From Sphyrna mokarran (lineage: Eukaryota): a stretch of DNA of 64,000 nucleotides. Within the stretch, counting starts at the first letter, position 1; every line of letters begins with the position of its first letter. Below the pieces are notes generated by a model. It was not told where the DNA came from, searched no databases, and saw nothing but the letters and a program-made list of their open reading frames with translations. This document shows positions 1-64,000 of this stretch, one piece after another. The position numbers were made by a program, and so were the translations under genes. The DNA lies in assembly GCA_024679065.1 (NCBI GenBank), contig JAGIQG010000029.1, positions 8,928,001 through 8,992,000 of the forward strand, read 5' to 3'.

Positions 1-283
1 TTGATTCCCGGCTTGGGTCGCTGTCTGAGTGGTGTTTGCACATTCTCCTCGTGTCTGCGTGGATTTCCTGCAGATGCTCCGGTTTCCTCCCACAATCCAA
101 AAATGTGCGGATTAGGTTGATTGGTCATGCTAAAAATTGCCCCTTAGAGTCCTGAGATGCATAGGTTAAAGAGATTAGGGGTAAATATGTCAGGATGTGG
201 GGTAGAGCCTGGGTAGGATTATGGTCAGTGCAGACTCAATGGACTGAATGGTCTCTTTCTGTGCTGTAGAGTTTCTATATTTC
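1..283 (+). mobile_element. HE1-like V-SINE (cut by window start) with CR1-type tail
   Basis: V-domain core gtttgcacattctcctcgtgtctgcgtgg...ctccggtttcctcccaca; tail ggactgaatggtctctttctgtgctgtag. Confidence 0.85.
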
Positions 284-1949
284 TTTTATGTTTTTAAATA
301 CTTCAATTGCCCCATTTGTCTACCCCCATTCAAGATTTCCATTATATGCTCGTGTGATAACTGGCTTTCTGATTTTCAGTCTTGATTGGTCGTGCTCAGA
401 TGTGGAAGATTTTGCCCCCTTGTTTTGGTTTTGTGTTGACTATTTTGATTATCACACTCTGCTGCAGTGAACGCAACCTTAAACTGAGGCTAATCAAAGG
501 TTGGTTTTATTTTATGTATCGTGTATTCTATAAAGTTTTACACTTAAACAGCTCCAAATATCTGTCCAATTTTTCTCATTTCCCCAGCCCCACCTTTATT
601 TTCTTCATTACCCAGCGCTCCATTCTTGCTTCTCATTAATCTCTCTGTTCTATAACCGAGACTCATGGCTCTTTTTACTTGCTACAGGTAATGGCTTTAT
701 TTGGGATATCTGGCAAGAGATGGTAGAATTTTTGAGATCTGGTAAATGGTCTGCTTGCATGCTTTAAGTAAAGTGTAATTGCAACGCTTTATAGATTTTT
801 TTTTGGGGAAGAGGTCTTTAGTGCTAGTGAGGAAATGAGGGGTCAGTGAAACTAAAATGGCAAAGCAAGACCCAGTGGAGTGAAAAAGGTACTTTGCAAA
901 ACAAAATTAGGCCTGCCCACCAATTGTCCATTCTCCAGATTTTTTTAACAATTTAAAATCCTGTGGTGAGAGTTGAACTTGTGTTCCCACGCCTGTGGAT
1001 TACTAGCCCAGCAACAATACCACTATTCCACTGGGCATGATTAGCAATAGAGAAACAAGGCAGACAGCTGAGTTTCTCCAGGAGACCAATGTAGTAACGG
1101 CATAAGTGATGGGGAGGCTGATGAGAGAGATGCTAGAAATTCTGAAGTAGTAATCAGATTTTGGAGTAACCGCAGAGTGCTAGGTGTCTTATTGGCTGCT
1201 TGTTATCAGTTCAAATTACTTTACCTATTTGTTCCTGACTTAAAATGCCCTGTGCCTATTTTGGAAATGGATGGAACATTGACGCTTGGTTACAAGCCTG
1301 TGACATTGATGTTTCAGTCCTTGACAACACAACTGACACGGATGCACAGTTAGTGAAGTTGAGCAAGTTACTGACTCTGTTTTTCAGCATCCAGTGAGAT
1401 GCTTCTGAGATCTCAACCTCGGTGTCAGGATTGTGGAGAAGTAAAGGGTAAATTATTTAAAGTGTATATATTTGTCCAAGAATTTAAAGTGCACAATCAC
1501 TTTCTGTAATGAAAACTAAAATATAAAATCAGTTCTCTACTGCAGTACATTTAAGGGTTAATTCTTCTCTTTCCTCTTCCCCACACATTGTGGGTTGAAA
1601 CTGGGCACCGTTTAGGAAAATGTGGTGATATGAAATGCTTTTATTTAAGTGTCACTAATCTGTTCAAAATTAAATGTTAAATTAGCTGATAGAGGTTTCC
1701 TGTGAACATTTTGAGAGGCTATATGGTAATACTCAGAGCTTAGTTTCAGGTCATAAGTTTCCAAGATGTTGCAGCTGTATCAATTATGCATCCTAGCACA
1801 TTGGAACAACCGTCCCTATCCCAGTGGCCATCCTTCATTTGAGTTTAGACAGCGAATATTGGTAGGTTATCTTACAAAGCCTTCACAGTTGAGCCCAAAT
1901 CTGTTGCCTGTCAGGTCAATAATCAGGTGTGGGGAGTAGATTCAGAGCT

Positions 1950-2085
1950 CAGTTTAAAATCTTATCCAAAAGATTGCACCTGCAACAATGAAGTGCTGAG
2001 TTGGTCCTGCACTTGAGTGTCAAGCTACAGTCTGGAATGGAACTTAAACCCATTGTTGACTTGAGACGTGAAATGCTGCAACCAA
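1950..2085 (-). mobile_element. Degraded DeuSINE/SacSINE1-like fragment (head and Deu domain)
   Basis: tcttatccaaaagattgcacc...gagtgtcaagcta...tggaatggaacttaaaccc resembles the reverse complement of the Deu-domain consensus. Confidence 0.55.
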
Positions 2086-2316
2086 TATCATTGTGTTCAT
2101 TTCACATCAGTGTTAAATCTGAAAGCTATATCTCATCAATTCTATAACTGACCTTGTTTGGATGAGTGGCATGCATTCCAAATGCTAGGCATACAACTTA
2201 ACAGAACACAAATAATTGTTTCAAGGGCTTCAAGGCCAGTTATAGAATAGATTAAATGCTAAATGATATGAATTTAGCACTTTCTGTTTGTCTGTTGTCA
2301 CGGGTTGTCATCTTTG

Positions 2317-2531
2317 CAGAAGAGCAGGGAAATTCTCCCTCTTGTCTTGGCCAAAATCTATCCCTTATCCAACACCATTAAAACAGATTTTCTGGGCATT
2401 TACCTTACAGCTATGTGCAAATTGGCTGTGACGTTTCCTACATTACAACAATGACTGCACTTCAAAAATCACTGGCTGTAAAATGCTTTGGCAATCATTT
2501 GTTCACGAAAGATGCTACATAAACGCAAGTC
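2317..2531 (+). mobile_element. DeuSINE/SacSINE1-like 3' half
   Basis: gaagagcaggg...tgtgcaaattggctg...tttcctacattacaaca...gctacataaacgcaagtc; similar copies near 15060-15372, 28320-28495 and 33870-34190. Confidence 0.65.
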
Positions 2532-4034
2532 TAGAGAGTGCGAATCTGGTTAAAGACCTAAAATGTGTGAATGAAACGTTTGAATGCTCCCTCCTGCCAG
2601 GAGTTTCACCACTTCTCATTCCAGATTCCGAATGGAATCTGTTTCCAAAATCCGGCAATAATTGCATTATAACCACAGCATTAGCATGAAGCGAAACTGC
2701 TTCACAGCAAAACCTAGTGTGAATGTCCCCTTAAGCTTGCTTGCTCCATCACGACAAGTGGCAAGGCTGATTTTTTTTTTTTTTATCAACCTCATTTCCC
2801 CCAATTGCTTTGTGCCTGATTTTATAGAAACTGGAGGAAAGCACATTAGTTTCCTATCAACATGTGTTTAGAGTGTGTGAGCAGAATCCACGCCATCGTG
2901 GCTGATAGAGGAATATCATGTTTAATTTGAGTCACTAAGCTCTGACATTAAGGCCACTGATTTTCGATCCTCCCAGGAACTGTGATTTTTTTTCTAACAT
3001 TAAAATCCCACTTAATAAAAATGGACTTGAATTCCTGGTGGCTCAATGGTTGTAATTACATATTAACAATTCTGTGCATTTTGATCCACAAAACACCAGG
3101 AAATTATCTGCGAATTCCATGCAAATCTAAAATGGTAATTGGACAAATTTAGGCCTTTGGCATTAGCTAACCTCGGAGCACTGTTCTGAAGTGCGGTAAC
3201 TTTGTTAGAATGTCTTCCCCAAGATTACTGACTTGAGTTTTTAATCCATCCTGAGTCGAGGTGTTTGACAAACCAAGTATATAGGTTTCTTTAAAGTGTT
3301 GGCATCCCACTCCCCGCTGACTGTGTTTGTGAACTTGATTACAGACATTTGGGATGTGAAATGGGACACCTAGTGACAGCTGGAAACTGACATCATGAAG
3401 CAATGCTCAGCTTCTGCTTGTTATTGTGGGTCATAGTGTAATAGCTTTCAACATTCAAATCTGCCCCTTTTTTTTAAAAGGCTAAAGGAGTGGAGATTTC
3501 TGCTGTCTTATTTGCTGTTATATCAAAAGCGAACCCACTCTCCCAGTTGTTGGGAGTTGATGAATGACTGTGCTGTGGCGAGTGTGCCATCCTTTACCCA
3601 CCATACCCATACTGCACTCTCCATCTGTGACCTGTTTTGTCAAGCCACCTGATTCTGACTGCAGATGACATTGCCCGTGCAAACATTTCCTGGAATGGGA
3701 AACCCTTTCGATTGAATTCGACTTCTTTTTAGCGTCCCTACCCAGTGAATCTGTGTGTTCAATTTCTTCTGAAAATGTACGAATATTGTTTTTAAAAAAA
3801 AACACACTCTCGCATTGAGTTTGAATTGGAGCAGTTCAGGAAGTGACTCTTTCTAATTTTATTTTAGTAAGTGTATACTGATACTAGTTTACTCAGATGC
3901 CTGCAGTTACAGATATAACTGCGTGCTCGTGGTAGTATCAACTCTCTATTTCCAAATTGATCTAGAATTACTTCCGCACTTTATTTATAGATTGTTGTCT
4001 AGGTCTCAATTTTTTTTAAATGTAGATTTGTATC

Positions 4035-4293
4035 CATAGAATTCCTACAGTGCAGAAGAAAGTCCTTTGGCCCATCGAGTCTGTACTAGCCCTCTGAAAG
4101 GAAGGCTCTGTGCATTCATAATAATCCATCTAATGTGTGTGTTTTTGGATTGACGAAACAGGAGCAGCTGGATTAAACCCATGCAGACATGGGGAGCATG
4201 TGTAATCTCCACACAGCCTCCCAGGGCGGAATTGAACCCAGGTCTGTTATGCTGCAAGGCAGATGCGCTAACCACTATGCCATTGTCCTGCTC
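4035..4293 (-). mobile_element. HE1-like V-SINE
   Basis: Reverse-strand tRNA head (gaattgaacccagg...gctaaccactatgcc), V core and CR1-type tail (cctacagtgcagaagaaag). Confidence 0.8.
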
Positions 4294-4468
4294 ACCACTG
4301 TGCCTTACGTATTTTATTAGCTGTTAGACTCAGCAGAATTGGGGCATTGTAGCAAATGCAGAAGTAATAATTAACATAGTTTTGTGCTACGCTATGGACC
4401 TTGCATTGAAATGGTGAATTTTAATTAAAATAAATGGTTTTGCAATGAATTGTGAGAAAGTATTTCGC

Positions 4469-5300
4469 AAATAAAAACAAAAAATGCTGGAAATGTTCAG
4501 CAGGTCAGGCAGCATCTGAGAAAGGTTGATGGATGACCTTTTATCAGAATTAAGCACAGTTAGAGATGTAAGAAGGGACATTTTTAAAAAAAAACAATTG
4601 CTGGGTGGTGGGCAGGAGAGATTAAGTAACAAAAGCTTCTGTGATCGAGAAGCCAAAGAGAATGGTAATGTAAACAAAGAAATGAGGCATGAATGGCTTT
4701 GTAGCAGCTGTAAAATGAAGTGATAAAGAAGTGACAAAGAAATCCATCAAAAAACGCTGCAAGCTGGAGGCAGGGATTATAATCTAAAGTGGTTAAACTC
4801 CATGCCAAATCCACAAGGTGTGGCACACTTGAAGAAAAGATTTAGTTCTGTTTCTTAAGCTCATGTTATGCTTATGTTGAACTTCATTTCAATCCTATAG
4901 CAAACCAAGGATAGAAAAGTCAGAGTAGAAGCAAGATGGAGAATTAACATAACAAGCGGCTTGCGGACTGGACGGAGCTGTTCTGCAAAATAGTCCCCTG
5001 ATTTATGGGCCACGTGGTGAATAGTGAATACTAACTTGGAAGTAATGCAAGAAAATTGATATTTCACTTTTGGATGGTGTGAAGGAAGGAGGGGAGAGTT
5101 CAGGTGTTGCGTTTCCTGAGCTTGTAATGGATAGGGAAATTGGGGTGATGGGGTGGGAGGAGTGATGTGGCTGGTAGTGGTTTGGGGTGACTGGGATGTG
5201 GACCAGGGTGTTGTTGAGGGGATGGTCACTTTCAAGTCAGTGTGTCAGACAAGGGGTGGAATTTCAGTTGGAATGAGTTGAAGCTGGAGATGGTGGTTGA
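4469..5300 (-). mobile_element. Old Penelope-like element (second family), degraded GIY-YIG region plus 3' end
   Basis: ORF 4861-5235 contains FSCITSKLVFTI...FAEQLR (GIY-YIG-like F-x-C-x-S-x-N-x-V-Y...F-x-E-H); 3' end cagatgctgcctgacctgctga...ccagcatttt recurs near 13320-13400, 21320-21425 and 36960-37020. Confidence 0.6.
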
Positions 5301-7162
5301 GGAAGGAAATGTGGTTATGGAATTTTTGCAAGATCATTGATCAAACATAAGGGGAATGGGAAACAAAAGGTGAACAAATATAGAAATGATGAATGAAAAG
5401 TCCTGTTGGAGAGAACTTCAAGGTAGGCATTCTGAGCAGAGGTAAAGAAAGAATGCAAATTAAACGCTAATAGTTTCCCCAAACGTACTTGGAGTCAAGA
5501 ATATAAGATGTATTAAGGAAAGTCTCCCTTTGAAATAATACCTTGCAATATTTAACATGATTCTCACTAAACAAATAATTTATATCTGGCAAATTCCAGC
5601 CTTTTTTAAAAAAAAAAAAAATTTTTGGCCTACAATTTTTGTGCTATGAAGTAATGTGATGTGATATAATCCACAGTTCTTCTAAGTGAAACAGTAATTT
5701 ATTTATATTTTCAACTTGGTGTACTGTATTCGCTATTCATGATGTGGTCTTCTCTACTTTGTGGACGCCAAAAGTAAACGGTGGAACAGATTCATTCAGT
5801 CCACAAGCATGACCCAAGCTTCCTGTTGCTCACCTTTTAATTCTCCGTCTTTCTCCTACTCTGACTGGACGGGAATGAAAGGAAGTGTTTGGACCAAAAG
5901 TAGAGTTTCAAAACTACAGTCGATTCCCAATCTCTCTTGAATGCTTTTTTTTAAAAGGTGACAGAGGAGCCTGACAACATACACTGACAGCTGTAATTTT
6001 CAAGTGGAATAGTTAAGGGGCTGGACAGGGGCCACATGATTGATTGATTGAACAGAAAAGTACATTTGTGCAGATAGATCCACCATCAATGTGAAATAAA
6101 GCATTTAAAATTAACCCACTTGTATCTGAATTTGATTGTTGATTATTTGAATTCTATGTCCCGCTCCCACCTTGACCTCTCTGCTCTCGGCTTTTGTTCT
6201 AATTGTTACAAAGTGCACATGGACACCATCCCGAGAATAATGCTTAACCACTCGTTATATTTTGCCTCATAATCTGTTAGTGAGTGTTCTTCAGCAACTT
6301 TGTGGTTAAATCAAAATAACTACCTGACACACTAATTTATCTAACAGTGAACATGTTAACCAAGCTATTAACCAAACCGAATAAAACATTTTTTTCTAAT
6401 GGCATGCTGATTAGATAATACAGTTCCCACTTTTTAACACAAAAATAGAATTTTAGTCACTCTCTGAATTGCAACCAAGTTTGTCATTTTTTTGGAATAT
6501 CTGAGCATACTGTGATACTTCTGTCTGGAACTTTTTGTCTTTGGTACCTCCGGCTATTGAGTTGAATTTTCTCTTGAGGCAAAAATAAGACTGTTATCTG
6601 GGCAGTTACTATTTCTGCTTATTGTCCAATTTGCTGCATACCTGTGATTACAAATCGACATCTCCCACAATATGATTAGTCTCAGGTTGCCAAAACCAAA
6701 GTTAAATCTAATATGTTGCAGGTATTCAAGTACCCGATTTTAAACTGGTTAAGTTTGAATGCCTGTTACCAAGGCAATCCTACTGCTTGGCTTTCAATAC
6801 AAATGTTTGGACACTGTGCACTGCAACTGTTTTTAACTTTCTAATCTAGCTTCAAGAAGGCACCAGTATTTATTTGATAGCCCTCCCATTGAATCTGAAG
6901 AATGTGGTGTAGACGTTAATGAAATTTCTCTAGTGCTCTTGTGTGTCTCTAATATATAGACCAGGTCTCTCAGGAATGCAGTGACCATAACTGCGCTGTT
7001 CATGGGACTTTTGTTGACTTTGTTGTCAAACATTTGCAACTGAAGTTTGTAGAAGGTTGAACTAGTGCAGTTGACCCAGTTTTAGATCTCTTTGGTGGCC
7101 TTCTAAGAGAGTTGACCGTCAAGGTATGGGAAGTACAAACATGTTGCAGTTTCTTACTTAGC

Positions 7163-7270
7163 ATAGAGAATGCGCAAACTCCCACAGACACAGGCCCAAA
7201 TCCATGTATCTGCACAGCACAGCGATAGTCACTGAGCTGTCGTATTGCCCATAGGCGGTGACCAGGTTTT
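7163..7270 (-). mobile_element. Fragment of the variant V-SINE cassette found in CR1 3' UTRs
   Basis: Near-identical to 7786-7873 (aaactcccacagacacaggcccaaatccatgtatctgcacagcacagc). Confidence 0.75.
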
Positions 7271-7289
7271 GGTTCATGTTGAAGCGTAC

Positions 7290-7555
7290 TTATTAATGTC
7301 ATAAATAGGCTTATATTAACACTAATGAAGTTACTATGAAAATCTCCTAATCGCCACACTCTGGTGCCTGTTTGGGTACACAGAGAGAATTTAGCATAGC
7401 CAGTGCATCTAACCAACACATCTTTGGACAGTGGGAGAAAGCCGGAGCACCTGGAGGAACCTCCATGTAGACACGGGTAGAATGTGCAGACTCTACAGAG
7501 ACAGTGACTCAACTTCGATCCTTATGAGGCAGCAATACTAACCATTGTGTCACCC
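7290..7555 (-). mobile_element. V-SINE with alternative (non-CR1) tail
   Basis: V core followed by tail gtgtggcga(c/t)tagg...cagtaacttcatt..gtgttaat.taagcct..ttgtgac; same tail at 10545-10620, 12620-12700, 14310-14400 and 24615-24675. Confidence 0.75.
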
Positions 7556-7558
7556 TGA

Positions 7559-8097
7559 TGAACAAAACAGCACGGGGAACAGGCCCTTCGGCCCAATGAG
7601 CCCGCGCCGCCACCCCGATGTTCCCACCTCAACCTGTGATCCCTGTCTGTGTTTATAGATCTATGGATTAAAAAACCAAATTTGAGACAATTTAGGGAGA
7701 ATTTGTTTTGCCAATTAGCCTAAGAGCACATCTTTGGGATGTGGGAGGAAACCGGAGTGCCTGGAGAAAACCTACGCAAGCACGGGGAGAATGCGCAAAC
7801 TCCCACAGACACAGGCCCAAATCCATGTATCTGCACAGCACAGCCATAGTCACTGAGCTGTTGTGTTGCCCATCAAATGGTCCAGGTCAAACGTACACTA
7901 ACGACATGAAGCACTAGGATACTCTCAAAAGATCCAAGAGCAGCCCTCTCACGACCCATCGCGTGTATGCCCCTCATTAGACGACAAGGTGGACCAAAGC
8001 ACCTGTAGGATAAAAACAAGTACATCAATATCATCGTCTATTTACACCAGGGACTCCCAAGGCTCATGATCCCTATTTTAAATCAGTTTTCTATACC
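7559..8097 (-). mobile_element. 5'-truncated CR1 LINE copy consisting of the V-SINE-containing 3' UTR
   Basis: Reverse complement of 49845-50392, ending in gggccgaagggcctgttccccgtgctgttttgttc. Confidence 0.85.
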
Positions 8098-8706
8098 AGT
8101 TTTGCTTTGGCAACATTCATGGACACGTGACAGTCTAACTTGCAGAATTGAAGAAATTGAACATGCTTTGCAAATCTAGTGCAGGATGGACAACGGCACT
8201 ATTATCACCTGCAAACTATAGATCACGTATACCTGTTCATATGGTCAGTTTAGGTATGAGACAAAGGTGACCTGATGTTAAAGGGATTTCCTTTCGTGAT
8301 GACAAATACTCAGTTGATCAATGAATAAATAGTGTTGGGTAGACTGGAGGCTATCTCACAGCGTTGCTTAACTCCAGTCCAGATTTTGAAGGTGACCGAC
8401 TCAGATCTCCCACTCAACGCTTACAGGATTGTGATGAATTTGGCCATTGACAGAATTTTACGATTTACTTAGCTCAATAAATGCAACTGTAGTTTCCTCA
8501 ACATTTGTTGTGGAGATTTGCCCACCAACAAAGATCATGTCAAAGGTTCCTCTGGAAGGCCTACAGCCACGCTGTCTCTTGGACGATTCCCTCAGCCAAA
8601 GGAAGTAGGTGATTCAGAGGAATGTGTGCCTTGATTTTCTCTGCTAATGAACAAGGAAATAGCCCTCGGTAATTCAGGGTGAGAGTAGGCACTATACAGT
8701 TTTCAA

Positions 8707-8966
8707 CCATAGAGTCTCTATAGTGTAAAGAAGCCATCCGGCCTATCAAATCTTAATCCATTGTTAAAAGAAAATTCATCCCTGCCTTCTCCTCCACTCT
8801 CTATCTAGTAACACCATGTGCTTGCTACGGCCAATCCACTTAGTCTATACATTTTGGATTGAGGGGGAACCAGAGCACTTGGAGGAAACCCACGCAGATA
8901 TGGAGAGAACTGAACCAGTGTCTCTGCTGTGACGCAGCGGTGCTAACCATTATTCCATCATGCTGT
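8707..8966 (-). mobile_element. HE1-like V-SINE
   Basis: ggaggaaacccacgcaga core and gctaaccattattccatc head on the minus strand. Confidence 0.7.
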
Positions 8967-9281
8967 TCATTTTTAGTCTCCTGGAGATCAACAATTCCAA
9001 ATTTTTTTATTTGAACAGCGGTTTGTGACGATTCTGCTGTTTCTTTATCTTCTCAAATAGATCAGTCTTTTGTCCCATTACCATCTTTTGCCTCCTGTCA
9101 TTATACCTTTGGGCATTTAAATCTCTCTTGCCTTCCACCATTGCAGAACTTTGCCTTTTCTAAACCTGATGGTTTTTCAGTTCTAACGAAGATCATTGAC
9201 CTGAGAATTCTCCCTCTGCTGAGTTTTTTTAAATTTCAGGTTTCCAGTGCTGTGTGCTTTACCTTGATACTCATCATCATT

Positions 9282-9520
9282 AGAATCCCTATAGTACAGA
9301 AGGAGGTCATTTGGCCCATTGAGTCTGCATCGATCACATTTCCACCCAGGCCCTATTCCCGTAATCTGGTGTATTTATACTGCTAATCTTCCTGACACTA
9401 AGGTCAATTTCACCATAGCCAATCAATCAAACGTGCACGTCTTTGGAGTTGGGAGGAAATAGAAGCACCTAGAGGAAACCCACGCAGACACTAGAGAATA
9501 TGCAAGCTCCACAAATAGTC
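9282..9520 (-). mobile_element. HE1-like V-SINE
   Basis: agaatccctatagtacagaaggagg tail and gaggaaacccacgcagaca core. Confidence 0.75.
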
Positions 9521-9534
9521 ATTGCTGGCTATGC

Positions 9535-9852
9535 TATTGCTGGGTCAGCATTTATTGCTCATCTCAAGGACGTTTAAAAGTTAATCACATTGCTATGGAT
9601 CTAGAATTGCACGTAGGCCAGACCAGATAAGGATGACAAATTTCCTTTCCTAAAGGACATTAGTGAGCTAAATGGGTTTTACAACACTCAACATTTGTTT
9701 TCATGGTCATCATTGGATTTTGATTCCAATTTTTATCAGATTAAAATTTTACCATCTGCCATGGTGGGATTTGAATTTGGGGCCCCAGAGTATTATCCTG
9801 AATCTTCTGGTTTAGTTGTCGAGCGATAGCATCACCATGCCACTGCCTCCCT
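9535..9852 (-). mobile_element. tRNA-headed bipartite SINE sharing its head with the LINE at 21954 and 43281
   Basis: gtaggccagaccag...tttcctttcctaaagg...ccatggtgggatttgaa is the reverse complement of the 21960-22190 segment. Confidence 0.6.
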
Positions 9853-10364
9853 TGCTTTTAGAATAGTTAATATTCGTCAAGAGTTTGACCTCAGGTGCTA
9901 TTATTTATTGTTTGCATTGTCCCTGCTGTAGTGTAGGGAAGGAGAACACCCAATTTTTGCATCACAAGACCCCACAACAGAAAGATGAATGATGAGATAA
10001 TCAGTGTCTGAGAGATAAATGCTGCCCATATTATAGGGCAAATTTCCTTTTCAATAATGCACTGGGCAGAGTAGCTATTGGAATTGTGGCAAATCTGATA
10101 ATATAATACTTCAGTAGCACATTTGAAAAAAGATTTATTTTGATCCTGCAGGAAACAAGAAACACTGATATGGCTTAACTGATGTCATGCTCAGTTTCAG
10201 CATTATCTAGTCTGAACTTGAGCAAGTTTTTATATTTTTAAAACTGGGGACACAAGGTTGAAAAGATGGCTGCCTGAGGAGCCACTTAACATCTTTCTTT
10301 GAAACTACTCCCCTGTCTTGAGGGAACAGAGGAACGTTTCTCCATTGTGAACCAATGTTCTTGC

Positions 10365-10622
10365 ATGGTTAGCACCGCTGCCTCTTAGTGCTAGGACCCG
10401 GGTTCGATTCCTGCTTGGTCACTGTTTGTGTAGAGTTTGCACGTTCTCCCTGTGTCTGCAAGGATTTCCTCTGGATGCTCTGATTTCCTCCCACGGTCTG
10501 AAAGATGTGCTGGTTAGGTGCCCTGACCTGAATAGGTGCCCAAGTGTGGCAACTAGGAGCACTTCACAGTAATATTATTGCCGTGTTAATGCAAACCTTA
10601 CTTGTGCTAATAGATAAACTTT
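10365..10622 (+). mobile_element. V-SINE with alternative tail
   Basis: tggttagcaccgctgcctc...ggttcgattcc (A/B boxes), V core, tail gtgtggcaactagg...cacagtaa. Confidence 0.8.
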
Positions 10623-10744
10623 TAATCCAAAAAGATATCACTAAATTGAGTGGGTCATTTAAAAGGAAAGACACCAATTGTCTTGAACCCTCAGTAGTTA
10701 AACCACAGCACAAGACATTTGACCTCTGTCTACACTTCCAGTGC

Positions 10745-11060
10745 TTCAGAAATAATTAAAGAACCCGTGCAACCTGGCCATTTTCTCTTCCACCTTCTTC
10801 CATTGGGGGAAAAACATATAAAAATCTGAGGTCTTGTGCCAACAACTCAAGAACAGCTTCACTGCTGCTGTCAGACTTTTGAATGTACTTCGCCCCCCCC
10901 CCCCCCCCCCCCCCCCCCCCATTTAAGTTTTCTTTACATTCTCTGGCTATAACTGTAACACTACATTTTGCACTCTCTCCTTGCCTTCTCTATGAATGGT
11001 CTGTATAGTGCATAATAAACAATATTTTTCACTGTATACTAATGCATGTAATAAATCAAG
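10745..11060 (+). mobile_element. Rex1/L2-like LINE 3' end with internal poly-C run (10893-10920)
   Basis: caactcaagaacagcttc...gtaacactacattttgcac...cactgtatactaatgcatgtaataaatc; related copies at 22452-22830 (-), 32095-32500 and 63435-63592. Confidence 0.6.
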
Positions 11061-12407
11061 GTGTTGGAATTGACTTGATCACGCTTATTTGGAAAGGGAA
11101 TTGGACTTTTAGAAAGTCACATGATAAGACAGCTAATCAGCTTTTTAAATTTTGTAGATTCTTTGCTGGAACTATCTATGCTATTAATTATACTGCCTCA
11201 GCAGCAATAAAGGATACCAGTTACAGACAAAACTGCACCAATACAATGCTACAGCCTGCAGAGAAACATGATTTAAATGTACTTCTCAAAAGCATAGTAT
11301 TATCAACCATCAAACTGGCAGCAAGTGATTCAAGTCAACTGCCTGGTGAGCAGAGGTCCTAGTAGAGGGAGTGAGACACCTTGATCTGTTTCACCTTAAC
11401 AACTCATCTAAGAACCAGCCTCTTGGCAATTCAACTGCAGGAAACCTCTGTCTGCTGTGAAGTCATCACTTTACAAAAATCCTCACTTCAACTTTAAAGC
11501 TTCAGAACCATGCAAGAAGCTACAGGTCTCTTGCAGGAGCTGAAGATGAGAGAGCAGGGACACAGATAATTGTAAATTGTAACATTGTTACTTCACATAC
11601 ACCTAATCTTAGCATGTTTAATTTGGGATAAGTGTATAAGAATAAATTCTCAAGTTTGTTGCTGGGATAACTTATTTGCGGCATGCACTTTTGAGCGTAA
11701 GGAAATAAACGTATCTTTTCTTACAAAACATACACTAAAGAAACACAACACACACTGTGATAGTGAATGAAGTGTAGGATTTTATTTTTGTTTTTGAAAA
11801 ACTTGTTTGAATGCACCAGTCAACTGAGAGCAGTGGGATAGAAGAGAGCAAAATAGAAATGACCAAAACACACCAAGAAAAGTCTGGAATTAACAAAAGT
11901 TCATTTGAGCTCATCGTTCTCAAACCCAAACTTTTCCATTATGACATCTGTGTGAATAATTTTATCCCTCTAAACCTGCCTGACTGACTTCAAAATATAT
12001 CCTTTTGAGGAAAGATTTGCATGGTACAGTTTAATTTTTCTTTTTGCTGGTTATTGAGTGTTCTGGTCCTACGTGCTTGACTGGCTTTGCGGTAATAATC
12101 TGGAGTCACTTCATCTATGCTACTTCAATATTTTTAAACACTTTGTGATCTACCCTCCACTGCCTTTCTAGGCTTGAATCTCTGCTTTTCCAATCTCGCT
12201 TCAGTAAGTGGTTCTACATTTGGTGCTTCTCTAGTTTTGGTTTTGGGTGCTGTGTATCAGTGCATCAGTGCTCCGTGCATACATCGCTGAAACCAGTTCT
12301 GCTGTTATTAGGTGTACTTTTTGTGAGATTCCATATAAATGTAGTTTTGGCGCTTCCATGTGCAATAACTACCTGAAAACCCATTCATTTACACAGATGC
12401 ACCCTGT

Positions 12408-12700
12408 GGGCAACATGTGGCACAGTAGTTAGCATTGCTGCATCACAATACTGGAGACCTGGGTTTGATTCCCAGCTTGGGTCACTATCTGTGCGGAATC
12501 TGTATGATGTTCTTATGTCTGTATGACTTTTCTCCGGGTGCTCCAGTTTCCTCCCACAATCTGAAAGATGTGCTGATTATCCATACTAAATTCTCCCCCA
12601 ATGTACCCGAACAGACATTGGAGTGTGGCGACTCGGGGATTTTCACAGTAACTTCACTGCAGTGTTAAATGTAAGCCTGCTTGTGACTCTAATAAATAGA
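12408..12700 (+). mobile_element. Full-length V-SINE with alternative tail
   Basis: gggcaacatgtggcacagtagttagc head, gggtttgattccc B-box, V core, alternative tail. Confidence 0.8.
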
Positions 12701-13857
12701 CTTAAAACCTCTTGCCCTCAGTAGTACACTCATTCCTCCCTTGAAAATTCAGCCTGCTTTTACTTTTGCACTAAAATAATGGAATTTTCCATTAACGGCA
12801 TCTGTTTGGGTAGCACGTCTTTTGGACTGTGGGGGGAAATCAGTGCACCCAGAGAAAACCATGCAGATACAGGCAGAACATGTAGAGCTCACACAGACAG
12901 TGACCCAAGGCAGCGAATGAAAAAGTGATGCTGAGCTTGGGTTTAAAATATCTGAAGATCAGAAGGAGGTCCCCAAATGTTTGAGAAGTGTATTTTCAGC
13001 TTGTCCATCAACTTTGCAATAGCCTTCCAGAATTATGCCTTGATTCTGAATCTCATGGGATTTATTGGTCTTTTTTCTCCTCTTTCTTTCTCGCGCTCTC
13101 GCTCTGTCGCGCTCCTGCTGTCCCTACATTGTTAACAACATCACCACCAACCCCCCCCTTCACCCCCAACCTCCTCTCCTTCTCCAGCAAAATCCGACAC
13201 CACGTGGAATGCAGCTGATCAAGAAGGCAGTGTTGCTGGCGTGGTATTTTGAACAAACATTTAAAACAAAAGTCTGAAATCCACGAAAGCAAAATACTGG
13301 AGATGCTAGAAAAAAGAAACAAAAACAGAATTCTAGAAATAATCAGCAAGCCTGGCAGCGTCTGAGGAGCAAGGAAGTGAGGTTAATGTTTCAGGTGAAG
13401 TGTTAGCACCTATGGAGAAAGAAAGGAGGAAGAGAAAAACGGAGATTCTTCAATAGTTCCCATGAGATTCATAATCAAGGCATAATTCTGGAAGACCATT
13501 GCAAAGTTGATGAACAAGCTGAAAATAAACTTTTCTCAAACATTTGGCGACCTCCTGACCTTCAGATATTTTAAACCCAAGTTCAGCATCACTTTTTTTC
13601 AATTGCTGCATTGGGTCACTGTCTGCGTGAGCTCTGCGTGTTCTCTGTGTATCTGCATAGTTTTCTCCGGGTGCAATGGTTTCCTCGAACAGTGCAAAAG
13701 GCATGCTATCCAAACAGATGCCGTTAATGGAAAATTCCATTATTTTAGTGGGGGGAAAAAAAAATCAGGCTGAATTTTCAAGGGAGGAGTGAATATGCTA
13801 TTGGGGGTAAGAGGTTTTATAGAGTCACAAGCAGGCTTACATTAACACTGCAATGAA
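12653..13857. repeat. Long inverted repeat: arms 12653-13067 and 13451-13857, spacer about 385 bp
   Basis: e.g. ctaaaataatggaattttccattaacggcatctgtttgg vs ccaaacagatgccgttaatggaaaattccattattttag; colinear over the whole arm. Confidence 0.95.
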
Positions 13858-14307
13858 ATCTATCTCTGCATGGTCTTCATTAGATGCAAGGTAAAGCTCC
13901 CACTACATTGTCCTGCTGGGCATTACAAGGTTGGGTGTAGTGTGAGTTCCAATAATTCGCTGCTTCAGTGAATGGTGCCAAATTATGTTCAGAATGAATT
14001 AACTGAAGTAAAGCAGTACATGCCCTAACCTAGCAGTGTTTTAAACCCAACCTCAACAAAGTGCACCTGTGTGTCATTTACACCATTATCTCTATTGCTT
14101 GTCTAAGCGAAATTGTGAATCTGATTCCAATTTGCACTTTTTTTTTTGAGGGTCAGCGTGCTCCTTAACTGGTTGGGACTGCTTAAACAGATTTCAAAGA
14201 ACACTAGTAAGCGAGTAGCTTTTTGTCTGATCAATTTGAACAGAATTCTGTGTAGCTAAAAGTGCATGGTCTCACCAACTTTGTCCTGTAAAGTGCTTTA
14301 AAATTTA

Positions 14308-15020
14308 AAGTTTATTTGTTAGTGTCACAAGTAGACATATATTAACACTGAAATGAAGTTACTGTGAAAATCCCCTAGTTGCCACACTCCAGTATCTGTT
14401 TGGGTACACTGAGGGAGAACTTAACATGGCCAATGCACCTAACTTCTAAGTCTTTCAGACTCTAAGAAGAGACCAGAGCACCTGGAGGAAACCCACGCAG
14501 ACACAAAATGTGCTGACTCCACAGAGACAGAGACCCAAGCCATGCATCAAACCCAGATCTCTGGTGCTAACTACTGTGCTGCCCTTGTGGTGCAAACACG
14601 AATTAAATATTTTTGATTTTGCTGTGCGATAGGAATCTTAAAGTATGTAATGTGTACATTGCTGTGATTTGGGAATATAAAATGAGCACTAATTGTAACA
14701 GAGAAAGACTAAGTGAATTTTTTTTCAATGCTAGAATCTCTAAAGTGCAAAAGGAGGCCATTTCACCCTTTCAGCCTGAACCAACAACCGTCCAACCTAG
14801 GCCCTGTCCCCATAACCACACCTATTTATCCTGCTAATCCCCCTGGCACTAAGAAAATTTTAGCATGGCCAATCCACTTAACCTCAGGTCTTTGAACTGT
14901 GGGAGGAAACCCACACAGACAGGGAGAGAAAGTGTGGAATTCCACACTATCACCTAAGGCTGGAATTAAACCCAAGTGCCTGGTGCTGTGAAACAGCTAA
15001 CCACTAACACCATGGCACCC
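14308..15020 (-). mobile_element. Two V-SINEs (14308-14584 alternative tail; 14732-15020 CR1 tail)
   Basis: ggaggaaacccacgcagacac / gggaggaaacccacacagac cores with tRNA heads on the minus strand. Confidence 0.75.
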
Positions 15021-16220
15021 ATATTGCTTGTATTCTTCGTTCAATCTCTTAATGTTGTATTGCGGGAGTACTGCACATTTGGAGGTGTGGGGTCTTTTGG
15101 ATGAAATATTACACAAAGCTTGTCTTTTCCTCTGAAGCATTAAGAATTTTGTAGAAAAGCAAAGCAGTTCTTCTCAACATCCTGCCTAACATTTACCCTT
15201 CGACTAATATCTTGAAAATGGATTGTTTGGTCACATTACTTCACTCTTTGTGAGACTGTGTGCAAGTTGTCTACCACGCTTCCTACGACAATGACGACAC
15301 TTCAGAAGCACTTTGCTGTAAAGTGTTTTGGGAATTCCTGGGTTTGTGGAAAGGGTTATATAAACGCAAGTTTGTTTATCTTGTATGTAGTGTTTTGAAT
15401 TCAGTTTGGGTATTTCCACCAGCACTGCGTGCATAGCTGCAAGTACAGTGATGAAATGAAGCAGTTAGTGCAGAGATCAGTGATCCAGACATTGTAAAAT
15501 TTGATGAGCACAATAGTAGAACTTTGTAAGGCTCTACTTCTGTTTTCAGAAGTATGTGGCATGCCAGTGGATTTATTTTAATTTGTTTTTGGAAGTATTT
15601 TATTCAAACTCTATGTGCCAGCACTTGTTTTCATTACTTCCAGATGTTTTGGAATAAAATTTTATAACAGAATCTCGATCATCCACGTTCCCGTTACCTG
15701 CAGGAGATTTCACTGGATTCAGCATTTCCTAAGGCTTCACGTTGTTGTACTCTTGGATTCCTTTGATAAATAAATCTTGCAGCTTTTTTTAAAAACAAAA
15801 GAATGAATTCATTTCAGTACTTGTCTTGTGTTTGGCCTTATTCCCACTGACTATGTCATATTCCTGAGTAGAAGAGCGAAATATGGGGATTCTCTATTTG
15901 ACAATTGAATTCTCCCCCAGTGATCTCCCTTCTGACTATTAGCCGTGGCTCAGTTGGTTTCGAAGTCAGAAGGTGTGGGTTAAAATACCACTCGAGATTT
16001 CACAATGTTGGCTGACACCGAGCTGTAGTTCTGAGGGATTACTGCTTGAGTATGCTGACTCCTATGGAGATGCCATTCTCTTTAATGCTGATAGCTATCT
16101 GTCTGACCTGGGCCATCAATGTTAGCAACCTCTTAGATTGTGAAGGATCACATCTGAGCCAATCCTTTCCTGACTGCCGATGTTGGAAGTACCTTTCGGA
16201 TGAAACCAGAAGTTTTAATC

Positions 16221-16643
16221 ATCAGAATCCCTGTGGCGCAGATGGAGGCCATTTTGGCCCATTGAGTCTGGGTGGGATCACAATACCACCCAGGCTCTAT
16301 CCCTGTAACCCTATTTATTTACTCTGTTAGTATCCCTGACGCTAAGGAGCAGTTTAACATGGTGAATCAACCTAACCTGGACATCTGAAAGACGTGCTGG
16401 TTAAGTACACTAACCTGAACAGTGTGGCGACTCGGGGGAATTTTGCAGTAACTTCACTGGATTGTTAATAAATAAAGTTTTTAATTTATCTTTGGAGGAA
16501 ACCAGAGCACCCAGAGGAATCTCGTACAGGAATGGGGAGAATGTGCAAACTCCACACAGGTAGTCACTTTCAAGGCTTGAATTGAACCCGAGTTCCTAGC
16601 ACTGTAAGGAGGAACTGCTAACCTCTGTGCCACTGTGCTGCCC
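16221..16643 (-). mobile_element. V-SINE interrupted by an oppositely oriented alternative-tail SINE fragment (16385-16480)
   Basis: Minus-strand SINE split at acatct...atctttgg; the insert carries gtgtggcgactcggggg...gcagtaacttcact. Confidence 0.7.
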
Positions 16644-17467
16644 TAAAGCATCTGACTTTTTTACCCCTTGGCAATATTATCTGTTTTTCTTGGTTTAAAG
16701 AAAACAGATTTCATTACAGCTGTTTGAAAGCACTCTATTATTTGTGAACTAGCACCCCATCGATAAGAGTGTCAGTCCATACTCCTAACTGCATCTCTAG
16801 AGCTCATCCTGTTGCAGGACAGAACGCTGCCTGTGTTTTTCAAGCAGACGTGGTTCTGTAATGATGCACTTCACTTTTATTTTTTGACAAGACTTTGTGG
16901 TCTCCCTGGATAAACATTGAGATTGAGCTGAAAGCCAGGTTGGGTCTTTGGGTCAGGATTGTAATGTTTTCGTTTGCTTTCCTAATGGTGCTAACTCCAG
17001 CTGAGATACAATTCTGTGGATGTGTTTAGCCTTCTAGTATTTTCTCTTGACCATTGTGTTGGCAAGCTATTTGACCAGGGGGCACCATATCCTGGCAATT
17101 CCTGTTCACATTCTCTTCTTTACCCCACACATACTGCCTAGTTGTCTGGGGAGAGTGAGTAGAATTTCCCTTCTTTGAATGTTTCAATTGTTCTGGTTTC
17201 TTTTAGTGACTTGTGCTCATTTTTGCCATGATTTCAAAATATCAAGGAGCAAATTCAACTAATGACAATCTCCTGGAAGCAACGATAAGAGTGCAGAAAA
17301 GAGCCAAATAATTCTAGTGTTCAAGCTGCAGCTTAAAGTAGACTGGCTCGATGGTCCTTCTAAATATTTTTGAAATCCCTAATTTGAACTCCTACCACTG
17401 TGAATATCAAATTAACATTGAAAAGACTTTGTTTTTCTTTTGCCAGTTCTTTACATGTAGCTGCTAG

Positions 17468-17905
17468 CACACAGTAAAAAGTCTCAATACCAGGTTAAAG
17501 TCTAACAGATTAAGATCCAGTAGGCACAGGAGGGTGAGCAGAAACTGATAGCCAAGTTTTGCACGCGTGAGGATGGACTCGACCAGGATCTTGGGTTCAT
17601 GTCACACTATACGCAACTCCACCATTTGGTCTCGGTTTGCAAGATCCGACTAACTGTCCTGACTTGAGACAATTCACACCTCTTTAACTTGCAATTGTTC
17701 TTCCCTTCACTCTCACTGTATCTTGTAAGGACTTGATTACCTGTAAGGACTTCTTGTATTCCTACCATTTCTTGCAATTGTCTATGTATGCCGCGTTTGT
17801 GAAATCTACCTCTCTGCTCACCTGATGAAGGAGCAGTGCTCCAAAAGTCCGAGATTCTAAATAAACCTGTTGCACTTTAACCTGGTGTTGTGAGACTTCT
17901 TACTA
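17468..17905 (+). mobile_element. 5'-truncated Penelope-like element with inverted 5' pLTR piece and degraded hammerhead
   Basis: Encodes EQKLIAKF..REDGL..DLGFMSHY (matches the end of the 26072-26812 ORF); cacctgatgaaggagcagtgctccaaaag; 5' agtaaaaagtctcaataccaggttaaagtc is inverted relative to 3' ctttaacctggtgttgtgagacttcttact. Confidence 0.9.
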
Positions 17906-18212
17906 CTCATGATTATATACTTCATCTACTTCAGATTACACACAGCTCTGTCATGATTCCTTATCTGCCCCAGTGTGTGATGGACTACTGAAGATCTCTT
18001 ACAGATCTAGACTAACCACTTGTTCCCCAACGGGCGCATGAGTATTTTATTTCATGTACCAGTGGTGTGAGGAGCAGCTGTGTTCTTCACTGAGCCATGT
18101 GCAGTAGTCGCCCACACTGACCAGGGATGTCCCATGACTTTTTTGTTCATGCTGGCTACGGTACAGCTAAAGGTACAACAAATATGTTTAGTGTCAACTG
18201 TGTTCTCGGTAT

Positions 18213-18790
18213 ATAGAATCTAGAGTGGTGCAGAAGAAAGCCATTCAGCCTATCAAGCATGCACTGACAACAATCCCATCCAGGTCCTATTCCTGTATCC
18301 CCCTCATATTTACTGTCCCGGTACCCCTGATATCAAGGGGCAATTTATCATGGCCAGTCAACCTAACCTGCACGTCTTTGAACAGTGGTGGAAATTGGAA
18401 CATGTGGAGGAAACCCAAGCAGACATGGGGAGAACATGCAAACTCCACACAGACGGTGACTCAAGACGGGACTCATAAAATCGTGAAATCCCTCCGGTGC
18501 AGAAGGAGGCCATTTGGTCCATCTGAGTCTGCTCCAACAATAATCCCACCCCAGACCCTATCCCCACACAGTTACCCTACCAATCCCTCTGACCTATACA
18601 TCGCAGAACACTAAGGGACAATTTTAGCATAGCTAATCCACTTAACCCGCATATCTTTTGGAGTGTGGGAGGAAACCCAAGCAGACATGGGGAGAATGTG
18701 CAAACTCCACACATACAGTGACCCAAACTGGGAATCAAACCCCAGATCCCTGGTCTGAGAGGCAGCCGTACTAACTACTGTGCTGCCCTG
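18213..18790 (-). mobile_element. Two adjacent V-SINEs
   Basis: ggaggaaacccaagcagacatggggagaa core present twice (about 18407 and 18669). Confidence 0.8.
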
Positions 18791-19165
18791 AAGTCCTTAT
18801 GCTCCTTAGTTCTCTGGTGACCCATGTGCAAAAGTGAGTATGAGAACACAAGCTGGGTTTGAGCAGGGTCATAGTTAGTTGTACTAACATCCACAGTCTG
18901 ATATTTTGTGATCCTTGACCATTTTGAGTAAGTCCAGGGGACAGCAGCAACAATGATTCTTTTTACTTTGCAAAGCTACCAGAGAGATGGGAAGAAAGTT
19001 TGGTCAGGATGGTTGTGATTGGAGAGGTGTTGGTGAGAATGTGTGGATCAGATCAGTAACTTGCATGTTGCAGGCATCTGTTTGTTTTTCTAATTTTTTT
19101 ATGATATTTACATTTTTAACTTTGCCCAGTAGGCGCTAGCGAGCACCTTGGTTCTTTGGAAAATC

Positions 19166-19182
19166 TGTGTGTGTGTGTGTGT
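19166..19182. repeat. (TG)n microsatellite
   Basis: tgtgtgtgtgtgtgtgt. Confidence 0.9.
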
Positions 19183-20864
19183 TACTTTGAGGCTGAGGGT
19201 CCTTTCTCAATTAACTTGAAGGCTTTGATGGAGTTTCCAGTGTTGGATTCTCTGAAGCATGTATGCAAGGGTAACAGTTACTGGCCTTAACACTTGCTCT
19301 AGTTTCTAAAATTGCACATTAAAAGTGGCTGTCAATTGAGGATTGGTCCTTTTAAACAGCCAATAAAAGTTACCAATATGAATGAAGAGCCAACTATTAG
19401 TTTGGGAGTTAATGGCACCTCTTCAGCTAAGTCTCCTGCTGGGTGTAATGTGTTTATGTGCATTCTATAATAGCTGGAATATCTAGGGGTGTGAAATCAG
19501 TTATTTCTACCTCCTTTATATCTGATCTAACATTGTAAGTGGATACCATTTGATTAGCCATGCTAAATTGCCCCTTACTGTCTGGGGATTAACATGGTAA
19601 ATATGTGAGTTTACAGGGATAGGACTTGGTTGGGATTGTTCTGTTGGTGCAATCTCAGTGCTGAAAGAATTCCTACAGGGCAGAAGGAGGCCTATGTCTG
19701 TCAGTTCCAAAATCCAATCAACTTCATCCTTGAATCTCTTCAACCTGGTTGCCATAACGTTAAGCCATTCCCGATCGTCCCTGCAATGCACAAGGAGGCA
19801 ATTCGGCCCATCGAGCCTGCACCGACAACAATCCCACTCTGGCCCTATCTATAGCACTGGATATTTACCCTGTTAATCTCCTGACACTAAGGGGCAATTT
19901 GGCATGGCCAATTAATCTAACTCGTACACCTTTTGGAGTATGAGATAGGGTGTAATTTGTGACTCTGCTTGTGGACCAATTTCCTGCTCCACCAAGGAGC
20001 AACCATTGATCATACTTCCAATACCTCTGTGCATTATGCAGTTTAGCATTCCCAGCAATAACTTCGCTTCTGCCTGCCCACATTTTTCCTTTGCCTTTCT
20101 GTGTGTTGCTAAATGTTCATGTTGTGGAAAGGTGAACTCGTGCCAGTAGGTGTAGTTTGAAATGTTGTTAGTTGATGATCATTTCCAGCAGAGGATGTTC
20201 AAGACTGAGCCCTGACAGTTATGACATTTACATAATGTTTTGGGACTTTTGTTGAAAGCTTTTTGGAGGATTTGTTTTCTTCATTTCCGAAGTGGGAACA
20301 TTGGATAGAAGACTGCAGTGACTGGGCTTGTGACTTTGCTTCCTCTCCTGCTTGCCAAAAACAGTGCTATTGCCCTGTGCATGGTTGAAATCCAGTCCAG
20401 GTTGAATTTGCTCCTGGCTTTGACTGAACCCGATGAAAATGGTACTGCAAAGGGTAGTTTGTGCTTCTCGAAATGTTTATGCCGGAGGCTTCTTTTCGAG
20501 TGCCAGCTGTCCAGCAAAATGTTGATTGAACTTTGTCATTTAGTCTTCTACCTTTTTTCTAGTCTGCTTTCCAAACAGTCTTTAGAAACGCTTCTAAGTC
20601 TGGGTAACACAGTTCATCAATGATTTAACCCCTTCTGTTTTTAGAAAGTTTAGGAATCTCCAATTCTACAGTTCTGGTGCTTGATGCATTTTTCCAAATA
20701 GGTGGAAAAGATACATTTTAAATTCTTGTTATTATGTTCATTTATTTTGAGTGAATACTTGTTCACACAAACGTAATGTGCTTTTAAAGATTAGTATTAG
20801 TGATTTGATCTATCAGAATCTGAAGTTTGCAAATTCGATCAAGAATGAGGTAAGTTAGCATAAT

Positions 20865-21125
20865 GATAAGCACGGCTGCTTCACAGTGCCAGAGAGCCAG
20901 GTTTGATACCACCTTCGGGGATTGTCTGTGTGGAGTTTGCACATTCTCCCCTCCTGATGCTCTGCTTTTCTCCCACTGCGCAAAGATTTGTAGTTTGGGT
21001 GGATTGTCTGTCCTAGGTTGTTAGTGGGGTTACGGGGATGGGATCTGGTTAAGATGCTCTGTTGGAGAGTCTGTGCAGACTTGATGGGCCGAATGGTGGC
21101 CTCCTGCACTATGGGGGGGATTCTG
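20865..21125 (+). mobile_element. HE1-like V-SINE with CR1 tail
   Basis: gtctgtgtggagtttgcacattctcccc core; gatgggccgaatggtggcctcctgcact tail. Confidence 0.75.
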
Positions 21126-23194
21126 AGTCTGATCATCAACAGATTGAATTCATTTGCTGCTTAATAAGAGGGGGTTTTCTGCCTGTTCCTGTTGTAATTT
21201 CATTCGCTTCACGAACCCAAAAGCTGTCAGCAAGTCCATAGAAATTCCTCTTTTTATTCTTTTCTCCACCCCCTCCTCCCCCTTTCGCTTAAAACTCATG
21301 GTGTTACTAAATTTTCTTGGATTCTGATGAGTGGCCATCAATCTGAACTGTCAACTCTGTTCTCTCTCTCCACAGGTACTAGTAAACCTGCTGAGTATTT
21401 CCAGCATTTTCTGTTTTTGTTGGGCATTTTTCATATGTAAGGCTACAGTGAGTCAGCAGACTGCTTCTCTGAGGAGAGTGGTATGCCAATGGCTTCCCTC
21501 CTTTCTGGCTTTGTTTAGGTGCTCTGTTCTGCAGACCCACATTACCTAATGGCTTCGATACTATCTTAAATAAACACTGACTGAAGGAAGGGGAGTCTTT
21601 TCTCATCCTTCAGCTGCACCTGGATTGCTTCTACTGTGAAAAATTAATTTGTGGGATGTGGGCATAGTTGGCTGAGCCAACATGCATTGACCATTCTAGG
21701 CCTTTGATTATTGCCACGTACTGAGTTACAGTGATAACATTGTTTTGTGCATTATACATACAAATACCATTCGTAGCTTGTAAAGGGCTGCCACACTCCG
21801 GTGCCATCCTGAAACATGGATGTAATCAATCCATTCAATACCGTATCCCCGTTCTCTCCGCTTCCCGTGTTGTGGGGACTGGCTGCAAATATTTTAGGCG
21901 CTTGTTTGGAGAGATTGTGTAGGGCCGTTAAAAGTTGAGTCACACTTCTCCCTGTGATGGCACAGTGGTAATGTCACTGGATTAGTAATCTAGAAGTTCA
22001 GGCTAATGCTGTGAAGGTACACATTCAAATTCCACCTTAGTAGCTGGTGGAACTTATTTTAATAAATCTGGAATTAAAATTTGGTAATAGTGACCGTGAA
22101 TCCATTGTCGATTGTTGTCAAAAGCCATGTGGATCAGTTATCTCTGCAGGGAAAGAAATCTTTACCTGGTCTGGCCTACATGTGACTTCAGACCCTCAGC
22201 AATGTGATTGATTCTTAAATGGCCTAGCAAGCCACTCCGTTGCATTCTTTTAGGTTTAATGATTTAAATGCAATCAGATGGATGGCCTGGTATTAACCTA
22301 GCTATACCCAGTCCTGTCATCCCGGCAAATTCCCCCTTACTGACATCTGGGGGATTGTGCCGAAATTGGGAGAGCTGGCTCACAGACTAATCAAGCAACA
22401 GCCTGACATAGTCATATCTTACAGGCAGGTGCTAAAGGAACAACGAGAGATCTTGATTTGATTTATTATTGTCACATGTATTAATGTAGTGAAAAATATT
22501 GTTTCTTCATGTGCCATACAGACAAAGCACATCGTTCATCAAGAAGGAAAAGAGAGAGAGTGCAGAATGTAGTGTTAAAGTCATAGCTAGGGTGTAGAGA
22601 AAGATCAACTTCATGCAAAGTAGGTCCATTTAAAAGTCTGACATCAACAAGGAAGAAGCTCTTCAGTCGGTTGGTCCGTTTCCTCAGACTTTTGTAACTT
22701 TTTCCGATGGAAGAAGGTGGAACAGAGAGTGATCGGGGTGCGTGGGGTCCTTAATTATGCTGGCTGCTTTGTTGAGGCAGCTGGAAGTATAGACAAAGCC
22801 AATGGATGTGAGGCTGGTTGAACTAGACTTCATCATCACTAATCTACCTGTTACAGATGCATTTGTTGCACATCTATTAGTGTGTTGGTGAGAGTGACTA
22901 ATGTGGAGAGAAAGTTTTACCTTCACACTTAAGGATTCCCTCCATTATGCTATTTGGAATTAACACCTGGCTATATGGGATATATTTTAAACAGATCTAG
23001 CAACTCAAAAACTGGCCAGCAACAGTAGAATTGTATTTGATGACAATCTGTAACCTCGTGACGTAGCATGTCCCCCACTCTACTATTACCAAGGGATCAA
23101 CCCTGGTTCAATGAAGTGTGGAGGATGGCTTGCCAGGAGCCGCACCAGGCATACCTAAAAATGAGGTATTAACTTGATGAAGCTACAATACAAC

Positions 23195-24790
23195 TAAAAT
23201 TAAACAAGGCAAGTTAGATCGCACTGGAATACTGTGAACAGTTTTGGTCCCCTCTTCTAAGGAAGGGTAAAATGGCATTGGAGGCAGCCCATGGAAGGTT
23301 CACTAGCTTGATCTCAGGTATGGAGGAGTTTCCTTGTAAGGAGAGGTTGAGGCAGTCAGACCAGTACAAAATGGAGTTTAGAAGAATGAGGGGTGCCCTC
23401 AGTGAGATATCAAGGATTCTCACGGGGCTTGACAGGTTGATTTTTCCCCCTTGTGGGAGAATCACAGACCAGAAAGCATAATCTCAGATTAAGGAATCAT
23501 CCATTTAAGACAATTGAGGAGGAATTTCTTCTGAAGGTAGTGAATCTGGAATTTTTTTTGCTGCAGAGGGCTTTAGACACTGGGTCATGAAGTATGTACA
23601 AGGTTAAGATGCAATAAGAAGTCTTTCAACACCATGTTAAAGTCCAACAGGTTTATTTGATAGCACAAGCCACTAGCTTTTGGAGTGTTGCTCCTTCAAC
23701 AGGTAAGTGGCAGTTCTGTTCACAAACAGGGCATAGAAAGGCCCTCAATTTACAAAATAATGGTTGGAATATGAGTCTTTAGAAGTAGTCAAGCCTTAAA
23801 GGTACAGAATGCGAGTGGAGAGAGAGTTGAGCACAGGTTAAAGAGATGTGTATTGTCTCCAGCCAGGACAGTTAGTGAGATTTTGCAAGCCCAGATAAGT
23901 CATGGGGGGTTACAGATAGTGTGACATGAACCCAAGATCCCAGTTGAGGCAGTCCTCGTATGCAGAACTTGGTTATCAATCTCTGCTCAACGACTCTGCA
24001 TTGTTGTGTCGTGAAGGCCCCTTTGGAGAATGCTTACCCAAAGATCAGAAGCCAAATGCCCCTGACTGCTGAAGTGCTCCCCAACAGGAAGAGAACAGTC
24101 TTGCCTGGTGACTGTTGAGTGGTGCCCATTCATCTGTTGTCATAGTGTCTGCATGGTCTCCCCAAAATACCGTGCCTCAGGAAATCCTTTCTTGTGGCGT
24201 ATCAGGTCGACAACGTTGGCCAAGTTGCTAGAACACATACCTAAAACAGATGGCGGCAAGGTTGTGTGGTGTCATGGTTACTTTTCACCTGAATGTTGGG
24301 TAGTTTGCTGTGGACAATGGTCTGTTTGAGGTTGTGCAGTTATTTGAAGGCAAGAGTGCAGATGTTGGGATGGCCTTGGCAAGATAGATAAAGTTGAGAT
24401 GGACAGCTTTTTAATCAGTAAGTGAATTGAGGGTTTTGGGGATGAAGTGGAGTTGAGGGGTACCACAGCAGTTAGCACTGTTGCTTTACAATGCCAGGGA
24501 CTTCAGTTTGATCCCTGGTCGCTGTTTATGTAGAGTTTGTACATTCTCCCCATGTTTCTTTCCACCATTTGAAAGACATGTTGTTTAGGCACATTGACCT
24601 GAATAGGGTGCTGGATTGTGGCAACTAGGGAAATTTTATAATAAGTTCATTATTGTGTTAATGTCAGTCTACTTTTACCAGATCAAATTAACCAATTTGA
24701 CTGGTAAAATTAACTTTTATCAGATCAGTCATGATCTTATTGAATGCTCAATGGGCTAAAAGGTCTACTACTGCTCTTATGTCTTATGGC
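23195..24790 (+). mobile_element. CR1 LINE 3' fragment interrupted by a PLE and a SINE
   Basis: LEYCEQFWSP / RFTSLISGM remnant; tail gctcaatgggctaaaaggtctactactgctcttatgtcttatgg. Confidence 0.75.
23612..24385 (-). mobile_element. 5'-truncated Penelope-like element (GIY-YIG end and 3' UTR)
   Basis: Reverse complement of the PLE end (gtgtgacatgaacccaagatcc; caacgttggcc = ANVV); flanked by degenerate TSD aaggttaagatg / aaagttgagatg. Confidence 0.85.
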
Positions 24791-24888
24791 TTGCATGCTA
24801 GCCAAACAATGAAAGTGATAGAGAGCTACCAACTGATCAAATCTAAGCTCTGCAGTCCTGCCCCATCCAATCACAAATGGTGGGTGGA

Positions 24889-25007
24889 CTGAACAAAGAA
24901 CAAAACAGCACAGGAAACAGGCCCTTCGGCCCAACGAGCCCGCGCCGCCACCCCAATGTTCCCACCTCTACCCGTGATCCCTGTCCATGTTTATAGATCT
25001 ATGGATT
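24889..25007 (-). mobile_element. Very short 3'-end copy of the young CR1 family
   Basis: Near-identical to 7559-7668 and to the reverse complement of 50280-50392. Confidence 0.85.
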
Positions 25008-25390
25008 GTGAAGGAGGGGCTCCACAAATATTCCCATCCTCAAATGGTGGAGGGGTCCAGCAATCCAGGCAAACGATAACGCTGAAGCATTTATGAAAAT
25101 CTTAAGCCAGAAATGTTGAGTGGATGATCCATCTCTGCTGGCCCTCTGAGGATCTCAGCATTACAGATGTCAATCTTCAGTTGATTTAATTAACTCCATG
25201 TAATATCAGGAAATGGCTGAAGGCACTAGATATTGCAAAGGCTGTGGACAACATTCCAGCAATAGTACAGAAGACTTGTGCTCCAGAACCAGCTTTGCTC
25301 CCCAAGTTGTTCCAGTGCAGCTACAACAACACCATCTCTTTTGTAATGTGGAAAATTGCCCAGATATGCCCTGTCCACAAAGTGCAGGAC

Positions 25391-26812
25391 TTCCTACAGA
25401 AACTCAGCACACATGGAGCAGTAGAACCAGGGACACTCCTTGTCACAATGGATGTCTCGGCGCTCTACACCAACATCCCCCATGACAATGGTATTGCTGC
25501 AACTGCCTCAGTACTCAATGCCAACAACTGCCAGCTTCCGAATGCAATTTTACAACTCATCCGCTTCATCTTGGACCACAATGTCTTCACCTTCAACAAT
25601 CAGCTTTTCATCCAGACACACGGAACAGCCATGGAGACCAAATTCGCACCTCAGTATGCCAACATCTTCATGCACAGGTTTGAACAAGACTTCTTCACCA
25701 CACGAGATCTCCAACCAAGGTTATATACTATTTACATTGATGACATCTTTTTCCTTTGGACTCATGGTGAACAATCATTGAAACAACTGTATGATGATAT
25801 CAACAAGTTCCATTCCACCATCAGACTCACCATGGACTATTCTCCAGAATCAGTTGCATTCTTGGACACATGCGTCTCCATCAAGGACGGTCACCTCAGC
25901 ACCTCACTGTACTGCAAACCGACAGACAACCTCACAATGCTCCACTTCTCCAGCTTCCACCCTAGACACGTTAAAGAAGCCATTCCCTAGGGACAAGCCC
26001 TCCGTATACACAGAATTTGCTCAGATGAGGGGGATCGTGACAGACACCTCCAGACACTGAAGGATGCCCTTGTGAGAACAGGATATGGCGCTCGACTCAT
26101 CGATCGACAGTTCCGACGTGCCACAGCGATAAACCGCACTGACCTCCTCAAAAGACGAACACGGGACACGGTGGACAGAGTACCCTTTGTTGTCCACTAC
26201 TTCCCCGGAGTGGAGAAGCTACGACATCTTCTCCGGAGTCTTCAACATATCATTGACGATGATCATCTCACTAGGGCCATCCCCACCCCCCCACTTCTTG
26301 CTTTCAGTCAACCGCACAACCTCAAACAGATCATTGTTCGCAGCAAACTACCCAACCTTCAGGAGAACAGTGACCACAATACCATACAACCCTGCCACAG
26401 CAACCTCTGCAAGACATGCCGGATCATAGACGTGGACGACATCATCAAACGTGAGGATACCATTCACCAGGTGCACGGTACATACTCTTGCAAGTCGGCC
26501 AACGTTGTCTACCTAATACGTTGCAAGAAAGGATGTCCCGAAGCATGGTATATTGGGGAGACCATGCAGACACTACGACAGCTGATGAATGAGCATCGCT
26601 CAACAATCACCAGGCAAAACAGTTCCCTTCCTGTGGGCGAACACTTCAGCAGTCATGGGCATTCGGCCTCCGACCTGCGGGTAAACGTTCTTCAAGGGGG
26701 CTTTCGTGATACACGACAGCGCAGAGTCGCTGAACAGAGACTGATAGCCAAGCTCCGCACACATGAGGACGGTCTTAACAGGGATCTTGGCTTCATGACA
26801 CACTATCTGTAA
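25391..26812 (+). pseudogene. PLE reverse transcriptase + GIY-YIG endonuclease (single in-frame stop at 25988-25990)
   Basis: ORFs 25244-25990 and 26072-26812 are in the same frame; motifs TMDVSALYTNI, GTAMxTKFAPQYANIFM, YIDDIF, C-x3-C-KTC, NVVYLIRC...WYIGET, GLN; IP*GQALR is probably IPYGQALR. Confidence 0.92.
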
Positions 26813-27025
26813 CCCCCGTAACTTGCCTGGGGTAGCAAAAAACCTCACTTACTGTGCTGTCTGGAGAAAATACACAATTCTCTAACCAATGCTCAGGATT
26901 CCCTTCACACACATTGTTAGCCACTTTAACACTTGAATAGCAGGTTAGATGTAAGGATTCGCATTCTAATCAGCAATCTCTGACTGTCTGTGCTGATGTG
27001 TGCTATTGCAGACCAGAACACTGCA

Positions 27026-27065
27026 GTTGCCTGAGGAAGACACAAGAGTGTTGAAAGCTTGCAAT
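27026..27065 (+). ncRNA. Minimal type I hammerhead ribozyme in PLE 3' repeat
   Basis: UUGC-CUGAGGA-A-GACAC-aaga-GUGUU-GAAA-GC-UU-GCAA: intact core, stems I and II paired, palindromic AAGCUU in place of stem III. Confidence 0.8.
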
Positions 27066-29309
27066 TTTACTATCAAATAAATCGGTTGGATTAAAAATTA
27101 GTGTTGCTAAATTCTTACTGAGTTCTTACCACCCCAATTCAACGCCGGCATCTTTACATCATCACAAAGTGCAGGACAGATCCAACTCAGCCAATATTGT
27201 GCCATCAGTCTCCTGTCAGCAGTAAAGTGATGGAAGGGTTGTTGACAGCACTGTTAAGCGGCACTAAATCAGCAATAATCTGTTCACTGTCACAATTTGG
27301 GTTTTGCCAGCATCACACTGCTCATGATCTCAGTATAGCCTTGGTCCAGACATCAAAGCTGTAGTCCAGTGGTGAGGTGAGAGTGACTGTCTTTGATGTC
27401 AAGGCAGCATTTGACAAAGTGTAATATCAAGGAGCCAATGTGAATTGGGAAAAACTGTCCACTGGTTGGATTCATAACCAGCACAAAGCAAAATGCTTGT
27501 TATTGAAAATCAATTACCTTAGTCCCAGGACACCAATGCAGAAGTTTGAGTAGTGCCTTCCATGACCTTCCCTCTACCAAAAGGTTAGAAGAGACAATGT
27601 TCATTGAACATGTTGTTCAGCACTATTCCCTATTGCTGTTATTAGTGTTATTCAGCACTATTCGGATATTTAAGCAGCTTAGATTCATATGTAGCAAGTC
27701 CTTTGGACTTAGGCTGATGTATAGCATGAAGGTTACTTGCCACACAAGTGCCATGTGTTGACCATCTCTCACAATCTAACCACCTTCCTTGACAGGAAGG
27801 ACCTTCAGTGACATTACCACCTCCACTCTTGAAATTCCATTGACCAAAAACTGAATTGGGAAGCCAATTAACTACTACTGCGGTAACAAGAGCAGGTCAG
27901 AACTTGGGATTTCTGTAACTCCCCTCCTGACTTCCTACTGCTCACCCACCATCTACAAAGCACAAGTCAAGAGTATGTTGAAATACTGTCCAGTTGTCTA
28001 GAAGAGTGCACCTCCAACAATATTCAACCTTGACACCATCCTGAACAAAGCAGCCTGCTTGATTGACACCCCATCTACAAACATTCCCTCTCTTCATTAC
28101 TGATGCACAGTTGGAGCCATGTTACTAACTACAAGGTGCTCTGCGCCACTTCACTCAATCTCCTTAGACAGCATCTACCAAACTATGGCCTCTACCACCA
28201 CAAAGAATCAAGAGCAGCAGAAATATGCAAACACCGCCACCACAGATATTTGTGCACACCCAAGTTCATGTACACAAAAATAATAAACAATATCATAAAA
28301 GATCCCCTGAAAGTGTGGTGATCTTCTTCATCTCTTGGCCAACAAAAATTCCTTAGCCGTTACCTAAAACAGATGATCTAATCATTTTATTATTTCTGTG
28401 CTCTTTGTGGGATCTTGCTGTGTGCAAATTTCTGTTTCCTACATTGCAACACTAACTACACTTTTTCATATGGCGTTCTGAGGTCCTGAATGGCGTATCT
28501 CCGTGGAATTTCTCATGTTATACACCAGTGCCTGCTCAGTACAAAGTCCATCGGTTTAATTGTTGGAAATTGAATGTAATACTTAAAGGGGTTTACGCTT
28601 CAATGTTCCTGGATTCAAAATGCCAAGCAGGAATAATAAAGATTGCCTCTCTGCCACCCATGCACGATATGCATTGATCTCCATGTGATCTGGTAATCCC
28701 AGTCCACCCATTTGAAGATAGAGATGGTCATAATGATTGTAAATTTTCAGAAGAGACCTCTGGGATAGTGGCGGGGGATTAATGGCTTGTGCGTTTATAT
28801 AGTGAGAGCATCAAGTCTCCTGTATGCTGCCAGTGAAGGTGGTGATTATGGATGGCCCCTTAATGACCTGCTCAATCAAACAGAGCTTGCTTTTATTTAT
28901 GGATTCCCTCATTCAAAGTGTCAGGTTGATGTGATGCTCTAAACTCGGCTGCTGCTGTTCTTTCCCTCGAGTGATCTGAGGACTGATGTGAGTTGCAACT
29001 GGAATCTGAAATGGTTTTTCCATAAATCCAAGACTTTCATAAAATCACAGCCGTCAGATGTGATGAACTGGGGGAGGCAAAGCCTTTTTTTTGAACTGCA
29101 AATAAACTAAAAGTTGTTCTGCCTTTGAGCTGCCACCACCACAGTTGCCACATTTGAACACATCCCTCGAGACTTCTTCATTTGCCACCCACCCTGTGTA
29201 GTTAAAAACAGCCTTTTACCTCTGCTTCGATGCTTTCCCAATTAAAACAAATTTTTTCGAAGAGAAGATTTTTTTTTAATAATTCAATCCCTACAGTGTA
29301 GAAAGAGGC

Positions 29310-29453
29310 ACAGTAAGAAAGTCCCTGTGAGTATCCTGATGAAGGAGCAGTGCTCTGAAAGTTTGTGCTACCAAATAAACCCGTTGGACTTTAACTTGGT
29401 GTTGTGAGACTTCTTAGTGTGCCTACCCCAGTCCAAAGCCGGCATCTCCGTAT
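29310..29453 (+). mobile_element. Tiny PLE 3'-end insertion with hammerhead motif
   Basis: ctgatgaaggagcagtgctctgaaag...ggactttaacttggtgttgtgagacttctta...accccagtccaaagccggcatctcc. Confidence 0.85.
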
Positions 29454-30405
29454 GTGTGGGAGCCAAGTCTGTACTGACATCCAAAAGAGCATACCCCCTG
29501 CCATCACCGCCACACTACCCTCCCCACCCCACAACCAAACCCAACATTCTGTTCCTCATCATGTGCTGGAGATTAATCAGTAATTGCTGAAGAATTCCAG
29601 ATAATGCCGAAAGTTTGGCGACTCTCCCATTCCTCTTTCCCTCTCTTGGAATGCAGACACATCAGTTAGGTGAGAAATTCTGCATTTAAAGACCAGGTGG
29701 AATGTCTGCTTTTCTCTGTAACTAATAGCTTTGCTATCTAGTGGGCTTCTTAGAAAGTGTGATTTATTTGGATGTCAGTTTGTAAGTGTTGAGTCTGGCT
29801 GGTGCTGCCTGTGGGGAAACAACACATCAGTCTAGACAAATATGAAGATTCCCTCCTTTATATGAGCACAGTCCTAGATAGTCAGCCACTTCAAAAGAAG
29901 AGTGACGCGTGAGTATAATGGGTGGTGATATAATTGGGAGATGGGGTAGGCTTGATAAATCCAAAATTTAACCTGTCTCTTTCCCCACCACAATTATATT
30001 AGAGGTGGGAATGACATTGGCATCTGGCCTGCCAGCGAGTGTAACCAATTGAGGCTCTTAAGAGGGCAGTTAATACCTATTCAAGGGCCTCCAGTGTCCC
30101 CTATGTTTTAACAAGAGGCTGAAGAGCCCCATGTGAGACCACATGTTTCCTTTTGCGGACTGGTGTCTAACAGCATTGCCAACATTGTCTATATGTCCAG
30201 ACCTGCTAAGAAGCCTCACAATACCAGGTGAGTTCCAGACCCACGATGACCATATGTAAGAGTTGCAACAACACAGTGATAGGTGGTGATTGCGGAACAA
30301 GTGAAGAGCCCCGCAACTGGAAGAAATAGCACGATGAGCAGCTACAGGACGAGGACAGCATAGGAAAGTCTTCAACTGAACTGGGGGAAAAAAAAAGACA
30401 AAACC

Positions 30406-31330
30406 ATGGAAAAAGTCCTACCTTTTTACCAGGGTGCTTTGACCATCTGGAAGGCCCAGACCAAGTAGAGAAGTGGCAAAGCTGGCGTTGTAGATTTTCC
30501 CGGTACGGAGCAGTATCGGGACAGAAGGAACAAGTAGATACTTTACACCATAGGCAGTAATGCAGTGGTCAGGCAGGACAAAAACAAAGATGCAATGATG
30601 TGTTATTAATATTCTAGTCTTCAGAAAAATACCATTATAAAGAAAGCAGCATTTAGAAGGTGCACAGAAACACGGGAGAAAGTATAGATCCCTCTTTATG
30701 TACTAGCCATATCAATTCATGGAATATTATGAATATACAGCTCTGAAAGACTTAATTTGGGATTGCATTGGTGTGAAAACCTTAAGACATTGGGTTTTTA
30801 ACTGAGAGCAGATGTGATCCTATCAAAGGAAAGCAAGGCAGGCAGTAGAAAGAAAGCAATACAAAAACTTGTATTCAAAGTGAAAAAGAAATCTTGTAGA
30901 AAAAAAACTGGCTGCTATTGTCCTGTTTATAGCACATGGACATTGCAGTAAACTGAAGATGTCCTGCTAAGGTCTGGCACATCCTTCCTGTAAGCAGAGA
31001 GGCCACTTTAAATCAAATTTGCTACAGCGATCAGTTCTTAACAAAACAATTAAAGGAGAATCTGTCAAAATTAGGTACCATTCAAGAAATCGAAGATATT
31101 CAAGAAGTTGAAGAAGAAAAAGAAACCAGTACCGTTTTGGGAGAAATTGTAGGATCAAATCAAAACTAATTGTGTGCAGATGTTATGATCAACAGACATG
31201 AATCCATCCAAGATAGACACCGGAGCAGGAGTTTCAATTATTTGAGACGCACAAAAATGTTTAAATTCCTCCAGCCGTCAATCACACTCCACACTCCGTG
31301 CAAATCGAGGGAAAGTTGATTGCTAAACTC
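30406..31330 (+). pseudogene. Ty3/Gypsy gag-protease relic (frameshifted)
   Basis: KWQSWRCRFSRY..SG, EYYEYTALKDLIWDCIGV, CPAK...SCKQRGHF zinc knuckle, KIDTGAGVSII aspartic protease at about 31209-31242. Confidence 0.75.
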
Positions 31331-32632
31331 CAATGCAAAGGAAGAGAAATCACAAACTTTGTGTGTGATCCACAGTTGAGATTGTTAACTGTCATGCCAA
31401 AAAGCTCATGCAGATCGACAACTCCACTTGAAAGGAAGTGAATCGGATAAGACAAGATTTCCCTACAACAAAAGAATGAAGGATCTGAACATACCTGAGC
31501 AAAAAAAAATAACCAGCCCAGGATCAAAAAAAATTAGCATCAGAAATGGATGAATGTCAAAGTTTGTGTGAGGCATCAGGCTGTGCTAAGGAAGAAAAAA
31601 ATCAGTATTGGAAACTAACTTAAATGTATGAAGGATGAGGTTGCTAATGTAAAATGAGAATTGGAGAGAGCACAGAAAGTAGAACGCTTGAATGGGGACT
31701 TAAAATGTCTAAGTGATAAACTTATTGAAGCAAATCCAACAGACAGATCTTCAGTTAAAGCTTGATGAACTCAAGTCATGTGAAAAAATATCTTGATAGG
31801 AAAAGGAAATGCTGATTGAATCAAAACTGGTTGAATGAACTTTATTGTGAAAAGAGTAATGAAATTGGTGAATGTCCAAGCAATCTGAAGAATAAAAAGG
31901 ATGAGAATTGTGCAAATCTGACTAGATACTACAACCATCAATTGCCAAGTTTCTACATGTCTAGATCACCACTAGCCTGTCCTGTCCCTCCACCCTGACA
32001 CTGTAGTTAAGAAACCCATCAATGCCTCTACTTTCCCAGGAGCCTATGGAAATTTGGCATTTCCACTATGATGCTCACCAACTTTTACTTTTGTACGTAG
32101 GAGCCTTGATTTCTAGTTGTATCACAGCATGGCTCCTACTCTGACCAAGACTGCAAAGGGTCATGAATGAAGCCCAAGTCCACACACAAACCAACCTCCC
32201 ACTCATTGACTCTGAATACACTTCCTGCTGCCTTGAGGACCTCTCCCATCCTGGGCACATGCTCTTCCATTGGAGAGAGGAAAAAGATACAAAAGTCTGA
32301 GGTCGTGTACCAACCAACTCAAAAACAGTTTCTTCTCTGCTGCCATCAAAATTACATTAAATTGTTTTACACCCCAGCTATGACTGTAACACTACATTCT
32401 GCATCTTTGCCTTTCCTTCTCTATGCACGGCATGCTTTGTATAATGTGAAAAATAATATTTTATACAGTATCTTATGACAATAAGAAATCAAAGCAAATA
32501 AGAACACCTGACTGTAGTCATTTCCATCCAGAACTTGGGAAAATCTCAAGATAGGGTGAAGAAAGAGATTCCTGACAGATGAAGGAAATTCTAAATGATA
32601 TGTATCACAGTCAAAGTTGGTGGGGAGGGAGA

Positions 32633-32838
32633 TGTGGTATGAACAGTTAATTTTTTAAATATGTAATCCACATGGTGAAGCAAGATACATGACAACAGAA
32701 AATGGAGAGTTTTATGTAGAACCATGTGTTGAGCCTATATTTTAAATAGTATGACATTCAATAAAAAGTTTGTTAACGGTATTGTCTCTGGTCCTCTCTA
32801 AGTCTAGACCCATAACCATCACGTGAGGCTCAACAACA
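32633..32838 (+). mobile_element. Putative 3' LTR of the Gypsy relic, preceded by a polypurine tract
   Basis: ggggagggaga then TGTGGTAT...aataaa (32760)...caacaACA. Confidence 0.45.
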
Positions 32839-33324
32839 GAAGAATTCTCGACCTATTTTAAACCACAGACTGAGGTTTCATGTCATCTTTTTTTCAAAAC
32901 AGTAGTTGCTGGACTGAAAACCGTCTGCAGCAGATTTGGAAAAAGTGAGAGTTCTCTGAAATCGATGGGAGGAATGCTGTCATTTCCTCCACTCAACAAG
33001 CAGTGTTCTTGCCTTTCAGAACATAGTGGCAGTCAGAATGTATGTGGTTTTCTTTTGAAACCTTTGATGCTAATGCGGCAGGCCCATTTTAAGAGATTTC
33101 AAGTGTAGATCTTTATTTTTGATGTCTATAGTTTTGGGGCTTGCCACTGGTTTAGGGTGCTCTGCACTGTAAGGATTAGAGAGGTCTAAGATTGCAACAG
33201 CAAGTGTTGATCTGTGCCAGAAGAAAGGATCCTAAGAGTCTGAATAACATGGGGACTACATTGATGGCTTCTATGATAGAACATATATTTGGCAATATTT
33301 TCAACAATTATTCAATGACTGGTC

Positions 33325-33780
33325 TTAGAGGTTTACAGCATGGAAATAAGTCTTTTGGCCCACCTTGCCTTTTTTTTTAAACCATTAAGCTAGTCCCAAT
33401 TGCCTGCATTTAGCCCATATCCCGCTACCCATTGACAGTGTAACTGTCCAAATACTTTTTAAAAGACAAAATTGTACCCGTCTCTACTTCTACCTCTGGC
33501 AGCTTGTTCCAGCCACTCACCACCCTATATGTGAAAAAAAATACCCCCCCCCCCCCGCCCCGGATCTCTCTGTATCTCTCCCCTCTCACCTTAAACCTAT
33601 GGCCTTTGGTTTTAGACTCCCCTATTTTTGGGAAAAGATATTGACTAACTGATCCATGTCCCTCATTATTTTATAGATCTTGATAAGATCAATCCTAAGC
33701 CTTCTGAGCTCCAAGAGAAAAAAAGCCCAGTCTATCCAGCTTCTCCTTTATAACTCAAACTATCAAGTCCCAGTAGCATG
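33325..33780 (-). mobile_element. CR1 LINE 3' end
   Basis: ctctggcagcttgttcc...tgtgaaaaaa...ctctcaccttaaacctatg...ccagtctatccagc. Confidence 0.7.
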
Positions 33781-34344
33781 GATTATGGGCCCAATTCGCA
33801 CTGTGTGAAACCTGAGCACCTCCAGTTGATAGCGAGACTAGAGCAGCAACCCCTGTGTCCCGCACTAGTGGGAGGTGCTGCCTTTAACCCCAAACCCCAT
33901 CTGCCTTCTCCTGATAGGATCCCCAGGCCATGACTTCAAGAAAAGCAGAGGGGTTCTCTCCATTGTCCAGGAGAATGATGATCCCGAACTTAGCCTTACG
34001 GAAAAAACAAACAAACAGCTTACCTGGTCATTTTTACACTGCTCTTTGTGGGACCTTGCTGCTTATAAATTGGTTGCTTGTTGTCTACACTATAGCATTG
34101 ACCATCCTTCAAAAACCACTTCAAGAGGCTGGACGGCACTCTGGGATGTCCTGAATTTGTGCATGGCGCCATGTAAATGCAAGCTTCTCCTGGTTATTGA
34201 TTCACCACCTTGGGTCCAAAGATCTACCTGGCCAGAATTGGCTTCCTATTTGAAATGCAGTGATTTGTGTGGGGATAGGCGATGGCTGCTCTGTGTGAGG
34301 CATATGAGTCATGCAAGCAGTTGACTTGCTATTCAGGTATCGCT

Positions 34345-34455
34345 AGATGGTGGCAGGGGCACTGGAGAGGTGGGTGTGGGCAGGAATATTGGTGAACAGG
34401 GTGTTGGCAGGGACATTGAGCTGGATGTGGGCAGCGGTGTTGGTGAGCTGGTGTT
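34345..34455. repeat. Degenerate G-rich minisatellite (about 25-27 bp unit)
   Basis: Repeated gggtgt(g/t)ggcagg...ttggtga units. Confidence 0.5.
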
Positions 34456-35379
34456 AGAAGATCACAAGCAACTGCAGAAGTGTATCTAGAGTGAAGAGAG
34501 CTAATGGAAAAATATCAGAAAATTATAGGATGTGAGGGGATGTCTAATTTGGTTACCTGTAGCTACTGAATTAAAACTTTTGATTGAAAATTGTACATAC
34601 TTTGGGATGTTCTTGTGCCAGTTATTGAACAGAATTTTGTAATTTTTGTTCTTGAAGTTCTCGTGTCTCCAAAGGGTTAATGTGAGACTAACTGGAATGT
34701 TTCTACATCTCAAGTTACTGCTGCTTTTATCATAAGGCAGCTGTTTTGAAGCTGGGGTATAGGAGCTCAGGAACATTGCTTGGCTGATCAGAGATCAGGG
34801 AATGAGGTTATCAGTGATGGCAATAAGTACAATATGGATCACTAGGACAAAAATGAGCTTCCATTAGCATTGTTGCATCATTTTGCACACAGCATGTGTA
34901 TCTGTCACAAAACACTGCCAATACATTAGGTAACACATTTGAGTATCTTTTTTAATGGGGGGAAAAAAAAACGAAGATCTCCAGAGAAATATCTCTAATT
35001 GACCTCGGGGTGGCTTAATTGAACAATGTTATTGATGTTGGATCTTATAACCTTGAAGTAACAGGCCAAGTTCTACAGAACTCTGTCTTGCAGTGCTATT
35101 ATGTGATGTGCTCTACCTGATACTACTGGAAGTGATTTAAATCTCTCTCTTGACAAGACTGGTGCTTTGGGAGATTTGCTATTACTTTTCAAAGCTGACT
35201 ACACAAGCACTGCCTCTACCCTCTCCTGTCAAACAGTCCCCCTTGCCTCTCCTGACAATCACTCCCTCTCCTCTCTCCCGTCAAGCGCTCCCTCCCCCTC
35301 CCCCGCCGAACATAATCTTGCCTTTCTACACTGAAGATTGGAAGTTGGTTTTTGAAAAGGGGAAAAGTAGAATGCCCAT

Positions 35380-38300
35380 AAACAAGCCAGTAAATTAATT
35401 AATAGGTTGCAAAAGTTTTTTTTTAAGCAAACAAAAAAGGCAAGAGAGTAGCTGAAATAAATGTTGGAGCATTAAAAAGCACTAACAAGATACATTTATC
35501 ATGAAGTGGGGAAATAGCGGAGACATTGCACATATCTTTTGTCTGTCTTCACAGTGGAAGACAAGCTACATACCAATAGTGGAAAGCAGCCTAGGGGCTA
35601 GTACGAGTGAGGAAATTAATATCAGAAGAGAGAAAACTTAAAAGATTAAAATCCCACATCCACAGGTACTGATGTTGCCACATCCAAGGGCTTTAAAAGA
35701 AAGAATCCAAGCTGCAGTGATGTGTATATGTAGCTGTGGTTTTCTACAATTCCCTAGATTCTAGACTTGTCCCCGCAGATTGGACATTAGCAAATGTAAC
35801 ACTGCAGTTCAAAAGAGGGAAAGAATTACAGGCCAATTAGCCTGACAGCTGTCATTAGTGAATTGCGAGAATCCATTATTAAACAAGTCTTTAAAATGTA
35901 CTTAAAAGCATAGTATGAATAGAACAGGTCAGCACAGTTTTACAAAAGGGTAATGGTGTTTGACCAATTTATCAGACTTTTTCGAGTAGGGTAGCTCGAG
36001 AACCATTAGATTTAATATAGAATAAAAACAAAAAATGCTAGGTAAATTTAAGAGGGGAGTGTGTGCAACGAGACTTTGTGCCCCGTACACCAGTCACTGA
36101 AGGTAAGTGTATAAATGCAGCAAGTGGTAAAAGAAAACCAATGGTATGTTGGTCTTCATAGCATGGATTTCCTCTGGGTGCTCTGGTTTCCTCGCGTAAT
36201 CCAAAGATATGTGGGTTAGGTTGATTGGCCGTGCTAAATTGCCCCTTAGTATCAGGGGGATTAACAAGGTAAATAAGTGGGTTATGGATTAGAACCTGGG
36301 TGGGGCTGTTGTTGGTGCAGGTTCAAAGAGCCAAATGACCTCCTTCTGCACTGAGGATTTTATGATTCGTATACAGGAGCAGGGATGTCTTGCTGCAGTT
36401 ATACAAGGCCTTGGTGAGGCCAGACTTGGCATATTGTATGTAGTTTTGCTCACCTCATCTGAGGAAGGATGTTCTTGCTATAGAGTGAGTGCAATGAAGG
36501 TTTACCAGAATGGATCCTAGGATAGCAGTACTGACATATGAAGAGAGATTTGAGTCAGTTAGGATTATACCCTCAGAAGAATGAGGGAGGATCTCGTAAT
36601 TATACCATCCTAACAGGACGAGACAGGGTAGATGCAGGATGCATGTTCCCAATGGTGAGTGTGTCCAAAACCAAGGATCTCAGCCTGAGGAAACAGGATA
36701 AACATTTTAGAGCTTGAGATGGGGAGAAGTTTCTTCACCTAAAGAGTGGTAAGCCTCTGAAATTCCATACTACAGGAAGCAGTTTAGGCCAAAACATTGT
36801 ATATTTTTAAGATGGCATTAGTTGTAGCTCTTGAGGCGAATGGAATCAAATGATATGAAGGGAAGGCGGGATCAGGCTATCGAGTTGGATGATCAGCCAT
36901 GAGCATAATGAATGGCAGAGCAGTTTCTAAGGGCTGAGTGGGCTCTTCCTGCTCCTATATAACTCAGCAGATCTGGCAGCATCTGTGGAGAGAGAAACAA
37001 AAGTTAACCTTTCAAATCTAAATGGTCCTTTTACATATACAGATGTAATGTGCTTGCATTTCCAAAGATGTCTTATAAAGTGTAACACATCAGATTAATA
37101 CACAAGATAAGGGATACTGGAGTTTCTAAGAACATAAGAAATAGGAGCAGGAGTAGGCATTCCAGCCTCTCAAGCCTGCCCCGTCATTCAGTAAGATCAT
37201 GGCTGATCTGCAGTGGTTCAATACCACTTTCCCACTTTCTCCTCATAACCCTTAATTCCCTTGTCAACCAAAAACCAAAATGTTCTTGGCTTGAACATAC
37301 TCAGTGAGGAAGCTTCCACCACTTCAAGAGGCAGAGAATTCCAAAGATTCACCACCCTTTGCGTGAAGAAATTCCTCCTCAACTCTGATCTGAACATAGC
37401 CCCCTCCCCCCCACCCCAATCTTGAAGCTGTGCCCTCTAGTCCCGCTATCTTTGTTAAGCGGGAAGAGTCTCTCAACCTCCACCCTATCCATCCCCTTTA
37501 TTATCTTATACATCTCTATAAGATCCCCTCTCAGTCTTCTAAACTCCAAAGAGTACAAACCTAGCCTATAGTTCCATGTCCAAGGTAGGTCTGTTCTGTA
37601 ATGCTGTACTCTCCCTTATGCAAATTGCAAGTAAATATGTCACAGATCACCGCAGCTGGAACTGGGTCAACTGCACTTTACATGCATGTTGAATCTGGAG
37701 CTTCAAATAATGGTAGTCTCCAGCTGTCTTTTCCATCACATGGTTGACTACTGCACTTAAACCTATGATTGACGTATCTTGGAAGGTTTTTACAAATTGA
37801 TAATCAACTTGCTTGGCTTTATTATGAACATTTCTTTCTTGGTCGTCATCTTCTGGAGTAGTCTTGAATCCAGAGCTTCTAACTCGGCAGGGACACCACT
37901 CACTGCACCACAAGAGCCTACCCTCATGCAGTTAGGGCTAATGGTTTAGATAAAGGATTGCTTGCAGACAGGAAGCAGAGAATAGGCATGAAGCATTTTA
38001 AAATTGATAGACTGTGATTAGTAGCATGCCACAAGTATCAGTGTTGGAGCCTCAGCTATTTACAATCTATATTAATGACTTAGAGAGTAATGTATTCAGA
38101 TTTGCTGATGATACAAAGCTAGGTGGAAATGCAAGCTGTGAGGAACGTACAGAAATAGACAGGTTAATTGAGTGGGTAACAAGGTAGTAGATGAAGTATA
38201 ATGTGGAAAAGTGTGTGATTGTTCATTTTGTCATCAGAATAGAAAATCAGAATATTTTTTCCAAGGTGTGAAACTTGCAAATATTGCTGCTTGGAGAGAC

Positions 38301-40610
38301 TTGGGTATACTCCTACAAGGAAATTAAAGTTAGCACGTAGGTTTAACAAGCAATTAGGAAAGCAAACCATATGTTGGCCTATATTGCAAAGGGACTAGAG
38401 CCCAAGAATTAACAAGTCTGGCTATAATTGTATGGGGCCCTAGTAAGAACAAACCTAGAATATTGCATGTAATTTGACCTCCCATATTTAAGGAAATATG
38501 TATTTGTGTTAGACAACAGTACATAAAACGCTCATTAAGTTGTTCCCTGGGATGTTGCCCTATGGTGAGAGTTTGAGTTAATTGGGCTGTATTCTCTGGA
38601 GTTCAGAAGAGTGCGAGGTGGCCTCTGGGTTTGACAGGGTAGATGTTGCAAGGATGTTTCCCCAGGCTGGAAAATCTAATGTAAGAAGTCCCACAACACC
38701 AGGTTAAAGTCCAACAGGTAGCACAAGGCATTAGCTTTCAAAGTGTGCTCCTTCATCAGGTAAGTGGGAGTTCTGTTCACAAACAGGGCATATAAAAACA
38801 CAAACTCAATTTACAAAATAATGGTTGGAAAGTTTTGTAAATTGAGTTTGTGTCTTCATATGCCCAGTTTGTGAACAGAACTCCCACTTACCTGACAAAG
38901 AGTAGTGTTCCGAAAGCTAGTGGCTGGTGCTACTAAATAAACCTGTTGGACTTTAACCTGGTGTTGCGAGACTTCTTACCTGTGTTTATCCCAATCCAAT
39001 GTCAGCATTTCAACATCATGGGAAACCTAAACCAGGGGCATAAGTGGATTTATAATGAAACACGCCGTGGGACAGGCCCTGCGCTGACTGGTACACTGGG
39101 CATCTAATTAGACTCTATCAGCAGGCAATGCAGAGTGAAATCAGCCTCTGATTCTGAAAGAGCGGGAAAACACTGATCCTAATCATACAAACAGTTAACA
39201 GGAAGAGTCAGAGGCAGTTGAGGTTTTTAGCTTTTTTGCGGAAGGCGAACAGCTTTGCAACCCAATCAAGGGCAGGTCAGCAACAGCGAAGCATTGAAAG
39301 CTGCTGCGGGGAGCAATGGGAGAGGCAAGCCTGTGACTTAACCCACGGCTGAGAGAAGGCCAGCAACAGTCAGACACAAGGTGCTGGAAGCCACCACAAG
39401 GTGAGGTGAGCCATCAAGCAGGTTTGTGACTTGACCCTGGGCAGGCCAGCAACAGCGAGGCACTGAAATCCAGCCACCACGGGGTGAGGTGAGCAGGTAG
39501 CAACTTGATCCAACCAGCATTAATGAAGTGTGAGACCTTGAATCAAGCCTTAGCCATGAGGAGACAATGTGCAAATCTGGAGGCTAACTTGATGACCCTA
39601 TGTGCGTGAGATATGAGAATGTGAGGGTTGGAGAAGGTTGTGATGGAGTGGGGGTGCAGGGAGTTAGCCAGGCTTGCAGACTTGCTGTGAGGAAGAATAT
39701 ATAAGGGCTAAGTTTGGAAGGAGGGAGATTTTGTGATTTGGTTGGGGACCCCCAGGAGGGAGAGTATGTGATTGAGGGGGAGTGGTGGAGGAATGGACAA
39801 GAGAAGAGTAGAATGAATATTGTTTGAAATCCAGAATCACAGCTTCGTAGTCAAAAGATGGATTCAGTTTTTGCAGCACTTGCATTGAAGCTGATGGAAA
39901 ATGTAAGATTGACTGTGCTAATGGCTGCTCTTTCAGACATTTCATTTAAATCAAGATCACTTTCTTTAGCAATATGAAGGAAGACTATCAATCTGGCCAT
40001 CAAAAAATGCAGGAAATTAAAAGGGCGCAAGAGGGTGAAGCTGGGCAAAAAGACAGTTTGTCACTTTGCAGTTTAAAAAGTTTGAAAAATTGAACAATGC
40101 ACACATTGCAGATTCATCGTCATCCAAAAGTGTGCGTGAATTATCTGATGACTTTGACTTGCTGATCATGTCACTTGGAAAAGTTGAACAAACAGTGGAC
40201 TCTGAAATGACAGTTGTGTTTTTACAAGGTTAAAAAGCTGTGATCAATTTATGTATTTCTGTGACTTCTGTTGGTGAGGTTGGAGAGGGAACCCCAGAAA
40301 CGAAGGATTATGGAAGGCCCTGCAAATTGTAAACCTGCCTCTGCACAGGGACCAATCATTTGAGACCGTGATGAGGGGAAATTTCTTCACTCAAAAGGAT
40401 TGGAATCTTCAGAGTTCTCTACCACGAGAGTTGTAAATGTGCCATGGTTGATTTACGGTTAAGACTGGGAGCCAGTTTTTTTTTTGGTCTTGGAGAATCC
40501 AGGTCTCTGGGGAGCAGCTGGTGAAGTGGAGTTGAAGCAGAAGATCGGCTATGATCACGTTGAATGATGAAGCAGACTCAATGGTCTCCTCTTCTTCTTG
40601 TGTGCTTATT
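35380..40610 (+). mobile_element. Nested cluster of degraded CR1 LINE pieces with SINE and PLE insertions
   Basis: CR1 RT remnants at 35640-36000, 36060-36960, 37030-37125, 37940-38680 (FADDTKL) and 40360-40610; V-SINE 36164-36365; minus-strand CR1 3' end 37128-37565. Confidence 0.7.
38680..39019. mobile_element. Palindromic PLE-derived mini-element (inverted pLTRs) with TSD
   Basis: gtaagaagtcccacaacaccaggttaaagtcc...caatttacaaaa / ttttgtaaattg...ggactttaacctggtgttgcgagacttcttac; TSD ggaaaatctaa / gggaaacctaa. Confidence 0.9.
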
Positions 40611-41534
40611 TACACTTCCGTTGACTGTTCCAGGTTTGTGCAGCTTTTGTAAGGGAAGATGACGAACCTATTATTATTTCAGGAATCAGTCAAATATATT
40701 TTTTACCTCACTGTCTGATTACTCTCAACATCCTTTCAGCAGAAACGTGCATGTGGAGAACATTCACTTTTGAAAAGATGTGTGGCGGTTGTCCTTTTTT
40801 ATAAGGATTAATAGGGACCAATCAAGGAGCAGGTTGGGGAATTACCCTGGTGAGCACAGGTTTCTATTCCAGAACCTTTTTGGAAGTTGACTGCAGCCAC
40901 GAGGCTGCAAGCTTCTGTACAGCCTTTACCAGTAATAAAAATTGTAGTTTTTCCCTTAACTAGTGAACAAGAGGTATTCCATAAAATAGTTGCAGTGTAC
41001 TTCTAACCTGAAGCCTGAATGTTTTCTAATCTCAATCTGACTTGCGCATCAACCAGTTTAACTTTGACTGGCCCGAGGCATTGATTATTTAACAACAATC
41101 ATTAATAATAAGTTTTAAAGGGACTCTGTTCCACTTTGTGATAGTGTTATACATTCTACTTTATAGCTCTGTTGCTATGTGATACTTGAGCAATGTTTCA
41201 GGAAATATCTAGATTTTCATATTGGTGTATTAAATGCTGCTCTCCCTACTGAGGGGGCAACATTAGTAGCTCACCTTCCCAGGTGTCTCCAGTGTTACTC
41301 CTGACTGACTTCTGAGGCTGATGGCAAGACCTCCTTTTGTTTTCATTTCTTTATCCACTGCTTACAAAGAACTGGGATTGGCTGGGGGAGGAGAAGGAAC
41401 TGGCTGGCTGGGTGGTCAGAGTGGGATGCTGTTCGTATTATCTTCCACTTAATTTCTGCATGGAAAATATTATCTTTCAACCAACATTATTATTTAAAAA
41501 TTAAAGACATCTAGTCAACTCTTTTGGGACTTCA

Positions 41535-42030
41535 CATCTGCCATCTACAAGGCACAAGTCGGGAATGTGATGGAATAGTCTCCACTGACTAGGCAACACT
41601 CAAGACGCTTGACACGATACTGGACAAAGCAGTTTGTTTGATTGGCACCCCTTCTACAATAATTCATCCCCTTCATCACCAAACAGTGTCAGCCATGTGT
41701 ACCATCTACAGATGTGCTGTAGGAACTCAACAAGATGCCATAGGCAGCATTTTCCAAACATGTGGCTGCAACTCTAGAAGGACAAGAGCAACAGACACAT
41801 GGGAGCGCCATCACCGGCACGTTCCCCTCCAAGCCACTCATCATCCTGACTTGGAAATATATCAGTCATTCCTTCACTGTCACTGAGTCAAAAATCCTGC
41901 AATTTCCTTCCTTACAGCACTGAGAGTGTACTGACACCATGGACTGCAGCAGTCCATGAAAGCAGTTTGGGGCCACCTTATCAAGGGACAATTAGACAAT
42001 AAATGTTGACCTGGCCAGTGATGCCTGTAA
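41535..42030 (+). mobile_element. 3' end of the old CR1/L2-group LINE
   Basis: ccatctacaaggcacaagtc...ggactgcagcagtcc...caataaatgttgacctggccagtgatgcc. Confidence 0.7.
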
Positions 42031-43280
42031 ACATACATGGTGACTATGTTTTTAACAAAAGTACTTGATTAGCTGTAAAAGCATTTTGGTCTGAACTGAG
42101 ATCAGGTATCGTGTTGCATATATAATAGCAAGCTGGCTTGTTTTCTTTCTACGTTGTCACATTTTCCAGAGAGCTGTCATTTTACCATTCCTTCCTATAA
42201 CACAGTCCCTAACGTCTTTATAAAGTTAAGTAAAAGGCCCAATGGATATGTGCCACTGTGTTTGAAGGAGATGGAAGCCACCCGACAAACTTGACTGAGC
42301 AGACCTCCTGGAATATTGTCTGACTGTCCCTGTGTTTCTGCATAACGGGGCCATTCTAAGTGACCAAGTTTGCTTCTATTGCTGGCTTTTGATGCTGTAA
42401 AATAATAAAAACAAAGAAATAGAATTGGTTCCATAAGTAATGAAATTTGTCATTAAGTGAATGTAACTTTTTTTGAAAAAAATGCTTGAATTATGAAGGA
42501 AAAAGTTGAAATTTAATCGTAGTCTAGCTGGGGGGAAGGCCTCTGGGTCGTGCCCAGAGGAGTTTCCAGTTGGACTGAGACATTATGTGATAGTTGTTTT
42601 CAGTCAGTGTTTCATTATATTTATTGAATTTGCTGAATATCGCTCAAACCTTGGGTCAGTTTCAGATGTCAGTGTTGACAAGAGGCCGAGAATTGTTTCT
42701 TGTGGAATTGATGGGGGAGTGGGGTGCTTTCACTAAATATATACTACACTAAAGAATAACGTTTTTATGCATCCAAAGTTAATAGGTTGTAACTATCCTG
42801 CTTTCTTGCCTCTCTCAACTCCCTTGCCAACTTTCTCATGCCAGTTCGGAGTTGCAGAATAAGTTGATGGACTGCTGTTGAGACCAGAATGGAATGCAGA
42901 CAATTAGTTGGGCTCTTGTAGTGAACAGCTGGCTGGCAGGTTGCAGCTTTCTATCCCGTATGATGAGTATCCAGGTTCCTCAAGCAAAAGGATAGTGCAC
43001 TGACCAGGTGTTCTACCAGTCCCCCAGTCCCTAGCCGATTGAAGATGGATTTTTAACATGGACTTAGCACAAATATGCAAGTACGTTGAAGAGTAGCATA
43101 GATAAAAATGAGATTTACCATCTACGTTGCCTTGTATTTTATAATATCTTTATTAAGTATTGCTTGCCAGCATTTTCACTGATGTAAGGAATAGTTTTGA
43201 CAGTCATATTGTTTATTGAGGTTGCGTTGCACATTCAGGAAGATTGTGTGTGCAGTCTGTTTGGATTGAGGCAGAGGGCT

Positions 43281-46200
43281 CATGGTACAGTGGTTATGTC
43301 ACTGGCCTTGTAATTCCAAGACCTTGGGCTTCTGATTCAGAAAGTGAGCGTTAAAATCCCACAGTTTTAACATTTTAATTAAAATCCTTCCTTAGAAAAG
43401 GAAAATCTGAATAATAAAAGCTGATAGTGCTAGTGGAAATTGTTGGGTTGTCATTAAAAAGCCAATTAATTCACTAGACCGTCTGTCTTGACTAGTGAGC
43501 CCAGTGCAGGATTTCAGCATTACCAGTGTGATTGACTTTTAACTGACCTCTGGAGTGGCTCAGTAAGCCACACAGTTTACCAAACTGCTACAACAAAGTG
43601 TAACAGCTATCATTGCCCCAAGTACTGGATTCAGAAATGTGAATGGCATATCCAGCCCAGCTGATTCTGTAAATTCCTCCTCATACCTGGGGAATCCTGC
43701 CAGAACTAGAAGAGCTGGCCCATGGAGTGGCCAAATAAAAGTCTAATATTTGATGTGACACTGTCCCAGACTGTTCAATCACCATCTCTCAATATGAGGA
43801 GGTTTACCAGGATGTTGCTTGGTATGATGGCTAGATCTTTTGAGGAAAGGCTAAGGGAATTGAAGTTATTTTCATTAGAGAGAAGAAGGCTAAGCGGTGA
43901 CTTAATTGAGACATATAGATGATCAGAGGGTTAGATAGGGTGGATAGTGAGAGCCTTTTTCCTCAGGTGGAGATGGATAACACAAGGGGACATAACTACC
44001 ACCACCTTAATTTAAAGCTATAGGACAGAAGCTAGAGGTGGGTTTTTTACTCAGAGGGTAGTAAGGGCATGGAATGCCCTGCCTGCAGCAATTGTGGACT
44101 CATCAAGTTTACGGGCGTTCAAATGGTCAGTGGGTAGGCATATGGAAAGCATTGGAATAGTTTAGGATAGAGGATCATAAAATTGGTTCCATTGATTGGC
44201 ACAACATCGAGGGCCGAAGGGCCTGTACTGCGCTGTAATGTTCTATGTACTGTCCCAGCACAGGATGAACTCTCAAGAGGTGGTCAACATTAACATTGGG
44301 TGGAACACTGTGTCTTGTAGTTTCAAATCAAACCTGGGCAAGGAAACTTTAGTCAGCTGATGAATTGGTAGTTGAAAAGTACTTGGAAGGGGCGCACACT
44401 GTGGATGGAATGCATCAATGTCTGCCATCATATATGGCTCAGTGCCATCACTGCTGACCAAGCTGGCTGATACCTTGGAGTGTATTCACATCTGAGGAAG
44501 CTCTTGTGGTGCAGCACCACTACTCGCTGCTACGTGGGATTAGTTCAGAATAGATGTGGCAGCTTAAAACAGGAGGTCTGTGAGGTGCTGTGGACCATCA
44601 GCAGCATTGTATCCCAACACAGTTCTCACCTCAGCACAGCATATTCCTCACTCTGCTAAGATCTGAGACTAATCCTGGTTTGGGCAGGAATGAAGGAAAG
44701 CAACCAAGGAATAGCACCTGGTATAACGAATGAGCTGATAGCTTGTTAAGATCCAATACAAGAGTGTGTGCATGTTATAGGTGGAGTTAGAGATAAATAT
44801 AGAAAATAGAGCAGGAGTAAGCCATTTGGCCCTTCGAGCCTGCTCTGCCATTCATTTTGATCATCACTGATCATCAAAATCAATCCCTTAGCCCCAGGAA
44901 CTATGTCTAATTTCTCCCTGAAATTTCCATTATTACATTATGGTAGTGAATTCCAAGCATTTACCACTCTGGGCAGAATGGTGGCACAGTGGCTAGCACT
45001 GCTGCCCCACCATTGGGGCCATTGATCCCATCACCAATGAATCATATCAAAGTCCTGCTTCATTCTGTTGTGAATGGTTGTAAAAATTGAACAACTAACA
45101 GGTAAAGGAAATGCCATGTATATCCCCATCCTTTAAATGTGTATATAGTTTATCATGAGGCAACAAGTGCTTACCACCAGCTTCAGCCATGAGTACCATG
45201 GATTATCCTTCTCCGTGCCCTCTGAGGCCCAAACATCACAGAATGCAATCTTCTGCCAATTTAAATCTCCTTGTGACATCAAGATATGTCTGAATGTGCT
45301 GGATGTGGCAAAGGGTGTGTTTGTTGGCCAACGCCTCGGCTTCAGTGCTGGTGACTGCTCTCTCTCAAGGTTGTTCCAACATAGCACCGACGTCGAAGCA
45401 ATGAAGTGGAAATGCCTATCCATAAAATGCAGGACATTATTCAATCCATCCAAGGTATCAACCTACTTTTCAATCATCAGAAAAGTGATGGAAGGGTCTG
45501 TTGGTGCAATCAAATAATCTTTAATAACCTCACTGTTCAAATTGGGAGCACTCATCTGCAGCCTGCATTACATTCAAGGCCCACAAAGGGATGAAAGAGT
45601 TGGGCCGAAGGGCCTATTTCCCGTGCTGTTTTGTTTTTTTCTGTTCTTTCTTTGTTCTTAGTTGTATTTTAGAGGTGAGCAGAGAGTGACTGCTTTAGTA
45701 CCAAGGTAGCAATTGAATGATTGTGGCATCAAGGAACCCTAATAAAATTCAAGTCAATGGGACTTGGTGTAGGGGGTGGGGAAAATTTATTCTCTGGACA
45801 GAGTTGTATCTAGCCCAAAGGAAAATGGCTTTGATTGCCAGAGATCATCATCCAAGCTTCAGGATGTCATTTACAAGAATTCCCCAGGACAGTGTCTTAA
45901 ATCTAACATTTTTAGCTGCTTTGTCAATGACTTTCCTGTCATTGTAAGGTCAGAAGTGTGGATACTTGCTGATGATTACATTGTGCTAAGTACTATTGGT
46001 GACTCTTCAGATATTGAATTGGTCCATGCTGCATTGCAAAAAGATTTGGATGATATTTGGGTTTGGCAAGTAAGTTCACTTGGCAGTTGCTGGAGATGGT
46101 CATGATTGCCACGCAAGAGAAGGTCTAACTATCTTTTCTTGACATTCACTGGCATTATCATAGTTGAATCCAGCTGTGTGGGGAATGAGCAGAAACCTAA

Positions 46201-46670
46201 CCAGATCAGTGCTTACAGGAGCAGGTCAGGGGCTCGGAATTCTGCTGTGAGTAACTTGCTTGCTGATTTCCCCAGACCTTGTCCATCTGCAAGGCACAAG
46301 TCAGGAGTATGATGGAGTCTTCCACCTTCCTGATGAGTGCAGCTCCAACATCGTCCAATTCGAAGCAGTTGAATTGATCAGCATCTCATCTGCCATTGGT
46401 GCAGCATAGTTGTGATCTATAAGATGAAACTCATCAAGACTTCTTCATTAGCACCTTTCAAACTCATAAACTCTGCTAGTTGGAAGCACGAAGGCAGCAA
46501 GTCTCTTTTGGTCCTCATTTGAAAAGATATCATTGCTGGGTTAGAATCCTGGGACTTGGATCTCTAAAAGCATTGTGGGAATGCCTTCATTACACGGTGA
46601 GTTGCTGCACCCCACTTAGTGAGGTAATTTACAATGGCCGATAAATGCTGACTTTGTGAGGGGCAGCGAC
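43281..46670 (+). mobile_element. Second copy of the old tRNA-headed CR1/L2-group LINE, interrupted by CR1 3' ends (43795-44250, 44795-44970, 45600-45660)
   Basis: Head catggtacagtggttatgtcactgg; APE start about 43680; RT LADDY at about 45965; tail gataaatgctgactttg. Confidence 0.65.
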
Positions 46671-46987
46671 TCATGAATCGCTTCCTGTCAGATGAGCGAT
46701 TTTAAAAAATATTCAGTCTTGCATTGCAATGGGATTCTGAATTGCAGGTGCTTTGTGCTTTGTATATTGAGAGAGCAAGTGTTAGAGCTTCTTGGTAGCA
46801 TTAAAACTGATAAATCTCCGGGGCCTGATGGCATTTATCCCAGGCTGCTTAGGGAGGTGCGAGGTGAAATTGCTGAGCCTCTGACGCAAATCTTTGTCTC
46901 TTTGGACACAGGTGAGGTCCCAGAGGACTGGAGAATAGCTAATGTTGTACTGTTGTTTAAAAAGGGTAGTAGGGATAACCCTGGAAA

Positions 46988-47010
46988 GCGGGAGTAACTA
47001 TGACTCTCTT
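46988..47010 (+). rRNA. 23-nt fragment of 28S rRNA (R2 target upstream flank)
   Basis: gcgggagtaactatgactctctt matches 28S GGCGGGAGTAACTATGACTCTCTTAAGG^TAGCC. Confidence 0.92.
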
Positions 47011-47124
47011 GTTACTTTAGCTGTGCGTGTCTTGTCAATTCTGCCGCACAGTGAGCTGCGCCTCCTCGTCGGTCCCGCCGGGCAACATCACCGCTACTCC
47101 ATCGTGGTGATGGCTAAAGCAGCT
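46988..47124 (+). ncRNA. HDV-like self-cleaving ribozyme (R2 5' type)
   Basis: P1 GCGGG/CCCGC(C); P2 AGCUGC 47054-47059 / GCAGCU 47119-47124; P3 GCC/GGU; L3 UCCUCGUC; P1.1 CC/GG; GCAA; P4 CAUCACC/GGUGAUG; J4/2 GCUAAA with candidate catalytic C at 47114. Confidence 0.88.
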
Positions 47125-47880
47125 GTCCTAGAATCGACGCGGAGTAGTTGTTTGTCTGGATGCCCGTGTCAGGCTGCAACTACAGACAAGTGGATGGAAG
47201 GATTGGCTAAGCCGAAATAAAGGCGATTGATAGCCAATCCCTGTAACTGTGGGGTCTTCTGGTTTCTACCCACAGTGAGTCAATCCCTTCCGTGGGAGCC
47301 ACCTGGTACCGTCTCCTTGGGCACAGGAGTGGGTATTCCGTGACTGGTGGAGAAACAAATAGCGGGGGCGATGCATGCCAGGTCCACGACCACTACCACA
47401 ACCACTTGGACTGCCATCCAAGAGTGGTATTGATGGAAGGGACGCTGTTGTGTGTTGCATAGCTGTGGTATTCTTGGCATTCTAGACCACAGTGAGTCAG
47501 TCCTTACCGATGGTGCCACAGGGAATTCAGGCCTTCGAGCTGGCAGGCGATGGCCTGAAGGAATCTGACTGGCAGAGAATAGCCAAAATGCTTCTATGCC
47601 TATAAACCCGGTTATTGGTGAAAGAGAAAAAGTTTTGGCTTGACAAGTTCCGGCTTGTCCCGGGGTTAATTGGTGATCCGCTGGCGGATGCGGTCACGCT
47701 TATCTAGGCATCAGAAGCACCCGCGACCCCCTACCCACACAATTCGGTACAGAGGGTAAGACGAACGAACTGTGCCTGGTGTGACACGGAGAAGGGACGT
47801 AGTGCCCCGTCTTGTCTCTGATGATCACTACCAGCGGATGACATCGACACCGATTTCCACCCAGGTGTCGCGGTACGTAT

Positions 47881-48079
47881 GGGCAACACATCAGCCCAGT
47901 GATTAGCACTGCTGGCTGGTCAGCTATAAGGACCCTGGGTCGACCATCGACCTCGGCCTGTGGCTGAGGGAGTTTGCACATTCTCTCCGTGTTTGCGTGG
48001 GTTTTCCCCGGGTACTCCGGTTTCCTCCCACATACCCAAAAACGTGCTAACTCGGTTAATTGGCTAAGACAAAATTGTC
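47881..48079 (+). mobile_element. Diverged tRNA head and V-domain SINE cassette inside the R2-like element
   Basis: gggcaacac...cagtgattagcactgctg...gggagtttgcacattctctccgtgtttgcgtgggttttccccgggtactccggtttcctcccaca; no SINE tail. Confidence 0.85.
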
Positions 48080-48365
48080 ACGTCACCTAATCTGGCTCCC
48101 TTTTGATTTGGCACAAATATATCCCTTAAATTCTAAATTCCCTCCCTCATGTAAGAGAGCCGAGCACCGACCACACAATGCCGTCAAAAGGCTCATTAAA
48201 TTGCCCATAAACATCAGGGATGACAATAAATAGAGCTTTCTATAAAATCTTAGCTTAAATCCCAGCTCATACCCCAGCTAATAACATCTTAGCAGGGAAT
48301 CCAACCGAGCCACAAACTTAGATCAAGTAGACCCCGGCTGGGGCTCTGCTAGTGGTAGACCAAAC

Positions 48366-48419
48366 CGTCGACGAGCGACGTAAAGACTCGGAAAAGGCAC
48401 TCATGCGGGTGTATTAAAA
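48366..48419 (+). other. R2-type 3' terminal pseudoknot plus hairpin (putative R2 protein recognition module)
   Basis: Stem CGUCG/CGACG with loop ACGAG pairing to CUCG (48387-48390), then GAAAAG, hairpin GCACUC/GGGUGU, A tail. Confidence 0.72.
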
Positions 48420-48859
48420 TAGGCTGGTGAGTTTGACGTCAGTGGTAGGGAAGCTGTTGGAGGGGATTCTTAGGATGTATAGGCACTTAGAGCGTTGCGA
48501 TCTGATTAGGGATACGCAGCATGGCTTTAAGGGGAGGTCATGCCTTACAAATCTGGTAGAATTTTTTGAGGAGGTGACGAAGACGGTGGATGAAGGGCGA
48601 GGCGTTGATGTCGTCTATATGGATTTTAGTAAGGCGTTTGACAAAGTCCCTCGTGGGAGGTTAGTTGAGAATGTCAAGGCTAATGAGATACAAGGACAGG
48701 TAGCTAGATGGATAAGTAACTGGCTTGGTAATAGGAGACAGAGAGTAATAGTGGAAGGGTGTTTTTCTAGCTGGAGGTCGGTCACTAGTGGTGTGCCGCA
48801 GGGCTCGGTACTGGGACCTCTTCTATTTGTAATATATATAAATGACTTGGAGTAAGTCC

Positions 48860-49017
48860 CTTTGTATATTGAAAGAGCAAATGTTAGAGCTTCTAGGTAG
48901 CATTAAAACTGATAAATCTCGGGGCTGATGGCATTTATCCCAGGCTGCTTAGGGAGGTGCGAGGTGAAATTGCTGAGCCTCTGACGCAAATCTTTGTCTC
49001 TTGGACACAGGTGAGGT
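48860..49017 (+). repeat. Internal direct duplication of 46758-46918 within the CR1 RT
   Basis: ctttgtatattga...gggaggtgcgaggtgaaattgctgagcctctgacgcaaatctttgtctc...ggacacaggtgaggt occurs twice, differing by a few substitutions and 1-2 nt indels. Confidence 0.95.
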
Positions 49018-51559
49018 GCAAGAGAGTAAGTGGGTGATCAGCAAGTTTGCAGACGATACAAAGATGGCTGGACTTGCGGATAGTGAGGAGCATTGTCAGG
49101 CGATACAGCAGGACATAGGCTGGTAGCTTGGGCAGACAGATGGCAGATGGAATTCAATCCTGATAAATGTGAGGTGATGCATTTTGGGAGAAAGAATGTA
49201 GGGGCGAGGTATATGAGAAAGGGTAGACCTATTAAGAGTATAGAAACGCAGAGGGACCTGGGGGTGCAGGTGAACAAGTCTCTGAAGGTGGCAGAGCAAG
49301 TGGAGAAGAAAGCATATGGTATGTTTTCCTTTATAGGAAGGGGTATAGAGTACAAGAGCTGGCCTTTAACGTTGCAGTTGTATAAAATGTTGGTTAGATC
49401 TCGTTTGGAATACTGCGTCCAGTTCTGGCCGCCTTACTACCGGAAGGATGTAGAGACTCTAGAAGGAGTGCAGAGGAGGTTTACCAGGATGCTGACTGGT
49501 ATGGAAGGTCTGAGTTACGAGGAGAGGTTAGGCAAATTGGGGCTGTTTTCCTTAAAAAGACGTAGACTTAGAGGAGATCTAATAGAGGTGTACAAGATTG
49601 AGGGGTATAGGTAGAGTTAACAGGGTTAAGCTTTTTCCTAGGATGGACTCAAATAGCACGAGGGGTCAAGGGCTTCGGGTGAGGGGGTAAGGTATAATTT
49701 GGATGCTAGAGGGAGTTTTTTCACACAGAGGATGGCGGGGGTATGGAACGCGCTGCCAAGTAAAATGGTGGAGGCAGGTACTCTGGAGTTATTTAAGAGA
49801 TACTTAGATGGGCACATGAACAGAATGGGAATGGAGGGGTATAGAAAACTGATTTAAAATAGGGATCATGAGCCTTGGGAGTCCCTGGGAAGTGTGTGAA
49901 TAGATGATGATATTGATGTATTTGTTTTTATCCTACAGGTACTTTGGTCCACCTTGTTGCCTAATAAGAGGCGTACACGTGATGGGTTGTGAGAGGGCTG
50001 CTCTTGGATTTTTGTTTTTGAGAGTATCTTAGTGCTTCACATCGTTAGTGTACGCTTGACCTGGACCATTTGATGGGCAACATGACAGCTCAGTGACTAT
50101 CTCTGTGCTGTGCAGATACATGGATTTGGGCCTGTGTCTGTGGGAGTTTGTGCATTCTCCCCGTGTTTGCGTGGGTTTTGTCCAAGTGTTCTGGTTTCCT
50201 CCCACATCCCAAAGATGTGCTCTTAGGCTGATTGGCAGAACAAACTCTTCCTAAATTGTCTGAAATTTGGTTTTTAGTCCATGGATGTATAAACATAGAC
50301 AGGGATCACGTGTAGAAGTGAGAACATCAAGGTGGCGGCGTGGGCTTGTTGGGCCGAAGGGCCTGTTTCCCATGCTGTTTTGTTGTTTGTTCTTTGAGAC
50401 TTCCATCTGCAACTAGTACGGTGTCTTTATTTTGCCTTCCGCATGGCTTCAATTTGGAGAGACTTGGGCAAAACTGGACCACCATCGCCACTGGATTTAT
50501 TACTGGCACTGAGCAGTAAAGTGTTGGCACTGAAATGTAAAGATACCTGTTGAAGATTGATGATGACATGGTAGCATCTTCTGAATATTGCCAGTGGTTC
50601 ATTGACGATGGAGCTTTTACCCCAGAGCTATGTGTTTATGTTCTGTAGCTCTTGAGATAGTTTACATGCAAGAATTTCCTTGGAAAACTGCTGTGTTTGT
50701 CTGAAGCAGCATTGCTTGAGAATTAATCAGCATGAAAGTTATCTTTAAAGGCAAAAGTATTATAAATGTTAATGTTAATGCATAGGTGGCATCTAGACAG
50801 GGTAGTGTTTCCATACCAGGTGTGAGATGCATACTCTTTGTCTCCAGGCTAATCACTAGATGTAAATGACATAGCGGGAAGTATTAAATGATGTTGAAGT
50901 TGTTAATGTCTTTGTCACTTTGAGGCTTAATATAATCACATTGATATCTTCCTTCAGTTAATTTATTGTTTTGAAGGTAAAACGTTGGAACCTTTTTTAT
51001 TTCATTTTTCTCGTCAACACACAATAAATTGAAACTGGAGATGGATAAAGCTGCAAACTTGGGTCTCCTGAACGGAACTTGACTTGTTCCTCCAGAGAAA
51101 CTCAGGCTTTTGAACTGTTTGCTTTGTTCTCCTAAATACTCTGCAGTCTCACAGCTTCCATAAAATAATGACTTTTGTTGCTTTGAAAGAGTGTTTTAAT
51201 GAAACTGCAGAGAACTATTATTGGTTTCTACTGCAGCTTTTAAGATTGTAATTCTAATAAGAGTGCATTAGTTTAAATTGGATCATGCATGTAGTGAGTT
51301 CTTGCTATATTTATGGGGTGCAGTGTGTATGTTTATGTATTTAGAACTTAAAATTGAAGCTTTCCTCAACCTCAGAAAAAAGGAAAACAATGCAAATGCA
51401 TCAGAGACTGTTTCTTGGATCTTAACCAGCAAGAATATCGAACATTTTGTACATATTGTACAATTAATTATGTTGTTTGTCTATGTTTCCGTGTTTTGTA
51501 TACTATTTTATAGTACTTGCTTTTTAAGAAACACCAGTATACAAAATATACCAGTATAC

Positions 51560-51898
51560 AAAATACAAGAGGAATAGATAGGGTGGAGTCTCAGAGACTA
51601 TTTCCCAGGGCTGAAATGGTCGCGACAAGAGGGCACAGATTTAAGGTGCAGGGAAGCAAGTACAGAGGGGATGCTAGGGGAAAGTTTTTCACTCAGAGGG
51701 TGGTGAGTGAATGGAATCGGCTGCCGTCGGTGGTGGTCGAGGCGAACTCGCTGGGGTCTTTTAAAAGACTTCTGGATGAGTATATGGGATCCAATGGGAT
51801 TGGGGTTATAGATAGGTCTATGGCTGGGTAGGTTTTGATGTGTTCGGCACAACTTGTGGGCCGAAGGGCCTGTTTGTGCTGTAGTGTTCTATGTTCTA
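51560..51898 (+). mobile_element. CR1 LINE 3' end
   Basis: RGIDRV...TRGH...FFTQRVVSEWN; tail gggccgaagggcctgtttgtgctgtagtgttctatgttcta; preceded by tandem duplication accagtatacaaaat. Confidence 0.85.
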
Positions 51899-52269
51899 AA
51901 ACACTTGAATGTTTCCGACGATGTGAGATAATGAGTGATATAGTAGACACCCTACACGTTCCCCTGTAAGCAGTTGATATGAGGATGGTTAATTGCAGAG
52001 AGTAGAGACTTGTTTTTTGAAAACTGTCTATTGCATAATTAAAGGTACAGGATAAGAGCTTTTCCTGGAGCAGATGAGTGCTGCTGAATGGCAGCATAAC
52101 TTATGTTTGTACTGGGTCAAGAGTAAGAGTTCAAACCCATTTTTAAACAGAAAAATGTTTATGGAGTGTGGGGCATCACTGATTAGACTAGCCCATCCCT
52201 GGTTGCTCTTTATAAGGTGCTGGTGAGCTGGTTTCTTGAACCACTGCAGTCCCTGAGGCATAGGTACAC

Positions 52270-52476
52270 ACAAGTAAGAGGTCTCAACACCAGGTTAAAG
52301 TCCAGCAAGTTTATTTGATAGCACAAGCTTTTGGAGTGTTGCTCCTTTCTCAGGTGATGAAGGGGGCAACGCTAGAAAGCTTGTGCTTTCAACCAAATCT
52401 ATTGGAGTTTAACCTAATGTTGTGAGACTTCTTACTATGCTCATTCCTGTCCAACACTGGCATCTCCACATCATGA
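52270..52476. mobile_element. Palindromic PLE-derived mini-element with TSD
   Basis: agtaagaggtctcaacaccaggttaaagtcc...gcacaagctttt / aaagcttgtgc...gtttaacctaatgttgtgagacttcttact; TSD cataggtacac / cgtagttacac. Confidence 0.85.
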
Positions 52477-52562
52477 CGTAGTTACACCCACAGGGCTGTC
52501 AATGCTCTCAATTTGTCCATCTTCCATATGTTAATAAGTGCTAGATTGGTAAAGAAATATGG

Positions 52563-53375
52563 AAACATAGAAATTAGAAGCAGGAGCAGACCATTCAGCC
52601 TTTCAAGCATGTGCTGCCATTCATTTTGATAATAGCTGATTGTTGAATTTAATATTCTGATTTCTGCCCCTTCCCCAATTATTCCTTGATCCCTTTAGCC
52701 CCAAGAGCTATATCTAACTTCTTTTTGAAATCAGATAACATTTTGGCCCCAAGTGCCTTCTCTGGCAGTCTGGGTGAAGAAATTTCTCCTCATCTAAGTT
52801 CTGAAAGGTTTATCCGTTATCTACAGATCACGACCCCTAGTTTGGGACTCTCCACCATCAGGAACATTGTTTCTGAATCTATCTTGTACAACCTTGTTAT
52901 AATTTTATAAGTTTCCATGGTATCCCTTCTCACTCTCCTAAACTCCAGTGAATATAATCCTTACCGACTTTGTCTCTTATCATTATGACAGACCCGCCAT
53001 CCCAAGAATCAGCCTGGTAAACCTTTGCTGTAGCAAGGACATCCTTCCTCAGTTAAGGACACCAAAACTGCACACAATACTCCAGGTGTCATCTCCAACA
53101 CTCTATGTAATTTCAGCAAAACATCTTTATCCCTATGCTCAAATCCTCTCACTGTGAAGGCCAATATACCATTTGCTTTCTTTATTTCCTGCTACTTTCA
53201 ACAACTGACACATGAGGATACCAAGGTCTTGCTGAGTATCCACTTGTCTGAATTCACACCCACTCACCTAATAGGATCCATGTTCCTATTCTTGCTACCA
53301 AAGTGAATAAGCTCCCATTTATCCACATTTATACTATATCTACCCACGCACTCAGCCTGTCCACATCACACTGAA
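52563..53375 (-). mobile_element. Degraded CR1 LINE 3' part
   Basis: agaagcaggagcagaccattcagcc tail; accaaaactgcacacaatactccagg (reverse complement of LEYCVQFW). Confidence 0.8.
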
Positions 53376-55587
53376 GCAATGGGACAATAAGGACAGTCCA
53401 TTTAGTCTGAGTAAGGCTTGGTAGTCATATGTGGTTCTCAATGTCATTGAGGAAGGCTTCTCTTTTCTCCCCACATCTACACCTTTATTCCATCCAAATT
53501 GGTCCTCTGGTCTGGAAATAAGCTGAAAATGGCCATGTTTCCGCCTCATTAACAGTATTTTTGAGGCATCTCACTGACTCCAGTGTGCCCTTTCAAAATG
53601 TGGAATGTGATTGCTTAATTTGTCCACAAATTGCTACAAAACTTGACTCTGTTTCCCAGTGTGTGCATGGAGTGGTACTTGGGTCAGCTTCTTTCTTCCA
53701 CTTTAAAAACTTCTATCAGTCCAAAGATAAAGTTTGTATTTGCTGCCATGATAACTTACTAAGATATAGCTAATGGTGTGAACCTTTCTTTTTAATCTTG
53801 CGTTGGAAACACAGAGACAGAGACTTGAGTATGCTGGAAAAGAAGGGAAATCTGTGCAAACCAGAATGTATTAGAGGAGCAAGTTTGTTATTAGACTTTG
53901 CATTTTGATTTTCTTATGTGGAGGTCCCTGTTGTTTATATCTGTTTTTCGCAAGAGCTTGTTGAAATTGGGAGATCAGTATGTAGTTCTAAGCACGTGAT
54001 GTCAATATGGATAGCATTGCCTCACTGAAATGGGTTTTTGGGCATGGCAAATGATGCTTCCCTTTCCCACCATCCAGAAAACAAACCAACAAATGTGAAT
54101 AGATGGGACTGAGAAACTAAGCGCCTTTGGTCTCAGGCTACTTCTGCAGCGTAGTTATGCCTTTTGTGGGTTACTTTGACTAAAGTCAATTAATTTAGGA
54201 AGTGGTTCCTAAATCCTAAGTGGTTAGGAAGTGGGAAGTGGCTGGAGATTGATTTTTTTTTTCTTGTGACTATTACCTTGCTGGCATCTGTTGCCTGCTA
54301 CAGGCTCCTGTCATAATAACAGCAGGAAAGGGGAGGGATGCAAATATTTGCAGTGATTTTTTTTTTATTATTGATCAACAAGGTATTAATTTCCAATACT
54401 CATTTTTATAAAATATTTCAGGATTAATTTTTTTTTTAAGTTAGTTTTTTTTGGCACTTCAGCCTACACCAATTTTTTGGCACATGTCAAACTCTGAGGA
54501 TCTGACTGTTGCACGTTTGCTTATTGCAATCAGGGACTTCACTTCCTTAAAATAAATAGCTTTCGCTTGGTGTCTGTATTACTTGTCCTAAATGTCTGTA
54601 ATTGTTTTTATTGCTCAATTGGAGGTTCCTGTCTTTGTGTAAATGTAAAGTGAGAAATGTGCCTTAAAATATTTTTAAGGATGCGTGGTGTATTGCTGAA
54701 CTAAACTGGTCGAGCTCTTGGGTTATCCTCGGTTAGTAGATTTTGGCCAGCTGGCAGCAGATATGTTGCAATTGGCCTCAATGTCTATGGATTTGGAAGG
54801 TATAAAGAAAATCACCACGTCTCATTCTTGATTGATATCCAGTAGGAAGGTACCTTTGTTTGCATGGTGGGTAAGGATGTGGGATCAGATTAGTTTCTGA
54901 TGCCTCAGCCACAGCCATATAAGGACGAATGTTTGCTTTGTTGTATAATGGTCACTTTGGTTGAGATGCCGGAGGGCCTCTGACAATTGTGGTACCATTT
55001 TTTCCAACGAGGTTGGCATCTTCCAGGACTAGAGTGGCACAATTTCCCCAACAGATTTCACTTACATTTTTGTGCAAAACTTTATTTGTGTTGACCACCA
55101 TTGTCCTGTTAAAGCCTGGTGAAATTGTACCTCTTGTCATTCAGCTATTTTTTTAAAGTCAAGTCCTCTACCTTTTGGCTAATTAGTATTTTCTTGTTGG
55201 GTGAGAGGATTAGATTTTGTCTCTGTGCTTCACAGATCTTGGTTAAAGCATTTACACTATCTATAGGTGCTGACCAAAACCATTGGGTTCTTCAAAAATC
55301 CTTCAGTATATATATTGGCTACTGATCAATAATTGAGGTGGGAGAATAGAATGGGATTCAGTTGTGATACAGTGTCTTCTGTCGAATCATATTGCACATA
55401 TTCAAATATCCTGAAGGGCAAATTATGAAAGAACAAATACACAACATAATTGGTTGTACATGGCTGTATTTACTGTAATGAATAGATTCACCTGCTTTAA
55501 AAGAACTGCAAATTAGTATTCAGGAACGTCAAAACATTAAAAGACATTATGCGTTTGGGCAATGTCATACTTCTTACCAAGATGAAT

Positions 55588-55892
55588 CATAGAATGCCTA
55601 CAGTGCAGAAAGAAGGCCATTCATCCCATTGAATCTGCACTGAAGACAATCCTACCCAGTCGCTGTGCCCGTAACCTCGCATATTTACTCTGCTAGCCTC
55701 TCTAATTTGCACAACTTGGGCCCCAAAGAGCAATTTAGCACTGCCAATGCATATCTTTGGACTGTGGGAGGAAATGCTGATAAAACCCACATAGACACGA
55801 GGAGAACATGCACACTTCGCATGGATAGTGACCCAAGCTGGGAATTGAAACCAGGTCCCTGACGCTGTAGAGCAACAGTGCTAACCAACTTA
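55588..55892 (-). mobile_element. HE1-like V-SINE
   Basis: catagaatgcctacagtgcagaaag tail, V core, ggaattgaaaccaggtccc head. Confidence 0.8.
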
Positions 55893-56191
55893 ACTTCTGA
55901 CTGCAATTATTTAAGACTGCTTGTTTTCACTGCAGTAATACTCTCCTTGCTTTTGTTATCTCGAATTTTAATGATTCCAATATACTTCTGATCCTATTTG
56001 CACATTCCTCCATAAGTTTAAGATGATCCAAAATTCTGCTGCATGTGTTTGTGCTCTCACCATGTCCTATTCATCTGTCACCCCTTGGTTAAGCATCAGC
56101 TTGATGTTGGAAAGAAGTTGCATTGATATTATCGAATTTCTCCATTGTTGTGCCCTGCCTATTTCCATCATCTCTTTCAGTCCCACAATCT

Positions 56192-57465
56192 TGGATTGGC
56201 GGGTACAGAGGAGCAGTGCCAGGCAATACAACAGGACATAGATAGGTTGGTAGACTGGGTAGATAGATGGCAAATGGAATTTAATCCGGATAAATGCGAG
56301 GTGATGCATTTTGGCCGGAAAAATGTAGAAGAGAGTTATAGGATAAAAGGCAATACTATACGGAGCATAGAGACACAGAGAGACTTGGGGGTGCAGGTTC
56401 ACAAGTCTCTGAAGGTGTCCTCACAGGTGGAGAAGGTGATAAAGAAGGCGTATAGTATGTTAGCTTTCATAGAAAAGGGTATAGAATACAAGAGTAGGAG
56501 TTTGATGTTGCAGTTGTATAGAACGTTGGTTAGGCCTCACTTGGAATACTGCGTCCAGTTCTGGTCGCCGTACTATCGGAAGGATGTGGAGTCCTTGGAG
56601 GGAGTGCAGAGGAGGTTTACCAGGATGCTGCCTGGTATGGAAGGACTGTCTTATGAGGAACGATTAGATAGACTGGGGTTGTTTTCCCTTGAAAGACGTC
56701 GGCTTAGAGGGGATCTCATAGAGGTGTATAAGATTATAAGGGGTATAGATAGAGTAAATGGAGGTAAACTTTTTCCACCTTTAGAAATGGATAGGACGAG
56801 GGGTCATGGCCATAGGGTGAGGGGGGCTATGTATAAGACGAATATTAGAGGGCAGTTTTTCACACAAAGGGTAGTGGGGGTGTGGAATGCACTGCCGAGT
56901 AAGGTGGTGGGAGCAGGCACGCTAGGGCTGTTTAAGGGTCTCTTGGACAGCCACATGAGCGGTATGCAGATAGAGGAATATAGTAGGACTGTTTAACTAT
57001 GGCTTTTTTTTCCACAGGTAATTCGGTCCATACTTGACCAACAAGGAGCATGCATTCGGCAGGTGGTGCGAGGACAGCTCTTGGATGTTGATTCATGGGT
57101 TGCCTGGTGCTTCATGTCGTAAATGAGTGCTTTATCTGGACCATCTGAAGGGCACCATGACAGCTCAGTGACTATCGCTGTAGCTGTGCAGACACTTGGA
57201 ATTGGGCCGGTGTCTGCGGGAGTTTGCGCGTTCTCCCCGTGGTTGCGTGGGTTTTCTCCGGGCGCTCCGGTTTCCTCCCACAACCCAAAAATTCGCTCTT
57301 AGGCTGATTGGGAAACAAATTGTCCCTATAGTGAGAGCCTTCCATATTAGGAATAACCTAAAATTAGAATAGGATAATGGAATTGCTACTATATAGTTAT
57401 GACGGCGGCGCGGGCTCGTTGGGCCGAAGGGCCTGTTTCCCGTGCTGTGTTGCTCTTAAAAAAAA
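56192..57465 (+). mobile_element. Young 5'-truncated CR1 LINE with V-SINE-containing 3' UTR, inserted into an L2 relic
   Basis: Uninterrupted RT C-terminus; probable TSD aatctt at 56186-56191 and 57466-57471; L2 3' relic on both flanks. Confidence 0.9.
56203..56996 (+). pseudogene. CR1 ORF2 C-terminal fragment (open frame)
   Basis: WQMEFNPDKCEVMHFG...RDLGV...RPHLEYCVQFWSP...RRRLRGDLIEVYK...TRGH...FFTQRVVGVWN. Confidence 0.9.
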
Positions 57466-57549
57466 AATCTTCAAAGAGATGTGCCCTCCTCAAATTCTGG
57501 TCACTTGAGTATCTATGATTTCAATCACTGTGCTTTCTGCTGCCCAGAC

Positions 57550-57990
57550 CAGTGATAGGCAACGTAGGCTAGTGTGTGGAATCCATGAGTGGCTCATTTC
57601 AGTGAGCTTGAAGTTGGATTTGTTCACTAACTATGATCCCGTGAAGAAGATTGAATACACTCAAGGTATGCCAAATATTTCACGGTAACTCAAAGAAAAT
57701 GTTTAAAATTCAAATATTAATAGAACTATCGGCTTTGGTAAAATCAAAAGAAATATTTATGTTTTGATTGACGCAGATGGAACACGTCTCTTGCACTTAA
57801 TGTATGCAATCAGCATGTACCTCATTTCACGTGCCCTTGCTGTATATGCAAATCACTTAACTATGTGCTTAGAAATCAGTGAAATCTGGCAACCAGGTGA
57901 AAGGCAGTGGCTCACAAAATGTCTCATGGACCACACTCAGGTCCCTGATGAGGCATGTGTGTCCCCCGGGCTGTAGGTTGCCCATCACTG
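57550..57990. mobile_element. hAT (Charlie-like) non-autonomous DNA transposon / MITE
   Basis: TIRs cagtgataggcaac / gttgcccatcactg; 8-bp TSD gcccagac / gtctagac (NTCTAGAN-type target). Confidence 0.85.
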
Positions 57991-59790
57991 GTCTAGACTC
58001 TAAGCTCTGGAATTTCCCTCCTAAACACTTTGGCTTCTTTGCTTCTCTCTTTTTTTTTCCCCTCCTTTTAAGCTGCTTTTTAAAACTTGCCTCTATGACC
58101 AAGCTTTTGGCCATCTGCTTTAATATTCCCTACTTATAAAGCTCCTGTCCAGTATCTTGTTAGAGGTGCTACATAAACTACAGGTTGTTGCTGTGCAGGA
58201 TGAACTCAATTCCTCTAGGATTTTGTACATCTGCCCTCCTATCCACACAGGTGTACACAGATGCACATTCTGTATGTGTGGACATTTCCTGCGCGGCACC
58301 CTTTTTTATGAGGCATCAATATTTGATAACTGAAGTGGCTTTGGATAAATATTTATGCTTGTAAACATTTGCTTGAAGCTGTGTAGTCGGTAGACTGTGG
58401 CCAAGAGGCAATGCTGTAGAATAGGTTACTGAAGTCCCTGTCCCAGTTCTTGACATTTTGTTCTATATTTATAAAACAACTCATTCAGGAAATGAACATT
58501 CAGATGATTTACAAACACAGTCAAAGACCTACTTCCAGTAATGCGTCATGACACAAAATCCCACTCATGTAAGCTGTGCAGTTAACTGAAATGTGACACT
58601 AGGATAATGACAACAAGTCACCATTGAGTAATTCTTTTAAAACGTTTTTATTCTTTATAGAAGACAAAGTCAGCCTTCTTTCAATAAAGAGAAAAATACT
58701 GGATTTATAAGGAGCTGCTAACCCCAATGCGGTTTACAATGGCACTTTGATTAAAACCTATCTTTGCCATTATTTTGGGAATACTTAAACACTGACCTAA
58801 AGGGACAGACAGTGAAAACACAATTTCATCTTTGCTCCTGAATAGGTCAGACAAAGTCAAGTAGACTCAATACAGGCAACCAGTAAGCAATACCATGGGA
58901 AGACAATCTAATACATGAAGATCTTTCATGTGGTGTATGTCACACATTTAAATGTATCTGTAGCACAAACAATCCATTTTGCTTTCTTGCTATTTTCAAA
59001 TCTTTTACCTGTTTCTGACTGAGTTAATGAACAAGTTATTTATTGCATTTCCATACATCTCATAACATTGTCATCTCCTCCGATACTGCGTGAGCTACAC
59101 CATGGGGAGTAGTTGCTTTTAATTATTTCATGTAAAATTATGTTGTACTACATATAAACGTTTTATTTAAATGTAATGTGTTCCATCAGTAATCAGTGAT
59201 TGAAATGGTTTGAAATAATATTTGGAACAAGTACTTGGTTGTCAATGGAAGAGCAGGTATCAACTCTTAGTTATTCTGATTGGGACATTGCTGGTAAAGT
59301 CAACATTTATTGCCCTGATTGAACAGAGTGACTTGCTCATCCACTTCAGAAGGCAATTAACAGTCAAACAAACTTAATGGGCGTCTGGAATCATGTAGAC
59401 TAAATGATGGCACTCTTACTTCCCTAAAGTGTGTTATTGAAAGAAGGAAATATGTCATTGAAGTAGTTGGATTTTTATACCGATATGGTGGGTTCAGAAT
59501 AACCTGTGTTAATGCAGTGTATTACTTCTGGACTTTTGAAACTGAATTCAAATTCTTAAAATGCCATTGTAGGATTTGAACACTCTGACCCTCTGCATTA
59601 TCAGTAAATTGCACCCAGTGCTAAAGTCAGGTCACACACATCAATTACTTCAATGTATGGAAATGTTCCAAGATGCTTCAAAGGAGCATTATAAAGCAAA
59701 ATGTGACACTGAGCCACATAGGGAGATATTCGGTCAGAAGACCAAAAGCTGGGATATTTTAAGAAGTGCTTTTAAAGGAGGAAGAACCAG

Positions 59791-59811
59791 ATCATCATCA
59801 TCATCATCATC
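59791..59811. repeat. (ATC)n microsatellite
   Basis: atcatcatcatcatcatcatc. Confidence 0.9.
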
Positions 59812-60229
59812 CTCTCCGACCCCATGATGAATTTAAAAATATGTCATTGGCTGTCAAGGACTTGACGTTATGAGGCTGTGGAAGGAAATATGAGGTTTTT
59901 TTCCACAAAACGGACAAACTGGTCACTTAACCATTTTCTTTTTGTGAATGCTCGCTACTCAGGTTGTCTACGTAAAATTGTCTAAATTATAGAAATAGTT
60001 GAGCTGTGAAGCACTTTGGGATGTCCTGAGGATCTAAAAGCTATTGCATTAATAAAATTAAAATCTCATTCTTAGCTACATGTTTCCAAAATGTTGCTGT
60101 CATATCTGCCATCACATTGATGCTTTAATTCCAAAAGGCTGGACCATGGCTACTTATGATTCTTTGACTTCGTAATTCTCTGCCTTTGTGAAATCAGCAA
60201 TTGCAGTTCAGATTTTAACACAGTCCCAA

Positions 60230-61660
60230 CCATCTGATATTCTTTATCCCAGAGTCTTCAAAGTGATATATATGGAGAAAGTGGATGCATTGGTAATTGC
60301 CTTCCAAAATGCTATAGATTGGAAGATAGCAAATGTCATCCCACTATTTAAGAAGAGAGGGAAGGAGAAAATGGGAAACTTGGAGACGTGTTAGTCTTAT
60401 GTTTGTGGGAAGGAAAATGCTGGAATCTGTTATAAAGGATGAGTCAAATGGACAATAATGATCTGATTGGGCACAGTCAACATAGATTTATGAATGTGAA
60501 ATCATGTTTGACGATCCTATTGGAGTGTTTTTAAATATGTCCCTAATAGAATTGGTGGGAGTATTGTGGTTGGATTTTCAGAAGGCTTTGATAAAGTCCC
60601 CCACAGGAGGTTGGTTCACAAAATCAAAGCACATGGGATACGAGGTAATGTACTGGTATGGATTAAGGATTGGTCAATGGGCAGAGATTAGAGATTGCGA
60701 ATAAATGGTAGTTCTCAGATTGCCAGGCTGTGACTAGTGAGGTGCCATGAGGATCAGTACTTGGGGCTCCAGCTGTTCCAAATATAAACCAATTGTTTAA
60801 ATGTGGGGGGCCAAATGTAGTAATTGCAGATTCACAAGTGACACACAGCTCATGGGAATGTATATTGTGAGGAAAAATGCAAATCGGTTTCTAAAGGGAT
60901 TTAGACAGTCTATGTGGGCAAGGACATGTAGGTGGAATGCAATGTGCAAATACTTCGGCAGGAGGAACAGATGTGCAAAGTATTTATTAAATAATGAAAC
61001 ATTAGAGAATGTACATATAAAGAGATCTGGGTGGCCTCATCTATAGAACCACTGAAAACTAACATGCAGGTGCAGCAAGCAATTAGGAAGGCTGATAAAT
61101 TAGCCTTGATCACAAAAGAATTTAGGTACAGAAGTAACAAAGTCTTGAAGTTTAAAGAACCGTGGCTAGACTGCACCTGGAGGTGTACAGTTTTGGTCCT
61201 CTTTAGGAAGGATATTATTGCCACAGAATGAGTGCAATGAAGATCCGTCAGGATGGTGGGAGATTGGGGAATAGGGCTCATATTCTCTACAGTTTCAAAT
61301 AATGTGGTGATCTCATTGAAACATTTAAAAAAAACTTATAGGGATAGACGGGTAGATAAGTCTGGAACCAGGAGAAACAACTTTTAAATAAAGGGGAACC
61401 TGCTTCAAACTTCAATGAGGAGTATCTCTTTTTACATAGCGGGTTGTGAATCTTTGGAATTCCCTACCCCAGAGGGTTGTGCATGAGTATGTTTAAAGAG
61501 GAGATTGACAGATTTCAAAATATCAGTGACACAAAGGGATATGGGATAGTTTGGGGGGGAAAAAAAGGCATTGAATTGGACCATCAGCTGTTATTGTACT
61601 GCATGGCAGAGCAGGTTTGATGGGCTGAATGGCTACCACTACCTCCTTCTATGTTCCTAA
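60230..61660 (+). mobile_element. Degraded CR1 LINE RT and 3' end
   Basis: DWKIANVIPLFKK, LDFQKA; tail gatgggctgaatggctacc...ctatgttcct. Confidence 0.8.
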
Positions 61661-63649
61661 AGGAAAACATTTTCCCCAAGATTCCATTTCCTGGCTCCAG
61701 CCTCAAATACAACAATCTTAGTTTTTAATAATTTCTGTTTTTGACAGAATAAGACATCCTAAAGCACTAACCACATTTTAAAGATGACCAAAAACTGGGA
61801 CAAACATGTAGGTTTTAAGGAGTGTCTTAAAGGAGGAATGAGAGGCAGAGAGGGCAAGAGTTAGAACTCAAGGCCCCAGCAATTGAAGGCACGGCCACAT
61901 ATGGTGCAGCAATTATAAGCAGAGATGCTCATGAGGCCAGAATTAAAGGAGTGCAGATATCTGCAGAGGGTTGCATGGCTGGAGGCCATTATAGAAATGG
62001 GCCATTACAGAAAAACTGAAGCTTTGCTTAACCAGGAGCACTGTAGGTTAGCGTCACAGTGGTGCTGGGTGAACCAGACTTGATTCAAGCTAGGATACTG
62101 GTGGCAAATTTTTGAAAGACCTTAAGTTTATAGAGAACAGAATGTAGGTGGTTGGCCAGGAATGCATTGATCTGGTCAAGATTAGAAGTAACAATGGCAT
62201 GGAGGTTTTTAGCACTATATTAAAATATGAAGTTCAGGAGGGAGAGCCAAATAAGAGAAAGAAGGTGAGAATATGAGAAAGTACTGGAAGCTAATGCAAA
62301 AGAGAATCCCAGTCTTCTGTAGGCATCGTTATGAATTCAATTCATTGTGCTCCTGGCTGCTAAGTTAGCAGTCTATGGAGAGTGTAACATTTAAGATGCG
62401 GGCTGTTCCAATGCTTGTTTCATTGCCCAGTGATTGAGGATGTGACCTCAGAATGGTTTGATAGGTCCCCAGATCTGTTCAGAGGCCAGAGTCCAGCAGT
62501 TATCATTTGGTCATTTTTCAGGTGAGCCAGTGGAAGAAGCTTCTGTTATAATCCAGGTCAGAAACTCCTGAGGTATTTTATGAAGTTTTGCAGTTTGAAT
62601 TTGGCTAGGGTAAACATGCAATGTTTCACTTCAGGTCTGATTCAAATGATCCATGAGGGAGCTTTTATCAAACAAAGTTCATTTAAGAATATAGTTAACA
62701 CACACAAAATTAGTAATTACCAGTTACAATCAAGAAAAGAACAATCATGATATTGTGTAAACCTCAACCAAATGTGCTGTTCCAATACAACAAACCTCCT
62801 TATAGAACTACCCCAGGTTTAACAAAGAAAATAAGAATGCTTGCATGGTTTTGCAGCTCAGCAGTACCTGCTGTGAATTAATCCTTTGGATAGAATTGAA
62901 GCTCTGACTTCCCAGCCTTGTACCTTCCAGCAGACCTTGAGGTAGGGGTAAAGCCATGGCTAGCTTTTAGCTTTTAGCCAGCAAACCACTTCCTGCAAAA
63001 TTTTCACTCTGGTTCGACAAGTAAACTGCTTCCAACATTGCAAAACTTCTAGTAATAGGGAGAGAAACACAGGAACACTACCTTTTAGGCTGGATTGCAC
63101 ACAGCAGCTAACTGAAAATGAAAGTGAATCCTTGGATTCTTTGGTGAAGGAACTATCTGACTTTGACTTGTCAATCATTCTTCCCACAGTACTTTAAAAG
63201 GTTGTAAACTCCCAAAAAGTTCATTTGATCTAGTGTAAAAATAAAATCCTATTTAAATCATTTAAGCAGTAATAAAAGGACATCTACATAGGCAACCGTG
63301 CCACAACAAAGAAACAAAGCTGCTTACAAATGTTTCCCAAAATGGTGCTGGGGCAAGGCAGACCTACTGCCCATGTGGGATCTGTAGCAGGTGCTGCAGT
63401 CCCAGAACTGGGGATTTCTCTACACTGGCTCCCAGAGCATTAAGTTGATCTTTCTCTACACCTTGGCTGTGACTGCAACACTATATTCTGCACTCTTTCC
63501 TTTCCTTCTGTATAGATGGTATGCTTTGTATAGTGTGCAAGAAACAATACTTTTATTGTATATTAATATATGTGACAATAATCAAAATCAAATTGCAGAG
63601 GACATGATTTAAAATCACATTTCTTAAAGATATATTACTGTCACACTAC

Positions 63650-63985
63650 ATTCAGTCAAAGTGTTGTTGTTACCTTTGAGGAGCTGAGACAAGGGCTTAT
63701 AGTGTTCACAGGTAGTAGAAGGGAGCTCAGGTATTTGAAGAGTGTTTGGGGAAAGATCTAGGATGTGTATATAGCTGGATATGGCTCAGAGACATGAGTC
63801 TGGAGTGTGAAGTGATTCATGTTGGTAGTTAGAATGCAGAGATACAATATAAAGGGTAAAATTCTAAAGGACACATAGCAGCAAAGAGATCTGGCTGTAT
63901 ATATAAGTAAATCTTTGAAGATGGCAGGACAGGTTACATATAGCATCTTGAGCTTCATCAATAAGGACATAATGTATAATTTTTT
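63650..63985 (+). mobile_element. Degraded CR1 RT fragment
   Basis: aagtgattcatgttggtag...gcaaagagatctggctgtatatataagtaaatctttgaag. Confidence 0.55.
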
Positions 63986-64000
63986 TCTACCTGATGCTTT

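Follow-up and report, generated by a model that had tools for sequence, protein, structure and literature searches.

A 1,432-nt insert that splits a CR1 reverse-transcriptase frame in the shark Sphyrna mokarran is, we are confident, a short, internally deleted R2 element of the SIDE type, copied in trans by the protein of a lineage-A R2 in the same genome. We refer to the insert and its relatives as the passenger, and to the autonomous R2 as its partner. The insert lies at positions 46988-48419 of the window, by which we mean the whole 64,000-nt stretch of DNA that was analysed. These ends are exactly those given in the first-pass annotation, made from the sequence alone: the CR1 frame is interrupted after KKGSRDNPG on the left and resumes on the right with a segment given there as 11 residues. 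An unoccupied copy of this CR1 site shows that three bases of the target have been lost and none duplicated. The description of the insert as CpG-rich and lacking a long ORF also holds, in that the observed/expected CpG ratio reaches 0.72 where the window as a whole has 0.30, no stop-free stretch exceeds 76 aa (+) or 137 aa (-), and tblastn gave no sense-strand match to R2 protein in the insert better than E 5. The same annotation proposed a non-autonomous R2 parasite of a cartilaginous fish, an identity to which the sequence evidence set out below points: many genomic copies, an autonomous R2 whose termini are homologous, and copies with 28S joined at their 3' side.

Table 1. Features of the insert and its CR1 flanks, in window coordinates.
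Feature	Positions	Strand	Remarks
Host CR1 fragment, left half of target	46760..46987	+	Contains GTA; the T is 21 nt 5' of the nick
Full-length copy of the probable non-autonomous R2-derived element	46988..48419	+	Subfamily A of at least five
28S-derived leader (R2 target -27 to -5)	46988..47010	+	Gives the 5' strand of P1
HDV-like ribozyme, module 1	46988..47123	+	Complete predicted fold with catalytic-type J4/2 strand; homologous to autonomous R2 ribozyme, z 7.6
Module 2, duplicate of the ribozyme module	47188..47345	+	Hairpin, P2, P3 and P4 kept, J4/2 non-canonical; z 5.6 to module 1, 8.6 to module 3; pairing across 50 copies
Module 3, second duplicate	47362..47570	+	Helices kept, J4/2 strand absent; z 5.9 to module 1
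Region conserved among subfamilies	47571..47878 (insert positions 584-891)	+	Homology to autonomous R2 undetectable; z -1.2 and -1.3 against proximal R2 3' UTR
SINE head and body, common to autonomous R2 3' UTR	47879..48079	+	77-81% to R2 3' UTRs; free copies in window
Region homologous to last 540 nt of autonomous R2 3' UTR	47880..48419 (insert positions 893-1432)	+	71-74% identical, lowest E 1e-96
Terminal pseudoknot (48366-48390), linker, hairpin (48398-48411) and short A tail	48366..48419	+	Presumed site of R2 protein binding
Host CR1 fragment, right half of target	48420..48852	+	Begins TAGG

Elsewhere in the window, 168 nt of the host CR1 (46758-46925) recur at 48860-49024 with 95% identity, from the same CR1 fragment. 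A CpG-richer patch at 25190-26809 (+) holds two adjoining open stretches of 266 and 273 aa that appear by eye to be of Penelope type.

Other genomic copies, on which the initial reading depended, are abundant. A 23-nt 3' pattern gave 314 genome matches with at most one mismatch and 0 for the control, so the passenger copy number is at least 314. A DNA search, in which the best 40 of 2,954 candidates were scored, gave at least 45 matches with identities of 84-100%. Among the first 30 loci listed for the 3' pattern, 19 reach ribozyme module 1 and none contains an R2 ORF. Fifty near-complete copies fall into five groups, lying on average 1.6-3.2% from the majority sequence of their own group (the lowest 0.5%), while eight representative copies are 80-97% identical to one another. 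Head-to-tail passenger dimers with a slightly 5'-truncated second unit occur at three places (L019/L022, L023 and L048), and would fit either end-to-end template jumping or repeated insertion into a single site.

The query that uncovered the partner was L099, a piece of R2 taken from a 28S junction in metagenome data, whose best PDB match is 8gh6. This search gave 68 matches in the genome, spread over many large contigs, with open frames of 1,345-1,358 aa in nine. The single ORF encodes three zinc fingers, a Myb domain, a reverse transcriptase and a restriction-like endonuclease, and its product scores 720 bits against R2Tg, the R2 of zebra finch; the nearest database relatives are from catshark and bamboo shark, at 60-62%, in support of a host among the cartilaginous fishes. 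In a quick, midpoint-rooted tree of 36 rows, from which the four weakest matches and two short rows were omitted, the shark clade (support 100) is sister to the bird and bony-fish rows (96), within lineage A. Four R2 copies measure 4.93-4.96 kb, and a further one has an insertion and a cut 5' end. R2 copies are 98-99% identical. The genome as a whole has 189 R2-type 3' ends, the variant form included, and at least 40 5' ends; pseudoknot cores total 561. Many of the one-mismatch matches to the R2-type 3' end share a variant linker. An autonomous R2 with termini homologous to those of the insert, as the initial reading presupposed, is thus present in the same genome: it shares the 28S leader, its ribozyme is related (z 7.6), and over the final 540 nt of the insert its SINE-containing 3' UTR shows 71-74% identity. 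The shared 3' portion had been put at 60 nt, which understates it ninefold.

The SINE cassette, a putative V-SINE, is homologous to a free-standing SINE elsewhere in the window. Of the tRNA/V-SINE cassette originally described, the SINE stands; ARAGORN found no tRNA. The idea that structured non-coding RNA had taken the place of the ORF does not extend to the SINE, which was already in the R2 3' UTR. Of the structures reported at the end of the insert, the pseudoknot and hairpin have each base pair holding in 46-50 of 50 copies, and the same helices occur in autonomous R2. A comparable module lies within the last 67 nt of R2Tg, according to excerpts of PMC12222951. Just 5' of the pseudoknot is a hairpin unit of ~25 nt, single in subfamilies A and B and repeated up to four times in C, D and E (L031-L060).

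At the other end, the first 23 nt of the insert were said to be 28S sequence, and they do match eukaryotic 28S upstream of the R2 site, both in metagenome contigs and in a passage of PMC3774820. Excerpts of the same paper give -28 as the most frequent R2 cleavage site. Among 35 outer 5' junctions of the family, 13 start exactly at 28S -28 and four at -27, and 28S sequence further upstream than -28 is absent from all 35; the -28 G, which is the first base in those 13, is missing from the window copy. Three rows (L009, L010 and L020) were out of register in this comparison of junctions. Subfamily B 5' ends carry one or two additional degenerate repeats of the leader and subfamily D has only ~10 nt of it, with leader-variant 5' ends noted at L009-L015, L020, L025, L027, L028 and L030.

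The HDV-like ribozyme claimed for this end is supported as a predicted structure. The fold comprises P1, a J1/2 hairpin, P2, P3, P1.1 and P4, and in eight copies 95.8% of 239 cells pair, against 31-56% for slid-partner controls, with three pairs changed on both sides. A shuffle control is modestly exceeded: the paired fraction was reached by 8 of 500 shuffles, and the number of pairs changed on both sides by 291 of 500. Minimum-energy folding of the insert is unexceptional (z -1.2 and -1.7), and a scan of window positions 44000-52000 with Rfam gave no ribozyme match, and no relevant family at all, at E up to 1. The Rfam miss is probably explained by the long J1/2 and the pseudoknots.

The three 5' modules are homologous to one another (z 5.6-8.6, reached by 0 of 200 shuffles each, for segments chosen by eye), and each has the hairpin, P2, P3 and P4, with differing paired sequences. 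By a strict descriptor, the canonical J4/2, a catalytic C and following A residues, together with a paired cleavage site, is found in module 1 alone; descriptor matches were obtained for module 2 in three of five passenger copies tested and for module 3 in none. Modules 2 and 3 are probably non-cleaving. Cleavage by either finds no support, as the 5' ends of 10 truncated copies miss the predicted cut sites. Excerpts of PMC3774820 contain a proposal that R2 5' ends lengthen by duplications.

Between the ribozyme and the SINE, homology of insert positions 140-892 to the same-genome R2 was not detected, and the 3' UTRs are just 71-74% identical. Two candidate origins for this interval were discarded. 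The insert body is not recognisable as a decayed zinc-finger/Myb part of the R2 ORF by tblastn, nhmmer or shuffled alignments, and insert positions 590-892 do not behave as proximal R2 3' UTR, the shuffled alignments giving z below 0. That the 5' half cannot be aligned to the same-genome R2 past module 1 suggests that the direct parent of the passenger was probably an older or sister R2.

We then consider where these elements sit. Across 58 passenger-family 3' junctions (duplicate flanks removed and L036 left out), the target begins with TAG in 42 and TAGC in 26, against backgrounds of 1.3% and 0.3%; three exceptions are head-to-tail joins. Because empty CR1 sites carry them, the TAG bases are target-derived. 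Empty CR1 homologues, available for 13 of the 35 outer junctions, reveal losses of 0-8 bases and no duplication. Upstream, GTA occurs 13-23 nt away in 24 of 37 flanks, compared with 14% of control windows, and in 16 of 27 when CR1 hot spots are collapsed. It is important to bear in mind that this GTA window was picked after the flanks had been inspected; the 37 comprise 33 passenger and four R2 flanks, five tandem, simple-repeat or ambiguous rows having been dropped. The spacing is variable, with the T at -20 at two reconstructed sites and at -21 at one, and several sites without fit. In excerpts of PMC12222951, rare off-targets of R2Tg show a T at 20 bp upstream together with a match of 4-5 nt downstream, and the shark motif agrees with that off-target logo on two of its three features.

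The passenger and the autonomous R2 share this degenerate target and its CR1 hot spots. All 12 of the R2 3' junctions fetched by ORF lie outside rDNA (TAGC 6, TAGA 2, TAAC 2, TTGC 2), two of them at CR1 sites that the passenger has also used. The passenger junctions are of R2 type, with a nick before TAGC, a small 5' deletion and no target duplication. The partner is not strictly specific for 28S, as gauged on extant copies rather than insertion rates. Our conclusion is that it is a lineage-A R2 which is itself dispersed, and the likely driver of the passenger. In its zinc fingers the partner conserves the residues by which R2Tg reads -21/-20. An Asp-to-Lys change in the RT6a loop (R2Tg Asp923) was considered as the cause of relaxed targeting: Lys is found in every shark-clade row covering the loop and in none of the rows for bird, gar or herring. 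Since it occurs in several distant R2 rows as well, we treat the change as no more than a lead. Annotated shark R2 relatives are found on scaffolds of 255 kb, 487 kb and 2.0 Mb (P0001, P0003 and P0007), sizes hinting that dispersal may reach other sharks.

R2 normally inserts into ribosomal genes alone. The intact R2 target pattern has 0 matches in the searchable assembly and the upstream 28S only three, and therefore rDNA is nearly absent from it. A search for the 28S sequence that lies downstream of the R2 site gave 16 matches, of which the eight exact ones were read: two follow passenger 3' ends, two follow R2, two come after variant or older relatives, and the remaining two are bare pieces of 28S. 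The two passenger copies, one with ~80 nt of 28S and then chromosome, the other with ~174 nt, provide exact junctions of the element's 3' end with 28S, of the kind that the initial reading proposed to look for. No passenger copy with 28S on both sides was seen in this assembly, which barely represents rDNA. As neither 28S-tailed passenger locus is among the three genome matches to upstream 28S, the tails are most readily explained by read-through from a source within a 28S gene, and we infer that they derive from rDNA source copies. On balance we lean towards passenger source copies lying mainly in rDNA.

Among the R2 copies, one 3' end on a 7-kb contig is followed by ~890 nt of 28S. Another copy, L204 (G000 C882:97489575-97494693, on a large contig), is a full-length R2 with upstream 28S at its 5' end and, downstream, 128 nt of 28S followed by CR1; it represents either a co-transcript that was retrocopied uncut or the insertion of R2 into a piece of 28S. 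A diverged 3' end (L210, C1548:82445810-82445990) and a variant one (L205, C738), each joined to ~40 nt of 28S, represent further or older R2-related families. The bare fragments L208 and L209 have no element attached and begin 9-14 nt before the R2 site; they are possibly pieces of 28S RNA copied into the genome. Upstream 28S without an intact target next to it is found at G000 C1259:20989 and C1548:49718243, outside the 40 best R2 5' matches. Three metagenome contigs (L062, L139 and L140) have open frames of 958-1,310 aa slightly downstream of the R2 site in rDNA, and that in L140 looks like an element with a reverse transcriptase and restriction-like endonuclease at a different site.

The mechanism we propose runs as follows. 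A source copy would be co-transcribed with upstream sequence, most likely a 28S gene read by Pol I, and the HDV-like ribozyme would cut at 28S -28 to give the RNA its 5' end, as both fold and junctions suggest. The R2 protein would then bind the terminal pseudoknot and hairpin, a structure common to both elements, by analogy with R2Tg. Nicking at the degenerate target (GTA ~20 nt upstream and TAG(C)) and reverse transcription would follow, leaving the deletion of 0-8 nt without duplication that is seen at the junctions. The partner, still at 28S, would nevertheless place both itself and the passenger at hundreds of chromosomal sites. Mobilisation of the passenger in trans by the R2 protein is what these shared features suggest.

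The strongest alternative agrees on the R2 origin and departs solely on the degree of relaxed targeting. It holds that 28S specificity is ordinary, and that rare, dead-end off-target insertions launched from rDNA accumulate since the genome is slow to remove them, while rDNA purges its own copies. Extant locations can mislead for precisely that reason (PMC13580325), and the 28S tails point to rDNA sources. The target motif resembles the R2Tg off-target logo (excerpts of PMC12222951), the zinc-finger residues reading -21/-20 are conserved, and similarly built shark R2s are listed within 28S in the part of Table S2 of PMC13188248 compared here. Against such slow accumulation stand ~560 3' pseudoknot cores genome-wide and the youth of many dispersed copies (passenger copies down to 0.5% from their majority, R2 copies 98-99% identical, nine full open frames). 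R2Tg is >99% on-target in cells (excerpts of PMC12222951). We think it credible, though on the improbable side.

A second alternative is that the elements have escaped from rDNA, their own 28S-derived P1 strand letting dispersed copies leave read-through transcripts and so act as sources themselves. Full-length copies do have a complete predicted ribozyme, at least 40 dispersed R2 5' ends exist together with intact ORFs, and L026 and L029 have two leader-region changes in common. However, the downstream flanks shared among 70 junctions are CR1 sites, where the left flanks match too whenever both could be read; these are therefore independent insertions and not carried flanks. The sole carried flank found is 28S, which was directly sought. 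We regard escape as unlikely. Equally doubtful to us is its more elaborate form, in which a relaxed lineage-A R2 and its passenger propagate from chromosomal copies. There the captured 28S strand would make the ribozyme portable and turn read-through transcripts into templates, the extra folds would possibly protect the 5' end or bind protein, and the passenger would be a naturally optimised template outnumbering its driver.

We are far more sceptical of the suggestion that a SINE-like passenger is moved by CR1, or within CR1 transcripts, with its R2 features a leftover. The window copy and many others do lie inside CR1 repeats, and the element contains a SINE, but identical CR1 positions are shared by different subfamilies and by the autonomous R2, each with its own 5' deletion. 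Most copies have unrelated flanks, and their ends lie consistently at -28 and at the R2 3' module, without target duplications. An assembly artefact or chimera can be given virtually no credence in view of the hundreds of diverged copies, which are spread over many contigs of chromosome scale, differ in their flanks, form subfamilies and have empty sites that can be reconstructed.

Lineage-A R2 proteins are used for rDNA-targeted gene insertion. A close relative of R2Tg with intact ORFs and several hundred non-rDNA insertions offers a natural off-target map and a comparison protein, and a 2026 review (PMC13580325) asks for side-by-side comparisons on R2 specificity. If the passenger is mobilised as a SIDE-type element in trans, as we prefer, it would indicate which RNA parts are sufficient for trans-mobilisation in a vertebrate; that the ribozyme is reached in 19 of 30 sampled copies is relevant to template design. 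Surveys requiring 28S flanks can overlook most of a genome's R2 activity.

With regard to known R2s, the partner shares its three zinc fingers, Myb, reverse transcriptase and endonuclease with the lineage-A R2s of birds (R2Tg, PMC12222951) and of sharks and rays (PMC13188248), as well as -28 cleavage (predicted in the shark families) and a terminal pseudoknot, so far as excerpts of both papers describe them. By eye, the 5' end of stingray R2-1_HSa resembles passenger module 1 and the ribozyme of zebra shark R2-1_STig that of the partner (PMC13188248, from a comparison covering 10 of the 15 Chondrichthyes entries in Table S2). In one supplementary file of that paper, the exact 3' core of the passenger family has 0 matches. 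Excerpts of both papers describe the bird and shark lineage-A R2s as 28S-specific, unlike the dispersed partner; the survey in PMC13188248 was selected on 28S flanks and, in its excerpted text, names only sponge elements as non-site-specific. Non-site-specific R2s are described from a planarian and a fluke (R2NS-1_SMed and R2NS-1_CSi, clades D and C; excerpts of PMC5035012), and R2-like elements away from rDNA from cockroach (excerpts of PMC7650587). Those families are invertebrate, whereas the shark elements belong to vertebrate lineage A, keep the 28S leader, are still at 28S, and use a degenerate form of the same target.

The passenger has a related ribozyme, an R2-homologous 3' end and no coding capacity, and so appears on sequence to be an R2 SIDE. 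The R2 SIDE of D. willistoni (excerpts of PMC3414825) similarly combines a 5' HDV ribozyme and an R2 3' end with no ORF, around a middle without R2 identity, its ends being 64% and 81% identical to those of its partner. That element is 529 bp long and sits at the 28S site, while the shark passenger is 1.4-1.5 kb, mostly chromosomal and present in at least 314 copies; it also differs in its vertebrate host, its triplicated ribozyme module and the SINE in its inherited 3' UTR. RIME and NARTc (excerpts of PMC5786205) are alike in joining LINE 5' and 3' ends without an ORF, with a 5' ribozyme in some clades, but such elements derive from Ingi, Vingi or RTE, and the sole R2 example cited in those excerpts is the Drosophila SIDE. 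We found no report of a vertebrate R2 SIDE or a dispersed shark R2 in the mostly open-access literature searched, Repbase and Dfam lying outside it. Drosophila R2 SIDEs and shark R2s were already known; what is new, as far as that literature goes, is a SIDE in a vertebrate and the dispersal of both it and its R2.

Follow-up and report, generated by a model that had tools for sequence, protein, structure and literature searches.

The segment at positions 46988-47124 of the window (the whole 64,000-nucleotide stretch of Sphyrna mokarran DNA that was analysed) is the 5' processing module of a non-autonomous passenger of the R2 retrotransposon, a SIDE. The head belongs to a multi-copy, non-coding passenger rather than to a lone R2 5' end; a lone relic is ruled out because the copy is complete and shares the fixed 3' terminus of its family. 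The whole element spans 1,432 bp (46988..48419, + strand), falls in a short-head subfamily, ends in four A and is matched along its full length, with identical ends, at many loci. The copy in the window is most likely an inert passenger lying in a relic of a LINE that we take to be of the CR1 type.

Structure and landing site of the element

All the features described here are on the + strand. The element begins with a leader derived from 28S rRNA (46988..47010), which corresponds to positions -27 to -5 of the R2 site in the 28S sequence from loci L084/L085 of the same genome. As had been proposed from the sequence of the window, the copy thus starts at -27, one base short of the G at -28; A46987 belongs to the CR1 host, and sister copies such as L117 carry the G. 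Downstream of the ribozyme region there is a non-coding body of about 750 bp (47125..47879), which resembles an older SIDE family and has no match to the DNA or protein of the helper R2 described below, followed by a tail (47880..48419) homologous to the 3' UTR of this helper, with 72% identity over about 550 bp and the same terminus. The element contains no ORF of 150 aa, and a tblastn comparison of the R2 protein with it did not retrieve any match. Within the tail, a block at about 47969-48077, which we take to be SINE-like, turns up repeatedly in unrelated flanks. The idea of a separate SINE insertion at 47970-48077 is rejected, since the block is also present in the helper UTR (L084:7620-7720); a similar block occurs at about 50140-50210 of the window.

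The host LINE occupies 46758..46987 on the upstream side, where its reverse transcriptase frame breaks at the junction (...DNPG), and the frame resumes at TAGG, on the target side of the 3' junction (48420..48851); both flanks were also recognised in empty sites. Homologues of the empty CR1 site indicate that the insertion in the window caused a 3-bp loss of target and no duplication. The possibility that TAG is part of the element is ruled out, because it is host-derived at empty sites. The host LINE is itself rearranged, with pieces 46758-46925 and 48860-49000 duplicated at about 95% identity and flanking the insertion, and the window contains another relic of a reverse transcriptase-bearing repeat at 25190-26812 (+; RVT_1, E 1e-07).

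In all, the element has the structure of a SIDE, with an R2-type ribozyme at its 5' end, an R2 3' UTR at the other, no coding capacity and junctions of the R2 type, that is, a precise 3' end, short upstream deletions, no duplication, snap-backs and tandem jumps. The window copy and nearly all the sampled copies lie outside the 28S rDNA target, some of them joined to downstream 28S sequence. Rfam comparisons did not identify a tRNA, 5S or 7SL head, and the 5' end consists of 28S sequence and ribozyme, so that the element does not qualify as a Pol III SINE.

The 5' ribozyme and its 28S-derived strand

The pieces of an HDV-like fold listed in the earlier note are all found at the coordinates it had given. 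The core (47054..47124) comprises P2 (AGCUGC, 47054-59, with GCAGCU, 47119-24), P3 (GCC, 47060-62, with GGU, 47071-73, including one G.U pair), L3 (UCCUCGUC, 47063-70), P1' (CCCGCC, 47074-79), P1.1 (CC, 47064-65, with GG, 47080-81), P4 (47086-94 with 47104-12) and J4/2 (GCUAAA), which contains the predicted catalytic C47114; this C and residues U47063 and G47068 of L3 are all in place. P4 has 9 bp, including one G.U pair, rather than the 7 bp previously described, and an 8-bp hairpin in J1/2 (47020-27 with 47045-52; pair probability 0.8-1.0) had been overlooked. The 5' strand of P1 is supplied by the leader (46988-92), whose pairing with P1' is borne out for 5 of 6 bp: the first position in this copy is a host A opposite C, and the paired G at the cleavage position, G1, is absent here and carried by sister copies. 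A second pairing with the leader, the P1-extension helix (AGUAAC, 46993-98, with GUUACU, 47011-16; pair probability 0.55-0.61), is also present. P1, P1.1, P2, P3 and P4 thereby form a nested double pseudoknot in the correct order, with five of the six P1 pairs. The proposal that the fold needs rRNA sequence holds insofar as P1 uses 28S sequence; it does not hold for flanking rDNA, on which there is no dependence, as the leader is carried within the element.

Tests on the single sequence gave little. HDV-like models, to which the earlier note had looked for a check, did not provide it: a whole-window scan with Rfam detected no family at its gathering score, and HDV_ribozyme, a model of the viral ribozyme whose match omits the distant 5' strand of P1, scored 22.5 bits on the element (E 1.8), under its gathering cut-off of 50. 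The folding z-score of -1.5, obtained by pseudoknot-free folding of one sequence, was not significant, and the minimum-energy fold predicted for 46987-47128 contains P1 (5 bp), the P1 extension, the J1/2 hairpin and P4. These tests being weak, the case for a ribozyme rests on relatives of the element.

In an alignment of 22 heads, 14 from the young SIDE family and eight from the older one, pairing was kept in 91.9% of 1,021 cells, versus 31-56% when the partners were slid by 1-3 columns. Two-sided, compensatory changes occur in P2 (C-G in 13 heads and U-A in 8), in the J1/2 hairpin, with one change from C-G to U-A between families (13 versus 7 rows), and in P4; this covariation derives from two or three lineages and represents few independent events. 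Five of the six pairs of the P1 extension are kept in at least 21 of the 22 heads, and the outer A-U pair in 13, so that this second pairing with 28S sequence stands in both the young and the old SIDE families; by eye, it is also kept in the helper R2. The strand complementary to the leader measures 6 nt in the window copy, against about 8 nt in the long-head copies and 9 nt in R2; in the older family it reaches 12-15 nt, sits after the junction (L178-L197) and resembles an inverted copy of the 28S leader. The head of the helper R2 has the same P3, L3, P1' and J4/2, and its P2 and P4, of different sequence, still pair by eye. Among 96 scored heads, most of them chosen by a core pattern that inflates figures of intactness, the catalytic C was present in all 96, the core was intact in 87, and 32 had an intact core together with G1 and a full 6-bp P1. 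Together, these comparisons support the identification of the fold as an HDV-like ribozyme of R2, in which 28S sequence contributes a strand of P1 and the predicted cleavage site is at -28.

In long-head copies (e.g. L031:1315-1567), J1/2 holds repeated words of the 28S target and a second copy of the leader in a hairpin of its own, and the differences between subfamilies in this region mostly preserve pairing.

It had also been suggested that the window copy might cut a host pre-mRNA transcribed from the + strand. In favour of this are a core with no defect beyond the first P1 pair and the helices of the minimum-energy fold; against it, no host exon was recognised in the 64 kb. Indeed, none of the 137 non-repeat frames of at least 62 aa reached its Pfam cut-off, five sub-threshold matches being treated as chance, and a scan for splice sites pointed to six places in the window, none convincing. 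Additionally, the copy has an A opposite C at the first position, and P1 mismatches are linked to poor cleavage in the portion of PMC3774820 consulted. The copy differs by 2.1% from the majority of its subfamily, being about as diverged as its sisters, and shows no sign of special conservation in comparison with them. We therefore consider a role as a self-cleaving site in host RNA very unlikely.

Dispersal of the SIDE and its helper, and the source of their RNA

Using the first 873 bp of the element as a query against the genome (2.77 Gb, 1,658 contigs), we retrieved 558 candidates, of which 40 were scored, all of them at 89-100%. Exact pattern searches yielded at least 174 heads, at least 268 SIDE tails and at least 68 R2 tails, with no match for the control in each search; the controls for heads and tails were the reversed patterns, and the counts are floors. 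Of 93 full copies, 82 fall into four clusters of 30, 23, 21 and 8, with a divergence of about 2-5% within clusters (2.3-4.6%) and of 7.9-17.8% between them, and these distance clusters define the SIDE subfamilies. The older SIDE family comprises 194 candidates, 40 of them scored, and 20 loci were examined (L178-L197). Its leader, ribozyme and body show 67-76% identity with the window element and its 3' half differs; its 3' junctions are TAG-like and lie outside 28S, except at the query locus. To judge from these alignments, the young family seems to combine the front of an old SIDE with a newer R2 tail.

Several loci (L014, L018, L029 and L050/L051) contain tandem SIDEs, in which the tail is joined to the next leader with no target between; such joins are what template jumping predicts, and the one in L018 connects two subfamilies. 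A SIDE that ends in the terminal sequence of the helper R2 is found at a contig end (L062:1-100) and is either a recombinant or an assembly join. Likewise, a SIDE followed by about 350 nt of 28S lies within a satellite of about 40 bp on two contigs (L063, L070, L071, L075/L176), with one clean and several noisy copies, and is probably in part an assembly artefact.

A full-length R2 was found at L084, with a 3' UTR 72% identical to the last ca. 540 bp of the SIDE and the same ending. Its single ORF codes for three zinc fingers and a Myb domain, both read by alignment, a reverse transcriptase and a restriction-like endonuclease, and its DNA-binding domains look intact. Among the structures in the PDB, vertebrate R2 proteins match it best (E 3e-215); its nearest neighbours among database proteins come from sharks, and a quick protein tree places it with bird and shark R2. 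This protein retrieved 64 matches in the genome, at 82-100% identity and on many chromosome-size contigs, nine of which have stop-free frames of 1,345-1,358 aa. Full-length copies include L198:58-4122, L199:1008-5078 and L200:70-4134, with frames of about 1,355 aa; the intact copies form two subfamilies, 89% identical in protein, whose open frame starts inside the ribozyme region. In one further copy (L091), the 5' part is inverted across an assembly gap. The 72% identity of the SIDE tail with the helper UTR and the unmatched body suggest that the true parent of the SIDE may be an older R2.

The helper is not restricted to the 28S site, although a copy in rDNA is present: its 3' junctions lie outside 28S at 24 of 25 loci, and 16 start with TAG. 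Of 20 R2 5' regions, 15 reach the head; among these, seven begin at -28, and 28S is absent upstream of all 15. The same R2 lineage has also left fragments, 33 matches in all, in bamboo shark (11 gene models, located on contigs between 58 kb and 6.4 Mb in length), catshark and white shark (a 137-Mb sequence), suggesting that its dispersal is likely to be shark-wide. In one bamboo shark gene model (P0014, on a 1.9-Mb contig), a receptor gene carries a fused R2 reverse transcriptase fragment at its end.

The 5' ends of the SIDE copies agree with the cleavage G predicted at -28. Among 97 distinct heads, 90 could be placed, about three of them on an internal duplicate of the leader: 29 start at -28, where the starts peak, 55 stop 1-15 nt short of it and the other six run past it by 1-5 nt. 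Some of the short calls resemble decayed -28 starts, and the extensions can be explained by chance matches. If the RNA cleaves itself just before that G, copies that stop at -28 are to be expected. Short inverted copies of the leader lie immediately upstream of the element at several 5' junctions (L009, L003, L017, L022, L023 and L145) and are consistent with snap-back synthesis.

At the other end, the first five bases downstream of 86 copies (87 minus one tandem junction) were T in 80, A in 74, G in 68, C in 53 and C in 42, with a background for C of 0.18; this signal matches the TAGCC of 28S and then fades. Empty sites, available for 19 of the 87 copies once four self matches were dropped, indicate that the downstream bases are host-derived, and the sole target duplication among them is one 3-bp overlap. 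Four CR1 positions received insertions more than once, from SIDE, R2 or both. Similarity to 28S on the upstream side is modest and uneven, with 4-14 of 25 positions at 12 empty sites, and it reaches 11-14 of 25, including AGG before the nick, at some of the CR1 hot spots. The best-offset score upstream was 9.75 of 20, versus 8.53 in control windows (p 9e-10), a score open to bias because leader remnants could inflate it. We also found dispersed 28S fragments starting only about 10-17 nt upstream of the nick with no insertion (around position 1500 in L065, L072, L073, L077, L080 and L083), and two dispersed 28S fragments with long upstream 28S, both occupied by insertions and with both flanks present (L084 and L119).

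These ends bear on the idea that the family spread by events at the DNA level, such as segmental duplication or capture of rDNA, or that the likeness of the fold is due to chance. The Rfam score under threshold and the duplication of L063, L070, L071 and L075 together with their satellite flanks could be cited for it; nevertheless, nearly every locus has flanks of its own, the ends are exact, the 5' ones with a peak at -28, tails are joined to leaders in tandem, and the empty sites already contradict it, and we give it practically no credit.

A search for the 28S sequence just after the R2 site retrieved 19 places, of which 12 follow a tail of the R2 family (three of these being identical noisy duplicates), six follow a short stretch of upstream 28S and one follows neither; the full-length R2 of L084 is at one of the 19. 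In a small contig (L085), an R2 tail is joined to the last third of 28S and to spacer-like repeats, and R2 therefore also occupies real rDNA. Downstream 28S, 41-357 nt long, is attached to six dispersed copies or pieces (L063, L067, L086, L087, L088 and L089), none of which has 28S upstream; RNA that was transcribed within rDNA and read through would give this pattern. The leader is also nearly constant: between -22 and -7 there are only 10 scattered mismatches in 1,200 positions, none of them subfamily-wide, whereas bodies differ by 8-18%. This is as expected if the leader is read again from 28S in each round; the P1-extension pairing could partly explain it. The assembly holds no intact empty 28S target, so the rDNA array is largely missing from it; we saw no complete rDNA unit with a SIDE in it, and thus infer the existence of SIDE masters residing in rDNA.

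We consider it quite probable that RNA from these rDNA masters cleaves itself at -28 and that the R2 protein inserts it at sites that are only loosely 28S-like. The masters would occupy the R2 site of 28S genes and be co-transcribed with rRNA. P1' would pair with 28S positions -28 to -23 and the RNA would be cut before G-28, thus starting with rRNA sequence; here the fold is taken from covariation and the cleavage site from the copy ends. The R2 protein, with its three zinc fingers, would bind the 3' UTR that helper and passenger share by homology. Besides 28S, the protein would prime reverse transcription at ordinary sites with TAGCC-like downstream bases, a pattern evident in the junctions whose likely cause would be a need for the 3' tail of the read-through RNA to pair with the nicked primer, combined with loose recognition upstream. 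With no upstream 28S to anneal to, the end of the cDNA would be joined imperfectly, and the junctions accordingly display short target deletions, the loss of a few terminal bases or snap-back additions. The window copy lost one base, in addition to 3 bp of target.

The source of the RNA could instead be the dispersed copies themselves, with leader-bearing copies excising themselves from host read-through transcripts and inserting again, as a promoter-less, ribozyme-headed SINE independent of rDNA. One third of the scored heads (32 of 96, in a sample biased to intact cores) retain G1, a full P1 and an intact core, there are four subfamilies with 2-5% internal divergence, and most copies precede TAG-like bases, so that even a dispersed source would yield a tail capable of pairing. 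However, inspection of 98 tails, an approach of low power, revealed no shared 3' flank other than 28S beyond repeat hot spots, six copies or pieces read through into downstream 28S, and the leader lacks subfamily-wide changes. We thus hold dispersed sources to be unlikely and rank rDNA masters well ahead of them.

A different doubt concerns only the priming step and is compatible with masters in rDNA, self-cleavage and binding to the shared 3' UTR. The R2 endonuclease might be strict, its RNP priming at breaks made by others (e.g. by the CR1 endonuclease or through DNA damage), and TAGCC would then arise solely from pairing between RNA and primer. In favour of this, several empty sites resemble 28S only weakly upstream (4-5 of 25), many insertions are in CR1, the DNA-binding domains look intact, and L084 and L119 lie in dispersed 28S fragments with both flanks. 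However, the same CR1 nucleotide is hit again and again, some hot spots share 11-14 of 25 upstream positions and the AGG before the nick with 28S, and target duplications are limited to a single 3-bp case. We give these borrowed breaks a minor but appreciable probability.

More broadly, the shark R2 lineage could long have used both rDNA and the rest of the genome, with leader-bearing passengers that retain a working ribozyme releasing themselves from host read-through and seeding subfamilies, a scenario we find rather doubtful. If it held, a promoter-less, ribozyme-headed class of SINE would exist in a vertebrate, with hundreds of potential self-cleavage sites, and nature would have provided, in the shark R2 protein, a relaxed-target counterpart of the enzymes currently employed to insert genes.

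Comparison with known R2 systems

R2, normally confined to ribosomal RNA genes, is the textbook case of a retrotransposon with strict site specificity, and R2 proteins of lineage A are under development for gene insertion. The shark helper shares with the vertebrate R2 proteins of this lineage (PDB 9dou, 9nl2 and 9nl3) the three zinc fingers, the Myb domain, the reverse transcriptase and the restriction-like endonuclease. Shark R2s such as R2-1_SCa and R2-1_CCar are already catalogued (Hassan et al. 2026, PMC13188248, Table S2), in a survey that annotated R2 by its 28S flanks and reports conserved site specificity; the parts of it consulted describe neither chromosome-wide dispersal nor SIDEs in sharks, unlike what we found here. 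Surveys that require 28S flanks would miss this family.

Non-specific R2s have been described in invertebrates, namely R2NS-1_SMed and R2NS-1_CSi in flatworms (PMC5035012), in cockroach (PMC7650587) and in sponge (PMC13188248). As far as the excerpts of these sources go, the shark R2 shares with them its occurrence outside rDNA and differs in retaining the 28S site, a ribozyme that depends on 28S, a preference for TAGCC-like bases and a family of passengers.

The closest parallel to the passenger is in Drosophila, whose R2 SIDEs join an R2 ribozyme at the 5' end to an R2 3' UTR, have no ORF, are mobilised by R2 and have long persisted beside their helper, according to the passages of PMC3414825 consulted. 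The shark element resembles them in its ribozyme head, its R2 3' UTR tail and its lack of coding capacity; however, in those passages the Drosophila SIDEs are located at the R2 or R1 site of 28S genes, whereas the tail of the shark SIDE has at least 268 matches outside rDNA. Furthermore, cleavage by the Drosophila ribozyme falls at the 5' end of the element itself (PMC3774820, in part), whereas the shark SIDE, a vertebrate element of 1.4 kb, begins with a 28S leader. Our literature search, with Repbase, Dfam and supplement files 13-16 of PMC13188248 outside its scope, did not reveal any vertebrate or dispersed SIDE, nor did the portions of PMC5786205 and PMC5804259 that it covered. These results extend SIDEs from flies to vertebrates.

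For several arthropod R2 ribozymes, cleavage was measured at -28, with P1 taken from 28S (PMC3774820, same excerpt). The shark ribozyme shares with these the 28S P1, the HDV core, the G in L3, the catalytic C and the junction duplications of leader words, and differs from what is described there in that its leader meets no 28S to anneal to at most landing sites and that the P1 extension is kept across families. Because most landing sites offer no 28S to anneal, the copy ends record the 5' end of the RNA directly; ends at non-28S sites would thus expose the -28 start in vivo, which copies in rDNA hide.

As for target choice, the off-target insertions of bird R2 proteins in human cells (PRINT) share little but primer-complementary bases after the nick, and these proteins need pairing between RNA and primer there and leave snap-back 5' junctions, according to the extracts of PMC11371274 consulted. 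Both the bases after the nick and the snap-back junctions are shared by the shark copies. The PRINT off-targets amount to ca. 0.1-1% of events in engineered cells (PMC11371274, same extracts), whereas the shark copies are a natural record fixed over a long period, with hundreds of insertions outside rDNA by a lineage-A R2 with intact-looking DNA-binding domains, and by its passengers. The empty sites and repeat hot spots offer a preference profile for the target bases that R2 needs, and these natural data make it testable whether a 28S 3' tail on the RNA selects the primer. The ribozyme itself is known biology; the dispersed SIDE family and its helper are a departure in location, and together they constitute a natural record of how R2 chooses its insertion sites.

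Follow-up and report, generated by a model that had tools for sequence, protein, structure and literature searches.

The window (the whole 64,000-nucleotide stretch of Sphyrna mokarran DNA that was analysed) contains one copy of an insert that interrupts the reverse transcriptase (RT) frame of a LINE. The insert is bounded by a start derived from 28S rRNA and by a 3' motif of R2 type. Between these ends lie three ribozyme or ribozyme-like modules, a CpG-rich middle and a module derived from a SINE (Table 1). All comparisons with published R2 sequences were made by eye.

Table 1. The insert, its component parts and the flanking host LINE, with positions numbered from the first base of the window
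Feature	Position	Strand	Description
Host LINE ORF2, 5' side	46758..46987	+	Frame runs to the junction
Whole non-autonomous R2-type insert	46988..48419	+	1,432 nt, 52% GC
28S rRNA-derived leader, -27 to -5 of the R2 target	46988..47010	+	5' strand of ribozyme P1
Ribozyme module 1	46988..47124	+	P1, J1/2 hairpin, P2, P3, 8-nt L3, P1.1, P4, J4/2
Ribozyme-like module 2	47189..47345	+	Hairpin 7/7, P2 5/6, P3 3/3, P1 4/6, P4
Ribozyme-like module 3	47423..47570	+	Hairpin 7/7, P2 6/6, P3 2/3, P1 5/6, 8-bp P4
Structured CpG-rich middle	47590..47878	+	z -1.9 and -2.2; CpG o/e 1.0
SINE-derived module	47879..48080	+	tRNA-like head and conserved core, three hairpins
Hairpin	48326..48350	+	Adjoins pseudoknot upstream; weak, z -1.56
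Lead	48360-65	+	5' of stem 1
H-type pseudoknot	48366..48390	+	5-bp stem, loop ACGAG, 6-nt linker, CUCG
Stem 1	CGUCG 48366-70 / CGACG 48376-80	+	5 bp
Loop ACGAG	48371-75	+	Closed by stem 1
Linker, 6 nt	48381-86	+	Between stem 1 and CUCG
CUCG	48387-90	+	Pairs with loop CGAG, 4/4 Watson-Crick
Hinge GAAAAG	48391..48396	+	Sequence-specific R2 protein contact in avian/turtle structures
Terminal 6-bp stem-loop and A-rich tail	48397..48419	+	Insert 3' end
Host LINE ORF2 and 3' UTR, 3' side	48420..50392	+	Starts TAGG; in-window paralogues

The host element, presumably a CR1 from its motifs, is identified by a Pfam RVT_1 match over 48418-48855 (E=9e-16) and retains stop-free stretches of 145 and ~165 codons. 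Between 48420 and 49870 its interruptions are for the most part small deletions and not stops, a pattern for which sequencing error may be as responsible as age. In addition, a 168-bp piece of its ORF2 (46758-46925) recurs at 48860-49024 with 94.6% identity, within the RT region of the same LINE, between the YINDL and SKFADD motifs. The duplicate could be the product of a template switch, a second insertion or an assembly error. The LINE family has a long 3' UTR, seen here at 49860-50392 and in relatives at 7561-8097 (minus strand), 57005-57452 and 24891-25005 (minus strand). The head and core of a SINE lie within this UTR; they bear an 18-nt deletion, have no B box and are refolded into three hairpins. 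Folding z values were -2.1, -4.2 and -1.0 for three LINE copies, whereas three free SINE copies ranged from +0.2 to -0.7.

At its 5' end the insert carries a 28S-derived leader that is identical at 23 of 23 positions to the upstream 28S flank of zebra-shark R2-1 (chance expectation 1.7e-9). The place of 28S G-28 is occupied by a host base, A46987. Position -28 is the commonest cleavage position of R2 ribozymes (PMC3774820). No other rRNA was found in the window using Rfam at gathering scores (0 matches). With a start one base from -28 and no other 28S sequence, a ribozyme-processed RNA is to be expected rather than an rDNA fragment. The latter was considered as an identity for the whole insert and is ruled out, the only 28S sequence being the 23-nt leader that begins at -27.

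The fold that follows is of the HDV type. Module 1 forms five of six P1 pairs, all six P2 pairs and all three P3 pairs, and has a candidate catalytic C in J4/2. The P1 mismatch is the host A that replaces G-28; the first pair of P1 at the present site (46987 / 47079) is consequently an A.C pair supplied by the host base at the junction. A search of 46900-48500 against Rfam at E<=5 returned one sub-threshold match, HDV_ribozyme against module 1 (22.5 bits, E=1.5; gathering score 50). Catalytic activity of module 1 is predicted for the parent copy in rDNA. Both L3 and J4/2 are altered from the active pattern in the two later modules, J4/2 of module 3 being without a C, and modules 2 and 3 are probably inactive. 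R2 ribozymes do tolerate much variation (PMC3774820). An active internal ribozyme would shorten the template, so that silencing of modules 2 and 3 is what would be expected.

The three modules resemble one another well beyond chance: each of the three pairwise alignment scores exceeds 300 of 300 shuffles, and the cores are 74%, 63% and 79% identical. Relative to module 1, P2 carries three two-sided changes in modules 2 and 3. A descriptor of the HDV skeleton matches the three modules alone, with no match in 300 shuffles, but since it was tuned on these same modules it does not constitute independent evidence. A fourth ribozyme module was sought in 47611-47880 and in the tail, where similarity did not rise above that of shuffles. 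J1/2 of module 2 also contains a perfect 10-bp hairpin (47200-47240; z -4.7, 0/200 shuffles). Its 3' arm starts with TAGCCAA, resembling 28S on the downstream side of the R2 site, and a similar heptamer occurs at 47580, after module 3.

The SINE-derived module we take to be V-SINE/HE1. Its tRNA-like head and core are common to 16 other matches in the window, and it differs from V-SINE in that it is refolded, has lost the B box, has no LINE-type tail and sits inside another element. Its best match to the B-box consensus has 4 substitutions compared with 0-1 in 3 free copies. The core is 82-86% identical to three copies in the 3' UTR of the host LINE family. Among the 17 window matches it is with these LINE-embedded copies that the module groups (FastTree support 0.959) and with them that it has the three-hairpin fold in common; their 18-nt deletion and their tail are not found in it. 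ARAGORN detected 0 tRNA genes. A pol III SINE with an R2 tail was considered and is ruled out, as the head is internal and the B box not intact. HE1 is the shark and ray representative of the V-SINE superfamily, and the function of the SINE core is given as unknown in the same source (PMC4824008). Recruitment of a SINE core into the RNA of a LINE, as in the host family, bears on what such cores do.

No coding capacity was detected in the insert. There are stops in all frames, and Pfam identified 0 families in the six frames. With one frame of the six as query, a PDB search gave 0 matches and a scan of 1.84 billion proteins gave no R2. The scan did return 3 weak matches (E 1.5e-4 to 4e-4), all to residues 311-361, which correspond to the SINE-like part. 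R2 N-termini are poorly conserved. These searches, the protein ones mostly in one of the six frames, weakly indicate that the insert has no R2 ORF. An autonomous R2 is ruled out, in that no single ORF carries zinc fingers, Myb, RT and endonuclease. By eye, region 47700-47890 shows a faint CxxC in one frame and ISTQ in another, which recall the N-termini of shark lineage-A R2 and are possibly due to chance.

The 3' end of the insert had been singled out in an initial annotation as a pseudoknot of the kind that terminates R2 3' UTRs. The division of the motif into stem, loop, linker, hinge, hairpin and tail proposed there is exact, base for base, as is the pairing of the loop bases CGAG with the downstream CUCG. 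The range 48360..48425 given for it is correct as far as 48419, and the last six bases (48420-25) belong to the host LINE flank. Stem 2 (48397-402 / 48407-412) comprises six pairs, two of which are G.U, and the tail AUUAAAA (48413-19) closes the insert. The tested traits of lineage-A R2 3' ends that are present in 48366-48419 are the pseudoknot, the GAAAAG hinge and a terminal stem with an A-rich tract at the end of the element.

Both stems are recovered by ViennaRNA, a program that cannot model pseudoknots. The folding energy of the motif is ordinary (z = -0.24, with 83/200 shuffles as good; z = -1.24, with 24/200). A descriptor of the published architecture has a single match on both strands of the 64 kb, at 48366. 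A pattern scan of prokaryotic genome contigs gave 0 matches, which is expected and carries no information. In 150 second-order Markov resamples it matched 2 times when the GAAAAG hinge was specified, 11 times with a looser hinge and 50 times when any six purines were allowed. Because resamples also match, the descriptor by itself provides moderate evidence only. At the level of sequence, what is decisive for the 3' motif is its near-identity with a shark R2 end together with its position exactly at the end of the insert. The other end of the insert, with 23 nt of 28S target sequence and an apparently R2-type ribozyme, counts toward this positional evidence.

The avian architecture given in the initial annotation is correct. 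Avian and turtle R2 elements are described as terminating in a pseudoknot-hinge-stem, in which the 6-nt GAAAAG hinge is read sequence-specifically, the finch loop ACGGG pairs with CCCG and a pseudoknot mutant is rescued by compensatory change (PMC12180492). The same architecture, with three base triples in addition, has been reported for the zebra-finch element (PMC12222951). By counting along the finch 3' UTR (PMC12180492), the pseudoknot pairs are C234-G255, G235-C254, G236-C253 and G237-C252. In the structure of the turtle protein, zinc finger 3 reads the base G236 (PMC12180492). Compared with finch, three two-sided changes have occurred and pairing is kept, as had been suggested: two are in stem 1, and in the pseudoknot the G-C pair at 236/253 becomes A-U.

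A structural comparison with R2 3' ends, also foreseen in the annotation and done by eye, aligns the motif with those of both finch and zebra-shark R2-1. Up to and including the hinge, 29 of 31 nt are shared with zebra-shark R2-1; with stem 2 included, the figure is 40 of 47 nt (PMC13188248 Table S2). Differences in the stems consist of one G-C/A-U swap and two wobble changes, and no pair is broken. Upstream of its 3' module, zebra-shark R2-1 also has a hairpin in a place similar to that of the hairpin at 48326..48350. Among the 3' ends compared, which include 2 of the 13 chondrichthyan rows in PMC13188248 Table S2, zebra-shark R2-1 appears to be the nearest relative.

The ACGAG/CUCG variant is not peculiar to 48366-48390. 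It is common to the zebra shark, barramundi and killifish R2 rows. At 236/253, finch and ghost shark have G-C and six bird rows have G.U; the A-U of the insert is shared with zebra shark, barramundi and killifish. The G that zinc finger 3 contacts at the finch-236 position is therefore absent from the insert, which has A instead. Since A-236 is also found in zebra shark, barramundi and killifish, G-236 belongs to the structures from birds and turtles and does not characterise the whole lineage.

The N-terminus of zebra-shark R2-1 has three zinc fingers (PMC13188248 Table S2), and likeness to this element is the reason for assigning the 3' motif to lineage A. The initial annotation had expected the motif to identify the mobilising enzyme as a vertebrate-type R2 protein. 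R2 is supported by homology, but the motif indicates lineage A and not vertebrates as such. The term 'vertebrate-type' is not specific enough, given that lineage-D R2 also occurs in cartilaginous fish, among them the zebra shark, which carries both lineages A and D (PMC13188248). We infer the identity of the enzyme from this homology; the part of PMC13188248 covered here includes no chondrichthyan R2 among the proteins assayed.

No target-site duplication was found at the junctions. The host frame resumes with 3 nt missing, as judged from the N-Y-R motif of a divergent in-window paralogue at 35772, and ~3 bp of target have thus been lost. The 3' flank starts with TAGG, where the 28S downstream target starts with TAGC. 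Upstream, inspection by eye showed no convincing in-register similarity between the host site and the 28S recognition region. At off-target sites of avian R2 in cells, likeness to rDNA is approximately limited to the primer-complementary bases just 3' of the nick (PMC11371274).

The insertion and the inserted sequence appear to differ in age. CpG o/e is 0.92 in module 1 and 0.78 in the 3' part, compared with 0.30 for the window, and is lower in modules 2 (0.47) and 3 (0.39). The open host frame and the CpGs that have been kept indicate that the insertion is young, while ribozyme cores that are 63-79% identical indicate that the body is old. An old body in a young insertion implies a replicating lineage. 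The intact leader further points to a 28S gene as the location of the immediate parent.

We consider it probable that the insert is a non-autonomous, SIDE-like parasite of a chondrichthyan lineage-A (three-zinc-finger) R2, that its parent resided in 28S and that it was inserted here off-target. The parent copy, in the 28S R2 site, would be co-transcribed with rRNA. Ribozyme 1, given its fold, would cut at 28S -28 and release a 1.43-kb RNA in which modules 2 and 3 would be silent. An R2 protein from an autonomous element would, by homology, bind the pseudoknot-hinge-stem. Its normal target would be 28S; at this locus the junction suggests off-target priming at a LINE copy, where the TAGG after the nick could have matched three of the four tail bases UAGC. 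The full-length cDNA would then have been joined to the target by end-joining, which would account for the loss of G-28 and of the target bases and for the lack of a duplication. The composite body (triplicated ribozyme and SINE-derived module) would have arisen in the parasitic lineage before the recent insertion. Against this reading, the sole copy in the 64-kb window is located outside 28S.

Selection may have played a larger part, and a bolder proposal, which we regard as tentative and somewhat unlikely, can be made on this basis. The lineage would be a long-lived vertebrate R2 parasite in which the silenced HDV-like folds and the refolded V-SINE core are retained as RNA-stabilising or R2-loading modules; an unrelated LINE 3' UTR would have recruited the same SINE module, and the family would spread outside rDNA. 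The two-sided P2 changes in modules 2 and 3, the retention of their hairpin and P4, and the three-hairpin fold common to the insert and the LINE-embedded copies are consistent with such retention. A P1 change can nevertheless be explained by CpG decay on both strands, and a different active R2 variant may have given rise to modules 2 and 3. Moreover, a catalytically dead 5' ribozyme is severely inhibitory, and the fold of the 5' ribozyme is itself helpful (both PMC11331408). If the proposal is true, evolution has produced an optimised R2 cargo RNA in nature, and the insert provides a direct handle on the conservation of SINE cores.

A recent off-target insertion from a parent in 28S, the reading we prefer, has also to be set against escape from rDNA. 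The single observed copy lies outside rDNA and could belong to a dispersed family, for which a lineage-A R2 of relaxed specificity would supply the enzyme, with copies transcribed by read-through from host promoters and released by ribozyme 1. HDV-like ribozymes may tolerate an A.C first pair in P1. Non-specific R2 families also exist (R2NS, PMC5035012). A lineage long out of rDNA should, however, show drift of its leader, and the 28S leader, including the part outside P1, is intact at 23/23 positions against 21-37% divergence elsewhere. Mismatches in P1 have been proposed to abolish activity (PMC3774820), and there is no second copy in the 64 kb. We therefore find a dispersed family unlikely.

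The modular composition of the insert, and the grouping of its SINE-like part with the 3' UTR module of the host LINE family, might suggest a one-off chimera, formed by template jumping as the insertion took place, in which R2 moved from its 3' UTR RNA to a SINE/LINE-UTR RNA and from there to several R2 5' fragments. R2 is known to jump in vivo to snRNA and tRNA (PMC3414825). Several jumps would be required in this case. Modules 2 and 3 are depleted of CpGs and have lost features of the active site, and such losses must have taken time before the insertion, itself young, occurred. Lacking the deletion and the tail, the SINE-like part is also 14-18% divergent from its closest in-window relatives. 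Such a chimera is improbable.

It is more improbable still that a full-length R2 inserted off-target and then degenerated where it lay, losing sequence, duplicating its 5' end and receiving a SINE. Both ends are R2-like and the faint motifs of 47700-47890 would find an explanation. However, the host LINE and the CpGs of the insert look far younger than the 21-37% divergence of the modules, the SINE-like part is without a tail, and no remnant of RT, zinc finger or endonuclease was found (Pfam in six of six frames; protein scan in one of six). Finally, the ordinary folding energy of the motif, and the small deletions and 168-bp internal duplicate of the host LINE, which could be assembly noise, might be taken to indicate a chance motif or an assembly chimera, but this is scarcely credible given the near-identity to a shark R2 end, the location of both insert ends at biologically expected bases and the continuation of the host frame across the insert.

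The pseudoknot alone is ordinary, because its fold has been published for birds and turtles and the same motif is present in a published shark sequence. What is new is the element that the motif terminates; the fold of the motif was already known. Non-autonomous R2 passengers have so far been described in Drosophila, and the insert is apparently the first from a vertebrate; the stack of ribozyme folds is apparently unreported in the literature searched. That literature, which includes PMC13188248, PMC13580325 and PMC10946416 in their available parts, contained no vertebrate non-autonomous R2 and no tandem ribozymes; Repbase/Dfam, subscription journals and most of the PMC13188248 supplements were outside its scope.

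Lineage-A R2 proteins are under development for RNA-only gene insertion, and open design questions there concern off-target insertion and, in the template, the fold of the 5' ribozyme and the pseudoknot at the 3' end. The present locus represents a natural case of full-length insertion off target, and its junctions carry the signature known from human cells. In addition, the series G-C, G.U and A-U at the pair read by zinc finger 3 predicts co-evolution of protein and RNA, and possibly orthogonal pairs of R2 and template.

Several known systems share parts of this organisation. The off-targets of avian R2 in PRINT in human cells have in common with the insert a weak upstream similarity to rDNA and primer-complementary bases after the nick; these result from an engineered template, while 46988..48419 is a natural genomic event (PMC11371274). 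The avian and turtle lineage-A module has the same 5-bp stem, the A followed by a 4-nt loop pairing, the GAAAAG hinge, the terminal stem and the A-rich tail closing the element (PMC12180492; PMC12222951). It differs in the sequence of stem 1, in a linker of 9 nt instead of 6 nt and in a longer terminal stem. The autonomous elements R2-1_STig (zebra shark) and R2-1_HSa (stingray) share with the insert, by eye, the ribozyme core, the 8-nt L3 and the J1/2 hairpin, and covarying pairs are seen between them and ribozyme 1. These elements are 4.2-4.6 kb in length, have an ORF and reside in 28S, none of which is true of the insert, and they have one ribozyme in their first 400 nt where the insert has three modules.

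The closest parallel in organisation is with the R2 SIDEs of Drosophila. Traits of a SIDE that are present in the insert are a 5' HDV-like R2 ribozyme fold, an R2-derived 3' end and no detected coding capacity. Location at the 28S R2 site is absent, the insert lying in a LINE, and for a copy outside 28S the label 'SIDE-like' is preferable to membership of the R2 SIDEs. R2 copies outside 28S have reportedly been seen in silkmoth. The ends are R2-like; the middle consists of duplicated ribozyme, SINE-derived and unassigned sequence, and the element may or may not derive from R2 by internal deletion.

R2Dwi_SIDE likewise combines an R2 ribozyme, an unrelated middle and an R2 3' end, has no ORF, and depends on the R2 protein, as we propose for the insert (PMC3414825). 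R2 SIDEs were uncommon in the Drosophila survey reported there. R2Dwi_SIDE is an insect element of 529 bp compared with 1,432 for the insert, has one ribozyme instead of three modules, is located at the 28S site where the insert copy is off-target, and has no SINE-derived module described for it in the available text (PMC3414825).
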